Source of the DNA: a virus
Lineage: Duplodnaviria > Heunggongvirae > Uroviricota > Caudoviricetes
IMG/VR virus record: IMGVR_UViG_2718217885_000003
Location: 1 to 11,575 of that record
Length of the DNA: 11,575 nt
Strand: one strand, 5' to 3'
Shown here: positions 1 through 11,575 of the stretch, piece by piece
Numbering within the stretch: position 1 is the first letter of the stretch
How the letters are laid out: every line of letters starts with the position of its first letter
Position numbers and translations under genes: made by a program
Notes under the pieces: model-generated
The model's input: the letters and a program-made list of their open reading frames with translations, nothing else
Database searches by the model: none
What the model was told of the DNA's origin: nothing

Positions 1-303
1 TTACTTCCTGCGTTTATCCCGCTTTGTATGTCCGTGCTGAATGCCCCGCAGTGGATCTTCTTTTTTCAGGTCGATCCCCATGTCCGTTAGTGTTTTTGTG
101 GCGGCGGTTCTTATGGCACAAATCAGGTCTCTTTCCGGTTCCCGGGTTATGGTTGCCTTCCGGATACATGCCGTTCGTCGTTCCGTTACATACTGACGCG
201 CTTCATCACTTGCCGCCTGTTTCAGTAACTCACCCCAGCGATTAGCCGCCCGTCGCCATAAACCTTTCGCTTCCAGTTCTTCCGCTTTGTCATCATGCAC
301 CAT
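1..303 (-). CDS. PerC-family-like transcriptional regulator (candidate), 100 aa
   Basis: Complete ORF with TAA at 1-3 on the minus strand. ATG at 303 has GGGA about 8 nt upstream; an alternative in-frame ATG is at 309. The N-terminal segment KAEELEAKGLWRRAANRW resembles the PerC/Pch signature as recalled; not verified by search. Confidence 0.45.
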   Translation of the reverse strand: MVHDDKAEELEAKGLWRRAANRWGELLKQAASDEARQYVTERRTACIRKATITREPERDLICAIRTAATKTLTDMGIDLKKEDPLRGIQHGHTKRDKRRK

Positions 304-417
304 AAGCATAATCCCATTGATACCTGTTAAATCTGAATGGTTGGTTTCTGTTCTTTTGATAATTTTCCGTATAGCTTATTGTATGACAGTACTGTCCCAC
401 AATAAGGAGTTGCACGC

Positions 418-714
418 ATGAGAATGACCAGGCACAAAAAGCAGATCCTTGAGTTCTATAAACCAGAGTTCCGCGATTGCGTTAGGTTGGATGCTGGAGA
501 ACCGCCTTTTGACGTTCGGGGGGTTTCTTCTCTGCTCTATGGAGACACTCTGCGCTACCACATCGAGGCAACACGACGAACGTTAAACGCTATGGTAAAT
601 GATGGGATCCTGTACCGCGTGAAAGTGCGCGAACCCCGCTTTGATGTGCGTATCGGTAGCGATGGCGCTCACTGTACGGTAATCCGGTACGGGCTGGGTA
701 AATCAGATGATTAA
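418..714 (+). CDS. hypothetical protein, 98 aa
   Basis: ATG at 418 preceded by AAGGAG with 8-nt spacing; stop TAA at 712-714. Divergent from the PerC-like gene. No family recognised. Confidence 0.6.
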   Translation: MRMTRHKKQILEFYKPEFRDCVRLDAGEPPFDVRGVSSLLYGDTLRYHIEATRRTLNAMVNDGILYRVKVREPRFDVRIGSDGAHCTVIRYGLGKSDD

Positions 715-719
715 ATCAC

Positions 720-816
720 CAGAATGTAAATTTACATTCTGCCAGCCACCAGCTACAGAACGCAAATTTGCACTTTGCTGAAATATTAACGGGTTAGGCC
801 AGAGTGCAAATTTGCA
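720..816. promoter_or_regulatory. three palindromes with an AAATTT core between convergent genes (candidate protein-binding sites or bidirectional stem-loops)
   Basis: Perfect palindromes CAGAATGTAAATTTACATTCTG (720-741), GCAAATTTGC (762-771) and TGCAAATTTGCA (805-816). None is followed by a clear U-run. Confidence 0.35.
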
Positions 817-837
817 TTATGCTTTAAGTTCAGCAAG

Positions 838-1119
838 TTACCGCCGTAACCGCTCCGGCTTCTTCCACTGGTACGTTATTTTTGCTTTTTCCCTGTACGT
901 CTGTATCCGGCGACGGTAGGCCAGCATTTCAAGAACGCGGATCCGTATGTCGCGCATATCAGTATCATTAAGCTGGATACCATCACGACGCATCACCTCA
1001 GCAACAACACGCGCATAATTTTCAGCGGTCACGCTGTCCGGCTGTGTGGCCTGTTCGTCGGCTTGCTGGCTGATTCCACCAGCACGGCGGAGTAATTCCA
1101 GTATTTCGGCTTCTGTCAT
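838..1119 (-). CDS. hypothetical protein, 93 aa (ORF extends to an upstream ATG at 1131)
   Basis: ATG at 1119 preceded by a GGGGGG run (1123-1128 on the complement) with about 4-nt spacing; the upstream ATG at 1131 lacks an SD. Stop TAA at 838-840 on the complement. No family recognised. Confidence 0.5.
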   Translation of the reverse strand: MTEAEILELLRRAGGISQQADEQATQPDSVTAENYARVVAEVMRRDGIQLNDTDMRDIRIRVLEMLAYRRRIQTYREKAKITYQWKKPERLRR

Positions 1120-1154
1120 TGTGCCCCCCATCGTTCTGGCTGTCTGGTGTCGTC

Positions 1155-1228
1155 GGGTCCTTCCTGGAATTATGGCCCGTTACGGGGCGGCGACCTCGCG
1201 GTTTTTCACTATTTATGAGATTTTTTAG
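1155..1228 (+). other. lambda-type cos site, copy A: cosQ-like GGGTCCTTCCTGG, then cosN with the 12-nt cohesive-end sequence GGGCGGCGACCT at 1185-1196
   Basis: 1179-1206 GTTACGGGGCGGCGACCTCGCGGTTTTT matches the phage lambda cos junction from memory and continues with CACTATTTATGAGATTTT (lambda: CGCTATTTATGAAAATTTT). It is a perfect inverted copy of 1799-1826. Confidence 0.7.
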
Positions 1229-1385
1229 GGGGTGGTTGTTGTTTAATTGTTTGTCATATCTATTTGATAACTAAGTAAAAATAGAGAGCAATACAACAAC
1301 CTGATAGTGTTTTTTGATGCTACAAATAAAAAAAATGCTAATTGAATCAAATAGTTTTACAAAAATACGTGGTTGTTGTATTGCG
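1229..1385 (+). repeat. cosB-like region of cos copy A: three GGTTGTTGT repeats (direct, inverted, direct) with an AT-rich spacer
   Basis: GGTTGTTGT at 1234-1242, ACAACAACC at 1293-1301 and GGTTGTTGT at 1371-1379; 1288-1301 and 1371-1384 form a perfect 14-bp inverted repeat. The layout parallels lambda R3-I1-R2-R1 at similar distances from cosN. Confidence 0.5.
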
Positions 1386-1433
1386 TATTTGATGGCGTAA
1401 CAGAAAGTGATTTTGAACTTTGCTGTTCTGTGA

Positions 1434-1643
1434 CTACTGATTGTTCCATGCTGGCGCGGCGAACGCTTCGGCATGACGCCACCCAGCCAGAAAACCAGCC
1501 ATTTTATTTCGTGCTTTGCTCACATCTTCCGGTGAGTAGCCGTAAATCTGTAAACCTTCATTGAATCGATGTTCTGTTTCTTCACTTGAGTACTCGTCGC
1601 TCTCCGATGAAATCAGCCTGGCAACTTCAGTCTGCGTAGCCAC
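1434..1643 (-). CDS. hypothetical small protein, 69 aa, in the position lambda Nu1 occupies relative to cos copy B; candidate packaging-redirection (Rpp-like) factor
   Basis: GTG start at 1643-1641 with GAGGTGAGGA immediately upstream; stop TAG at 1434-1436 on the complement. It begins about 180 nt after the cosN of copy B. No HTH or other recognisable motif; acidic stretch SSESDEYSSEETEH. Confidence 0.4.
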   Translation of the reverse strand: MATQTEVARLISSESDEYSSEETEHRFNEGLQIYGYSPEDVSKARNKMAGFLAGWRHAEAFAAPAWNNQ

Positions 1644-1666
1644 TCCTCACCTCACAATCACGACAA

Positions 1667-1772
1667 AACCGGTCATGTCCGGTTTACATGTCTATTTTTT
1701 GCGCATGTCCGGTTCATGGAAAGCCTATTTTTATATTTTTCATATAGTTAACTTGCAGAGAAACCGGACATG
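1667..1772 (-). repeat. cosB-like region of cos copy B: three CATGTCCGGTT repeats with an AT-rich spacer
   Basis: CATGTCCGGTT at 1674-1684 (inside the inverted repeat AACCGGTCATGTCCGGTT, 1667-1684) and at 1704-1714; inverted copy AACCGGACATG at 1762-1772. AT-rich block 1717-1760. Distances from cosN (about 49, 107 and 140 nt) resemble lambda R3/R2/R1. Confidence 0.5.
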
Positions 1773-1782
1773 GATCCCGGAA

Positions 1783-1852
1783 AATTTTCATAAATAGCGA
1801 AAAACCGCGAGGTCGCCGCCCCGTAACAGGTCCATATGCCGGAAAGGACCCG
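1783..1852 (-). other. lambda-type cos site, copy B (minus orientation): cosQ-like GGGTCCTTTCCGG, cosN cohesive-end sequence at 1810-1821
   Basis: The reverse complement of 1781-1852 reads GGGTCCTTTCCGGCATATGGACCTGTTACGGGGCGGCGACCTCGCGGTTTTTCGCTATTTATGAAAATTTTCCGG, near-identical to the lambda cos junction as recalled. It lies directly downstream of the capsid-operon terminator. Confidence 0.75.
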
Positions 1853-1853
1853 C

Positions 1854-1875
1854 AAAAAAGCCGGATTTCTCCGGC
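1854..1875 (-). terminator. rho-independent terminator of the capsid operon
   Basis: On the minus strand, GCCGGAGAAATCCGGC stem-loop followed by TTTTTT, immediately 3' of the CDS ending at 1882. Confidence 0.8.
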
Positions 1876-1881
1876 CTTGTC

Positions 1882-2295
1882 TCAGATGGTTTTCAGTATG
1901 CGATCAATGTCGCCGTCATCGCCCGGGTTTCTGCCATCGTATGCCATGCCAGCTGATACGGCTTGTGGGCTGTGCATGTCCATAAAGTTTTCAAAGGCTG
2001 CGGTAAGCTCTGGTGCAACCTTCTGGCGTTCCTGTTCTATGGTCATGTTCAGGATGTTTTTAGCCGTATCAACATCAATACAAGGCACGTTTGCCATTGC
2101 ACGTAACAGCGGCTGATAGTCGTCAGATTCATAAAGCGACATAATCGCATCAGCGCGCGGCTTGTCCTGTTCTTCCAGTTTGTTAAGTTGATATATAGCT
2201 TCGTAGGTTGATAGACATCTGTCAGCCATTGCCCGCGCTTCAGCTTTAAATTTACTCGCCAGCGGTAGCGCCATGATACTTTCATTCGTTGCCAT
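1882..2295 (-). CDS. hypothetical protein, 137 aa, last gene of the capsid operon (possible scaffold or size-determination factor; unassigned)
   Basis: ATG at 2295 preceded by GGGGGGAACG (strong SD); the longer track ORF to 2406 overlaps the upstream gene and lacks an SD. Acidic, helix-prone composition. No family recognised. Confidence 0.6.
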   Translation of the reverse strand: MATNESIMALPLASKFKAEARAMADRCLSTYEAIYQLNKLEEQDKPRADAIMSLYESDDYQPLLRAMANVPCIDVDTAKNILNMTIEQERQKVAPELTAAFENFMDMHSPQAVSAGMAYDGRNPGDDGDIDRILKTI

Positions 2296-2308
2296 CGTTC
2301 CCCCCTGC

Positions 2309-2644
2309 TTATCGCGCCAGCGGCTGAACAGATACACCAGAACCCGCAAAGGCGGCACATTTTTTCGCGTCGGTGTCGACGCTCTCAGGCCAGTTAACGG
2401 CGGCAATATTGAATATCCCCGTCTTGTAACACTGTGCTGATTTCTGCGTTGACGTGTCCACGGGATACGCCGTCAGATAAACAGCCTTGCCAGATTCCTG
2501 ACCATCCCACGGCTTAAATTCGCCATTGTCCGCCAGCATCAGCGGGGTAAATTCCTGAATAACGCCAGCATCAGCGGCAAAATGTACCAGCGTCGTGGCA
2601 ACCTGCTGACTGCCTGCAAATAACTCAATGTATGGAGTGTCCAT
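2309..2644 (-). CDS. head decoration protein, lambda gpD-like, 111 aa
   Basis: Segment TPLMLADNGEFKPWDG...CYKTGIFNIAAVNWPE...KKCAAFAGSGVSVQ parallels lambda gpD (TPLMLDTSSRKLVAWDG...FYKSGTFRYEDVLWPE...KKRTAFAGTAISIV, from memory). SD GGGGGA 5 nt upstream of ATG 2644. Confidence 0.8.
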   Translation of the reverse strand: MDTPYIELFAGSQQVATTLVHFAADAGVIQEFTPLMLADNGEFKPWDGQESGKAVYLTAYPVDTSTQKSAQCYKTGIFNIAAVNWPESVDTDAKKCAAFAGSGVSVQPLAR

Positions 2645-2655
2645 AGAATCCCCCG

Positions 2656-3711
2656 TTAACCAATTTTGACGGTAACAAATTTGCGAATATCTGCCGGAAC
2701 CGGCTGCGGTGCGCTGTGCGTCTGCACGTACTCAATCGCCGGATCGCCGTCCTCAATCCAGTTTTTCGGGTAAAACATGTTTTGCGTTGCGCCCGTTCTG
2801 ACCGCTTCCTGATCCATAATCGCACCATAGGCCACCAGCCCTTTATTGTTGGTGTTGCCCAGGACCAGCAAATCAGGCTCAAGGAAATATTTTTCGGTGC
2901 CGTCGCTGTCAGTGTATTTGCCGGAATAGACGATAAGGGCAATATCGCCCAGATATCCTTTAAAGCTCACCACTTCGCCCAGGTTTTTACAGGCCAGCTC
3001 TGCGGAGGACTCTGAACCACGGGAAAGATCGTACAGTTCGCGGAATTTTTTAAAGCTGCGTAACGTTCGCCATACCTCAGCGCCCATGATCATGACGTTG
3101 GCGGGGCAACCTGCTTGATCCGCATAAAGCTCGATATCATAGATTGGATCGTGGGTTTCTTTGTCCTGCTCGGACCATTTACGGCCTTTGGCCTGCTCTA
3201 TGATGTTTTTTTCCGGTATCTTCCAGTCGATTTCATAGCGTTCTATGCCTTCGCCCTCAATGATGTTTTTTCCGGTCGTTACCGCATTCACCGCCAGCCA
3301 TTCCACGCGCGCTTTAATCGCGTTTATCTGGCGGCGCATGTTGCCAGTAATCAGGCGCATACGGCGATAGGTTGGGTCATTAAGCTGTGCCGGATCTTCT
3401 CCAGCCATACGCATGATGGTTTTCGTTGGATCGATTTCGTGCTTCGGCTTCATGTATCCAGGTTTAATCGTGCTGGTTTCGTACCCTTTATCGCGCTGGA
3501 CCTGACTACCCACCATAGGCGAACAAAACGCCGACATCGTAACCTCTTCAATGTCCAGGGTGTCCAGCATGATGCTTTGGGTGTTGAATGTCGCCACGTT
3601 CGGGAAAAACAGCGTGGTAAACAGCGGACTGAATTTAAATTCCGCAATATCCCCGCGATTCAGGTACGCGAAAAGCTGGTTAGTGTTAAGTGCCGTTGCT
3701 TTGCCTGCCAT
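2656..3711 (-). CDS. major capsid protein, lambda gpE family, 351 aa
   Basis: Multiple conserved blocks versus lambda gpE (from memory): FKFSPLF..LFF, PGYMKPKHEIDP, EDPAQLNDPTYRRMRLITGNMR, WSEQDKETHDP, LRSFK, SRGSESSAEL..LGEVVSFKGYLGDIALIVYSGKY, LVLGNTNNKGL.AYG, YPKNWIEDGDPA. Start ATG overlaps the upstream stop (TAATG). Confidence 0.9.
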   Translation of the reverse strand: MAGKATALNTNQLFAYLNRGDIAEFKFSPLFTTLFFPNVATFNTQSIMLDTLDIEEVTMSAFCSPMVGSQVQRDKGYETSTIKPGYMKPKHEIDPTKTIMRMAGEDPAQLNDPTYRRMRLITGNMRRQINAIKARVEWLAVNAVTTGKNIIEGEGIERYEIDWKIPEKNIIEQAKGRKWSEQDKETHDPIYDIELYADQAGCPANVMIMGAEVWRTLRSFKKFRELYDLSRGSESSAELACKNLGEVVSFKGYLGDIALIVYSGKYTDSDGTEKYFLEPDLLVLGNTNNKGLVAYGAIMDQEAVRTGATQNMFYPKNWIEDGDPAIEYVQTHSAPQPVPADIRKFVTVKIG

Positions 3712-3917
3712 TATTCACCCCCATAATTTTTATGCATCCCAAGCGCCGCAAGTAAATAAGAGCGTACAAGTGAACCTATCGACGGCTCCGGCGTCATCAG
3801 CGGATCCAGTCCAGCCGCCACGCCAGCCTCATAGTTTTTTTTGTGGCGTTGCTTGAGCACCTCCACGATTTCGGGGCTTATGTACACCGAAACACCGCCT
3901 TTTTTCTCTTCAGCCAT
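3711..3917 (-). CDS. ribbon-helix-helix (CopG/Arc-like) DNA-binding protein, 68 aa, first gene of the capsid operon; putative regulator
   Basis: GVSVYISPEIVEVLKQ (beta strand plus helix A) and SIGSLVRSYLLAAL (helix B) fit the RHH pattern. ATG at 3917 with GAGG upstream; stop coupled to the capsid gene start. Confidence 0.5.
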   Translation of the reverse strand: MAEEKKGGVSVYISPEIVEVLKQRHKKNYEAGVAAGLDPLMTPEPSIGSLVRSYLLAALGMHKNYGGE

Positions 3918-3944
3918 AGTAAGAAATTCCTCTTTGACTTAAAA

Positions 3945-4005
3945 AATCATAACTGGATGTTCATCCAGTTATGATTATAATCATCATTGCATTTTATGCA
4001 ATGAT
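3945..4005. promoter_or_regulatory. operator-like palindromes overlapping a candidate sigma70 promoter for the capsid operon
   Basis: Perfect 32-bp palindrome AATCATAACTGGATG-TT-CATCCAGTTATGATT (3945-3976) and 23-bp palindrome ATCATTGCAT-TTT-ATGCAATGAT (3983-4005). Minus-strand TATAAT (complement of 3974-3979) and TTGCAT (complement of 3996-4001) with a 16-bp spacer overlap the two palindromes. Confidence 0.45.
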
Positions 4006-4080
4006 GTTGAGTTGTGTTGCAAATTATGAAATGATGATCCCGATCATGTGTGTCAGTGCACCAAAAAGCCTCATATGCAA

Positions 4081-4119
4081 AAGCCCGATAAGCCACCTCT
4101 GACCTTATCGGGCTTTTTT
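4081..4119 (+). terminator. rho-independent terminator (strong on plus strand, weaker on minus)
   Basis: AAGCCCGATAAG ... CTTATCGGGCTT, a 12-bp stem with an 11-nt loop, followed by TTTTTT on the plus strand. No annotated plus-strand gene lies upstream, which suggests a short plus-strand transcript from the 3920-4080 region. Confidence 0.6.
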
Positions 4120-4220
4120 ATCTGCCTGCAAAGATGTCGAACAAAAATTAACCGCAACCATCATCTTTTTTGCATCAAAACAATTAAAAACAATAAATTA
4201 CGCTCATGATGATGATGACG

Positions 4221-4292
4221 ATAAAATCACAAAAATGCGCTTTTTTCCGCGCCTCCCGCCCCGTGTTCAGGCCCACCCCGCCAGGAGGACCC
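4221..4292 (-). repeat. diverged third cos-like copy (cosQ-like GGGTCCTCCTGG retained, cosN core altered)
   Basis: Aligns base for base with the cos copy B region (GATAAAATCACAAAAATGCGC vs GGAAAATTTTCATAAATAGCG; CCCGCCCCGTGTTCAGG vs CGCCGCCCCGTAACAGG; GGAGGACCCG vs GAAAGGACCCG), but the cohesive-end segment is changed. It sits next to a homologous terminator. Confidence 0.5.
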
Positions 4293-4294
4293 GT

Positions 4295-4316
4295 AAAAAA
4301 GCCGGATTGCTCCGGC
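4295..4316 (-). terminator. rho-independent terminator after ssb
   Basis: On the minus strand, GCCGGAGCAATCCGGC followed by TTTTTT, 17 nt after the ssb stop. Sequence is homologous to the terminator at 1854-1875. Confidence 0.8.
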
Positions 4317-4332
4317 TTCTGTCACTCGTCGC

Positions 4333-4755
4333 TTAAAACGGTATGTTATCCCCGTACGGATCATCATTCCCCGCCTGTTGTTTTGCCCTGTTCAGCGCGT
4401 CAGTAGCCTGGCCCTGTTGACCTTTTTTGCCGCCCAGTCGCGCCGTTCGCGCACTGATTACACTGTCTGCGATAACCTGCCAGCCCTGCCGCGTTTCTCC
4501 GTTCTGCCCAGTCCACTGGCTGATCTGCATGTTACCCGCCACGCTCAGGAGTTCACCCTTGCGGTGCCTTTCCAGTGCTTCGGCCTGTCTGCCAAATGCC
4601 AGGACGGATAACCACATCGTCGCCGTTCCGTCATCTGCCTGGCTGCACGGAAGGGGGACCGCCATACGCGCCAGCGTCATCGGTGTGCCCTTGCTGGTCT
4701 GTTTTACCTGCGGGTCGTCCACCAGCCGCCCGTAAGCGGCTATCTGTGCTGTCAT
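4333..4755 (-). CDS. ssb: single-stranded DNA-binding protein, 140 aa
   Basis: OB-fold-like N-terminal region (GRLVDDPQV...MWLSVLAFGRQAE...KGELLSVAGNMQISQW...NGETR), Gly/Gln-rich linker, and C-terminal acidic tip DDPYGDNIPF resembling the SSB DDDIPF tail. ATG overlaps the upstream stop (ATGA). Confidence 0.7.
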   Translation of the reverse strand: MTAQIAAYGRLVDDPQVKQTSKGTPMTLARMAVPLPCSQADDGTATMWLSVLAFGRQAEALERHRKGELLSVAGNMQISQWTGQNGETRQGWQVIADSVISARTARLGGKKGQQGQATDALNRAKQQAGNDDPYGDNIPF

Positions 4756-5030
4756 GATTCCACCTCTCCGGTTTTAACGTTGATTGTTGTTACCTGTTCC
4801 GCTTCGGCAATCTCCCGCTCTGTCAGCGTGGCAAAATTTGCCGCCGTCGTGGTCATGAATGCGCTTATCAGGTCGGGATGTGCTTTCGCGTATCCTTCCC
4901 CCGCGTGGCGGTCTATCGTTCTGATTGCCACCTTTAAAGCGTGCTCTGTCATGTCTAACGCGCGATATTTCGGTTCTGTTCTGTCTCTGCGTTTTTTGAG
5001 TGATTTATTAAATTTCCCTGAAGTGTGCAT
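4752..5030 (-). CDS. hypothetical protein, 92 aa
   Basis: ATG at 5030 with GAGGGGG about 12 nt upstream. Translationally coupled to ssb. Located just downstream of the iteron origin. Confidence 0.5.
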   Translation of the reverse strand: MHTSGKFNKSLKKRRDRTEPKYRALDMTEHALKVAIRTIDRHAGEGYAKAHPDLISAFMTTTAANFATLTEREIAEAEQVTTINVKTGEVES

Positions 5031-5078
5031 ATTTATTTTTACCCCCTCGTTTAAAAAGTTTTGAGTTGTGCCTCCCCT

Positions 5079-5306
5079 TGTCTACCTTATCTACCTTAGT
5101 GGCCCTCATGCCAGTAATGGCGCGGCTTTCAGCGGGGTAGAGTGCTTTTATCCACTATCTACCCCGTGTCTACCTCCCTGTCTGATTCAGGTAAAATCAG
5201 GTAGAGAGGGTAGATAGTGGGTAGACAGTAAAAAAAGGCTATCTACCTAACTTAATGCACTGAATTAAATTTATTTTTCTTTACTCAGGTAGACAGGGTA
5301 GACAGC
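5079..5306. repeat. iteron array, candidate replication origin, immediately 3' of the primase gene
   Basis: At least 11 copies of GGTAGA(C/T)AG and its complement in both orientations (for example 5081-5089, 5090-5098, 5134-5142, 5156-5163, 5168-5175, 5200-5205, 5209-5216, 5219-5228, 5241-5248, 5288-5296, 5297-5305), with AT-rich blocks at 5250-5285 and 5306-5330. Confidence 0.7.
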
Positions 5307-5318
5307 AATTACAAAAAA

Positions 5319-7073
5319 TTATAAAAACGCGTCGCACTCGTCTGTTGTTATTGCGTTAGTCTGCGTTACTCCCTTAACTTTCCGCGTAATATATTCATGT
5401 CCGTAAACTTTCGCGGCTGGCTTCATAGCCTTGCCAAAGTCATTTACGTTTAGCGGTTTGCTCCTGCCTGCGTACGCCATAAACGCCAGATAGACGCGGT
5501 AAAGGCTGTTTCTGGTCGTGTACTTCACTGAATCGCCACCGCCGCCCATCATCAGGCCGCGTGCTTCCTCCAGAAAATTCAGGAACTGGCAAAACTCAAT
5601 AACCGGATCCGTCTGTTGCTTTATTGCCAGAGCTTCATCACCGTCACGCTGTTCCAGTAGTAAAGCCCGTGCCTTCTCAGGGTCGGTAAAGTTCGCCAGC
5701 AATCGGCGGATAATGACAGGGATTTCAGCCGCGATCTTTTCCGGTAGCTCCCTGTCTTTTTCGGCCTCACTGACGATATTGTCGAAACGGAAAATCACGC
5801 GACGACGTGCCACACCTCCGGCCCGTTCGGTGAATATCATCGGGTTATTGTTGGTCGCCAGCACCACCGCCCTGATTACAGCCGTGAAACGCTTTTCGTA
5901 TTTCGGGTTAATTTCCACGGGGTCACCGCCCGTGATTTTCTTGATGCCCGTTCCTTCGCCTGTATATTTCGGCTGGTCAGCCAGGACGATAAGACGACTC
6001 CCGACAACCTGCGCACGTCCACCAGCATCATCAAGCGACGTCATTTCAGCGCTTACCGTGTTCTGTTTCCCTGCCAGAAGGCTGGCTATGTGCGTGAATG
6101 TACTTTTACCGCTCCCGCCATCTCCGGTGGCCTCAATAAACATCTGCCAGTCGTACCGGTTCGCCATAATCATGTACAGCGCGGCACATATACGCATCAT
6201 CTTGCGCGGGTCTTTTCCGGCTGCGTGCTCAAGCCATTTATGAAAGTTTGGCGCGTTATCGCGGATGTTCTCCCCTGGTGCTGGTGGCGTGTACTCAATG
6301 CCGTTGTGCGTGGTGATCCAGTTCTCCGGCGTGTGCGGGGAAAATTCCCCCGTTTTCAGGTCAAGCGCACCATTGGCGAACGGCAGCAAATCGCCGGACG
6401 GCTCGCCCATTGGTTCGGCAATAACTTTTAACGCTTCCACGGCGTTATTGATTACGCGCTTGCTGAAAGTGGCCCTGTGCTCTGAATAGATCGCCACCAT
6501 TTCGCGGCTAAGTTCCATTGTGCTGACCGGACACCATACCCCGCCGCGCCATACGTGAACGATTTCACTTTCAGGATGTACGCAAACGCCATCAAAGCGA
6601 TCGGCAAGCAGCTGCGCGCGTTCACTGTCCGCCATCTGCGAAAGTTGCGCCTTTTGCTTTACCGGAAGCTCAATGACCAGACCATCAGAAAGATTCTGGC
6701 GCTCACGGGCCAGATATTCGCGCCAGTTCTCCACCTTCTGACCGTGCATACCATCAGGGTAAAAATTTGCATCCTGTACGCCTGCCGCCGCCAGCTTCTG
6801 GCCAATCGCCTTTATCATTACTGGCGCAAGATATCCGGCCCTGTATATGCGTGCTGATTTTCGGCCTTCCGGCACAATTTGCAGATTATCCAGTTCGGAT
6901 AGCTGCTGCTCCCCAAGCCACACAGGAGGCTCATTATCTCCGGCCATACGCGCATCATGTTCCTGCCATTGTTTCGCGTGTGACCAGGCATCACTACCCG
7001 CAAAAATAATGACTTCTGTTTCTTTGTGTTTTATGCCGCGTGACTGCTGTTTTACGTTCGGTGCCAGTTTCAT
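5319..7073 (-). CDS. primase/helicase-type replication initiator (P4 alpha / PICI Pri-Rep-like), 584 aa
   Basis: Walker A GDGGSGKST and Walker B-like LIVLAD in the C-terminal half; N-terminal primase-like region. Followed by the iteron array. ATG overlaps the upstream stop (ATGA). Confidence 0.85.
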   Translation of the reverse strand: MKLAPNVKQQSRGIKHKETEVIIFAGSDAWSHAKQWQEHDARMAGDNEPPVWLGEQQLSELDNLQIVPEGRKSARIYRAGYLAPVMIKAIGQKLAAAGVQDANFYPDGMHGQKVENWREYLARERQNLSDGLVIELPVKQKAQLSQMADSERAQLLADRFDGVCVHPESEIVHVWRGGVWCPVSTMELSREMVAIYSEHRATFSKRVINNAVEALKVIAEPMGEPSGDLLPFANGALDLKTGEFSPHTPENWITTHNGIEYTPPAPGENIRDNAPNFHKWLEHAAGKDPRKMMRICAALYMIMANRYDWQMFIEATGDGGSGKSTFTHIASLLAGKQNTVSAEMTSLDDAGGRAQVVGSRLIVLADQPKYTGEGTGIKKITGGDPVEINPKYEKRFTAVIRAVVLATNNNPMIFTERAGGVARRRVIFRFDNIVSEAEKDRELPEKIAAEIPVIIRRLLANFTDPEKARALLLEQRDGDEALAIKQQTDPVIEFCQFLNFLEEARGLMMGGGGDSVKYTTRNSLYRVYLAFMAYAGRSKPLNVNDFGKAMKPAAKVYGHEYITRKVKGVTQTNAITTDECDAFL

Positions 7074-7369
7074 TTTTTACCCCTGAATCCTTTAATCATG
7101 GTTTTCATCTTCTGAATATTGGCGCGTGCTTTCTCCCTGCTGGTTGGTTTACTGCGGGGCGCTGCCTGTACCAGAGAAAAATCACGCCGGAACTGATAAA
7201 CAGGCATCACGCAATCATATTCGTAACCTTCACGGCGGTAAGTTACGCACCGTCCCGCCACGCCCTTAATCATTACCGTGCCGCCGTACTGGTCGCGGTA
7301 AATATCACCGCGCGTAAATTTAGGGTGAGTGTTGCCACTGGCAGTTAAGCCAGAATATTTAAGTTTCAT
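7070..7369 (-). CDS. hypothetical protein, 99 aa
   Basis: ATG at 7369 with GGAG upstream; coupled to the primase start. Shares the N-terminal pentapeptide THPKF, encoded by an identical 16-nt DNA segment, with the gene at 7909-8277. Confidence 0.55.
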   Translation of the reverse strand: MKLKYSGLTASGNTHPKFTRGDIYRDQYGGTVMIKGVAGRCVTYRREGYEYDCVMPVYQFRRDFSLVQAAPRSKPTSREKARANIQKMKTMIKGFRGKK

Positions 7370-7447
7370 TATTTTTATTCTCCGGTGTGCTGTTCTTTAT
7401 ATCTGTCGTGCAATGTTTCTATTTCCTGCGATTCATTTATTACAGGC

Positions 7448-7687
7448 TCAAGAAGCGTTATTAATGCCGCGACAATTCGGGATTTTTCTTAAATCGACTT
7501 CTGCCACATATTCCGCATAATCAGCGGTGATATTTAGTACATCAAACCCCGTTGTTTTATTTTCTTTCGTGCCAAGTAAGAAAAAGGCCGCTCTTATCAG
7601 TTCGGATATTGACGAAAGCGCATCACTCGCATCATCAGATACGCCGGAAAATTCCTGTTTCAGGAAATTAAAACGATCATCACGCAT
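7448..7687 (-). CDS. hypothetical protein, 79 aa
   Basis: ATG at 7687-7685 directly preceded by a G8 run acting as an SD-like element; overlaps the stop of the upstream gene by 8 nt (ATGCGTGA). The track ORF extends to a TTG at 7714. Confidence 0.45.
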   Translation of the reverse strand: MRDDRFNFLKQEFSGVSDDASDALSSISELIRAAFFLLGTKENKTTGFDVLNITADYAEYVAEVDLRKIPNCRGINNAS

Positions 7688-7919
7688 AACCCCCCCCATT
7701 TTCACAATCAGCAATCAGGATGGCTTTAGCCTCATTCAGTGCCATTTCAGCGGTAAGCTGTGCGTAGGCCAGCGAATGGGGGATTATTGCCCCTGTATAT
7801 TCCGGCTCTCTGGTAATGTGTTTTTCTGCGGTTGCTGCCGTGCATGAAATATCAATCAGCGCATCCATCAGCGTTTTGATGGCTTCGGCGGCTGCGTCCG
7901 GACGGGGGTTATTGCACAT
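7680..7919 (-). CDS. hypothetical protein, 79 aa
   Basis: ATG at 7919 with AGGAGG 7 nt upstream; overlaps the 3' end of the upstream gene by 11 nt. Confidence 0.55.
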   Translation of the reverse strand: MCNNPRPDAAAEAIKTLMDALIDISCTAATAEKHITREPEYTGAIIPHSLAYAQLTAEMALNEAKAILIADCENGGGYA

Positions 7920-8277
7920 GGCGCACCTCCTGACGAATACGGGCGGCGAATACCATCACGCAGCCAGCCGGGGATTGCTGGCGGGCTTCCTGTTCGCTGG
8001 TGGCCTCAATGGTAATCACGCGCGGTTGTGCCGTGCTCAGGGCGATAAAACGCCAGATAAAATTGTTTTCGCATTTCTGAATAAACAACGTGTTTTCTTC
8101 GCGCCCTTTCCATGTTGCCGAGATATAGCCCATGTCATTGAGCATCTCGCAGGCATCAACCAGCGTATCGGCGGCTACATGTACAGTGTTTTTACCGTCA
8201 GCTATGCAATCACGGTGCACCGCCAGGAAGGTGTATATAAATTTAGGGTGAGTTTGGGTATGCTGTGTTCCAGCCAT
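7909..8277 (-). CDS. hypothetical protein, 122 aa, first gene of the replication operon
   Basis: ATG at 8277 with AGGAG 8 nt upstream. It is the 3' part of a spurious 562-aa track ORF (7909-9597) whose upstream portion is antisense to the plus-strand cassette. Confidence 0.6.
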   Translation of the reverse strand: MAGTQHTQTHPKFIYTFLAVHRDCIADGKNTVHVAADTLVDACEMLNDMGYISATWKGREENTLFIQKCENNFIWRFIALSTAQPRVITIEATSEQEARQQSPAGCVMVFAARIRQEVRHVQ

Positions 8278-8306
8278 AATCGTTACTCCTATTAACGGTT
8301 TGGTTA

Positions 8307-8448
8307 GAAGCCCCGTTACTGCTCCAACAGTGCGGGGCTTCGTCGTTTCAATTGCTGAATTGCATGTATCAGCCCTTGTGGTATTCAGATTACATTTTGG
8401 TGAATACCATTTCAAGTCTTTTTTGGTATTCACTTTTGTATTACACTG
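8307..8448. promoter_or_regulatory. divergent control region: stem-loop plus TGGTATTCA repeats
   Basis: Stem-loop GAAGCCCCG...CGGGGCTTC at 8307-8341. TGGTATTCA at 8379-8387 and 8425-8433, with inverted copy TGAATACCA at 8401-8409 (9-bp inverted repeat, 13-bp spacer). Lies between divergent genes starting at 8277 (minus) and 8477 (plus). Confidence 0.4.
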
Positions 8449-8476
8449 CATCCCGTTATTAATCGGAGGTGCAAAC

Positions 8477-8782
8477 ATGTCCACGAGTTCTGTTAACAAT
8501 AAATCACAGCAACTGAATGCCAGATTTCCACATGAAGTAGTGAGTGGCATTGAGGCATCCCTACAGCCAGGGGAAACTAAAGCGAATTTTATAGTTACGG
8601 CTGTACGCGGTGAGATCGCCCGCCGCCAGGCAGAAGGAAGCGGAGAAAACCCCCTGGTTTCTTCGCTCGATGCACTGGCGCAGGTGGAAAAAATCGGAGT
8701 CAAAGCTGCCGAGGAGATCGGGCAGCTCGTCACCGTCGCACGTGAAGAACTACAGCGCCGCAAGGCCAAAGAATCAGAATAA
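8477..8782 (+). CDS. ribbon-helix-helix-like DNA-binding protein, 101 aa, first gene of the counter-oriented cassette
   Basis: ATG at 8477 with GGAGGTG 7 nt upstream; double stop TAATAA. QLNARFPHEVVSGIEASL ... TKANFIVTAVRGEIARRQ fits a strand-helix-helix pattern. The longer track ORF from 8300 has no SD. Confidence 0.55.
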   Translation: MSTSSVNNKSQQLNARFPHEVVSGIEASLQPGETKANFIVTAVRGEIARRQAEGSGENPLVSSLDALAQVEKIGVKAAEEIGQLVTVAREELQRRKAKESE

Positions 8783-8839
8783 TAACTATCATCGCCGTGG
8801 TGTGAGGAACTCCGGCGCATTGCTTTACAGGTACACAGA

Positions 8840-9022
8840 ATGACCAACAACGAATCAACCAATACACCATCACCGGCACGGAAAAGACAGCGCAGAAAGA
8901 TAGCGCATGAGCATGAGTCAGAAAGATTCGCACCATGTGCTTTTGCTCTTGAGAAATTCCTAAAAGAGTACAGGAAAACGCGCCCATTGCAGGTATGGCA
9001 ACGTAACGAACAAAAAGGTTGA
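8840..9022 (+). CDS. hypothetical small basic protein, 60 aa
   Basis: ATG at 8840 with AGGT about 7 nt upstream. Lys/Arg-rich. Same reading frame as the two following small ORFs. Confidence 0.35.
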   Translation: MTNNESTNTPSPARKRQRRKIAHEHESERFAPCAFALEKFLKEYRKTRPLQVWQRNEQKG

Positions 9023-9025
9023 TGT

Positions 9026-9157
9026 ATGACCAGGAAGCAGACAGATAACAAACCATTGCTACCAGAGAATAAATCAGCGGGATTTTTACCGGAAAAAGTG
9101 CTACATGAGCTAAAATTCCGCCAGCGTAAAAAATCCAAAGAAACAGACAAAGAATAA
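9026..9157 (+). CDS. hypothetical small basic protein, 43 aa (below the ORF-track size cutoff)
   Basis: ATG at 9026, 3 nt after the TGA of the preceding ORF (TGATGTATG), same frame; ends TAA at 9155-9157. Translation read manually: MTRKQTDNKPLLPENKSAGFLPEKVLHELKFRQRKKSKETDKE. Confidence 0.25.
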   Translation: MTRKQTDNKPLLPENKSAGFLPEKVLHELKFRQRKKSKETDKE

Positions 9158-9160
9158 CTT

Positions 9161-9325
9161 ATGCACCAAATACTATACTGGCTCGGATCTCTGTTTGTAT
9201 TTGCATTTCTCATGAAATATTGCATTAGCAATGAACCTGCCGACAATGAAAGTACATGCGGGAGTGCTGAAAAAGATATTCCACCTCTCGTATATGAAAA
9301 TGAAAGCCCTGTGCACCGCAATTGA
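9161..9325 (+). CDS. hypothetical small membrane peptide, 54 aa (single predicted transmembrane helix)
   Basis: ATG at 9161, 3 nt after the preceding TAA, same frame. Manual translation MHQILYWLGSLFVFAFLMKYCISNEPADNESTCGSAEKDIPPLVYENESPVHRN has a 19-residue hydrophobic N-terminal segment. A terminator follows at 9423-9450. Confidence 0.3.
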   Translation: MHQILYWLGSLFVFAFLMKYCISNEPADNESTCGSAEKDIPPLVYENESPVHRN

Positions 9326-9422
9326 GCGAAATTTAATGAATTCACTCTTTGCCCACCAGCCGCAAATGTGGCATTGTTGGCAATGCTCATGCGTTGGGGA
9401 TAACGTGTAGCTTGTGTCGAAT

Positions 9423-9450
9423 GGCCACCGTAGCAGGTGGCCTTTGTTTT
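9423..9450 (+). terminator. rho-independent terminator of the plus-strand cassette
   Basis: GGCCACC-GTAGCA-GGTGGCC followed by TTTGTTTT. Confidence 0.75.
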
Positions 9451-9488
9451 GCCTGTTATCCGGCAATTGTGGCGCTTCGTCACACGGT

Positions 9489-9574
9489 TGATATAATTCC
9501 CCTGCACTGATCCATTTTTTTCGCAGCAGGTTAATTGTTCACAAGGGCGCTCCGGCAACGGGGCGCTTTTTGTT
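9489..9574 (+). ncRNA. candidate small RNA (about 70 nt) between an extended -10 promoter and a second plus-strand terminator, opposite the 3' end of alpA
   Basis: TGATATAAT (9489-9497) fits the extended -10 pattern TGnTATAAT. Terminator GCGCTCCG-GCAA-CGGGGCGC plus TTTTTGTT at 9547-9574. No ORF of meaningful length between them. Confidence 0.2.
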
Positions 9575-9601
9575 ATGTTCATTGCGTTACACCTCACACC
9601 A

Positions 9602-9808
9602 TTACGCAGCCGTTCCGCGCGCTTCTTCCTCGCGTTCTTTCAACCAGGCCCGCACCTCATCTTCATACCAGCCAACACGGCGCAGACCGATTTTGAAGCC
9701 TTTCGGGAATTTTCCGGCGTTGATCATGTCCTGTAGCGAACTGTCTGCCTTGATGCGCAGAATATTTTTTACTTCCTGACGGGTAAGAATTTTTCTGATT
9801 ACTTCCAT
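9602..9808 (-). CDS. alpA: AlpA-family (Phage_AlpA, MerR-like HTH) transcriptional regulator/excisionase-like protein, 68 aa
   Basis: LTRQEVKNILRIKADSSLQDMINAGKFPKGFKIGLRRVGWYEDEVRAWL matches the AlpA pattern (HTH, then K/R-rich wing ending in W-x-x-E-V-x-x-W). Sits between int and the replication operon. Confidence 0.85.
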   Translation of the reverse strand: MEVIRKILTRQEVKNILRIKADSSLQDMINAGKFPKGFKIGLRRVGWYEDEVRAWLKEREEEARGTAA

Positions 9809-9850
9809 CGTGTTTTACCTCGTTAATCCGGCGTATTCCGGTGATAAATA

Positions 9851-9913
9851 CGGTAAAACAGGGCAGGGCGGGAAAAACAGTACTCACCGTTTTAAAACGG
9901 TACTCACTGTTTT
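9851..9913. promoter_or_regulatory. direct repeats and palindrome upstream of alpA (candidate operator/promoter elements)
   Basis: GTACTCAC(C/T)GTTTT at 9880-9893 and 9900-9913 (20-bp periodicity); perfect palindrome CCGTTTTAAAACGG at 9887-9900; related CGGTAAAACAGG at 9851-9862. Confidence 0.35.
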
Positions 9914-9942
9914 TTATCTCATTGATTACGCTTTCTTTTTGC

Positions 9943-9972
9943 AAAAAAATAGCGACCGCAAGGGGCCGCTAT
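9943..9972 (-). terminator. rho-independent terminator after the int-proximal small ORF
   Basis: On the minus strand, ATAGCGGCC-loop-GGTCGCTAT (9 bp with one G-U pair) followed by TTTTTTT, starting 6 nt after the stop at 9978. Confidence 0.65.
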
Positions 9973-9977
9973 TGTGA

Positions 9978-10220
9978 TTACCGTTTCCACTTCTTAGGTC
10001 GCCCACCACATTTAAGGCTGGTGGGCCTCAGCACCTTGTCGATGCTTTCAGCCAGATTTTTCGATGCGCCACGCGAGCGTAAAAAACTGACTACCTCGTG
10101 TTTTGTGGGGGCTGTTGATTTGTCTTCCGGATCGTATGTTGACCAGAATTCACGATTTGCCATTAACGCCAGTTGCAGCCCTTCACCGCAGACATTGGAT
10201 GATTTTTCGTGCCAGACCAT
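9978..10220 (-). CDS. hypothetical protein, 80 aa, between int and alpA
   Basis: ATG at 10220 with a weak SD; an internal ATG (MANREF...) is an alternative start. A dedicated terminator directly downstream supports expression. No family recognised. Confidence 0.45.
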   Translation of the reverse strand: MVWHEKSSNVCGEGLQLALMANREFWSTYDPEDKSTAPTKHEVVSFLRSRGASKNLAESIDKVLRPTSLKCGGRPKKWKR

Positions 10221-10333
10221 TTCAATAAATCTCGATTTCTCATGAGTCGGGTTTTTCCTTGTCTGTTGAGGAGATCGGCGATTATACGATGGTTTAGCAT
10301 GGTTTGCACTGGTTGTACTGGTTTTTTGTACAG

Positions 10334-11575
10334 TTACACCGCACGGATACCCCTTTTACCACTGGCTATGGTCACTCCGGTTGCTGCGGCTTCCACAAAT
10401 TCACCCCACCAGCGCATAAGTACTACACGTTTTTCCAGGTAGTTACTTCGGTTATATGCCCGCCTTACCTCGTTCGTGTCCACGTGTGCGAGCGCGGCCT
10501 CGATTACGTCCGGCTCGAATCCTTCCTCGTTCGCTGCTGTGCTGAATATGGCGCGTAATCCGTGAGACACCAGCACACCAGCGTAACCCATCCGGCGCAA
10601 TGCGGCGTTAGCGGTCTGGCTGCTCATTGGCAGCATCGGGTTTTTAAGGCTGGGAAAAACGTGTTCTCTGTGTGCGCTGATTGGCTTCATGGTTTCCAGT
10701 ACAGCCATAGCCTGACCACAAAGGGGGATCACATGGTCACGGCGCATCTTCATGCGTCCGGCTGGAATCGTCCAGGTTTCGGCATCGAGATCTATTTCTT
10801 CCCAGCGTGCGGCGGCTGCTTCGGCTGGGCGTGCTACGGTCAGCAGTTGCCACTCAATCAGCAATCTGGTTTGCCGTTCTATGCTGGCGACCGATAAATC
10901 GTGCATTAGCTGCGGTAGCTGTTCCGGTCGGATGGTTGGCATGTGCTTTTTGGTGGGTGAGGGGAATGCCTTGCGGACGTTCGCGGCGGTGTTGATGTCA
11001 ATCAGCCCACTGTTGGCAGCAAAATCCATCACTTCATTGATGCGTTGTAAAACGCGTTTCAGGGTTTCCAGGTTGCCGCGTACTTTAATGGGTGTGAGTA
11101 TCTCAACAAAGCGGCGAGCGGTGAGGGTATCTATTGGCGTGTTTCCGATGTACGGGAATACGTATTTTTCCAGGGAACGCCAGATATCCTTAATCGTGTT
11201 GTAAGCCAGATTCTGGCCTTTTTTCATCTCGTACCAGTCCGAGGCAACTTTCTCGAACGTGTTGCCCTTTTTTCGGCTCTCTGCTTCACGTTTCCGGCGT
11301 TCGTGGTCCTGTGGGTCAGTTCCCTTTGCTATGAGTGACCTGTATTCATTCCGTCGCTCTCTGGCATCAGACAGGGAAACATCATTCAGCGATCCAAGGC
11401 TGATAATAGTCCGTTTTTTATCTGCCGGACGGTAGTACGTAAAACGCCAGATTTTTGATCCGGAGGGCTTCACCAGAAGAAATAATCCTCCGCCATCCTG
11501 CAGGGTGTATTCCTTTTCCCCTGGTCGTGCGTTTTTGATCTCCGTAATAGTTAGTGGGGTGGTTTTTCGTGCCAT
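10334..11575 (-). CDS. int: tyrosine site-specific integrase, P4/CP4-57 type, 413 aa
   Basis: N-terminal arm-binding region (GEKEYTLQDGGGLFLLVKPSGSKIWRFTYY) and C-terminal catalytic residues (ARPAE Arg, HGLRAIFST His-x-x-Arg, LAHV His, RRAYNRSNY Tyr). The start codon is the last triplet of the window, so the true start could lie further upstream outside it. Confidence 0.95.
   Translation of the reverse strand: MARKTTPLTITEIKNARPGEKEYTLQDGGGLFLLVKPSGSKIWRFTYYRPADKKRTIISLGSLNDVSLSDARERRNEYRSLIAKGTDPQDHERRKREAESRKKGNTFEKVASDWYEMKKGQNLAYNTIKDIWRSLEKYVFPYIGNTPIDTLTARRFVEILTPIKVRGNLETLKRVLQRINEVMDFAANSGLIDINTAANVRKAFPSPTKKHMPTIRPEQLPQLMHDLSVASIERQTRLLIEWQLLTVARPAEAAAARWEEIDLDAETWTIPAGRMKMRRDHVIPLCGQAMAVLETMKPISAHREHVFPSLKNPMLPMSSQTANAALRRMGYAGVLVSHGLRAIFSTAANEEGFEPDVIEAALAHVDTNEVRRAYNRSNYLEKRVVLMRWWGEFVEAAATGVTIASGKRGIRAV

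Follow-up and report, generated by a model that had tools for sequence, protein, structure and literature searches.

Why should a satellite island carry two lambda-type cos sites that face each other, with one and the same cohesive end but different cosB regions? PICIs carry virulence and defence genes among enterobacteria, and the phages that mobilise them set the spread of the islands. The question is raised by a short stretch of the window (the whole 11,575 nucleotides of viral DNA analysed here), in which positions 1154–1852 probably form a PICI packaging cassette with two phage-type cosBs, which would allow the island to be packaged, like a cosmid, by either of two classes of helper phage.

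The initial annotation took dual inverted cos sites to be undescribed for satellites, but such an arrangement is already known, since cos1 and cos2 of EcCICFT073 have been published, along with deletion and cloning tests of both (PMC6092414, PMC6739421). EcCICFT073 has two cosN sequences, both of which work when cloned; deletion of cos1 lowers lambda- and phi80-mediated transfer, cos2 is dispensable for transfer by both phages, with its deletion raising lambda-mediated transfer, and deletion of both sites abolishes transfer; two putative cos sites are also mentioned for SaPIbov4 (PMC6092414). In EcCICFT073, RppA (c1503) binds the helper TerS and the complex reads the cosB of cos1, and both cosBs have been called ‘completely divergent’ from phage cosB (PMC6739421). 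The reason for having two sites was left open (PMC6092414, PMC6739421), Murialdo & Feiss 2022 analyse cos1 only (PMC9026076), and an explanation of cos2 was not found in the literature after 2019.

The window is 100% identical to Escherichia coli GB089 (NZ_CP013663.1), where the island spans ~12 kb between a yejO pseudogene and tRNA-Pro, with host genes on both sides. Gram-negative cos PICIs are recognised by integrase, AlpA and primase genes in one direction, within an island of ~10–20 kb at a specific att site. Pfam matches in the island include Phage_integrase, Phage_AlpA and D5_N/Pox_D5 (primase), as well as DUF4222, and further genes encode an SSB, a gpE-like major capsid protein (Phage_cap_E), a gpD-like decoration protein (HDPD), a protein of 137 aa similar to the scaffold end of head proteases, and a PerC-family regulator. 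The region is collinear with CFT073 and has the gene set and order of EcCICFT073, in which the capsid (c1499-like) and decoration (c1500-like) genes precede the cos cassette. Own terminase, portal, protease and head–tail connectors would mark a cf-PICI, and terminase, portal and protease were found neither in the window nor in the RefSeq annotation of the island. A P4-like element is equally not indicated, as the cos is lambda-type and sid, psu, delta and alpha were not found by Pfam, PHROGs or annotation. Judged by its synteny, the island is an EcCICFT073-family cos-type PICI, outside the Rpp-dependent subtype, as neither an Rpp with an N-terminal wHTH nor a GGTGACACCACC-type (cos1) cosB was found in it.

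Three further reading frames in the window were assessed. The 97-aa ORF at 838–1131, which adjoins copy A, was considered as a candidate Rpp and rejected, having no PDB match to RppC and only spurious DARPin matches; it is a c1504-like protein (phrog_1561). No informative match was found for the 98-aa ORF at 418–714. The 562-aa frame at 7909–9597 on the minus strand is treated as not real, because it is low-complexity and without family matches, and the one gene that RefSeq places there is Icd-like and confined to the 3′ end.

The cassette is bounded by two inverted arms of 77 nt each, 83% complementary and 545 nt apart, in keeping with the flanking similarity of about 70 bp first noted (Table 1). 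Within them lies a perfect 28-nt inverted repeat, for which the chance expectation in 11.6 kb is ~1e-9 (N^2/2 x 4^-28); the repeat itself stands as first described, with the second copy placed one nucleotide further on, at 1800–1827 rather than 1799–1826. Both copies contain the 12-nt core GGGCGGCGACCT in convergent orientation and, as first proposed, this core has the same sequence as the cos annotated in lambda DE3. The match to the right-end side of lambda noted at the outset, GGGTCCTTTCCGG, stands in exact form only at copy B, and copy A carries a variant of the box. By analogy with lambda biology, packaging would proceed rightwards from copy A and leftwards from copy B.

Table 1. Features of the dual-cos cassette in the window. 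In cos coordinates, +1 is the first base of the cohesive end.
Feature	Position	Strand	Sequence or cos coordinate	Basis or remark
Left repeat arm, cosQ-cosN-I2-like part of copy A	1154..1230	+		repeat search
Right repeat arm, cosQ-cosN-I2-like part of copy B	1776..1852	-		repeat search
cosQ-like box, copy A	1155..1167	+	GGGTCCTTCCTGG	11/13 positions as lambda GGGTCCTTTCCGG
cosQ-like box, copy B	1839..1851	-	GGGTCCTTTCCGG	identical to lambda
Perfect 28-nt inverted repeat, first copy	1179..1206		GTTACGGGGCGGCGACCTCGCGGTTTTT	
Perfect 28-nt inverted repeat, second copy	1800..1827			exact reverse complement of first copy
cosN cohesive end, copy A	1185..1196	+	GGGCGGCGACCT	identical to annotated lambda DE3 cos
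cosN cohesive end, copy B	1810..1821	-	GGGCGGCGACCT (AGGTCGCCGCCC on + strand)	
cosB, copy A	1197..1390	+	I2-like block 1197-1218 and GGTTGTTGT repeats	repeat search, position comparison
GGTTGTTGT unit, copy A	1234-1242		+50	
GGTTGTTGT unit, copy A (R2-like)	1293-1301		+109	inverted
GGTTGTTGT unit, copy A (R1-like)	1371-1379		+187	
Perfect inverted pair, copy A	1288-1301 / 1371-1384			14 nt, widening the R2-like and R1-like units
cosB, copy B	1646..1809	-	I2-like block 1809-1788 and CATGTCCGGTT-family units	repeat search, position comparison
CATGTCCGGTT unit, copy B	1772-1762		+50	
CATGTCCGGTT unit, copy B	1714-1704		+108	inverted
CATGTCCGGTT unit, copy B	1684-1674		+138	inverted
Fourth CATGTCCGGTT-family unit, copy B	1677-1667		+145	imperfect forward, 10/11
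69-aa chimeric ORF	1434..1643	-		PDB match, protein alignment
Terminator-like hairpin	1854..1875	-	GCCGGAGAAATCCGGC then TTTTTT	between scaffold-like gene stop and copy B cosQ

An alignment of nine cos regions (lambda, copies A and B, phage PhiR12_1, two prophages, EcCICFT073 cos1 and cos2, and a 21-type prophage) bears out the proposed relationship to lambda, with three near-invariant blocks: the cosQ box GGGTCCTT.C.G, the cosN core GTTACG-GGGCGGCGACCT-CGCG, and the I2-like block TTTTC.CTATTTATGA. Past these blocks, the sequences differ class by class. The 37 nt 5′ of the cosN of copy A are identical to the flank on the c1504 side of EcCICFT073 cos2, a site shown by experiment to be functional, and the cosQ-cosN half of copy B is nearly identical to the tested EcCICFT073 sites. 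Both copies possess a cosN with conserved flanks, a cosQ box and an R3-type cosB layout, that is, a TerS site ~49–64 bp from the nick followed by further R repeats, and with high confidence they appear to be genuine, family-typical members of the lambda cos family. The hairpin beyond the cosQ of copy B is kept in relatives, and was missed by a consensus terminator scan; the weak hairpin–T-run matches which that scan returned at the cosN regions are consensus coincidences.

That the duplication arose as an assembly artefact can be regarded as refuted, because the same 801 bp occurs at 99–100% identity in three independent complete genomes and the layout recurs in many relatives; in EcCICFT073, moreover, two sites have been verified experimentally (PMC6092414).

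The two copies part company in cosB. As originally proposed, each site is followed at lambda-like distances by its own repeat set, GGTTGTTGT in copy A and CATGTCCGGTT in copy B, with units at +50 and at +108/109 in each; the lambda repeats start at +49 (R3), +109 (R2) and +150 (R1). The cosB of copy B is the published cos2 cosB and the native cosB of PhiR12_1, as identified by alignment: copy B is 92.5% identical to the PhiR12_1 cos-cosB over 213 bp, in a match that runs from cosQ through cosB and stops just before the start of Nu1 (terS), with gpA next, and 90.5% identical to EcCICFT073 cos2 over 179 bp. Of 5426 complete E. coli genomes, 831 have a PhiR12-type cosB; its place in prophages is at the start of an annotated terminase small subunit gene.

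The cosB of copy A has its counterparts in two prophages, in E. coli O111:H- 11128 and K56-43-un, where a stretch running from cosN to terS-terL is 77–81% identical to it over 180–195 bp and carries the three GGTTGTTGT units at matching positions. In the phage collection, no isolated phage carries this cosB, copy A matching phages there via cosN and I2 only, and the cosB/terS of the O111 prophage, used as a query, matched only the coding part of N15-like terS. The label ‘phage-type’ for copy A therefore rests on prophages.

The corresponding terminases are closely related outside a single domain. Between PhiR12 and the O111 prophage, TerL is 98.3% identical and TerS is 90% identical from residue 66 to its end, whereas residues 1–65 of TerS, the DNA-binding domain, are only 27% identical. 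Like lambda and 21, the PhiR12 and O111 classes appear to belong to a single terminase lineage and to differ in specificity. In terms of cos, the two copies in the window have in common what the helper TerL would read (cosQ, cosN and the I2-like block); what differs is cosB, the part for TerS. Going beyond published work are the native origins that these comparisons indicate for the cosBs of copies A and B, and the combination of a shared TerL and TerS C-terminus with divergent TerS DNA-binding domains.

Comparative support thus exists for the two-helper-class reading put forward in the initial annotation, in that each cosB is native to a different phage or prophage class, with unrelated TerS DNA-binding domains; set against this, the cosB of copy A is only 77–81% identical to the prophage versions. 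The alternative offered alongside it, namely that helper TerS acts at one site and a redirected TerS at the other, fares differently. It fits relatives such as EcCICFT073, which have cos1 and RppA, but not the window island, which has no cos1-type cosB and a truncated Rpp. The remnant is a chimeric 69-aa ORF between the two sites, where a full Rpp gene would normally lie. Codons 1–9 of the ORF are the N-terminus of a PhiR12-type TerS (VATQTEVAR), and its remainder is a close match to RppA starting near residue 79 (the dimerisation helices). Compared with the Rpp proteins (RppA/B/C; PDB 6HLK, 6HN7), its C-terminal ~60 residues match, with the PDB match confined to RppC residues 83–126, but it is without residues 1–64 and so misses the winged-helix DNA-binding domain. 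In Rpp, residues 1–64 form this domain, which mimics the TerS DNA-binding domain and reads cos1 (PMC6739421). Because both the Rpp DNA-binding domain and cos1 are gone, Rpp-type redirection cannot operate here as described.

The junction between the terS and rppA parts falls at a 9-bp microhomology, TTGCCAGGC, common to phage terS and rppA. Relative to AREA_492-type islands, the cos1 cosB and the 5′ half of rppA (283 bp) are replaced by a phage cosB and nine codons (150 bp). Recombination with a PhiR12-type phage probably swapped cos1 and the first ~79 rppA codons for a phage cosB and nine terS codons. Such a history has a second reading: only one site might be used, the other being a neutral scar of repeated homologous recombination between island and phage at the shared cosQ-cosN. 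The mosaic cassette, with its microhomology junction and gene remnant, is what a scar would look like, and the exact architecture of the window is rare, occurring in only three of 5426 complete E. coli genomes. The rarity of the architecture, together with the obvious recombination scar, means that one site could be a passenger, and the dispensability of EcCICFT073 cos2 for lambda- and phi80-mediated transfer points the same way (PMC6092414).

The wider family weighs against neutrality. A census was made of 80 IMG/VR loci with a c1501-like gene, sorted by their cos sites and cosB class, in which 51 loci have two convergent canonical cos sites, in five cosB pairings: cos1 with cos2 type (11 loci), cos1 with O111 type (8), island-TerS type with ‘GATC’ type (12), island-TerS type with 21-like (11), and PhiR12 type with O111 type, the last without rpp (9). 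A single cos was found in nine loci with sufficient flanking sequence and in 11 that are too short to judge, while a canonical cosN is absent from nine, six of them clearly with a different cosN. A search of contigs with the c1501-like protein returned one locus, which was irrelevant. Of the 60 relatives with a canonical cosN and enough flank, 51 retain the convergent pair, against at least nine related loci that are single-cos despite sufficient flank. In the window, each copy has all three R-like units intact and spaced as in the phage versions, and in none of the 51 dual-cos loci (0/51) do the two sites share a cosB class, which is not expected of random scars. On balance, a neutral scar is considered unlikely.

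Related layouts are more widespread than that of the window. A further 33 complete genomes cover ~81% of the region and are consistent with the AREA_492 layout (cos1, rppA and an O111-type cos), and others resemble that of SCU-172, in which both cos sites are of phage type and rppA is reduced to a remnant of 22 codons. The ‘GATC’-type cosB, as found in the relative L003, has a weak phage match, 72% identity to SerU-LTIIb near nu1.

The orientation of the segment between the sites also varies. CFT073 and AREA_499 have an 813-bp inter-cos segment at 99.4% identity but in opposite directions, and each orientation is represented by several genomes (41 versus 15; for Rpp-less IMG/VR loci, 5 versus 4). 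It could be supposed that the repeats are the ends of an invertible segment, which would flip rpp and cosB with respect to the late operon of the island. No invertase or recombinase gene is adjacent, however, and both cos sites stay complete and convergent after inversion; occasional homologous recombination between inverted repeats of ~77 nt explains the polymorphism, leaving a dedicated switch very improbable.

A further proposal is that the second phage-type cos acts mainly as a decoy, titrating or mis-engaging the helper terminase and so replacing the interference lost with Rpp. This would accord with the missing functional Rpp, and with a genome in which cosB classes matching phages or prophages are also present outside the island: GB089 has three more places with PhiR12-type cosB and one more with copy-A-type cosB, places that may lie in inducible prophages or in other islands. 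Convergent sites can also cut productive packaging, as the raised lambda-mediated transfer after cos2 deletion illustrates (PMC6092414). Relatives with an intact Rpp nonetheless keep a second cos, and competition for terminase comes with any functional cos once the island replicates, which makes a decoy effect a side effect rather than a separate mechanism; as the main function it is improbable. The same deletion result does show that having a second site can be costly (PMC6092414).

With these alternatives weighed, use of both sites, each by its own class of helper, is considered moderately likely. Going by lambda biology and the EcCICFT073 experiments, on helper induction the island would be excised (int/alpA) and replicated (primase) into concatemers, whereupon the unmodified TerS–TerL of the helper would bind the cosB cognate to its TerS, much as it would on a cosmid. 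TerL would then nick the adjacent cosN and the DNA would enter the head with cosB leading, to the right if packaging starts at copy A and to the left if it starts at copy B. Packaging would stop at the next cos pointing the same way when a head of phage size has almost filled, after ~3–4 island units. For any given helper, the non-cognate inverted site would be silent and passed without cutting, so that two sites may double the helper range. Two helper classes could in this way be served without an island-encoded specificity factor.

Set beside known systems, the cassette combines familiar parts. The cos of lambda and phage 21 (cosQ-cosN-I2-R3-I1-R2-R1, read by Nu1/gp1 and gpA) has the identical 12-nt cohesive end, a like cosQ box and a conserved block of the I2 type, and its R3 and R2 repeats have counterparts at equal distances in the island; between these phages, too, the class of cosB changes with the N-terminal domain of TerS while TerL compatibility is kept. 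The R-repeat sequences of the window island differ from those of both phages, and the island is, unlike them, a satellite without terminase genes and with two inverted sites. EcCICFT073 shares the order of capsid, decoration and c1501-like genes, cassette and c1504-like gene, two convergent cos sites with a lambda-identical cosN, and a cos2 whose cosB is of the copy B type (CATGTCCGGTT). It differs in possessing cos1, with the short cosB GGTGACACCACCACCAC read by RppA–TerS, and a full-length rppA, where the window island has a prophage-type cosB (GGTTGTTGT) at the other site and the 69-aa rppA remnant.

The proposed strategy, in which the packaging site of the helper is mimicked and its unmodified terminase used, resembles that of SaPIbov5, P4 and the PICI 11capE, the last of which shares a 258-bp stretch, at 90%, with its helper at the position of cos (10.1101/2022.07.18.500453). 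Each of these is geared to one type of helper, whereas the window island has two phage-type cosB modules, and P4 has a P2-type cos, unrelated in sequence to the sites described here. Dual cos sites were known in the EcCICFT073 family of PICIs; what appears to be new is an island without Rpp function that carries two such modules.

Taken across the family, the dual-cos cassette may be a modular helper-range device, a reading for which the chances are put at about even. It would consist of a cosB slot on either side of a shared inverted cosQ-cosN, with modules always of different TerS specificity, each either private (for reading through the Rpp or TerS-like protein of the island itself) or taken over from a class of phage, and exchanged with helpers by recombination at the common cosN. 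With such a device, cos2-type sites would be expected to work at high efficiency for PhiR12-type helpers. The published model covers cos1 (Rpp–TerS) only and leaves the second site without explanation; the present comparisons suggest a possible answer, in which cos2 carries a genuine phage cosB, the paired sites differ in class, and the classes are variants of the TerS DNA-binding domain.

If this is true, the second site of EcCICFT073 gains a testable function, and Rpp-less islands would represent a switch from redirecting the terminase to mimicking two helpers. Cassettes of cosB and TerS DNA-binding-domain specificity are, on this evidence, shuffled between phages and satellites and, if each site fits a different natural class of TerS, the helper range of an island could be read from the sequence of its cosB modules.

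The roughly 0.8-kb segment between the two convergent cos sites occurs in both orientations, being flipped in CFT073 (L005, 7529-8340) with respect to AREA_499 (L004) at 99.4% identity. Junction searches placed the CFT073-like orientation in 41 genomes and the reverse in 15, and among the IMG/VR loci without Rpp, the island protein that redirects helper TerS (a set spanning L041-L072), the two orientations stand at 5 versus 4. The flip probably arises by homologous recombination with the inverted cos arms as partners; cutting of both cosN sites followed by re-ligation would also allow it.

In the window, an open reading frame of 69 aa between the two sites begins with nine codons of a PhiR12-type phage terS and continues, in frame, with about 60 C-terminal codons of rppA. 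The joint is a 9-bp microhomology, TTGCCAGGC, and the chimera records a recombination event between island and phage.

Many relatives, namely L003 and 39 IMG/VR loci, carry a full-length TerS-like protein in place of Rpp (Table). Over the N-terminal 65 residues this protein shares 51% identity with the O111-prophage TerS, and the cosB preceding its gene has GGTGGTGGT repeats, similar to the cosB of copy A. The stretch of DNA for the N-terminal domain of the O111-type TerS (L006, 2700-2830) shares ~76% identity with gene 1 of phage N15, a match that is absent from the cosB DNA upstream of terS in the O111 11128 prophage.

Table. Locations of genes, reading frames and variant loci
Feature	Location	Strand	Description
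PerC-family gene	window 1-309	-	transcriptional activator
Chimeric 69-aa ORF	window 1434-1643	-	in-frame terS/rppA fusion
Capsid-type genes	window 1882-3711	-	gpE-like capsid, gpD-like decoration, 137-aa protein
Stop-free 1.7-kb frame	window 7909-9597	-	562 codons
TerS-like protein	L003 (E. coli 7_11_88A) 3276-3818		180 aa
Single-base cosN variants	L047, L089/L090, L016-L020, L035, L052, L081/L084		

The 137-aa protein corresponds to the C-terminal part of head maturation proteases (phrog_53), their scaffold end; the island has no portal or protease gene. With the capsid and decoration homologues removed from EcCICFT073, lambda plaque formation is still not restored (PMC6092414). The PerC-family gene sits at the island end, past the cos cassette, and in relatives between the SSB and capsid genes. 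The long stop-free frame is Ser/Cys-rich, without family matches and overlapped by three short annotated genes on the + strand; RefSeq's only call for it is an Icd-like gene of 122 aa, located at the 3' end of the frame. In E. coli AREA_492 (L009, 778-2416), a sister island adjoins a truncated prophage terminase gpA gene, beyond which lie portal and head-tail genes, an arrangement that looks like the 'helper-embedded satellite' kind (bioRxiv 10.1101/2022.07.18.500453).

The nicking site itself varies, with single-base variants (GGGCGTCGACCT, GGGCGGAGACCT, GGGCGACGACCT and GGGCGGCGGCCT) in some related islands. One of these, L047, has an identical variant at both cos sites, a hint that one arm has converted the other or that the sites match the cosN of a helper. 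Six relatives (L030-L032, L070, L088 and L091) have a differing cohesive-end region, GGGCGGGAGCGGCGCAG..., around position 2970, followed by a PhiR12-like cosB with CATGTCCGGTTT; cosN and cosB classes therefore assort separately.

Follow-up and report, generated by a model that had tools for sequence, protein, structure and literature searches.

A leftover of rppA joined to the start of a phage small-terminase gene, beside a phage-type cosB, in a cos-type island of the EcCICFT073 family

Rpp-dependent packaging and the island family of the window

The described packaging mode of Gram-negative cos-type PICIs is one in which an Rpp protein retargets the helper small terminase subunit (TerS) to an island-specific cosB. 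In the prototype, EcCICFT073, RppA binds the helper TerS and retargets it to the cosB of the island (PMC6739421). The double exchange R21A/T22A in RppA abolished the preferential packaging of cos1, the L51D protein showed no binding to lambda TerS, no interference and no efficient transfer, and F121R abolished dimerisation (PMC6739421). The gene for RppA (c1503), which was characterized along with RppB and RppC (PMC6739421; PDB 6hlk, 6hn7), is located between the two inverted cos sites of the island, at the same locus as the small reading frame considered here. Both cosB regions of EcCICFT073 have been described as unrelated to those of lambda, phi80 and the resident helper, and the role of cos2 was left open (Fillol-Salom 2018/2019). 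Another mode is represented by P4 with P2, and by SaPIbov5 and other cos-type SaPIs, in which the satellite carries a helper-type cos and the helper terminase recognises it without modification. We propose the same mode for the island described below, with the difference that a helper-type cosB has here replaced an Rpp-dependent one within a TerS-retargeting family, and that in our case the mode is a proposal made from sequence.

The window, by which we mean the whole analysed stretch of 11,575 nt, is by its gene content a complete cos-type PICI of the EcCICFT073 family. It contains genes for an integrase, AlpA, a D5-type primase, an SSB, gpE-like and gpD-like capsid proteins and a PerC homologue, as well as a 137-aa gene, a 97-aa gene and two inverted cos sites. 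The integrase, AlpA, the primase/replication module and the gpE-/gpD-like genes, together with an rpp locus between two inverted lambda-type cos sites, characterize the EcCICFT073 type, and all were found in the window. Two islands (L011 and L013) are 100% identical to the window, and its gene order is that of the prototype in strain CFT073, in which rppA (c1503, 144 aa) is located between the cos sites. The first of these, cos1, lies beside the capsid-like genes and is followed by the island-specific cosB and then by rppA. Likewise, related islands and CFT073 carry full-length RppA or RppB alleles of 144–146 aa at the position of our reading frame. In the related islands, this gene of 144–146 aa gave a match to RppC along its entire length (E = 2.4e-31); the published alignment served to assign it to RppA or RppB, and the full-length alleles possess an N-terminal winged-HTH domain.

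The gpE-like (351 aa) and gpD-like (111 aa) capsid proteins are encoded at 2309–3711 on the minus strand, and the 137-aa protein at 1882–2295 on the same strand; the latter has a weak PHROG match to the C-terminal portion of a head maturation protease family. These genes correspond to c1499/c1500 and the neighbouring gene of EcCICFT073, and deletion of c1499 or c1500 did not relieve interference with lambda (PMC6092414). The segment 8060–9343 is specific to the island type of the window, L011 and L013, with at most 26% coverage in other islands; it holds several short plus-strand ORFs, and a minus-strand GTG ORF of 562 codons (7909–9597) looks spurious. A scan of the whole window against Rfam identified no family.

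The lambda cohesive-end sequence GGGCGGCGACCT has exactly two occurrences in the window, in two inverted cos copies with the following features:

1810–1821, minus strand: cosN GGGCGGCGACCT of cos copy B, with the outer flank of EcCICFT073 cos1
1776–1852, minus strand: cosQ–cosN arm of copy B, one arm of a 77-nt inverted repeat, from repeat comparison
1154–1230, plus strand: cos copy A, the inverted partner (cosN at 1185–1196), with the outer flank of EcCICFT073 cos2
1234–1384, plus strand: island-specific region beside copy A with three GGTTGTTGT repeats, at 1234–1242 (+), 1293–1301 (−) and 1371–1379 (+)
1854–1878, minus strand: terminator-like hairpin (9-bp stem) with a subsequent T-run, directly downstream of the 137-aa gene and ahead of the cosQ of copy B

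The three GGTTGTTGT repeats beside copy A compare with 0.11 expected by chance, and the first of them, at bp 50–58 from the cohesive end, coincides with the position of R3 in lambda. We identified this region in 40 E. coli genomes, and the matches for which the surroundings were examined were all located in islands. The possibility that it represents the cosB of another phage was rejected, as the phage collection gave no match beyond cosN. The region may be a third type of cosB with a binding protein of its own.

A reading frame composed of Nu1 and rppA pieces

The small reading frame that is the subject of this study had been singled out from the DNA letters as a 69-codon ORF with a GTG start and a Shine-Dalgarno sequence, beginning about 180 nt past the cosN of copy B, in the position of the small terminase gene Nu1 of lambda. 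All of this was borne out by our analysis, in which the locus was resolved into the following parts:

1434–1643, minus strand: chimeric ORF of 69 codons with a GTG start, consisting of a Nu1 stub, rppA codons 78–128 and a frameshifted tail
1644–1653, minus strand: Shine-Dalgarno sequence GAGGTGAGGA, of phage Nu1 origin and adjoining the GTG on its upstream side
1617–1643, minus strand: ORF codons 1–9 (GTG-ATQTEVAR), by sequence identity the start of a prophage small-terminase gene (VATQTEVARHLSL...)
1616–1624, minus strand: recombination junction with 9-bp microhomology TTGCCAGGC, Nu1 codons 7–9 (V-A-R) / rppA codons 77–79 (F-A-R), in frame
1470–1622, minus strand: rppA-derived codons 8–58, corresponding to RppA residues 78–128 (alpha5 and the first part of alpha6), with F51 (= RppA F121) kept
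1434–1469, minus strand: novel tail EAFAAPAWNNQ and stop, after a 1-nt deletion between 1468 and 1469

The GAGG within GAGGTGAGGA is located about 6 nt before the GTG. Counting the cohesive end of copy B (1821) as bp 1, the ORF starts at bp 179 and lambda Nu1 at bp 191 (PMC9026076). The ORF occupies the Nu1 position because its start codon, its Shine-Dalgarno sequence and its codons 1–9 derive from a phage Nu1 gene. In RefSeq, the same ORF in a near-identical island is annotated as the hypothetical protein WP_236923120.1. Conservation in related islands had been named as a test of the original prediction, and the identical protein was found to be encoded on 24 E. coli contigs, in all of which the ORF is open and preceded by a good Shine-Dalgarno sequence and start codon. 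Since it is built of two pieces of real genes and the identical protein recurs on these contigs, the ORF is more than a chance reading frame. A large protein search identified five relatives, for one of which, a remnant of 53 aa (P0005), a look-up found no contig.

The phage-derived part is delimited by two comparisons. Alignment of the window with the related islands extends to position 1624 and resumes at about 1775, with nothing aligned in the interval, and homology to phages starts at 1616, such that the two homologies overlap in TTGCCAGGC. For the segment 1616–1857, GTG and codons 1–9 included, matches were obtained in the cos/Nu1 region of phage PhiR12_1 and in that of many E. coli prophages; the phage gene starts with GTG-ATQTEVARHLSL... 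and the ORF with GTG-ATQTEVARLISS... In a prophage without the 17-nt insert of PhiR12_1 (L005), the spacing is exactly as in the window. The Nu1/TerS proteins of the donor prophage family start with VATQTEVAR. Judging from these matches, the Shine-Dalgarno sequence, codons 1–9 and the whole 150-bp cosB upstream are from a widespread lambdoid prophage family.

The remainder of the ORF is derived from rppA. A homology search against the Rpp proteins, which had been proposed along with the original prediction, gave RppC (PDB 6hlk, residues 83–126) as the sole match in the PDB with phmmer (E = 4e-7), and at 48 of the 51 retained codons the encoded residue agrees with that of L019, the full-length RppA-type allele closest to the ORF. 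The Rpp part begins at the equivalent of RppA residue 78, and residues 1–77 are absent. Tail codons 59–69 are out-of-frame rppA: a single T that is present in five of five full-length alleles examined is missing, which turns ...WRHA-VSVRRASMEQ... into ...WRHA-EAFAAPAWNNQ* and replaces the last 18 residues of RppA. The full-length alleles all keep the V(S/A)VRR... frame in this region, and the ancestral stop codon TAA has become TCA in the window. We conclude from these alignments that the ORF is a chimera and a leftover of the known packaging-hijack gene rppA, an anatomy that we regard as essentially certain.

The sole match to Pfam was to a YutD-like family (E = 0.023; 15 bits, where the curated cutoff is 25), which was rejected as a chance hit. 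No HTH family was matched in Pfam, PHROGs or NCBIfam, and at 69 aa the product is too short for a TerS, as had been anticipated; a lambda-like TerS (Nu1) has about 170–180 aa, and the ORF has no match to Phage_Nu1. It had further been suggested that the ORF might encode a new type of factor. A TerS-binding protein unrelated to Rpp would be favored by the position of the ORF alone, and we consider it extremely improbable, as every codon could be traced to phage Nu1 (codons 1–9), to rppA (8–58) or to out-of-frame rppA (59–69).

A phage-type cosB in place of the Rpp system

The DNA upstream of the ORF is a phage-type cosB with three R-sites of the CATGTCCGG type, all of which are identical to the sites of the phage:

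1674–1684, minus strand: R1-like site AACCGGACATG, exact motif
1704–1714, minus strand: R2-like site AACCGGACATG, exact motif
1762–1772, plus strand: R3-like site, in the opposite orientation to R2 and R1, at bp 50–60 from the cohesive end

Three exact AACCGGACATG sites were observed, as compared to 0.24 expected by chance, and their layout is the R3 / R2–R1 layout of lambda, in which R3 is located at bp 50–65 (PMC9026076). The cosB of the window is 94–96% identical to the prophage cosB. Of 5,426 complete E. coli genomes, 830 have this cosB, and it adjoins the terminase small subunit gene for WP_000235436.1 in both of the prophages that were inspected (L004 and L005). The two complete genomes with the cassette that contains this cosB and the ORF have further copies of the cosB elsewhere, in four and two places, and from these match counts we infer that the cassette-carrying genomes also host a cognate helper prophage.

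The Nu1-like C-terminal part of WP_000235436.1 is the only part that matches Pfam Phage_Nu1, and the N-terminal DNA-binding region has no detectable sequence similarity to the DNA-binding domain of lambda TerS. The protein also differs from the phage-21-type TerS of the helper of CFT073. Phages and prophages with this type of TerS, such as PhiR12_1, share with the window the Shine-Dalgarno sequence, the GTG, the first 9 codons, the distance to cosN and the R3–R2–R1 cosB, whereas the ORF has retained only 9 of the 169 codons and lacks the DNA-binding, oligomerisation and TerL-binding domains.

What the island has lost is the machinery for retargeting. The winged-HTH domain (Rpp residues 1–64, with R21/T22), which is the reader of the island cosB, is absent from the ORF, and so is the TerS-mimicking heterodimerisation surface that includes L51. 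Of helix alpha6, the first 18 or so residues and F51 (= F121) are kept and the sequence is frameshifted from the equivalent of residue 129 onward, and F121 is the only one of the functionally characterized positions R21/T22, L51 and F121 that has been retained. In comparison, RppA shares with the ORF the stretch of codons 8–58 (residues 78–128) including F121, but has residues 1–77, an intact end of 18 residues and an N terminus that is not that of a phage TerS, and it follows a cosB of the island type. Furthermore, the island-specific cosB (an R3-PICI unlike that of the helper), which is seen in CFT073 and in the related island L002, is gone from the window, where the cosB upstream of the ORF is of the phage type. 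There is nothing left for an Rpp protein to redirect TerS to, because the island-specific cosB has been replaced by the phage's own.

According to our hypothesis, the starting point was an island of the L002 type, in which cos1 precedes the island cosB and rppA. It would have recombined with a lambdoid prophage of the VATQ-TerS type in such a way that everything from cosN through rppA codon 77 was replaced. One crossover would have been a homologous exchange in the common cosQ/cosN sequence, and the other would have taken place at the 9-bp microhomology inside Nu1 and rppA. The incoming segment would have brought along the prophage cosB (R3, spacer, R2 and R1), the Nu1 ribosome-binding site and Nu1 codons 1–9; the in-frame joint, whether by chance or selection, would have left the 69-codon ORF, the last residues of which would later have been scrambled by the 1-nt deletion. 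The unmodified TerS–TerL of the helper would then bind and cut the helper-type cosB of the island, with no need for Rpp. The helper terminase should cut the island cos because the recombinant presents it with its own cosB. We assign a probability of roughly 0.7 to this overall explanation, in which cosB was replaced, the island is packaged directly by an unmodified VATQ-type TerS and the ORF is a by-product. By analogy with the helper-type cos satellites, the island would be recognised and packaged directly by an unmodified TerS of the WP_000235436 type, and the ORF product is probably functionless, or at most a vestigial dimerisation helix.

The original prediction had taken the ORF for a candidate packaging-redirection factor of the Rpp type. 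The link to Rpp was confirmed by the match to RppC and by the RppA-type sequence over 51 codons, but a working redirection factor is contradicted by the missing winged-HTH domain, the frameshifted end of the dimerisation helix and the replaced island cosB. A more modest alternative is that the retained alpha5–alpha6 segment dimerises and either binds helix alpha3 of the helper TerS, which would give interference but no retargeting, or forms dead heterodimers with the full-length RppA of competing islands, as a dominant-negative weapon among satellites. The fusion is in frame and equipped with the phage's own Shine-Dalgarno sequence and start codon, it is intact on all 24 contigs, it retains the F121 that RppA requires for dimerisation, and in the RppC–TerS crystal alpha6 packs against alpha3 of TerS (PMC6739421). 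However, the L51D point mutation in the missing domain is by itself sufficient to abolish TerS binding and interference (PMC6739421), and the distal third of alpha6 is frameshifted. An AF2 model of the ORF, in which residues 38–62 form the alpha6-equivalent helix, has low confidence (pLDDT 65.7), and the fold searches with this model, a structure-based comparison that had also been proposed at the outset, gave nothing specific.

Expression of the ORF also bears on this alternative. The hairpin at 1854–1878 is conserved in CFT073 and L002, and would be expected to stop transcription of the capsid-like operon before it reaches rppA or the ORF unless antiterminated. A scan of positions 1100–2000 identified no promoter, and thus no sigma-70-like one between the hairpin and the ORF, which argues against a working short Rpp. 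A sister arrangement, described below, in which 16 rpp codons remain and the ORF is absent, also argues against it.

The pattern of substitutions points in a similar direction. The dN/dS values of the 51 retained codons are 0.11–0.24 relative to the full-length alleles, as compared to 0.05–0.54 among the full-length alleles, and such values mostly reflect the past of these codons inside an intact gene. The truncated lineage has, as changes of its own, a frameshift, the loss of the stop codon, R15S, D28N and W55G, all of which alter the protein and none of which is synonymous; one variant still has D at position 28, and W55G is present in one genome, where it affects an invariant Trp and thus also speaks against a functional short Rpp. 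Although these numbers are small, we lean toward relaxed constraint. As the cassette is so young (0–1 substitutions), its persistence gives little information for or against selection on the ORF. In sum, we consider a working short form of Rpp unlikely. Its most elaborate version, which we consider about as unlikely, is that the fusion has been selected as an Rpp without DNA-binding domain that poisons the dimers of rival Rpp proteins or weakly sequesters the helper TerS. If this were true, the product would be expressed from the translation signals of the helper, and an island packaged directly through its cosB would in addition harm those competitors in its cell that depend on Rpp.

Spread of the cassette and parallel arrangements

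The recombinant segment is not confined to a single island, and comparison of loci defined the following unit:

1142–1827, no strand assigned: cassette of 100% identity among 12 loci, with the single change W55G in one of them

These loci represent at least four chromosomal sites (yejM/tRNA-Pro, a site in the ykg region, roxA–phoQ and next to clpA), and the islands that carry the cassette have three integrase types. In the roxA–phoQ islands, the genes that flank the cassette are 89–94% identical to those in the window, representing two backbones that are 6–11% divergent. Moreover, strain MFDS1022581 (CP169399.1) contains two islands (L012 and L013) with the identical cassette at different sites. 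The presence of an identical cassette on divergent backbones therefore indicates a very recent lateral spread between island lineages, which is hard to explain if the islands were no longer able to move, and which we take to mean that the cassette still supports transfer. The islands of MFDS1022581 have further peculiarities: one of them has a frameshifted capsid-like gene, and the other has a split primase gene and a fusion of the gpD-like gene with the gene beside it.

These findings should be weighed against the idea that the whole cassette is debris, in which case the recombination would have destroyed the packaging system of the island and left an element that no longer moves and is decaying. 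It is consistent with this idea that rpp is disrupted and frameshifted, that a capsid-like gene is frameshifted in one host genome and that the primase is split in a second island copy (L013). On the other hand, the identical cassette resides at four or more attachment sites in association with three integrase types and two backbones, two copies are present in one genome, and cosN and all three R-sites are intact and match the phage consensus. A distribution of this kind requires recent mobility and fits poorly with a dead element, and we therefore regard the debris hypothesis as rather improbable and maintain the hypothesis of direct packaging through the captured cosB.

An independent sister arrangement (L022; NZ_CP075697.1, 2250–2900) was identified in 11 complete genomes. 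It has the same phage cosB as the window, here 97.5% identical to that of PhiR12_1, a different junction, about 16 rpp codons and no ORF, and its segment between the cos sites has the opposite orientation with respect to the genes on either side. This layout suggests an inversion or rearrangement between the inverted cos repeats; the inverted fragment of 16 rpp codons abuts the last four codons of rpp. Because only about 16 rpp codons have been kept in this variant, Rpp sequence is evidently dispensable beside this cosB.

Another parallel comes from 11capE, a helper-embedded PICI (PMC10111431). In this element (L021; NC_017634.1, 28059–28473), 258 bp are 90% identical to the lambda-type cosQ–cosN–cosB of the helper, and are followed by a 64-aa ORF starting with MEVNKDQLADILG, of which the first 13 or so codons are those of lambda Nu1, fused to unrelated sequence. 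The core of its cosN has diverged (GGGGCGTCAGGCGCGCAG). Taken together with the stub in the window, the 11capE stub therefore identifies ORFs of this kind as recurrent scars of cosB capture, and small ORFs at the Nu1 position of satellites should be annotated with the caution that they can be such recombination scars.

The prototype itself provides a third example. The cos2 site of EcCICFT073 (L023; NC_004431.1, 3097–3345, compare window 1660–1830) has a cosB of the CATGTCCGG type with R3, R2 and R1, and its homology to the phage stops right after R1, abutting the rppA stop codon. It differs from the window in that the phage cosB ends at this point and coexists with an intact cos1–rppA, whereas in the window it is located on the cos1 side, reaches into Nu1 and has destroyed rppA. 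We considered the possibility that the phage cosB of the window was merely copied from a cos2 of the EcCICFT073 type, which was rejected as the sole source because cos2 leaves the phage sequence after R1 and the window continues for about 60 nt, through the Shine-Dalgarno sequence and Nu1 codons 1–9. The resemblance suggests that the prototype is also packageable directly by the VATQ-type prophage family, without Rpp.

The Rpp proteins, the paired cos sites and the island family have all been described before, and the ORF itself is ordinary. New, as far as the searched literature shows, are a natural Rpp-less derivative that has arisen by replacement of cosB, and the presence of the same prophage cosB at cos2 of the prototype. 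The cassette represents a family member that dropped both halves of the Rpp system in favor of the helper's cosB, and that is apparently still spreading. Other islands have different cosB segments at their two cos sites, and taken together these arrangements suggest that exchange of cosB segments at the two inverted cos sites is a way in which the family alters or widens its range of helpers. Such swapping, if true, would explain why two cos sites have been retained in these islands.

Follow-up and report, generated by a model that had tools for sequence, protein, structure and literature searches.

The four-gene block on the minus strand at positions 1882 to 3917 of an 11,575-nt stretch of DNA (the window) is identified here, with high confidence, as the conserved "capsid morphogenesis" operon of a classical Gram-negative PICI of the EcCICFT073 type, located at tRNA-Pro in E. 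coli GB089. Besides a major capsid protein (MCP) and a decoration protein, the operon encodes a 137-aa protein (p137) with homology to the scaffolding domain of the lambda C/Nu3 proteins, and a 68-aa protein (p68) precedes all three. Once p137 is recognized as Nu3-type, the capsid gene no longer looks like a "stray" homolog but like one member of a matched set, comprising scaffold, shell, and cement proteins under purifying selection, the role of which becomes directly testable. We favor, with a probability of about 45%, the view that this set is a matched three-protein shell kit that is built on helper parts and that is accessory rather than essential. The capsid genes, their occurrence without a portal or terminase, and a crystal structure of the MCP (PDB 3BQW) are all already on record, with the capsid and decoration genes described in 2018; new relative to that description is the Nu3-like scaffold identity of p137, and it is also new that the block is always linked and under purifying selection. 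The relevant features of the window are as follows.

1186..1226, plus strand: a second, inverted copy of cosN that matches lambda bases 1-41 at 90% identity
1434..1643, minus strand: 69-aa chimeric ORF, a remnant of Rpp (TerS homolog), by sequence comparison with CFT073 RppA
1650..1844, minus strand: cos site adjoining the operon; cosQ and cosN common to lambda, PhiR12, and other PICIs
1845..1875, minus strand: hairpin GCCGGAGAAATCCGGC with a T-run behind it, resembling a terminator, at the end of the capsid operon, by sequence reading
1882..2295, minus strand: p137, acidic helical protein, protease-less homolog of the lambda C/Nu3 scaffolding domain (PHROG, pairwise, and hhalign comparisons)
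2309..2644, minus strand: head decoration (cement) protein, lambda gpD/phage 21 SHP family; ortholog of EcCICFT073 c1500
2656..3711, minus strand: MCP, lambda gpE family, HK97 fold; ortholog of EcCICFT073 c1499
3711..3917, minus strand: p68, first gene of the operon, its stop overlapping the MCP start; phrog_3255 (unknown function)
3918..4125, minus strand: conserved leader/promoter region of the capsid operon, common to Nissle and CFT073
4250..4316, minus strand: third, variant cos-like site (ACGGGTCCT, 21-22 nt, ACGGGGCGGGAGGCGCGG), between ssb and the capsid operon
4333..7369, minus strand: replication module with DUF4222 protein, D5_N/P4-type primase, 92-aa protein, and SSB (Pfam, annotation)
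9602..11575, minus strand: integration/regulation module with tyrosine integrase and AlpA-family regulator, adjoining tRNA-Pro (Pfam, annotation)

The element is a satellite of the classical PICI type

The window matches E. coli GB089 at 100%, and the four ORFs that the first-pass annotation had assigned to the capsid operon are found at the same coordinates in the RefSeq annotation of this identical sequence. In GB089, the island is about 12.3 kb long and lies between yejO and tRNA-Pro; according to the annotation of the flanks, yejO forms the left edge and tRNA-Pro/yejM the right edge, with core chromosomal genes beyond. It had been proposed that the element is a satellite, with the proviso that a complete set of head genes directly adjoining the window would make it a fragment of an ordinary prophage. 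No head genes are present in the flanks (nap/ccm/narP/yejO on one side and tRNA-Pro/yejM on the other), both of which are core chromosome, so that a prophage fragment is ruled out and the element is a satellite.

Pfam searches and annotation revealed no portal, protease, or large terminase (TerL) gene in the whole island, and hence a helper must supply all three. Tail and lysis genes are likewise absent by annotation and Pfam, which, with a size of approximately 12.3 kb, fits a classical PICI of about 10-15 kb. The first-pass statement that portal, protease, scaffold, and terminase genes are all missing therefore stands for the portal, the protease, and the large terminase and has to be amended for the other two, since p137 is scaffold-like and a remnant of a small terminase is present at 1434-1643. 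The components by which classical PICIs are recognized are otherwise in place: a tyrosine integrase at one end, by att (Pfam Phage_integrase with arm-binding domains, adjoining tRNA-Pro); an AlpA regulator (PF05930; E value, 7e-9) at 9602-9808; a primase-replicase with D5_N, DUF5906, and Pox_D5 domains that is 99% identical to the CFT073 primase; and an MCP-like capsid morphogenesis protein. Only the small terminase (Rpp/TerS) deviates, as it is represented by nothing but the 69-aa chimera, from which the winged-helix domain is absent. Owing to this loss of Rpp, the island is a degraded or variant member of the classical PICIs, and the published PICI (SatelliteFinder) scheme admits elements without one component. 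An exact direct-repeat search gave no att sites; an imperfect copy of the tRNA 3' end was found by eye at the other end of the island. Pfam, PHROG, and NCBIfam scans of the ORFs, which use general rather than P4-dedicated models, detected none of the P4-like satellite core genes (Sid, Psu, Delta, and related genes), and neither an Rfam scan of the whole window at E values up to 0.01 nor PADLOC applied to ten small ORFs returned a match. In the Nissle relative, annotation of the P4-family type is confined to the primase.

The cos site adjoining the operon is 97.8% identical to the left end of lambda and 93% identical to the PhiR12 cos/Nu1 region. Its cosB is of the phage-21/PhiR12 type, with CATGTCCGG elements at 1674, 1704, and 1764, i.e., three R-like elements versus 0.09 expected. 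The second cosN forms a 40-nt inverted repeat with 1779-1827 (97.5% identity), and EcCICFT073, too, has been reported to carry two cos sites (PMC6739421). Between them, the 69-aa ORF joins the first approximately 12 codons of a phage Nu1 gene (83% identity to PhiR12 Nu1 residues 1-12) to the C-terminal half of RppA (87% identity to L088 Rpp residues 77-130). In the GB089 copy, the half of rpp that encodes DNA binding is thus gone, and a cosB of the phage-21 type has been acquired. Cos sites of the lambda/21 type, together with the lack of a portal, protease, and TerL, point to helper dependence; helper-dependent induction, packaging, and transfer have been shown for EcCICFT073 (PMC6092414), which is another copy than the GB089 island. 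The third, cos-like site is approximately 90% identical to the region directly upstream of terS in Stx phages and is present in Nissle and absent at the same position in CFT073.

EcCICFT073 is the prototype of the Gram-negative PICIs of the cos type (Fillol-Salom et al. 2018 ISME J; 2019 Mol Cell). It shares with the GB089 island the succession of int, alpA, Icd-like genes, DUF4222, primase, SSB, 68-aa gene, MCP, Dec, 137-aa gene, cos, rpp, cos, and a gene of ~94 aa, including the 207/1056/336/414-bp block and the inverted arrangement of the two cos sites. At the protein level, the MCP, Dec, and p137 of the two islands are 97%, 97%, and 92% identical. The islands differ in their location, since EcCICFT073 sits between roxA and phoQ and the GB089 island at tRNA-Pro/yejM, and in the position of PerC, which lies upstream of the capsid operon in EcCICFT073 but at the far end in GB089. 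Further differences are the GB089 rpp without its DNA-binding half, the adjacent phage-type cosB, a p68 allele of only 68% identity, and the extra Stx-type cos-like site. Nissle 1917 has the same layout as GB089.

The operon encodes shell, cement, and scaffold-like proteins

The MCP matches Pfam Phage_cap_E (PF03864) nearly over its full length (E value, 3e-52; profile positions 14-328 of 329) and, among PDB entries, 3BQW (E value, 1e-233) and the lambda capsid 7VI9 (E value, 4e-83). It is 43.6% identical to lambda E, 46.6% identical to PhiR12 E, and 96.9% identical to CFT073 c1499, and its best phage homologs among 50,697 phage genomes remain below 50% identity. The decoration protein matches Pfam HDPD (PF02924; E value, 2e-18) and the PDB entries 1TD0 (E value, 3e-14) and 1C5E (E value, 4e-10), with phage 21 SHP as the best solved relative, and is 97.3% identical to CFT073 c1500. 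These matches agree with the first-pass assignment of a gpE-family MCP followed by a gpD-like protein. In lambda, E forms the shell, Nu3 is the scaffold, and D is the cement protein. The gene order in the island is E, D, 137-aa gene, which is the reverse of the lambda order, Nu3-D-E. No NCBIfam family was assigned to any protein of the module.

For p137, which is acidic (pI 4.5) and predicted to be all helical as had been noted earlier, the suggestion that it could be a scaffold gains support from several comparisons. The protein consists of about two repeat units followed by a C-terminal F-E-x-F-M-x-x-H-S-P motif. It matches the C-terminal region of phrog_53 (positions 493-567 of 583; E value, 5e-8), is 32.5% identical to PhiR12 C residues 416-493, and is tied to Nu3 by a bridging protein, P0066, that is 50% identical to PhiR12 C residues 302-501 and 47% identical to the lambda Nu3 repeat. 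An hhalign comparison of p137 with the lambda C/Nu3 scaffold domain gave 96.2% (E value, 2e-9; 75 columns). The homology therefore covers the repeat unit and the C-terminal motif found after the S49 protease domain, as is characteristic of a C/Nu3 scaffolding domain, and p137 is, judging from approximately 75 aligned residues, probably a lambda Nu3-like scaffolding protein without a protease. RefSeq names p137 a "phage head-tail connector protein," a name that no search backs and that contradicts the scaffold homology. An AF2 model of p137 is all helical, but its confidence (pLDDT 50) is too low to support a fold search; a sequence search against the PDB gave nothing meaningful, and tblastn against the 50,697 phage genomes gave no match at 1e-3. 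The family is very small, with 8 representatives among 1.8 billion proteins in an exhaustive HMMER search, and is useful only via P0065 and P0066.

Compared with the heads of lambda and phage 21 (C-Nu3, D/SHP, E), the island thus has the same families of scaffold domain, cement, and HK97-fold shell, but its proteins are only 30-47% identical to those of the phages and are encoded in the order E-D-scaffold. The island scaffold comprises just ~2 repeat units and is not fused to an S49 protease, and W, FI, and FII are missing along with the portal, protease, and terminase.

The first-pass annotation had labeled p68 a ribbon-helix-helix (RHH) protein, a type with a beta-alpha-alpha fold that dimerizes via its N-terminal strand. 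No Pfam or NCBIfam model matched p68, a sequence search against the PDB gave nothing meaningful, and tblastn against the same phage genomes found no match at 1e-2. Its AF2 monomer (pLDDT 72) has a coil at residues 1-14 and helices at 15-34 and 47-59, and a Foldseek search against the PDB returned nothing with an E value of <1 and no RHH match. The predicted fold is compatible with an RHH protein, short of establishing one. The presence of palindromes in the operon leader is merely circumstantial with regard to p68 as an RHH protein.

This leader contains, in order, a hairpin (4117-4080), the palindrome ATCATTGCAT-aaa-ATGCAATGAT, a candidate promoter, a hairpin with a 14-bp stem, and an RBS. 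The candidate promoter, TTGCAT-16-TATAAT, was assigned by eye only, and a sigma-70 scan of the leader gave no promoter at scan thresholds. The 14-bp-stem hairpin (3976-3945), which is followed by a T-run, has a dG of -22 kcal/mol and a z score of -4.6 and was also found by a terminator scan. The leader is conserved in 51 distinct versions from 79 loci, and with the terminator-like hairpins that flank the operon this suggests a transcription unit of its own. A Q-antiterminated late promoter is a speculative reading of the leader, which showed no similarity to the sequences that follow Q in PhiR12 and in the CFT073 prophage. A near copy of the closing hairpin GCCGGAGAAATCCGGC (repeat family D2; 94% identity) follows ssb at about 4286-4316.

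The block is always linked and under purifying selection

Scans of genome contigs with p137 and with the MCP gave no confirmed locus, and linkage was counted across the 80 IMG/VR loci that carry p137. The MCP and Dec genes accompany p137 in 80/80 and p68 in 78/80, and the ORFs are intact in 75-79 of the 80, whereas tblastn searches that used A, B, and C of lambda and PhiR12 as queries detected a portal, protease, or TerL gene in only 1-3. A divergent lineage has the identical layout, with an MCP of 84%, a Dec of 83%, and a p137 of 41% identity. The dN/dS values for the linked block, given as 0.07-0.25, indicate purifying selection; separately, they are 0.07-0.13 for the MCP, 0.09-0.30 for the decoration protein, 0.15-0.25 for p137, and 0.4 for p68. 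The identity of <50% to phage MCPs, the absence of p137 and p68 from phages by tblastn, and the reversed gene order argue for long residence in satellites and not for a recent capture. Among the phage late genes of Gram-negative PICIs, those of the capsid family are the most frequent; 21 of 29 reference islands of this kind have an MCP gene (PMC10111431), and the capsid morphogenesis gene is one of five core PICI components (PMC10085698).

Proposed role of the operon

The gene identities, the linkage, and the selection are demonstrated by the comparisons above; the assembly of particles, the part played by the helper portal and protease, and the regulation of the operon are inferred. Upon induction of the island by a lambdoid helper, transcription would proceed from the operon's own leader, which is conserved and guarded by a hairpin, and the operon, behind the small, fast-evolving p68, would supply a Nu3-like scaffold without a protease domain, a gpE-family MCP, and a gpD-family cement. 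These three proteins, alone or mixed with helper subunits, would assemble on the helper portal; the helper C protease would mature the shell, the helper terminase would fill it at the island cos sites, the island cement would stabilize the head, and helper tails would finish the particle. A cement protein is of use only on a finished, DNA-filled head, which speaks for this reading. As helper heads are able to carry multimers of the island (4 x 12.3 kb = 49 kb, or about one lambda genome), the module would be accessory, and its benefit may be visible only with particular helpers or under particular conditions.

Published data on the orthologs weigh against a shell swap as an essential function. 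Deletion of c1499 or c1500 in EcCICFT073 altered neither island transfer by resident prophages nor interference with lambda (PMC6092414), c1499::cat and c1501::tetA islands were still transferred, and all DNA packaged with lambda was phage sized (PMC6092414, PMC6893505). No published particle composition shows a PICI MCP in virions.

A possible, if not very likely, alternative is that the scaffold, MCP, and cement sabotage helper head assembly, as interference factors or decoys, instead of building useful heads. p137 could then rival the helper C/Nu3 for its docking site on E, as SaPI1 CpmB does against the 80alpha scaffold, the MCP could co-assemble and poison the shell or give rise to dead-end shells that lack a portal, and the D homolog could fill cement sites without stabilizing full-length phage genomes. 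The C-terminal F-E-x-F-M-x-x-H-S-P that p137 shares with helper-type C proteins makes a common docking site plausible, and SaPIbov5 Ccm is a precedent for a satellite MCP homolog that suppresses a helper (PMC8569155, PMC6893505). Deletion of c1499 or c1500 did not relieve interference with lambda; however, Rpp alone blocks lambda in EcCICFT073 (PMC6739421), and an effect redundant with Rpp would be masked, leaving single deletions silent. In GB089, where Rpp is truncated, another interference mechanism would be needed. Against this, a poison does not require three matched partners or a cement, within the block the MCP and Dec are the best conserved, also in the divergent lineage, and packaging with lambda gave no DNA of a small or aberrant size class.

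SaPIbov5, like the GB089 island, is a portal-less cos-type satellite with a diverged homolog of the helper MCP, and its Ccm forms the pentamers and redirects capsid shape (PMC8569155). Ccm acts alone and yields small isometric capsids, whereas the island MCP is accompanied by its own scaffold and cement, and its close ortholog gave no change in size with lambda. Similarly, SaPI1 CpmB is an internal scaffold-like satellite protein whose C-terminal end is similar to the helper scaffold (PMC6893505), as is the case for p137 by sequence; CpmB remodels only the helper MCP, while p137 is encoded beside a cognate MCP.

We regard as unlikely a stronger version of the shell kit, in which the trio is self-sufficient, so that with natural helpers of the 21/PhiR12 type the entire shell would be satellite encoded and possibly of a different size, and the helper would give the portal, protease, terminase, and tail. 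If true, a self-sufficient kit would constitute a third capsid strategy, distinct from capsid remodeling and full capsid formation, and it may count most in rpp-defective variants such as the GB089 island, which rely on a phage-type cosB.

It is rather improbable that the module serves as insurance, supplying shell proteins when those of the helper are missing, limiting, or targeted, as might occur with helper-embedded PICIs that interrupt helper E, with defective prophage helpers, or with host defenses that sense the helper capsid protein. Helper-embedded PICIs do sit in prophage capsid gene E and carry an E-family gene of their own, for which a "backup intact copy" has been proposed (PMC10111431); the 1-3 of 80 loci with portal or protease matches are in large prophage-like contigs, and the absence of a phenotype with intact helpers fits a conditional role. 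However, an MCP of 44-47% identity is no obvious drop-in for helper E, a backup should track the helper sequence closely and no phage MCP is >50% identical, and the GB089 island sits at a tRNA gene and not within a prophage.

The first-pass annotation had placed the element between classical and capsid-forming PICIs, as an evolutionary or functional intermediate in which only the shell is swapped. It is true that, in its number of head genes, the island exceeds SaPI-type islands and falls short of cfPICIs; cfPICIs of the EcCIEDL933 type share the int-alpA-primase backbone and an MCP of their own but add a portal, protease, head-tail connectors, HNH, TerS, TerL, and their own small capsids (10.1101/2022.09.08.507074), and none of these genes is found in the GB089 island. 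This architecture is, however, that of the classical Gram-negative PICI itself, as the occurrence of the block in EcCICFT073 demonstrates, and in phylogenies the capsid genes of PICIs and cfPICIs fall into separate clades with near-perfect separation, the capsid and TerL genes of cfPICIs having come independently from phages (PMC10085698). We therefore consider an intermediate very improbable. The strong purifying selection seen in the dN/dS values, together with the linkage, in effect disproves a decaying prophage remnant without function, to which the lack of a deletion phenotype might point; the intact ORFs, the conserved leader, and a layout kept even where the scaffold is only 41% identical are at odds with it as well.

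Matches to the element occur in 2559 of 5426 complete E. coli genomes, that is, in nearly half of them.

The capsid operon is carried by a classical Gram-negative PICI

The E. coli GB089 chromosome matches the window with 100% identity, and its annotation places the element between a yejO pseudogene followed by narP/ccm/nap genes on the left and tRNA-Pro, yejM, and yejL on the right. About 550 bp to the left of the window the tRNA-Pro 3' end recurs as an imperfect copy, which gives an element of ~12.3 kb. Its features are as follows.

10334-11575, minus strand: tyrosine integrase
9602-9808, minus strand: AlpA-family regulator
between the AlpA-family regulator and the DUF4222 gene, minus strand: Icd-like gene and small ORFs
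5319-7369, minus strand: DUF4222 protein and D5_N/P4-type primase
4333-5030, minus strand: 92-aa protein and SSB
4250-4316, minus strand: third, variant cos-like site (ACGGGTCCT, 21-22 nt, ACGGGGCGGGAGGCGCGG), between ssb and the capsid operon
3711-3917, minus strand: 68-aa ORF (p68)
2656-3711, minus strand: 351-aa major capsid protein (MCP); full-profile match to Pfam Phage_cap_E, E 3e-52
2309-2644, minus strand: 111-aa decoration protein (Dec); Pfam HDPD, E 2e-18
1882-2295, minus strand: 137-aa protein (p137); pI 4.5, predicted all-helical
~1779-1827, minus strand: cosN copy, inverted relative to the other
~1186-1226, plus strand: cosN copy
after the capsid operon, in order: cos region, 69-aa ORF, second cos, 97-aa gene, PerC-family gene

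The first-pass annotation had warned that a complete set of head genes just outside the window would make this an ordinary prophage fragment. The flanks contain no such set: in the annotated context, portal, protease, large terminase, tail, and lysis genes are absent both from the element and from the DNA adjoining it. With chromosomal borders on both sides and none of these genes in or beside the element, a prophage fragment was rejected. The same architecture occurs at the same site in Nissle 1917 and, between roxA and phoQ, in CFT073, where it constitutes EcCICFT073, the prototype Gram-negative PICI; the element is a classical PICI of this type.

Module order has been rearranged between these close relatives: EcCICFT073 has a PerC-family gene in the interval from ssb to the capsid operon, and the window island has its PerC-family gene at the far left end, beyond the cos region (1-309; compared with L006 29960-30208). 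At 838-1131 and 418-714 are a 97-aa basic protein (phrog_1561, unknown function), which follows the cos region in 63 of the 80 related loci, and a 98-aa plus-strand ORF with no family match. RefSeq annotates frameshifted or partial pseudogenes in the interval from the Icd-like gene to the DUF4222 gene (7375-9600), and this accessory region is only 76 to 86% identical to that of Nissle or does not align with it. Annotated plus-strand genes (YlcI/YnfO family and others) overlap a 562-aa minus-strand ORF (7909-9597), which is probably not a real gene.

Gene content and transcription of the capsid operon

The first reading of the operon, a gpE-family capsid gene followed by a gpD-like gene and a gene for an acidic, helical 137-aa protein, was correct, and far beyond chance. 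MCP shares 43.6% identity with lambda E and 46.6% with E of the lambdoid phage PhiR12; for Dec, the values against D of lambda and PhiR12 are 38% and 37.6%. The order of the two genes (E-D) is the reverse of that in lambda (D-E). The four genes have the same lengths in the window and in CFT073 (207, 1056, 336, and 414 bp), with protein identities of 96.9% for MCP, 97.3% for Dec, 92% for p137, and 68% for p68, compared with 99% for the primase. MCP also matches a structural-genomics crystal structure, PDB 3BQW (E 1e-233).

The block is a separate transcription unit. At its end stands a terminator-like hairpin (1875-1845) that nearly duplicates the hairpin following ssb, and in front of it lies a leader of ~200 bp (3918-4125) that is common to Nissle and CFT073 and is kept across 51 distinct versions. 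In the leader, a first hairpin is accompanied by a perfect palindrome (ATCATTGCAT aaa ATGCAATGAT) and by a TATAAT box whose -35 element is weak; directly 5' of the ribosome binding site and start codon stands a highly stable hairpin that carries a U-run (dG -22 kcal/mol, z -4.6). The leader looks like a regulated or attenuated promoter, and these features suggest that expression of the operon is regulated and possibly dependent on antitermination. The leader showed no similarity to the Q-dependent late regions of two lambdoid phages, and the antitermination reading therefore remains an idea.

The 137-aa protein resembles the Nu3-type scaffold

The earlier suggestion that p137 could be a scaffold gained support from a chain of homology to the C/Nu3 scaffold domain. 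The match of p137 to PHROG 53 (head maturation protease) is confined to profile positions 493-567 of 583 (E 5e-8), a region beyond the protease domain. In a pairwise comparison, residues 49-131 align with residues 416-493 of the 501-aa C/Nu3 protein of PhiR12 at 32.5% identity; in the PhiR12 protein, the S49 peptidase domain extends only to about residue 293. Only eight relatives of p137 emerged from an exhaustive HMMER search against 1.8 billion representatives. One of them, P0066, is a stand-alone protein of 195 aa that aligns with p137 over 114 residues and shares 50% identity with residues 302-501 of PhiR12 C and 47% with the lambda Nu3/C repeat. Furthermore, profile-profile comparison of the p137 family with the scaffold domains of these proteins gave a probability of 96.2% (E 2e-9, 75 columns), the match taking in the last repeat unit and a shared F-E-x-F-M-x-x-H-S-P motif. 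Judged from these alignments, p137 looks like two scaffold repeats and a C-terminal tail without the protease.

A scaffold designation for this gene was not found in the literature searched. Its RefSeq entries (WP_065275723.1; 1882-2295) are titled "phage head-tail connector protein" for GB089 and many further genomes and "hypothetical protein" for Nissle and CFT073. The connector name was unsupported by any search in the analysis and is probably a propagated misannotation.

The module is conserved and tightly linked

Among 80 satellite-sized IMG/VR loci retrieved with p137, every locus carried MCP and Dec and 78 carried p68, with the genes intact in almost every case, and a lambda- or PhiR12-type portal, protease, or TerL was found in only one to three. 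MCP, Dec, and p137 are under purifying selection (dN/dS of 0.07 to 0.13 for MCP, 0.09 to 0.30 for Dec, and 0.15 to 0.25 for p137), and by evolutionary criteria the module is functional. A divergent lineage (L088) has an identical layout, with identities of 84% for MCP, 83% for Dec, 56% for p68, and 41% for p137, and no phage MCP more than 50% identical to the island MCP was found among 50,697 phage genomes. Together with the reversed gene order, these observations argue against a recent acquisition from a helper and for a long history in satellites. Five p137 loci (L026, L050, L072, L074, and L086) lie on much larger IMG/VR contigs (20 to 54 kb); these may represent PICIs embedded in a helper or islands that have acquired late-gene clusters.

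The cos sites are of the helper type

EcCICFT073 is known to have two cos sites (PMC6739421). In CFT073 and Nissle, the cosN copies flank rpp/terS-like genes; the segment between them differs in the window island. Its cosQ and cosN are common to CFT073 and Nissle, and the sequence beyond cosN follows the PhiR12 cosB. This cosB (1650-1780) is of the phage-21/PhiR12 type, with three CATGTCCGG elements where 0.09 are expected. The 69-aa ORF (1434-1643) joins the first ~12 codons of phage Nu1 to the C-terminal half of RppA, the PICI small-terminase homolog, leaving a truncated rpp without the winged-helix DNA-binding domain. Of 5426 complete E. coli genomes, only three have this Rpp remnant with a phage-type cosB, and phage-type cos/Nu1 regions of ~90 to 95% identity are present in over 1100 genomes. 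Given such a cosB and an Rpp without its winged helix, packaging of the island probably depends on a helper-type cosB being recognized directly, not on Rpp redirection. The arrangement suggests that recombination with a helper switched the island from Rpp-mediated packaging to direct cosB mimicry.

The third cos-like site matches, at ~90% identity, the intergenic sequence immediately before terS in Stx1/Stx2 phages. The Nissle island has it too, but EcCICFT073 lacks it at that position; the site may serve packaging by a different type of helper.

Possible roles of the capsid genes

That capsid genes are widespread in classical E. coli PICIs was already known from publications: Fillol-Salom et al. 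(2018) reported the capsid protein c1499 and the head decoration protein c1500 (PMC6092414), "capsid morphogenesis" is one of five core PICI components in SatelliteFinder (PMC10085698), and 21 of 29 reference Gram-negative PICIs have an MCP gene (PMC10111431). To this we add, modestly, the assignment of p137 as a Nu3-like scaffold, figures for linkage and selection, the conservation of the leader, and a variant with a truncated rpp and a phage cosB. The scaffold assignment makes the function of the capsid genes easier to test.

Our favoured reading, a tentative one, is that MCP, Dec, and p137 would form a matched set of scaffold, shell, and cement that would assemble on the helper portal, alone or mixed with helper subunits, and that the helper would then mature, fill, and tail these heads. 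Multimers of the island can be carried in helper heads, which would make the module accessory. We give gene identities and this mechanism taken together a probability of about 0.45; the identities are near certain, and the mechanism has about one chance in three.

What speaks most against any productive role is that individual deletion of c1499 and c1500 affected neither lambda interference nor transfer and that DNA packaged with lambda was all phage-sized (PMC6092414). The authors of that study state that c1499 showed no phenotype in their hands, and their marked islands were c1499::cat and c1501::tetA. Four island copies make 49 kb, about one lambda-sized headful, in agreement with this phage-sized packaging. 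A role in interference or as a decoy, masked by Rpp, would be compatible with unaffected interference, but we consider it doubtful. Backup or complementation of helper functions, as proposed for helper-embedded PICIs, would fit the missing phenotype with intact helpers but seems unlikely. The first-pass annotation had placed the element between classical and capsid-forming PICIs. It indeed has shell genes without a portal, but it is itself of the classical type, so the placement is wrong and very improbable as an explanation of the module; capsid-forming PICIs carry in addition portal, protease, connectors, HNH, TerS, and TerL, all absent here, and their capsid genes form a clade apart from PICI ones (PMC10085698). 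A dead remnant would fit the missing phenotype but is contradicted by selection and is scarcely credible.

The 68-aa protein and the origin of PDB 3BQW

The 68-aa protein had been described as a ribbon-helix-helix (RHH) protein, a label that the searches did not verify. It has no Pfam or NCBIfam family, PDB match, or phage tblastn match. Its AF2 monomer (pLDDT 72), with 14 unstructured N-terminal residues followed by two helices, is compatible with an RHH fold without being diagnostic, and Foldseek returned no match at E < 1. The p68 stop codon overlaps the MCP start, and the leader palindromes would suit an autoregulator, which is circumstantial. With a dN/dS of ~0.4, p68 is the fastest-evolving member of the block. 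It occurs as two allelic types only ~68% identical (the window type and the CFT073/Nissle type), surrounded by block DNA that is 94 to 97% identical. The pattern indicates that the gene has undergone mosaic exchange or evolves faster, and could reflect interaction with a variable partner.

The protein in 3BQW, titled "Putative capsid protein of prophage", is essentially the window MCP. No mention of a phage-satellite origin was found in the retrieved literature citing this entry, which includes its use as the molecular-replacement model for the phage YSD1 capsid protein, where it is called only a putative prophage protein.

Follow-up and report, generated by a model that had tools for sequence, protein, structure and literature searches.

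What controls the capsid operon of a phage satellite, and what part do the long inverted repeats over its promoter play in that control? The window, that is, the whole 11,575-nt stretch analysed, is a phage-inducible chromosomal island (PICI) of the EcCICFT073 type, an E. coli phage satellite, and an earlier note on its sequence had described palindromes, a promoter, recurring motifs and a hairpin upstream of the capsid genes, all of which proved to be real. Of the interpretation attached to them, the control region, the choice of promoter and the operator-like positions of the palindromes stood, but an RHH (ribbon-helix-helix) binding site, tight repression and a plus-strand RNA found less support.

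The island and its capsid operon

All genes of the window lie on the minus strand, and Pfam searches identified int, AlpA, a D5-type primase, SSB, capsid E and decoration D among them. The type of the island is given by int, alpA, pri-rep with an adjacent ori, a lambda-type cos, the capsid and decoration genes, and a size of ~11–12 kb. Its insertion site is rclA, and its rpp is a remnant comprising the C-terminal half only, whereas rppA of CFT073 is intact. The operon encodes, in order, a 68-residue protein, the capsid protein, the decoration protein and a 137-residue protein, corresponding to c1498–c1501 of CFT073, of which c1499 and c1500 have been assigned to EcCICFT073 in the literature. 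The stop codon of the first gene overlaps the start of the second. The operon and promoter features are as follows:

2656..3711, minus strand: major capsid protein of the lambda E family, second gene of the operon (Pfam Phage_cap_E, E = 3e-52)
3711..3917, minus strand: gene of the 68-residue protein, first of the operon (c1498 homologue, phrog_3255; ORF list)
3927..3934, minus strand: ribosome-binding site AAGAGGAA, 9 nt 5' of the ATG, read from the sequence and kept in the E. coli and Salmonella copies
3974..3979, minus strand: -10 hexamer TATAAT, within the invariant 12-bp TGATTATAATCA, read from the sequence with the copies compared
3996..4001, minus strand: -35 hexamer TTGCAT, spacer 16 bp, with TTGC invariant and positions 5–6 variable

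The reading of this stretch as the control region of the capsid operon was supported: positions 3918–4125 constitute the promoter module of the c1498–c1501-type operon. This module is PICI-specific, with ~80 other copies, including those of EcCICFT073 and of Salmonella islands; phage records contained no homologue of it, and only two plasmid records carried it. A scan of public genome contigs with the 68-residue and capsid proteins as queries gave no matches. The copies compared are mostly close relatives, so that conservation counts do not equal independent events. The segment upstream of c1498–c1499 in EcCICFT073 is near-identical, with a perfect 15-2-15 palindrome, the motifs U1 and U2, the hairpin H2 and the terminator T1 (all described below) and the same gene order, but CFT073 differs in having a PerC-family gene directly upstream and no cos site between T1 and H2. 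No published description of the promoter upstream of c1498–c1499 was found in the literature.

Published RNA-seq data from CFT073 support c1498–c1501 being one transcription unit, with log2 changes of +2.24 (c1498), +2.05 (c1499), +1.45 (c1500) and +1.17 (c1501), compared with a non-significant +0.33 for rppA (c1503). The same data make a tightly repressed late promoter, as proposed earlier, doubtful: the operon is measurably transcribed in CFT073 and rises ~4-fold at 37 °C without helper or SOS induction. During this rise sulA, dinI and umuD were unchanged, and therefore at least one other input exists, and the promoter is not silent.

Promoter and paired upstream motifs

The -35 and -10 elements picked in the earlier note coincide with the conserved sigma-70 pair (TTGCAT, 16 bp, TATAAT), from which transcription of the minus strand is predicted to start at ~3967. 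TGATTATAATCA and TTGC-N5-TGCAA showed little or no variation among 46 distinct variants and in Salmonella. A consensus scan reported no promoter because the -35 hexamer matches at only 3/6 positions and the scan threshold was 4/6; this low match and the 16-bp spacer count against the promoter. A second promoter starting from the TTGCAA of U1 was rejected, as no conserved -10 follows downstream. A candidate Fur box over the -10 (GATGATTATAATCATAACT) matched 14/19 positions of the consensus, and only ~10/19 in the commonest variant, and was set aside as not conserved.

The smaller palindrome, previously placed at 3983–4005 as a 23-bp element, was recovered to within 1 nt, with computed 11-nt arms at 3982–3992 and 3996–4006 that are 100% complementary around a 3-nt centre. 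A 15-bp motif (TTKCRNAAWWTGCAA) occurs twice here, exactly 30 bp apart, and this palindrome is one of the two occurrences:

3987..4001, minus strand: motif U2 TTGCATAAAATGCAA, core of the 11-3-11 palindrome, centred at ~-27.5 (repeat and motif search)
4017..4031, minus strand: motif U1 TTTCATAATTTGCAA, direct repeat of U2 30 bp upstream, centred at ~-57.5 (direct repeat D2)

Each island carries two U motifs at a constant distance of 30 bp, and none outside this pair. The locus set retrieved by the U1 pattern is unusable for judging the conservation of U1 itself, which was however also conserved in loci retrieved independently of it. The flanks of the 11-nt arms around U2 are not conserved, and one symmetric change from A:T to G:C was found in Salmonella. 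U2 overlaps both the -35 and the spacer. AlpA is an unlikely binder: it activates its own promoter, yet no U motif is found elsewhere in the island. Comparisons were made with CytR half-sites (GTTGCATT), which showed a partial resemblance with no flanking CRP sites, and with the lambda CII repeats (TTGC-N6-TTGC), the spacing of which does not fit.

A predicted LexA box across the start site

The larger palindrome had been described as a perfect 32-mer at 3945–3976. The inverted repeat is real, but it consists of 15-nt arms (3945–3959 and 3962–3976) that are 100% complementary around a 2-nt centre, TT, and like the smaller one it is located where operators sit.

3945..3976, unstranded: 15-2-15 inverted repeat with variable outer 8-bp arm segments (repeat search)
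3951..3970, unstranded: predicted LexA (SOS) box AACTGGATGAACATCCAGTT (sense strand), best match in the window (PWM)

Conservation is concentrated in the core, CTGGAT-N4-ATCCAG, which is kept in 79 other island copies, and only about one-third of 80 copies have outer arms that pair throughout. The predicted box, a 20-bp CTG-N10-CAG dyad with an AT-rich centre, overlaps the promoter and predicted start, spanning ~-3 to +17 and beginning 4 bp past the -10 TATAAT. Scored with a PWM derived from 18 E. coli boxes of the literature (PMC3009722 Table 4), it reached 20.2 bits, in the range of recA and sulA and within that of the known boxes (6.6–27.6, leave-one-out), a value attained by one of 200 window shuffles and one of 2000 intergenic shuffles. 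The heterology-type index was 7.3, compared with 7.1 for recA, 7.3 for sulA, 8.6 for ruvA and 17.0 for polB. Across 845 kb of related loci, matches of ≥14 bits fell into only two families, of which the predicted box is one. The box is of the CTGG-N8-CCAG variant, as are those of ruvAB and cho among the E. coli SOS boxes (CGCTGGATATCTATCCAGCA and CACTGGATAGATAACCAGCA; PMC3009722 Table 4), the ruvA box being identical to CTGGAT...ATCCAG at 12/16 core positions and the island box scoring similarly or better; unlike these, it is a predicted target on a mobile element and forms the middle of a larger inverted repeat, whose arms measure 15 nt in this haplotype. A host LexA box therefore fits the conserved core, with its mostly mismatched outer arms, better than the previously suggested site for the 68-residue (RHH) protein.

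The palindrome might instead act mainly as RNA, either as a terminator or attenuator with a U6 tail or as an mRNA-stabilizing 5' stem-loop. The 42-nt segment folds at -17.7 kcal/mol (z = -6.5, equalled by 0/200 shuffles), and the minus strand scored as terminator-like, with 14 pairs preceding a run of T that is kept in all variants, including those devoid of the palindrome:

3941..3946, minus strand: T6 run, directly 3' of the palindrome on the sense strand

Three outer-arm pairs are changed on both sides, with G–U intermediates that pair in the sense RNA only, and the covariation is modest (0.107 vs 0.080 in shuffles, reached by 3/500). Against this stands the position of the -10, which on the sense strand overlaps the 5' (upstream) arm: transcripts from the operon's own promoter would hold only the inner 6-bp stem, and the full stem would arise in read-through RNA only. 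In addition, the stem has only four G–C pairs, an unpaired G–A occurs in the outer arm of half of the variant types, and the hairpin is absent altogether from L004-type islands. The 12 core positions of the box have never changed in a compensatory manner, with the variability residing in the loop and flanks, and an inner stem of this kind points to base-specific recognition. The single core change observed, ATCCAG to ATACAG in locus L024, brings the sequence nearer to the LexA consensus while breaking the hairpin. A main role as RNA is thus considered unlikely.

Binding by LexA and SOS inducibility of the capsid operon are what we infer from the sequence of the box. In one island subtype (L004/L017) the promoter is retained but the SOS box is missing, and the box is therefore dispensable for the operon. 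The accessible PICI literature makes no mention of LexA binding to, or SOS induction of, the capsid operon, and alpA of EcCICFT073 is reported as SOS-independent. A literature search retrieved no ChIP, EMSA or SOS transcriptome covering c1498, and the curated SOS gene lists include no island genes.

The 68-residue protein as a candidate repressor

The earlier note had assigned the first protein of the operon to the RHH class and taken the promoter as possibly autoregulated; on such a model the protein would bind the palindromes and shut its own promoter until relieved. Consistent with this, its N-terminal GGV(S/T)VYISP followed by a helix resembles, in our own reading, RHH strand–helix signatures, and this segment is among the invariant or near-invariant columns of the family. 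RHH-class families were also the only weak Pfam matches of the homologues besides one chance match, namely BrnA_antitoxin (best E = 0.017) and RHH_1 (best E = 0.15), each in 3/12. U1 and U2 occur at this promoter only, as expected for an autoregulator, and are conserved in islands whose 68-residue protein is just 54–68% identical; moreover, such a repressor would be compatible with LexA at the other operator.

Nonetheless, these Pfam matches are sub-threshold, no family was matched at threshold in Pfam or NCBIfam, and the AlphaFold2 monomer (pLDDT 73.7, moderate confidence) shows two helices, at residues 15–34 and 47–58, and no strand, with no PDB match in Foldseek at E ≤ 0.001. The large palindrome, furthermore, does not track the protein, since the Salmonella and L004-type proteins share the N-terminal strand and only Salmonella keeps the palindrome, and translational coupling to the capsid gene would suit an assembly factor equally well. 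No co-variation between U1/U2 and the protein is visible because both the motifs and the N-terminus are conserved. The protein belongs to a PHROG of unknown function (phrog_3255), with homologues confined to E. coli and Salmonella islands; a tblastn search with it against phage records gave no match. Overall, autorepression by this protein is a tentative reading that we regard as rather doubtful.

Upstream hairpin and the question of a plus-strand RNA

The promoter module is bounded upstream by a hairpin, and a terminator lies beyond it:

4078..4119, unstranded: hairpin H2, bidirectional intrinsic terminator/insulator with stem GCCCGATAAG/CTTATCGGGC (repeat search, fold statistics)
4295..4319, minus strand: terminator T1, 3' of the SSB gene, GCCGGAGCAATCCGGC followed by T6 (sequence, islands compared)

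H2 folds at -19.5 kcal/mol (z = -4.8) on the plus strand and at -23.8 kcal/mol (z = -5.7) on the minus strand, and reads as a terminator on both because it is preceded by an A-run and followed by a T-run (T6 on plus, T4 on minus). Its loop of 10 nt falls outside the 3–8 nt allowed by the terminator scan, which is why the scan did not report it. The hairpin had been noted at 4081–4119 as a plus-strand terminator with no gene upstream; it is real, but it is bidirectional and does have genes upstream, on the minus strand. All copies have a hairpin at this place, immediately preceding the promoter module and following SSB, PerC or another gene, yet with three unrelated stem sequences, H2 being replaced by hairpins of other sequence in L004-type and Salmonella islands. 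A G+C-rich stem with a U-run after a transcription unit, with structure kept despite sequence change, is what is expected of an intrinsic terminator.

A short divergent RNA had been considered in the same note; on the plus strand it would run from the promoter core to 4081–4119 and either regulate the capsid operon or encode a small peptide. The T-run of H2 is longer on the plus strand (T6; T8 in L004), the Salmonella hairpin is terminator-like on that strand only, and ATTATAAT yields TATAAT there too. This TATAAT has, however, no acceptable -35 upstream and is lost on the plus strand in L004, where TAAAAT serves the sense strand only. The 45 bp between U1 and H2 are unrelated alleles, and H2 is a terminator for the sense strand too, where in most islands it simply comes next after T1. 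The hydrophobic 43-residue ORF on the plus strand (3971–4102) was rejected as a toxin-like gene, since its length varies between 8 and 68 residues and its start codon is lost in some relatives. Rfam covariance models gave no match at E ≤ 1 over 3900–4330. With terminator orientation as the sole support and neither a promoter nor an ORF conserved, a divergent RNA is very unlikely.

A phage-derived cos site next to the module

The ATGATG-type repeats at the far end of the region have a separate origin. The earlier claim of recurrent ATGATGAT-like motifs holds as to number, with 10 matches at ≤1 mismatch within 3920–4220 against 1.35 expected (dinucleotide shuffles; 0/1000 reach 10), of which 3–4 come from a single (ATG)4 run at 4206–4219 read in overlapping registers. 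The right-hand ATGATG repeats, at 4157–4219, are however part of a phage-derived cos site and not of the promoter:

4130..4296, minus strand: complete cos site of the VT1-Sakai/Stx2 phage type (homology to the lambda-type cos sites of the window and to Stx phages)
4286–4294, minus strand: cosQ CGGGTCCT (cos homology)
4247–4264, minus strand: cosN-like ACGGGGCGG (cos homology)
4206–4219 and 4157–4166, minus strand: cosB, CATCATCATCATG and GATGATG, respectively (cos homology)

The segment has cosQ, cosN and cosB in order, as in a lambdoid cos, and is homologous to that upstream of terS, with 87–90% identity to VT1-Sakai/Stx2 phages over 150 nt. In Stx phages its counterpart is flanked by the Rz endopeptidase gene and terS, with identity running to just before terS, whereas that of the satellite lies between the SSB gene and the promoter. 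The spacing from cosQ to cosN-like equals that of lambda (for 4130–4296 only), and the right half of cosN is GGGCGGGAGGCG compared with GGGCGGCGACCT in lambda. A cos site was present at this place in 16/88 loci.

Accordingly, a packaging role is correct for 4130–4296. That the whole stretch might be a packaging or replication site, i.e. cosB-like for terminase or Rpp, or the island origin, rather than a transcriptional control region, could be read from its location downstream of cos-like cosQ/cosN and from the ATGAT repeats in both orientations within AT-rich DNA. Phage cos homology ends, however, at ~4132, and most islands, EcCICFT073 among them, carry the module 3900–4119 with no cos upstream of it. 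The R3 element proposed for PICIs spans bp 48–65 from cosN (PMC9026076); that of the lambda-type cos of the window is, in our own reading, TCCATGTCCGGTTTCTCT, which is unrelated to the motifs found here. As for replication, at least 10 TRTCTACC iterons at 5074–5308, right after the primase gene, account for the origin, and the module was accordingly rejected as one; its position ahead of the capsid operon is constant among islands with three different replication genes, namely D5-type primase, DUF927 and RepA helicase. Extending the packaging or replication role to the whole stretch is hence most improbable.

Proposed model and relation to known systems

We favour, as the probable reading, a satellite capsid operon that is derepressed by SOS under host LexA, with 3918–4125 as its predicted promoter/operator module. 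The sigma-70 promoter (TTGCAT, 16 bp, TATAAT) would start minus-strand transcription at ~3967, and host LexA on the predicted box at 3951–3970, across the start site, would hold the operon down. Upon SOS, RecA-stimulated cleavage of LexA would derepress the capsid operon, the signal being the one that induces lambdoid helper prophages. A second sequence-specific protein is predicted to bind the paired U1 and U2 at ~-57.5 and ~-27.5, and T1 together with the bidirectional H2 would insulate the promoter from the upstream replication operon. Between T1 and H2 the island has in addition gained the cos of the Stx-phage type, a packaging element outside promoter control.

Doubly repressed phage promoters exist, such as PrstA of CTXphi, which is controlled by LexA plus RstR. 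The promoter described here would be similar in combining a LexA site, in this case predicted, with a second set of operators for an element-encoded regulator on one promoter, but differs in that these are U2 on the -35 and spacer and U1 30 bp upstream. A switch of this kind, with LexA on the start site, an RHH-like 68-residue repressor on U1/U2 and the palindrome also terminating read-through RNA, though not RNA from its own promoter, is conceivable but improbable. If true, no repressor would have been identified in a Gram-negative PICI before the 68-residue protein; at present these islands are regarded as governed by one activator, AlpA, and are described as induced through it by a helper signal, independently of SOS.

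The favoured LexA reading has a functional counterpart in operon I of SaPIs, which is controlled by LexA (Ubeda et al. 2007, Mol Microbiol 65:41, as cited in PMC6092414). Both would be satellite morphogenesis or packaging operons with their own promoter and a host LexA site, here predicted; such a site implies derepression by the SOS signal that induces the helper prophage, independently of the main induction switch. The resemblance is functional rather than homologous, with binding and induction here predicted only: the host is Gram-negative, the box is of the E. coli type (CTG-N10-CAG) as opposed to the Firmicutes LexA motif, and the genes are capsid and decoration genes of the lambda E/D type as opposed to terS/cpm.

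Neither function nor regulation has been reported for the capsid and decoration genes of Gram-negative PICIs, and the predicted LexA box lies on the operon start both in EcCICFT073, the prototype, and in dozens of islands from E. coli and Salmonella. The complete cos of the Stx-phage type next to the module suggests that the island may be packaged by Shiga-toxin phages via their own terminase specificity, which bears on satellite spread in STEC. If the predicted control by LexA is true, these satellites would follow a SaPI-like logic, in which DNA damage directly arms the morphogenesis genes before or alongside helper-dependent induction.

Island identity and layout

[quoted passage not shown] The flagged stretch is therefore the intergenic region before a c1498-c1501-type operon of a PICI, with c1499 and c1500 of EcCICFT073 described in the literature as capsid and decoration homologues, and this control region is real and belongs to an already known family of satellites.

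Genes of the window
10334-11575, minus: integrase
9602-9808, minus: AlpA-family regulator
5319-7073, minus: D5-type primase
4333-4755, minus: SSB
3711-3917, minus: 68-aa ORF
2656-3711, minus: major capsid protein, lambda-E-type
2309-2644, minus: decoration protein, lambda-D-type
after the decoration gene, minus: 137-aa protein
minus: DUF4222 protein

A copy 100% identical to the 701-nt query (window 3700-4400) was found in E. coli MFDS1022581, whose island is inserted in rclA. The SSB gene and the 68-aa ORF are separated by a 415-bp gap composed of two unrelated modules, 3900-4119 and 4130-4318, which occur independently in blastn matches across 5,426 E. coli genomes: several islands, among them those of CFT073, CEA601S and an O157-lineage strain, lack the right module, and in them a gene and its terminator come right before the left one. 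A PerC-family (ANR-like) regulator gene occupies 1-309 (minus), at the far end of the island; in many related islands (L002, L003 and L088, the last being CFT073) such a gene lies directly upstream of the capsid promoter, and the database protein P0023 fuses a PerC N-terminus to the C-terminus of the 68-aa protein. The likely PICI replication origin, at 5074-5308, directly follows the primase gene and holds at least 10 TRTCTACC(T/C) iterons pointing both ways; an Rfam mir-135 hit there was weak and dismissed as a chance match to a long imperfect palindrome.

Promoter architecture and conservation

The minus-strand promoter was read as TTGCAT (4001-3996), a 16-bp spacer and TATAAT (3979-3974), which bears out the -35 and -10 chosen in the earlier note; a consensus promoter scan missed it solely because of its -35 threshold of 4/6. 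The two palindromes described in that note are real, with small corrections: the large inverted repeat has perfect 15-nt arms (3945-3959 and 3962-3976) around a 2-nt centre, and the second has perfect 11-nt arms (3982-3992 and 3996-4006). A 20-nt direct repeat (3987-4006 and 4017-4036, 85% identical) had gone unmentioned.

Conservation was assessed in four E. coli genomes, two Salmonella islands located via homologues of the 68-aa protein, CFT073, and 79 IMG/VR contigs located via a pattern inside U1, the upstream of two 15-bp motif copies, giving 46 distinct variants of the left module. Invariant or nearly so were the -10 TGATTATAATCA, TTGC-N5-TGCAA covering the -35 and the downstream copy U2, U1 itself (ATTTCATAATTTGCAAC), CTGGAT-N4-ATCCAG, and the T-run with the ribosome-binding site; U1 conservation is biased by the search pattern in the IMG/VR subset, and independently fetched loci also conserve it. 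The outer 8 bp of either arm of the large palindrome were variable, with full complementarity in about one-third of 80 copies and 6 of 8 pairs in most, and the outer parts of the 11-nt arms were not conserved. Across these copies, the perfect long palindromes read as haplotype features over shorter conserved cores. Just upstream of U1 lie two GATC (Dam) sites 6 bp apart (GATCGGGATC, 4039-4048), the second of which is lost (GATAA) in many relatives.

Predicted LexA operator in the large palindrome

CTGGAT-N4-ATCCAG is built like the LexA boxes of ruvA and cho. With a symmetrised weight matrix from 18 E. coli LexA boxes (PMC3009722 Table 4), the 20-mer at 3951-3970 scored 20.2 bits, the best site in the window, compared with leave-one-out values of 6.6-27.6 bits (median ~20) for known boxes; shuffling the whole window gave a score this high in 1 of 200 cases, and shuffling the intergenic region in 1 of 2000. 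By a Berg-von Hippel-type heterology index computed from the same counts, on which lower values are better, the box (7.3) stands between recA (7.1) and sulA (7.3) and outranks ruvA (8.6). The Salmonella box (GACTGGATGAAAATCCAGTA) retains 20.1 bits despite its diverged surrounding leader, and within 845 kb of related loci, matches of at least 14 bits fall into two families only, namely the promoter box (79 copies) and a box at the 3' end of int genes. Beginning 4 bp past the -10 and spanning about -3 to +17 of the predicted start, the promoter box occupies a classic repressing position.

The large palindrome and its U6 tail could also serve as a terminator on read-through RNA, as they scored terminator-like, the outer arms covary to some extent (three pairs changed on both sides, with a score reached by 3 of 500 shuffles), and G-U pairs occur in the sense RNA only. 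However, the -10 lies inside the 5' (upstream) arm of the sense strand, so that RNA from the operon's own promoter holds only the inner 6-bp stem and this role is possible for read-through RNA alone; we consider it a minor, compatible function. At the 12 core positions, compensatory substitutions were never seen, loop and flanks change freely, and the single core change in locus L024 (ATCCAG to ATACAG) moves nearer the LexA consensus and breaks the stem. This favours protein recognition over a mere hairpin, and a LexA operator is the most likely identity of the main palindrome, as predicted from sequence. A precedent cited in PMC6092414 is SaPI operon I under LexA control (Ubeda et al. 2007); our literature search found no paper describing such control in Gram-negative PICIs. 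Caution is warranted, since alpA of EcCICFT073 is reported to be SOS-independent and the L004/L017 subtype has the same promoter and U motifs without the box (index 33).

A second strong SOS-box-like 20-mer, TACTGGTTTTTTGTACAGTT (10316-10335), scores 19.4 bits; it begins at the stop codon of the integrase gene and lies ~40-60 bp upstream of a TATAAT. Boxes of this kind, often with GTG for CTG, are found at int 3' ends in three unrelated flank contexts.

Paired motifs at the promoter

Each island carries the motif TTKCRNAAWWTGCAA exactly twice, the two copies at a constant distance of 30 bp, and it is otherwise absent from the islands. U1 is centred near -57.5 and U2 near -27.5, the latter overlapping the -35 and spacer, as would fit a repressor or a cooperative pair. 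Salmonella shows one symmetric change, in which the base preceding TTGC and the one following GCAA were replaced jointly (A..T to G..C). The second palindrome is predicted to form one half of a phased pair of operators.

The 68-aa protein remains a candidate binder of U1 and U2. Its N-terminal GGV(S/T)VYISP is invariant or nearly so across the family, and its weak Pfam matches, one chance match aside, are of the ribbon-helix-helix class only; no Pfam or NCBIfam family matched at threshold, a Foldseek search of the PDB found nothing at E of 0.001 or better, and the AF2 monomer has two helices but lacks a strand. AlpA itself is unlikely to bind them, as it is an autoregulator according to the literature, yet no U motif lies near alpA.

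Upstream hairpin

The hairpin at 4081-4119 folds strongly on both strands. This element, H2, preceded by A6-8 and followed by T4, adjoins the upstream side of the promoter module in all copies. In most islands it stands 6-9 nt after T1, the terminator of the preceding gene, and in L004-type and Salmonella islands its place is taken by hairpins unrelated in sequence. What had been described as a plus-strand terminator with no gene upstream is a real, conserved, bidirectional terminator, which we read as an insulator between replication-operon and capsid-operon transcription in both directions. The short divergent RNA proposed to end there has one point in its favour, the longer T-run of H2 on the plus strand, and was not upheld: a usable plus-strand -35 is absent, L004 no longer has the plus-strand TATAAT, the stretch from U1 to H2 consists of unrelated alleles among islands, a 43-aa plus-strand ORF is not conserved, and an Rfam match is absent.

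Operon expression in CFT073

In published CFT073 RNA-seq comparing 37 C with 23 C, c1498, c1499, c1500 and c1501 (operon at L088 463-2497, homologous to window 1882-3917) rose by 2.24, 2.05, 1.45 and 1.17 log2, respectively, with the SOS genes sulA, dinI and umuD unmoved. Changes in rppA (c1503, +0.33 log2) and the upstream PerC-family gene (+1.9 log2) were not significant. Thus, c1498-c1501 behave as one unit, whose end is the terminator that precedes cos1 and rppA, and the satellite capsid operon is thermoregulated. The promoter, previously portrayed as tightly repressed, is not silent and has an SOS-independent input, a further reason for caution over the LexA reading.

A captured packaging site in the right module

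The right module begins with cosQ CGGGTCCT and the cosN left half ACGGGGCGG at lambda-like spacing, and aligns with the two exact lambda-type cos sites of the window.

Cos sites of the window
4130-4296, minus: third cos site, complete cosQ-cosN-cosB of VT1-Sakai/Stx2-type lambdoid phages (87-90% identity)
1182-1201, plus, and 1805-1824, minus: two exact lambda-type cosN ACGGGGCGGCGACCTCGCGG, facing, ~600 bp apart

The identity to VT1-Sakai and Stx2 phages extends over 150 nt, and the phages have the homologous segment at their cos position, with the Rz endopeptidase gene on one side and terS on the other. The homology starts at cosQ and stops ~25 bp short of the ribosome-binding site of the phage terS, at window ~4132. 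The recurrent ATGATGAT-like words are indeed enriched (10 versus 1.35 expected), and the (ATG)4 run (4206-4219) and ATCATC (4157-4166) are conserved between phage and island, probably sitting roughly at the places of lambda R3 and R2 (positions from PMC9026076). Judged by this homology, the right third of the flagged stretch is a captured Stx-phage packaging (cos) site, to which the right-hand repeats formerly assigned to promoter control belong. Its cosN differs from that of lambda in the right half (GGGCGGGAGGCG).

The left and right flanks of the lambda-type cosN sites are recombinant between those of CFT073 cos1 and cos2, pointing to inversion or rearrangement between the inverted cos sites. 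The same Stx-type cos module was also seen in another island type, L005 of E. coli OkiPb01714 (3985-4200), where it follows a ClpP-protease/capsid fusion gene; this island apparently sits within a prophage terminase gpA gene, a helper-embedded configuration.

A 69-aa ORF at 1434-1643 (minus) corresponds to the C-terminal half of RppA only, matching residues 78-128 of CFT073 c1503 with 94% identity. As it has no N-terminal winged-helix DNA-binding domain, the island is probably without a functional Rpp. The third cos site, found in 16 of the 88 related loci, suggests that such islands may be packaged directly by Stx phages without Rpp.

Follow-up and report, generated by a model that had tools for sequence, protein, structure and literature searches.

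A probable conserved regulatory unit, apparently read on both strands, in an AlpA-type phage satellite of Escherichia coli

Comparison with described phage and satellite switches

Within the immI region of phages P1 and P7 (c4-icd-ant), translation of icd is required for the transcription of ant; C4 RNA blocks this process, causing Rho-dependent termination. The immI region of phage P22 encodes the ribbon-helix-helix (RHH) repressors Mnt and Arc, and contains the divergent, overlapping promoters Pant and Pmnt, as well as the sar antisense RNA. The left operon of P4, as summarized from Forti et al. (1999) in PMC10111431, contains vis (an alpA homologue), then eta with the nested gene kil, together with the CI RNA/seqA immunity elements. 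In the vis-eta/kil leader, translation prevents termination. In Gram-positive PICIs the divergent switch is constituted by Stl/Str of the SaPIs (PMC6092414). The same source describes the induction of Gram-negative PICIs as proceeding through AlpA, and calls the existence of a repressor in these elements unclear.

The window analyzed in this study (the whole stretch of DNA, 11,575 nt) is an E. coli PICI comprised of int, alpA, the cassette region described below, an icd-like gene, and genes for DUF4222, primase, ssb and capsid. This assignment is based on the ORFs, the Pfam matches and the RefSeq neighbourhood (rclA and rclB adjoin). The island displays the features of AlpA-type Gram-negative PICIs, i.e. 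int, alpA, primase/replication and late genes in a common orientation, a size of approximately 10-15 kb and a chromosomal location, and its layout is co-linear with that of EcCICFT073. Gram-negative PICIs are widespread, and are carriers of virulence and defence genes; 3,244 PICIs and HE-PICIs (2,725 + 519) were newly mapped in PMC10111431, which also lists 28 reference GN-PICIs. The region of interest was matched in 1362 of 5426 complete E. coli genomes, and two of its plus-strand genes, ylcI and a 60-codon ORF (o60), are located between alpA and icd in EcCICFT073, in Nissle 1917 and in approximately 100 fetched loci. By sequence comparison, both belong to the core of AlpA-type Gram-negative PICIs.

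It is probable that this region is a conserved regulatory unit of the satellite, and not cargo. About 1.1 kb of it appears to be read on both strands, with the plus-strand cassette placed inside a stop-free frame of the antisense strand, designated ORF-X (Table 1). We give somewhat better than even chances to the full model, in which a YlcI switch unit is combined with an antisense ORF-X acting as an eta-like translated leader, and in which translation, binding and repression are all predicted.

As far as P4 is described in the summary cited above, ORF-X resembles its leader in two respects: (i) it is a long ORF directly following an alpA-type gene, between alpA and the primase operon, and (ii) its 3' end contains, in the same frame, a shorter gene that starts independently (kil in P4, the icd-like gene here). 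ORF-X has a start of its own right after the alpA stop codon, and the nested gene is equipped with a Shine-Dalgarno sequence (SD). By analogy, this arrangement matches the vis-eta/kil leader, and anti-termination by translation is predicted here. In four related loci (L005, L039, L054 and L088) a Phage_ASH domain lies inside ORF-X, and C4 and isrK RNAs both occur in L005. No Phage_ASH domain (PF10554) was detected in ORF-X of the window, and searches of Rfam (the window with E up to 1, and positions 8200-9650 with E up to 10) revealed neither C4 nor isrK, the sub-threshold matches being the terminator look-alikes isrD, sar and RsaJ. The locus differs from P4 in that ORF-X of the window holds a complete operon of opposite orientation, two terminators and a promoter/operator region, an arrangement not known from P4, and in that immunity here appears to be protein-based (YlcI and candidate operators).

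As in P1 and P7, an Icd-like gene is the first of the early operon, and translation of an upstream ORF would license downstream transcription; in contrast to these phages, the window is devoid of C4 RNA, only the C-terminal motif of Icd (NF033153) is common to both, and the upstream ORF is far longer. The likeness to P22 consists of a small repressor gene divergent from the early operon, operators overlapping back-to-back promoters, and antisense/convergent transcription; however, there is no sequence homology, and for YlcI the RHH fold is only plausible. The position and logic of Stl/Str of the SaPIs are also similar, with the gene of a master repressor pointing away from the replication operon, but the protein is unrelated, and it is through AlpA that Gram-negative PICIs are induced.

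Table 1. Predicted features of the region between the icd-like gene and alpA (window coordinates)
Feature	Position	Strand	Basis
Icd-like gene, 122 aa, own AGGAG SD, ATG 8277	7909..8277	-	NF033153 E=4e-22; PGAP
ORF-X, putative eta-like frame, 557 codons, ATG 9582, SD GAGG 9595-9592	7909..9582	-	sequence; relatives; null model
icd-leader hairpin, then invariant motif TCTAACCA	8307..8341	-	9-bp arms; RNAalifold
Operator-like repeat O1 (TGGTATTCA), overlaps -10/+1 of the putative icd promoter	8379..8387		repeats
Putative icd-operon promoter: -35 TTGAAA (8415-8410), 17-nt spacer, -10 TAATCT (8392-8387)	8387..8415	-	conserved cores
Operator-like repeat O2 (TGAATACCA, inverted), in the spacer of the putative icd promoter	8401..8409		repeats
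Operator-like repeat O3 (TGGTATTCA), in the spacer of the putative ylcI promoter	8424..8432		repeats
Putative ylcI promoter, -10 TACACT (TATACT in most relatives)	8442..8447	+	conserved block tgtgTAtacTG
SD of ylcI, GGAGG	8465..8469	+	read from sequence
ylcI, YlcI/YnfO-family small DNA-binding protein, 101 aa, candidate repressor	8477..8782	+	NF041551, phrog_6522, PGAP
o60, conserved small basic protein, 60 aa, pI 10.4, core ERFAPCAFALEKFLKEYR	8840..9022	+	phrog_21027 E=9e-17; PGAP WP_071961361.1
o43, optional lysine-rich ORF, 43 aa, start 3 nt past o60 stop	9026..9157	+	PGAP WP_256142062.1
o54, rare optional ORF, 54 aa, borderline membrane-like N-terminus, acidic tail	9161..9325	+	without PGAP annotation
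3' block ending in terminator T1 (stem 9423-9442, T-run to 9450)	9345..9450	+	terminator scan; conservation
Invariant TGATATAAT, perfect extended -10, candidate promoter of a ~70-nt RNA	9489..9497	+	conservation
Terminator T2, 12-bp stem and T-run	9543..9575	+	terminator scan; covariation in L024 and L053
alpA (68 aa), upstream partner of ORF-X	9602..9808	-	Pfam Phage_AlpA E=7e-9; junction analysis

YlcI and the divergent promoter region

A preliminary description of this DNA, made from the sequence, recognized, between alpA and the replication genes, a counter-oriented unit that has an SD and a terminator of its own, and this is borne out by the sequence. The claim that it is the only plus-strand transcription unit needs correction, since RefSeq contains another plus-strand CDS at about 418-714 of the window. 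The first gene had been described as encoding an RHH protein: a small protein of DNA-binding type is indeed encoded, and the RHH fold is plausible, with the best Pfam match below threshold.

The ylcI gene starts at ATG 8477 and ends with a double stop (TAA-TAA, 8780-8785); PGAP names its product a "YlcI/YnfO family protein". Residues 9-50, i.e. the N-terminal domain, match NCBIfam NF041551 with 60.3 bits (cut-off 30, E=1.3e-16), and the whole protein matches phrog_6522 over its full length (E=1e-46), with an additional match to phrog_949. We identified 128 relatives in the Enterobacterales. The 42-residue N-terminal domain, which in the island protein matches NF041551 above the curated cut-off, is the part in common with YlcI of prophage DLP12 and YnfO of prophage Qin of E. 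coli K-12; the 101-aa island form differs in the presence of a long C-terminal helix, as predicted by modelling. In these lambdoid prophages the genes lie close to the terminase genes, and we know of no function for the K-12 proteins; literature searches on YlcI/YnfO function and on an RHH repressor of PICIs yielded nothing relevant.

An RHH fold of YlcI is no more than plausible. Within the Pfam RHH clan the best match was PSK_trans_fac (16.8 bits, cut-off 28.3), which also matched 10 of 16 YlcI relatives below threshold. AF2 models reached a pLDDT of 65 from the single sequence and of 77 with a 41-sequence alignment; in the latter (monomer) helices 19-28 and 35-52 are situated at the positions expected for RHH helices, and the N-terminal segment is a low-confidence helix, with no strand. 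A Foldseek comparison of the model with the PDB gave nothing below E=1, and a profile search of PDB structures detected no RHH protein, but only a weak, helix-hairpin-helix-like match to Hef (E=0.17).

Nine alleles of the N-terminal recognition segment of YlcI were distinguished, and each is accompanied by its own 7-10-nt repeat motif (TGTGATT in the L044 allele, for example). The repeats, which are inverted and direct (O1-O3 in the window), occupy three or four of the same positions in all nine alleles (fixed at -98, -74, -53 and -29 from the ylcI ATG), with invariant -35/-10 cores flanking them. Such co-variation, found for nine alleles, is the pattern of a sequence-specific repressor with cognate operators, and YlcI is probably the sequence-specific repressor of the island, with binding predicted from sequence comparison. 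Since ylcI co-varies with the operator-like repeats of the adjoining promoter region, its behaviour is that of a switch repressor, and not of cargo. A repressor candidate with allele-specific operators makes the question of a PICI repressor directly testable; if true, these operators would also explain the independence of co-resident islands.

The TTGA and TAAT cores of the putative icd promoter are kept in all variants, and its spacer changes with the ylcI allele; a consensus promoter scan made no call at this position. On the other side, the tgtgTAtacTG block is conserved approximately 30 nt upstream of the ylcI ATG. Within the icd leader, RNAalifold (14 loci from 6 genera) predicts a hairpin of 8 pairs, 7 of which exhibit compensatory changes; the Rfam match of this hairpin to sar is insignificant (E=3.9).

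The long antisense frame

On the opposite strand, ORF-X spans all four plus-strand ORFs (ylcI, o60, o43 and o54) as well as the two terminators and the promoter/operator region. Its ATG is located 20 nt past the alpA stop codon, with GAGG 9 nt upstream, and the stop-free run (7912-9639) ends at the icd stop codon. Between 8278 and 9581 there are no stops in this frame, compared with 24 and 25 in the other two minus-strand frames; in relatives with an adjacent alpA the corresponding figures are 0-1 and 2-18. As a null model we generated 3000 sequences in which synonymous resampling preserved the plus-strand proteins and the non-coding sequence was mononucleotide-shuffled: the ORF-X frame then contained a mean of 12.65 stops, and none of the 3000 was stop-free. 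Counterparts of ORF-X were found in 89 unique relatives (median 388 codons); in 77 the frame continues to the icd stop, the icd-like gene being nested in frame as in the window, and in 5 it ends at the icd start.

It seems unlikely that only the plus-strand unit is real, forming a simple operon, and that the long frame opposite to it arose as a by-product of plus-strand coding and composition, without being translated or having any function. This explanation draws on the fact that the antisense phase sharing wobble positions is intrinsically the least stop-prone: when the coding parts were taken alone, with the plus-strand proteins fixed, 2% of the resamplings were free of antisense stops. Against it, none of 3000 shuffles of the non-coding parts alone (the approximately 510 nt of ORF-X outside the plus-strand ORFs) was stop-free. 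An ATG is present 9-58 nt past the alpA stop in each of six unrelated junction types, of which three have a clear SD, and in 82 of the 89 unique loci the frame either runs into icd or borders on it. It has also been kept through inserts of 11 distinct lengths. The distance from the 3' anchor of ylcI to the TATAAT box takes 14 values (136-745 nt), of which 11 equal 1 modulo 3, and two of the three exceptions (207 and 576) are each 1 nt below an observed in-frame length. Furthermore, some variants are homologous to eta of P4. The by-product explanation is favoured by two relatives (L038 and L084), in which 1-nt deletions break ORF-X, and by the odd composition of the product (13% Ser, 6.2% Cys) and its lack of conservation at the amino acid level.

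By sequence comparison ORF-X is not conserved as a protein, and the product itself seems unimportant. Within 9345-9575 the changes show no 3-periodicity in the ORF-X frame (39, 31 and 36 by phase), and tblastn of ORF-X against phage genomes matched the Icd-like end alone. In other genomes PGAP labels parts of ORF-X either as a pseudogene of an "Icd-like protein" or as an "ash family protein". In Pectobacterium elements ylcI and icd are paired as well, but no long antisense frame accompanies them. A hairpin accompanies the start of ORF-X: in junction types A, B, E and F a GC hairpin is placed right after the ATG, and in types C and D a hairpin is located between the alpA stop and the ATG; in the window, T2, as minus-strand RNA, forms a hairpin beginning approximately 9 nt past the ATG. 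The RNA of the minus strand shows no marked C-richness (GC skew of about 0), and therefore no rut signal is evident.

These observations are consistent with the following course of events. YlcI would bind the three repeats (8379-8432), which overlie two back-to-back promoters, its own and the leftward promoter of the icd-to-primase operon, and its repression would keep the island quiet. The ylcI gene would be co-transcribed with o60, and here also with the add-ons o43 and o54; translation of the small ORFs probably proceeds by termination-reinitiation across their 3-nt joints, and transcription of the unit would end at T1, with T2 as a second stop. Upon activation by AlpA, ribosomes on ORF-X may shield the transcript against premature (Rho-type) termination, by analogy with vis, eta and nested kil of P4, and induced transcription may then carry on into icd and the replication genes in spite of the repressor. 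The ylcI transcript, which is convergent, and perhaps also an RNA of about 70 nt starting from TGATATAAT, would be complementary to ORF-X mRNA, though not to alpA, and would oppose leaky read-through.

The TGATATAAT motif is intact in 22 of 23 unique sequences despite varying flanks, and is replaced by TGATATAAC in L053. That it gives rise to an approximately 70-nt RNA, ending at T2 and antisense to the 5' end of ORF-X, is put forward as a hypothesis only; this candidate matched no Rfam family, and its upstream 5' stem-loop was not supported by RNAalifold.

A more far-reaching version of the model is offered tentatively, and we regard it as possible but doubtful. In this version both strands would be translated over approximately 1.1-1.3 kb and would code for the opposing arms of the satellite induction switch. 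YlcI would be the master repressor of AlpA-type Gram-negative PICIs, with at least nine immunity specificities and with small partner proteins. The minus strand would carry a "ribosome-shield" ORF whose sole role is to be translated, and convergent transcription, together with a small antisense RNA, would set the threshold.

A long stop-free antisense frame of this kind would extend the P4 mechanism, i.e. translating a leader to avoid termination, to a large island family. Among comparative cases in which a complete operon lies antisense within a (predicted) translated ORF, this locus is unusually well supported, and it touches on the dispute about overlapping antisense genes in bacteria. It is also of relevance for annotation, given that PGAP labels one strand only, or fragments labelled as Icd-like or ash family pseudogenes.

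The small plus-strand ORFs and the terminators

The three ORFs following ylcI had been described as lying in one frame with 3-nt spacing and a terminator behind them, and these details stand: o60 and o43 are joined by TGA-TGT-ATG, and o43 and o54 by TAA-CTT-ATG. The ylcI gene occupies the same frame, a point absent from the preliminary description. All four ORFs share it because only the phase which shares third codon positions with ORF-X keeps both strands open. This plus-strand frame is not unusually open after ylcI (7 stops in 819 nt, versus 8 and 19 in the other two). The plus strand is A-rich over 8500-9300 (AT skew of +0.2 to +0.42), opposite to the flanks and resembling a coding strand.

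About as improbable as the by-product explanation is its mirror image, in which ylcI is the only plus-strand gene, the 60-, 43- and 54-codon ORFs are a shadow of the translated antisense frame, and the RNA past ylcI is a long 3' UTR or antisense RNA. The SDs before all three ORFs are weak, as such a view would expect, and for o60 the third-position excess of changes is just 1.4-fold. The counts of synonymous and non-synonymous changes in the o60 region are alike for the two strands (360/456 versus 401/476), as are those of wobble changes silent on one strand only (69 versus 77, with transversions likewise similar); these counts do not separate the strands because the two frames share wobble positions. 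Replacements in o60, however, are milder in the plus frame than in the antisense frame (mean BLOSUM -0.10 versus -1.09), which, together with the A-rich plus strand, argues against a shadow. In all 29 unique variants of o60 the ATG is kept and an ORF of 57-76 codons ends at a stop of its own, despite four unrelated C-terminal tails, and the FxPCxFALExFLK core survives even in the most divergent copy, in which 51 of 141 nt differ.

In the shadow explanation it counts that o43 and o54 are dispensable in most islands and are without family matches (for o43, none in Pfam, NCBIfam or PHROG), and that PGAP leaves o54 unannotated. At least 80% of 8790-9460 is present in just 2 of the 5426 complete E. 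coli genomes, and o43 is confined to a subset of loci. A diverged copy of o43 is located behind a different upstream gene in L101; it retains GFLPxKxLxExKxRQRKKSK, although its N-terminal third is largely rewritten. The sole relative of o54 (P0001, 54 aa, 81% identical) occurs at the same position in L101-L106, where the o43/o54 modules follow a different, 64-aa gene with an identical TGA-TGT-ATG joint. All 15 nt differences between o54 and P0001 lie outside the hydrophobic segment, which again speaks against a shadow. By their distribution, o43 and o54 are optional modules of the unit.

Less probable still is the cargo proposal of the preliminary description, which assigns the cassette to a function in toxin-antitoxin, exclusion or defence; as developed here, it would apply at the least to o43-o54 as an accessory module, with o54 as a small membrane toxin and the upstream DNA-binding protein as antitoxin or regulator. 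Toxin-antitoxin operons are often headed by small RHH-type proteins, o43 and o54 are rare and variable add-ons, and the hydrophobic segment of o54 is perfectly conserved between two alleles that are 9% apart. The site also falls within the known "dynamic" zone of Gram-negative PICIs (PMC10111431). The transmembrane-like character noted for the o54 N-terminus is borderline only, with a best 17-residue Kyte-Doolittle mean of 1.61 (from residue 4). Neither o60, o43 nor o54 gave a functional match in PADLOC, Pfam, NCBIfam or PHROG, and toxin or defence matches were likewise absent for the cassette in these collections. In addition, ylcI and o60 belong to the core, and ylcI and its operators are present and co-vary in islands lacking o43 and o54; ylcI is therefore not dedicated to these two ORFs. 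The cargo proposal is not supported.

The idea that the three ORFs are remnants of a single gene of about 160 aa interrupted by two nonsense mutations, or that programmed stop-codon readthrough connects them, was prompted by their common frame and 3-nt gaps, and is very improbable: the shared frame is obeyed by ylcI too, because it is locked to the antisense frame, the stop codons, like the individual start codons, are retained among relatives of 78-85% amino acid identity, o60 stands alone in most islands, o43 and o54 occur as independent modules behind a different gene in L101, and a search with the concatenated translations detected no longer homologue among 5.8 billion proteins, the sole relative of the 43+54 product being another 54-aa protein. 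Coupled micro-proteins, the third option of the preliminary description, are a viable one, with translation predicted.

The 3' block with the intrinsic terminator T1 (9423-9450) is kept behind differing upstream ORFs. The resemblance of this block to isrD is sub-threshold in Rfam (22.4 bits, versus 37). The T1 stem exhibits a compensatory change, from GGCCACC/GGTGGCC to GGCGACC/GGTCGCC. A second plus-strand terminator, T2, was overlooked in the preliminary description.

Open frame antisense to the ylcI unit

The window is an AlpA-type Gram-negative phage-inducible chromosomal island (PICI), whose features are listed below. The region between alpA and the Icd-like gene (icd) forms a conserved switch module; its open antisense frame is strongly supported. 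A minus-strand frame running from 9639 to 7912 is free of stops over 576 codons. Within this frame, ORF-X passes antisense to two plus-strand terminators (T2 and T1), three small ORFs of 54, 43 and 60 codons (o54, o43 and o60), ylcI and the promoter/operator region, and then enters the Icd-like gene in frame; this gene retains its own SD within the ORF-X frame.

Features of the region and of the island
Feature	Position	Strand	Remark
int	10334-11575	minus	
80-aa ORF between int and alpA	9978-10220	minus	
alpA	9602-9808	minus	
ORF-X start	ATG 9582	minus	GAGG 9 nt upstream; 20 nt past alpA stop
T2	9543-9575	plus	second terminator
TGATATAAT box	9489-9497		near-invariant
T1	9423-9450	plus	terminator
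o54	9161-9325	plus	
o43	9026-9157	plus	
o60	8840-9022	plus	
ylcI	8477-8782	plus	SD GGAGG, ATG 8477, end TAA-TAA
Operator-like repeats	8379, 8401 (inverted), 8424		
Icd-like gene	7909-8277	minus	
DUF4222, D5-type primase, ssb, capsid-related and PerC-family genes		minus	

Between 8278 and 9581 the ORF-X frame contains no stops, versus 24 and 25 in the remaining minus frames. A null model of 3000 sequences, in which the plus-strand proteins were preserved and the non-coding parts shuffled, gave a mean of 12.65 stops and no stop-free sequence (0/3000); the 510 nt outside the plus-strand ORFs, taken alone, were stop-free in 0/3000 shuffles. ORF-X recurs in 89 unique sequences (median 388 codons), 77 of which reach the icd stop in frame, while 5 end at the icd start; 1-nt deletions break it in two loci (L038 and L084). 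Each of six unrelated alpA junction types has an ATG 9-58 nt past the alpA stop (with a clear SD in three), and in four of them a hairpin directly after this ATG constitutes a plus-strand terminator. Two conserved anchors enclose variable inserts of 14 lengths (136 to 745 nt), 11 of them frame-keeping; two of the three exceptions (207 and 576 nt) are each 1 nt short of an observed in-frame length. The predicted ORF-X product (13% Ser, 6% Cys) is not conserved as a protein, and the conserved block of ORF-X shows no 3-periodicity.

The coordinates place the third codon positions of ORF-X and the plus-strand ORFs in common. In this phase, a stop on one strand arises only where the other strand has a Tyr, His or Gln codon and the adjacent wobble base is of a particular kind; synonymous choices can therefore keep both strands open. 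The shared third positions also explain why ylcI, o60, o43 and o54 lie in a single frame, and why ylcI and o60 are spaced by 180, 183 or 186 nt.

The plus-strand unit

The first gene of this unit encodes a YlcI/YnfO-family protein (NF041551, 60 bits; also phrog_6522). The preliminary description, which was correct in its coordinates and sequence details, including the SD of ylcI, the terminator T1 and the TGA-TGT-ATG and TAA-CTT-ATG joints of the same-frame small ORFs (this frame is also that of ylcI), considered that the unit might be cargo such as a toxin-antitoxin, exclusion or defence function, and that its small ORFs were one broken gene of approximately 160 aa, a case of stop-codon readthrough or a set of coupled micro-proteins. 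The cargo, toxin-antitoxin and pseudogene readings are not supported: the small ORFs gave no toxin or defence matches, and the database search revealed no longer homologue of them. In addition, o43 and o54 occur in separate combinations, which identifies the small ORFs as modules rather than fragments of a single gene. The ORF o60 (phrog_21027) follows ylcI in most relatives; its 29 unique variants keep the ATG and an invariant core, ERFAPCAFALEKFLKEYR, but their C-terminal tails are of four unrelated types, each ending at a stop of its own. The ORF o43 is limited to part of the loci. The ORF o54 occurs in the window island and L003, and also in the few loci L101-L106, which have another gene, of 64 aa, upstream of a diverged o43 and o54; the TGA-TGT-ATG joint is identical there.

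Contrary to the preliminary description, the unit is not the only plus-strand one in the island, since another plus-strand CDS exists. The RHH fold suggested for YlcI is plausible, but confirmation was not obtained, and the N-terminus of the 54-aa product, described as membrane-like, is hydrophobic but only borderline. The plus strand of 8500-9300 is A-rich, resembling a coding strand, and replacements in o60 are more conservative in the plus frame; selection on the putative small ORFs is weak.

In L101-L106 (2680-3165), the 64-aa protein (FHMRIVPELKEQF...), which looks RHH-like, substitutes for ylcI and o60; its gene meets the o43-o54 segment at an identical GGYTGATGTATG junction (Y = C or T), suggesting a recombination joint. 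The antisense frame of these loci is open over 381 codons. The sole sigma-70-like site in a consensus scan (minus strand, 8779-8806; CTCACA, 16 nt, TATTAT) covers the ylcI double stop within ORF-X; the TAATAA is not kept in relatives. T1 with its preceding sequence (9406-9448) shows a sub-threshold likeness to isrD, a Salmonella island sRNA (22.4 bits versus 37), and a stable small RNA might arise from the 3' end of this ylcI message.

YlcI as a candidate repressor

The 200-nt ylcI-icd intergenic region has an architecture fixed across six genera, with conserved promoter cores (minus, TTGA..(17)..TAAT; plus, TATACT, replaced by TACACT in the window) and a hairpin in which 7 of 8 pairs show compensatory changes. 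Three or four repeats are located at -98, -74, -53 and -29 from the ylcI ATG, and their sequence depends on the YlcI N-terminal segment, which has nine alleles, each with a different repeat, e.g. TGGTATTCA (window), TGTAAG/CTTACA, TGTGATT/AATCACA, TGAAACACAC and GGAATCCA. Such joint change of protein and sites is the hallmark of a specific repressor with its operators, and YlcI is predicted to bind here and to control both divergent promoters.

Residues 55-101 of YlcI (8639-8779) are predicted with high confidence to form one long helix. This C-terminal half is exclusive to the 101-aa form, being absent from the short forms (59-61 aa), and its resemblance to the Hef C-terminus, of a helix-hairpin-helix-like kind, is weak (E=0.17). 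Loci of Pectobacterium and Dickeya (L007-L011, L014, L016 and L017; approximately 3600-4200) contain the divergent icd/ylcI pair with three direct GTGAATCGCAC repeats. In these elements alpA was not detected, and the antisense frame comprises only approximately 100-115 codons (244 in L008); an integrase adjoins the pair in L009 and L010.

Relation to the P4 leader and to other islands

Some relatives carry Phage_ASH together with the C4 and isrK RNAs inside the frame equivalent to ORF-X, which identifies the long frame as a homologue of P4 eta. The window resembles P4 in the coupling, the nested gene and the position, but searches revealed neither an ASH domain nor CI-type RNAs; instead, a candidate protein repressor unit is embedded antisense. 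The region thus represents a new variation on the P4-type leader. In L005, C4 (80.9 bits; 897-984) and isrK (59.6 bits; 1009-1085) are located on the minus strand in the long frame between ylcI and icd. L005 also has a Phage_ASH domain in this frame, as do L039, L054 and L088 together with the same RNAs, so that in these four loci a P4-type RNA immunity element stands alongside the YlcI unit.

In the resting state, YlcI would repress the icd promoter. Leaky read-through would be opposed by the ylcI transcript, which is complementary to ORF-X mRNA and would end before alpA, and possibly also by an RNA of approximately 70 nt extending from the TGATATAAT box to T2. Upon helper induction, AlpA would boost its own transcript, and ribosomes leaving alpA would start ORF-X and translate across the region. 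This translation would shield the RNA from termination, allowing transcription to reach icd and the replication genes.

The window is co-linear with the model island EcCICFT073 and the islands of Nissle 1917 and O157:H7, and shares 99.97% identity (100% over 8300-9600) with an island beside rclA and rclB in E. coli MFDS1022581. It differs from the RefSeq record NZ_CP169399.1 solely by one extra base at 2360, 2650 and 6102, each in a homopolymer run; these bases restore the head-decoration and primase ORFs, both called frameshifted by PGAP in NZ_CP169399.1. A large imperfect inverted repeat, in which CTACC/GGTAG motifs recur, lies directly downstream of the primase gene (5151-5232); it emerged as a spurious mir-135 match and is a plausible replication origin of the island. 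An Rfam search found no int-alpA RNA (RF02996) between int and alpA in the window; this RNA is located beside the integrase in L009 (1847-1913) and L015 (7057-7125).
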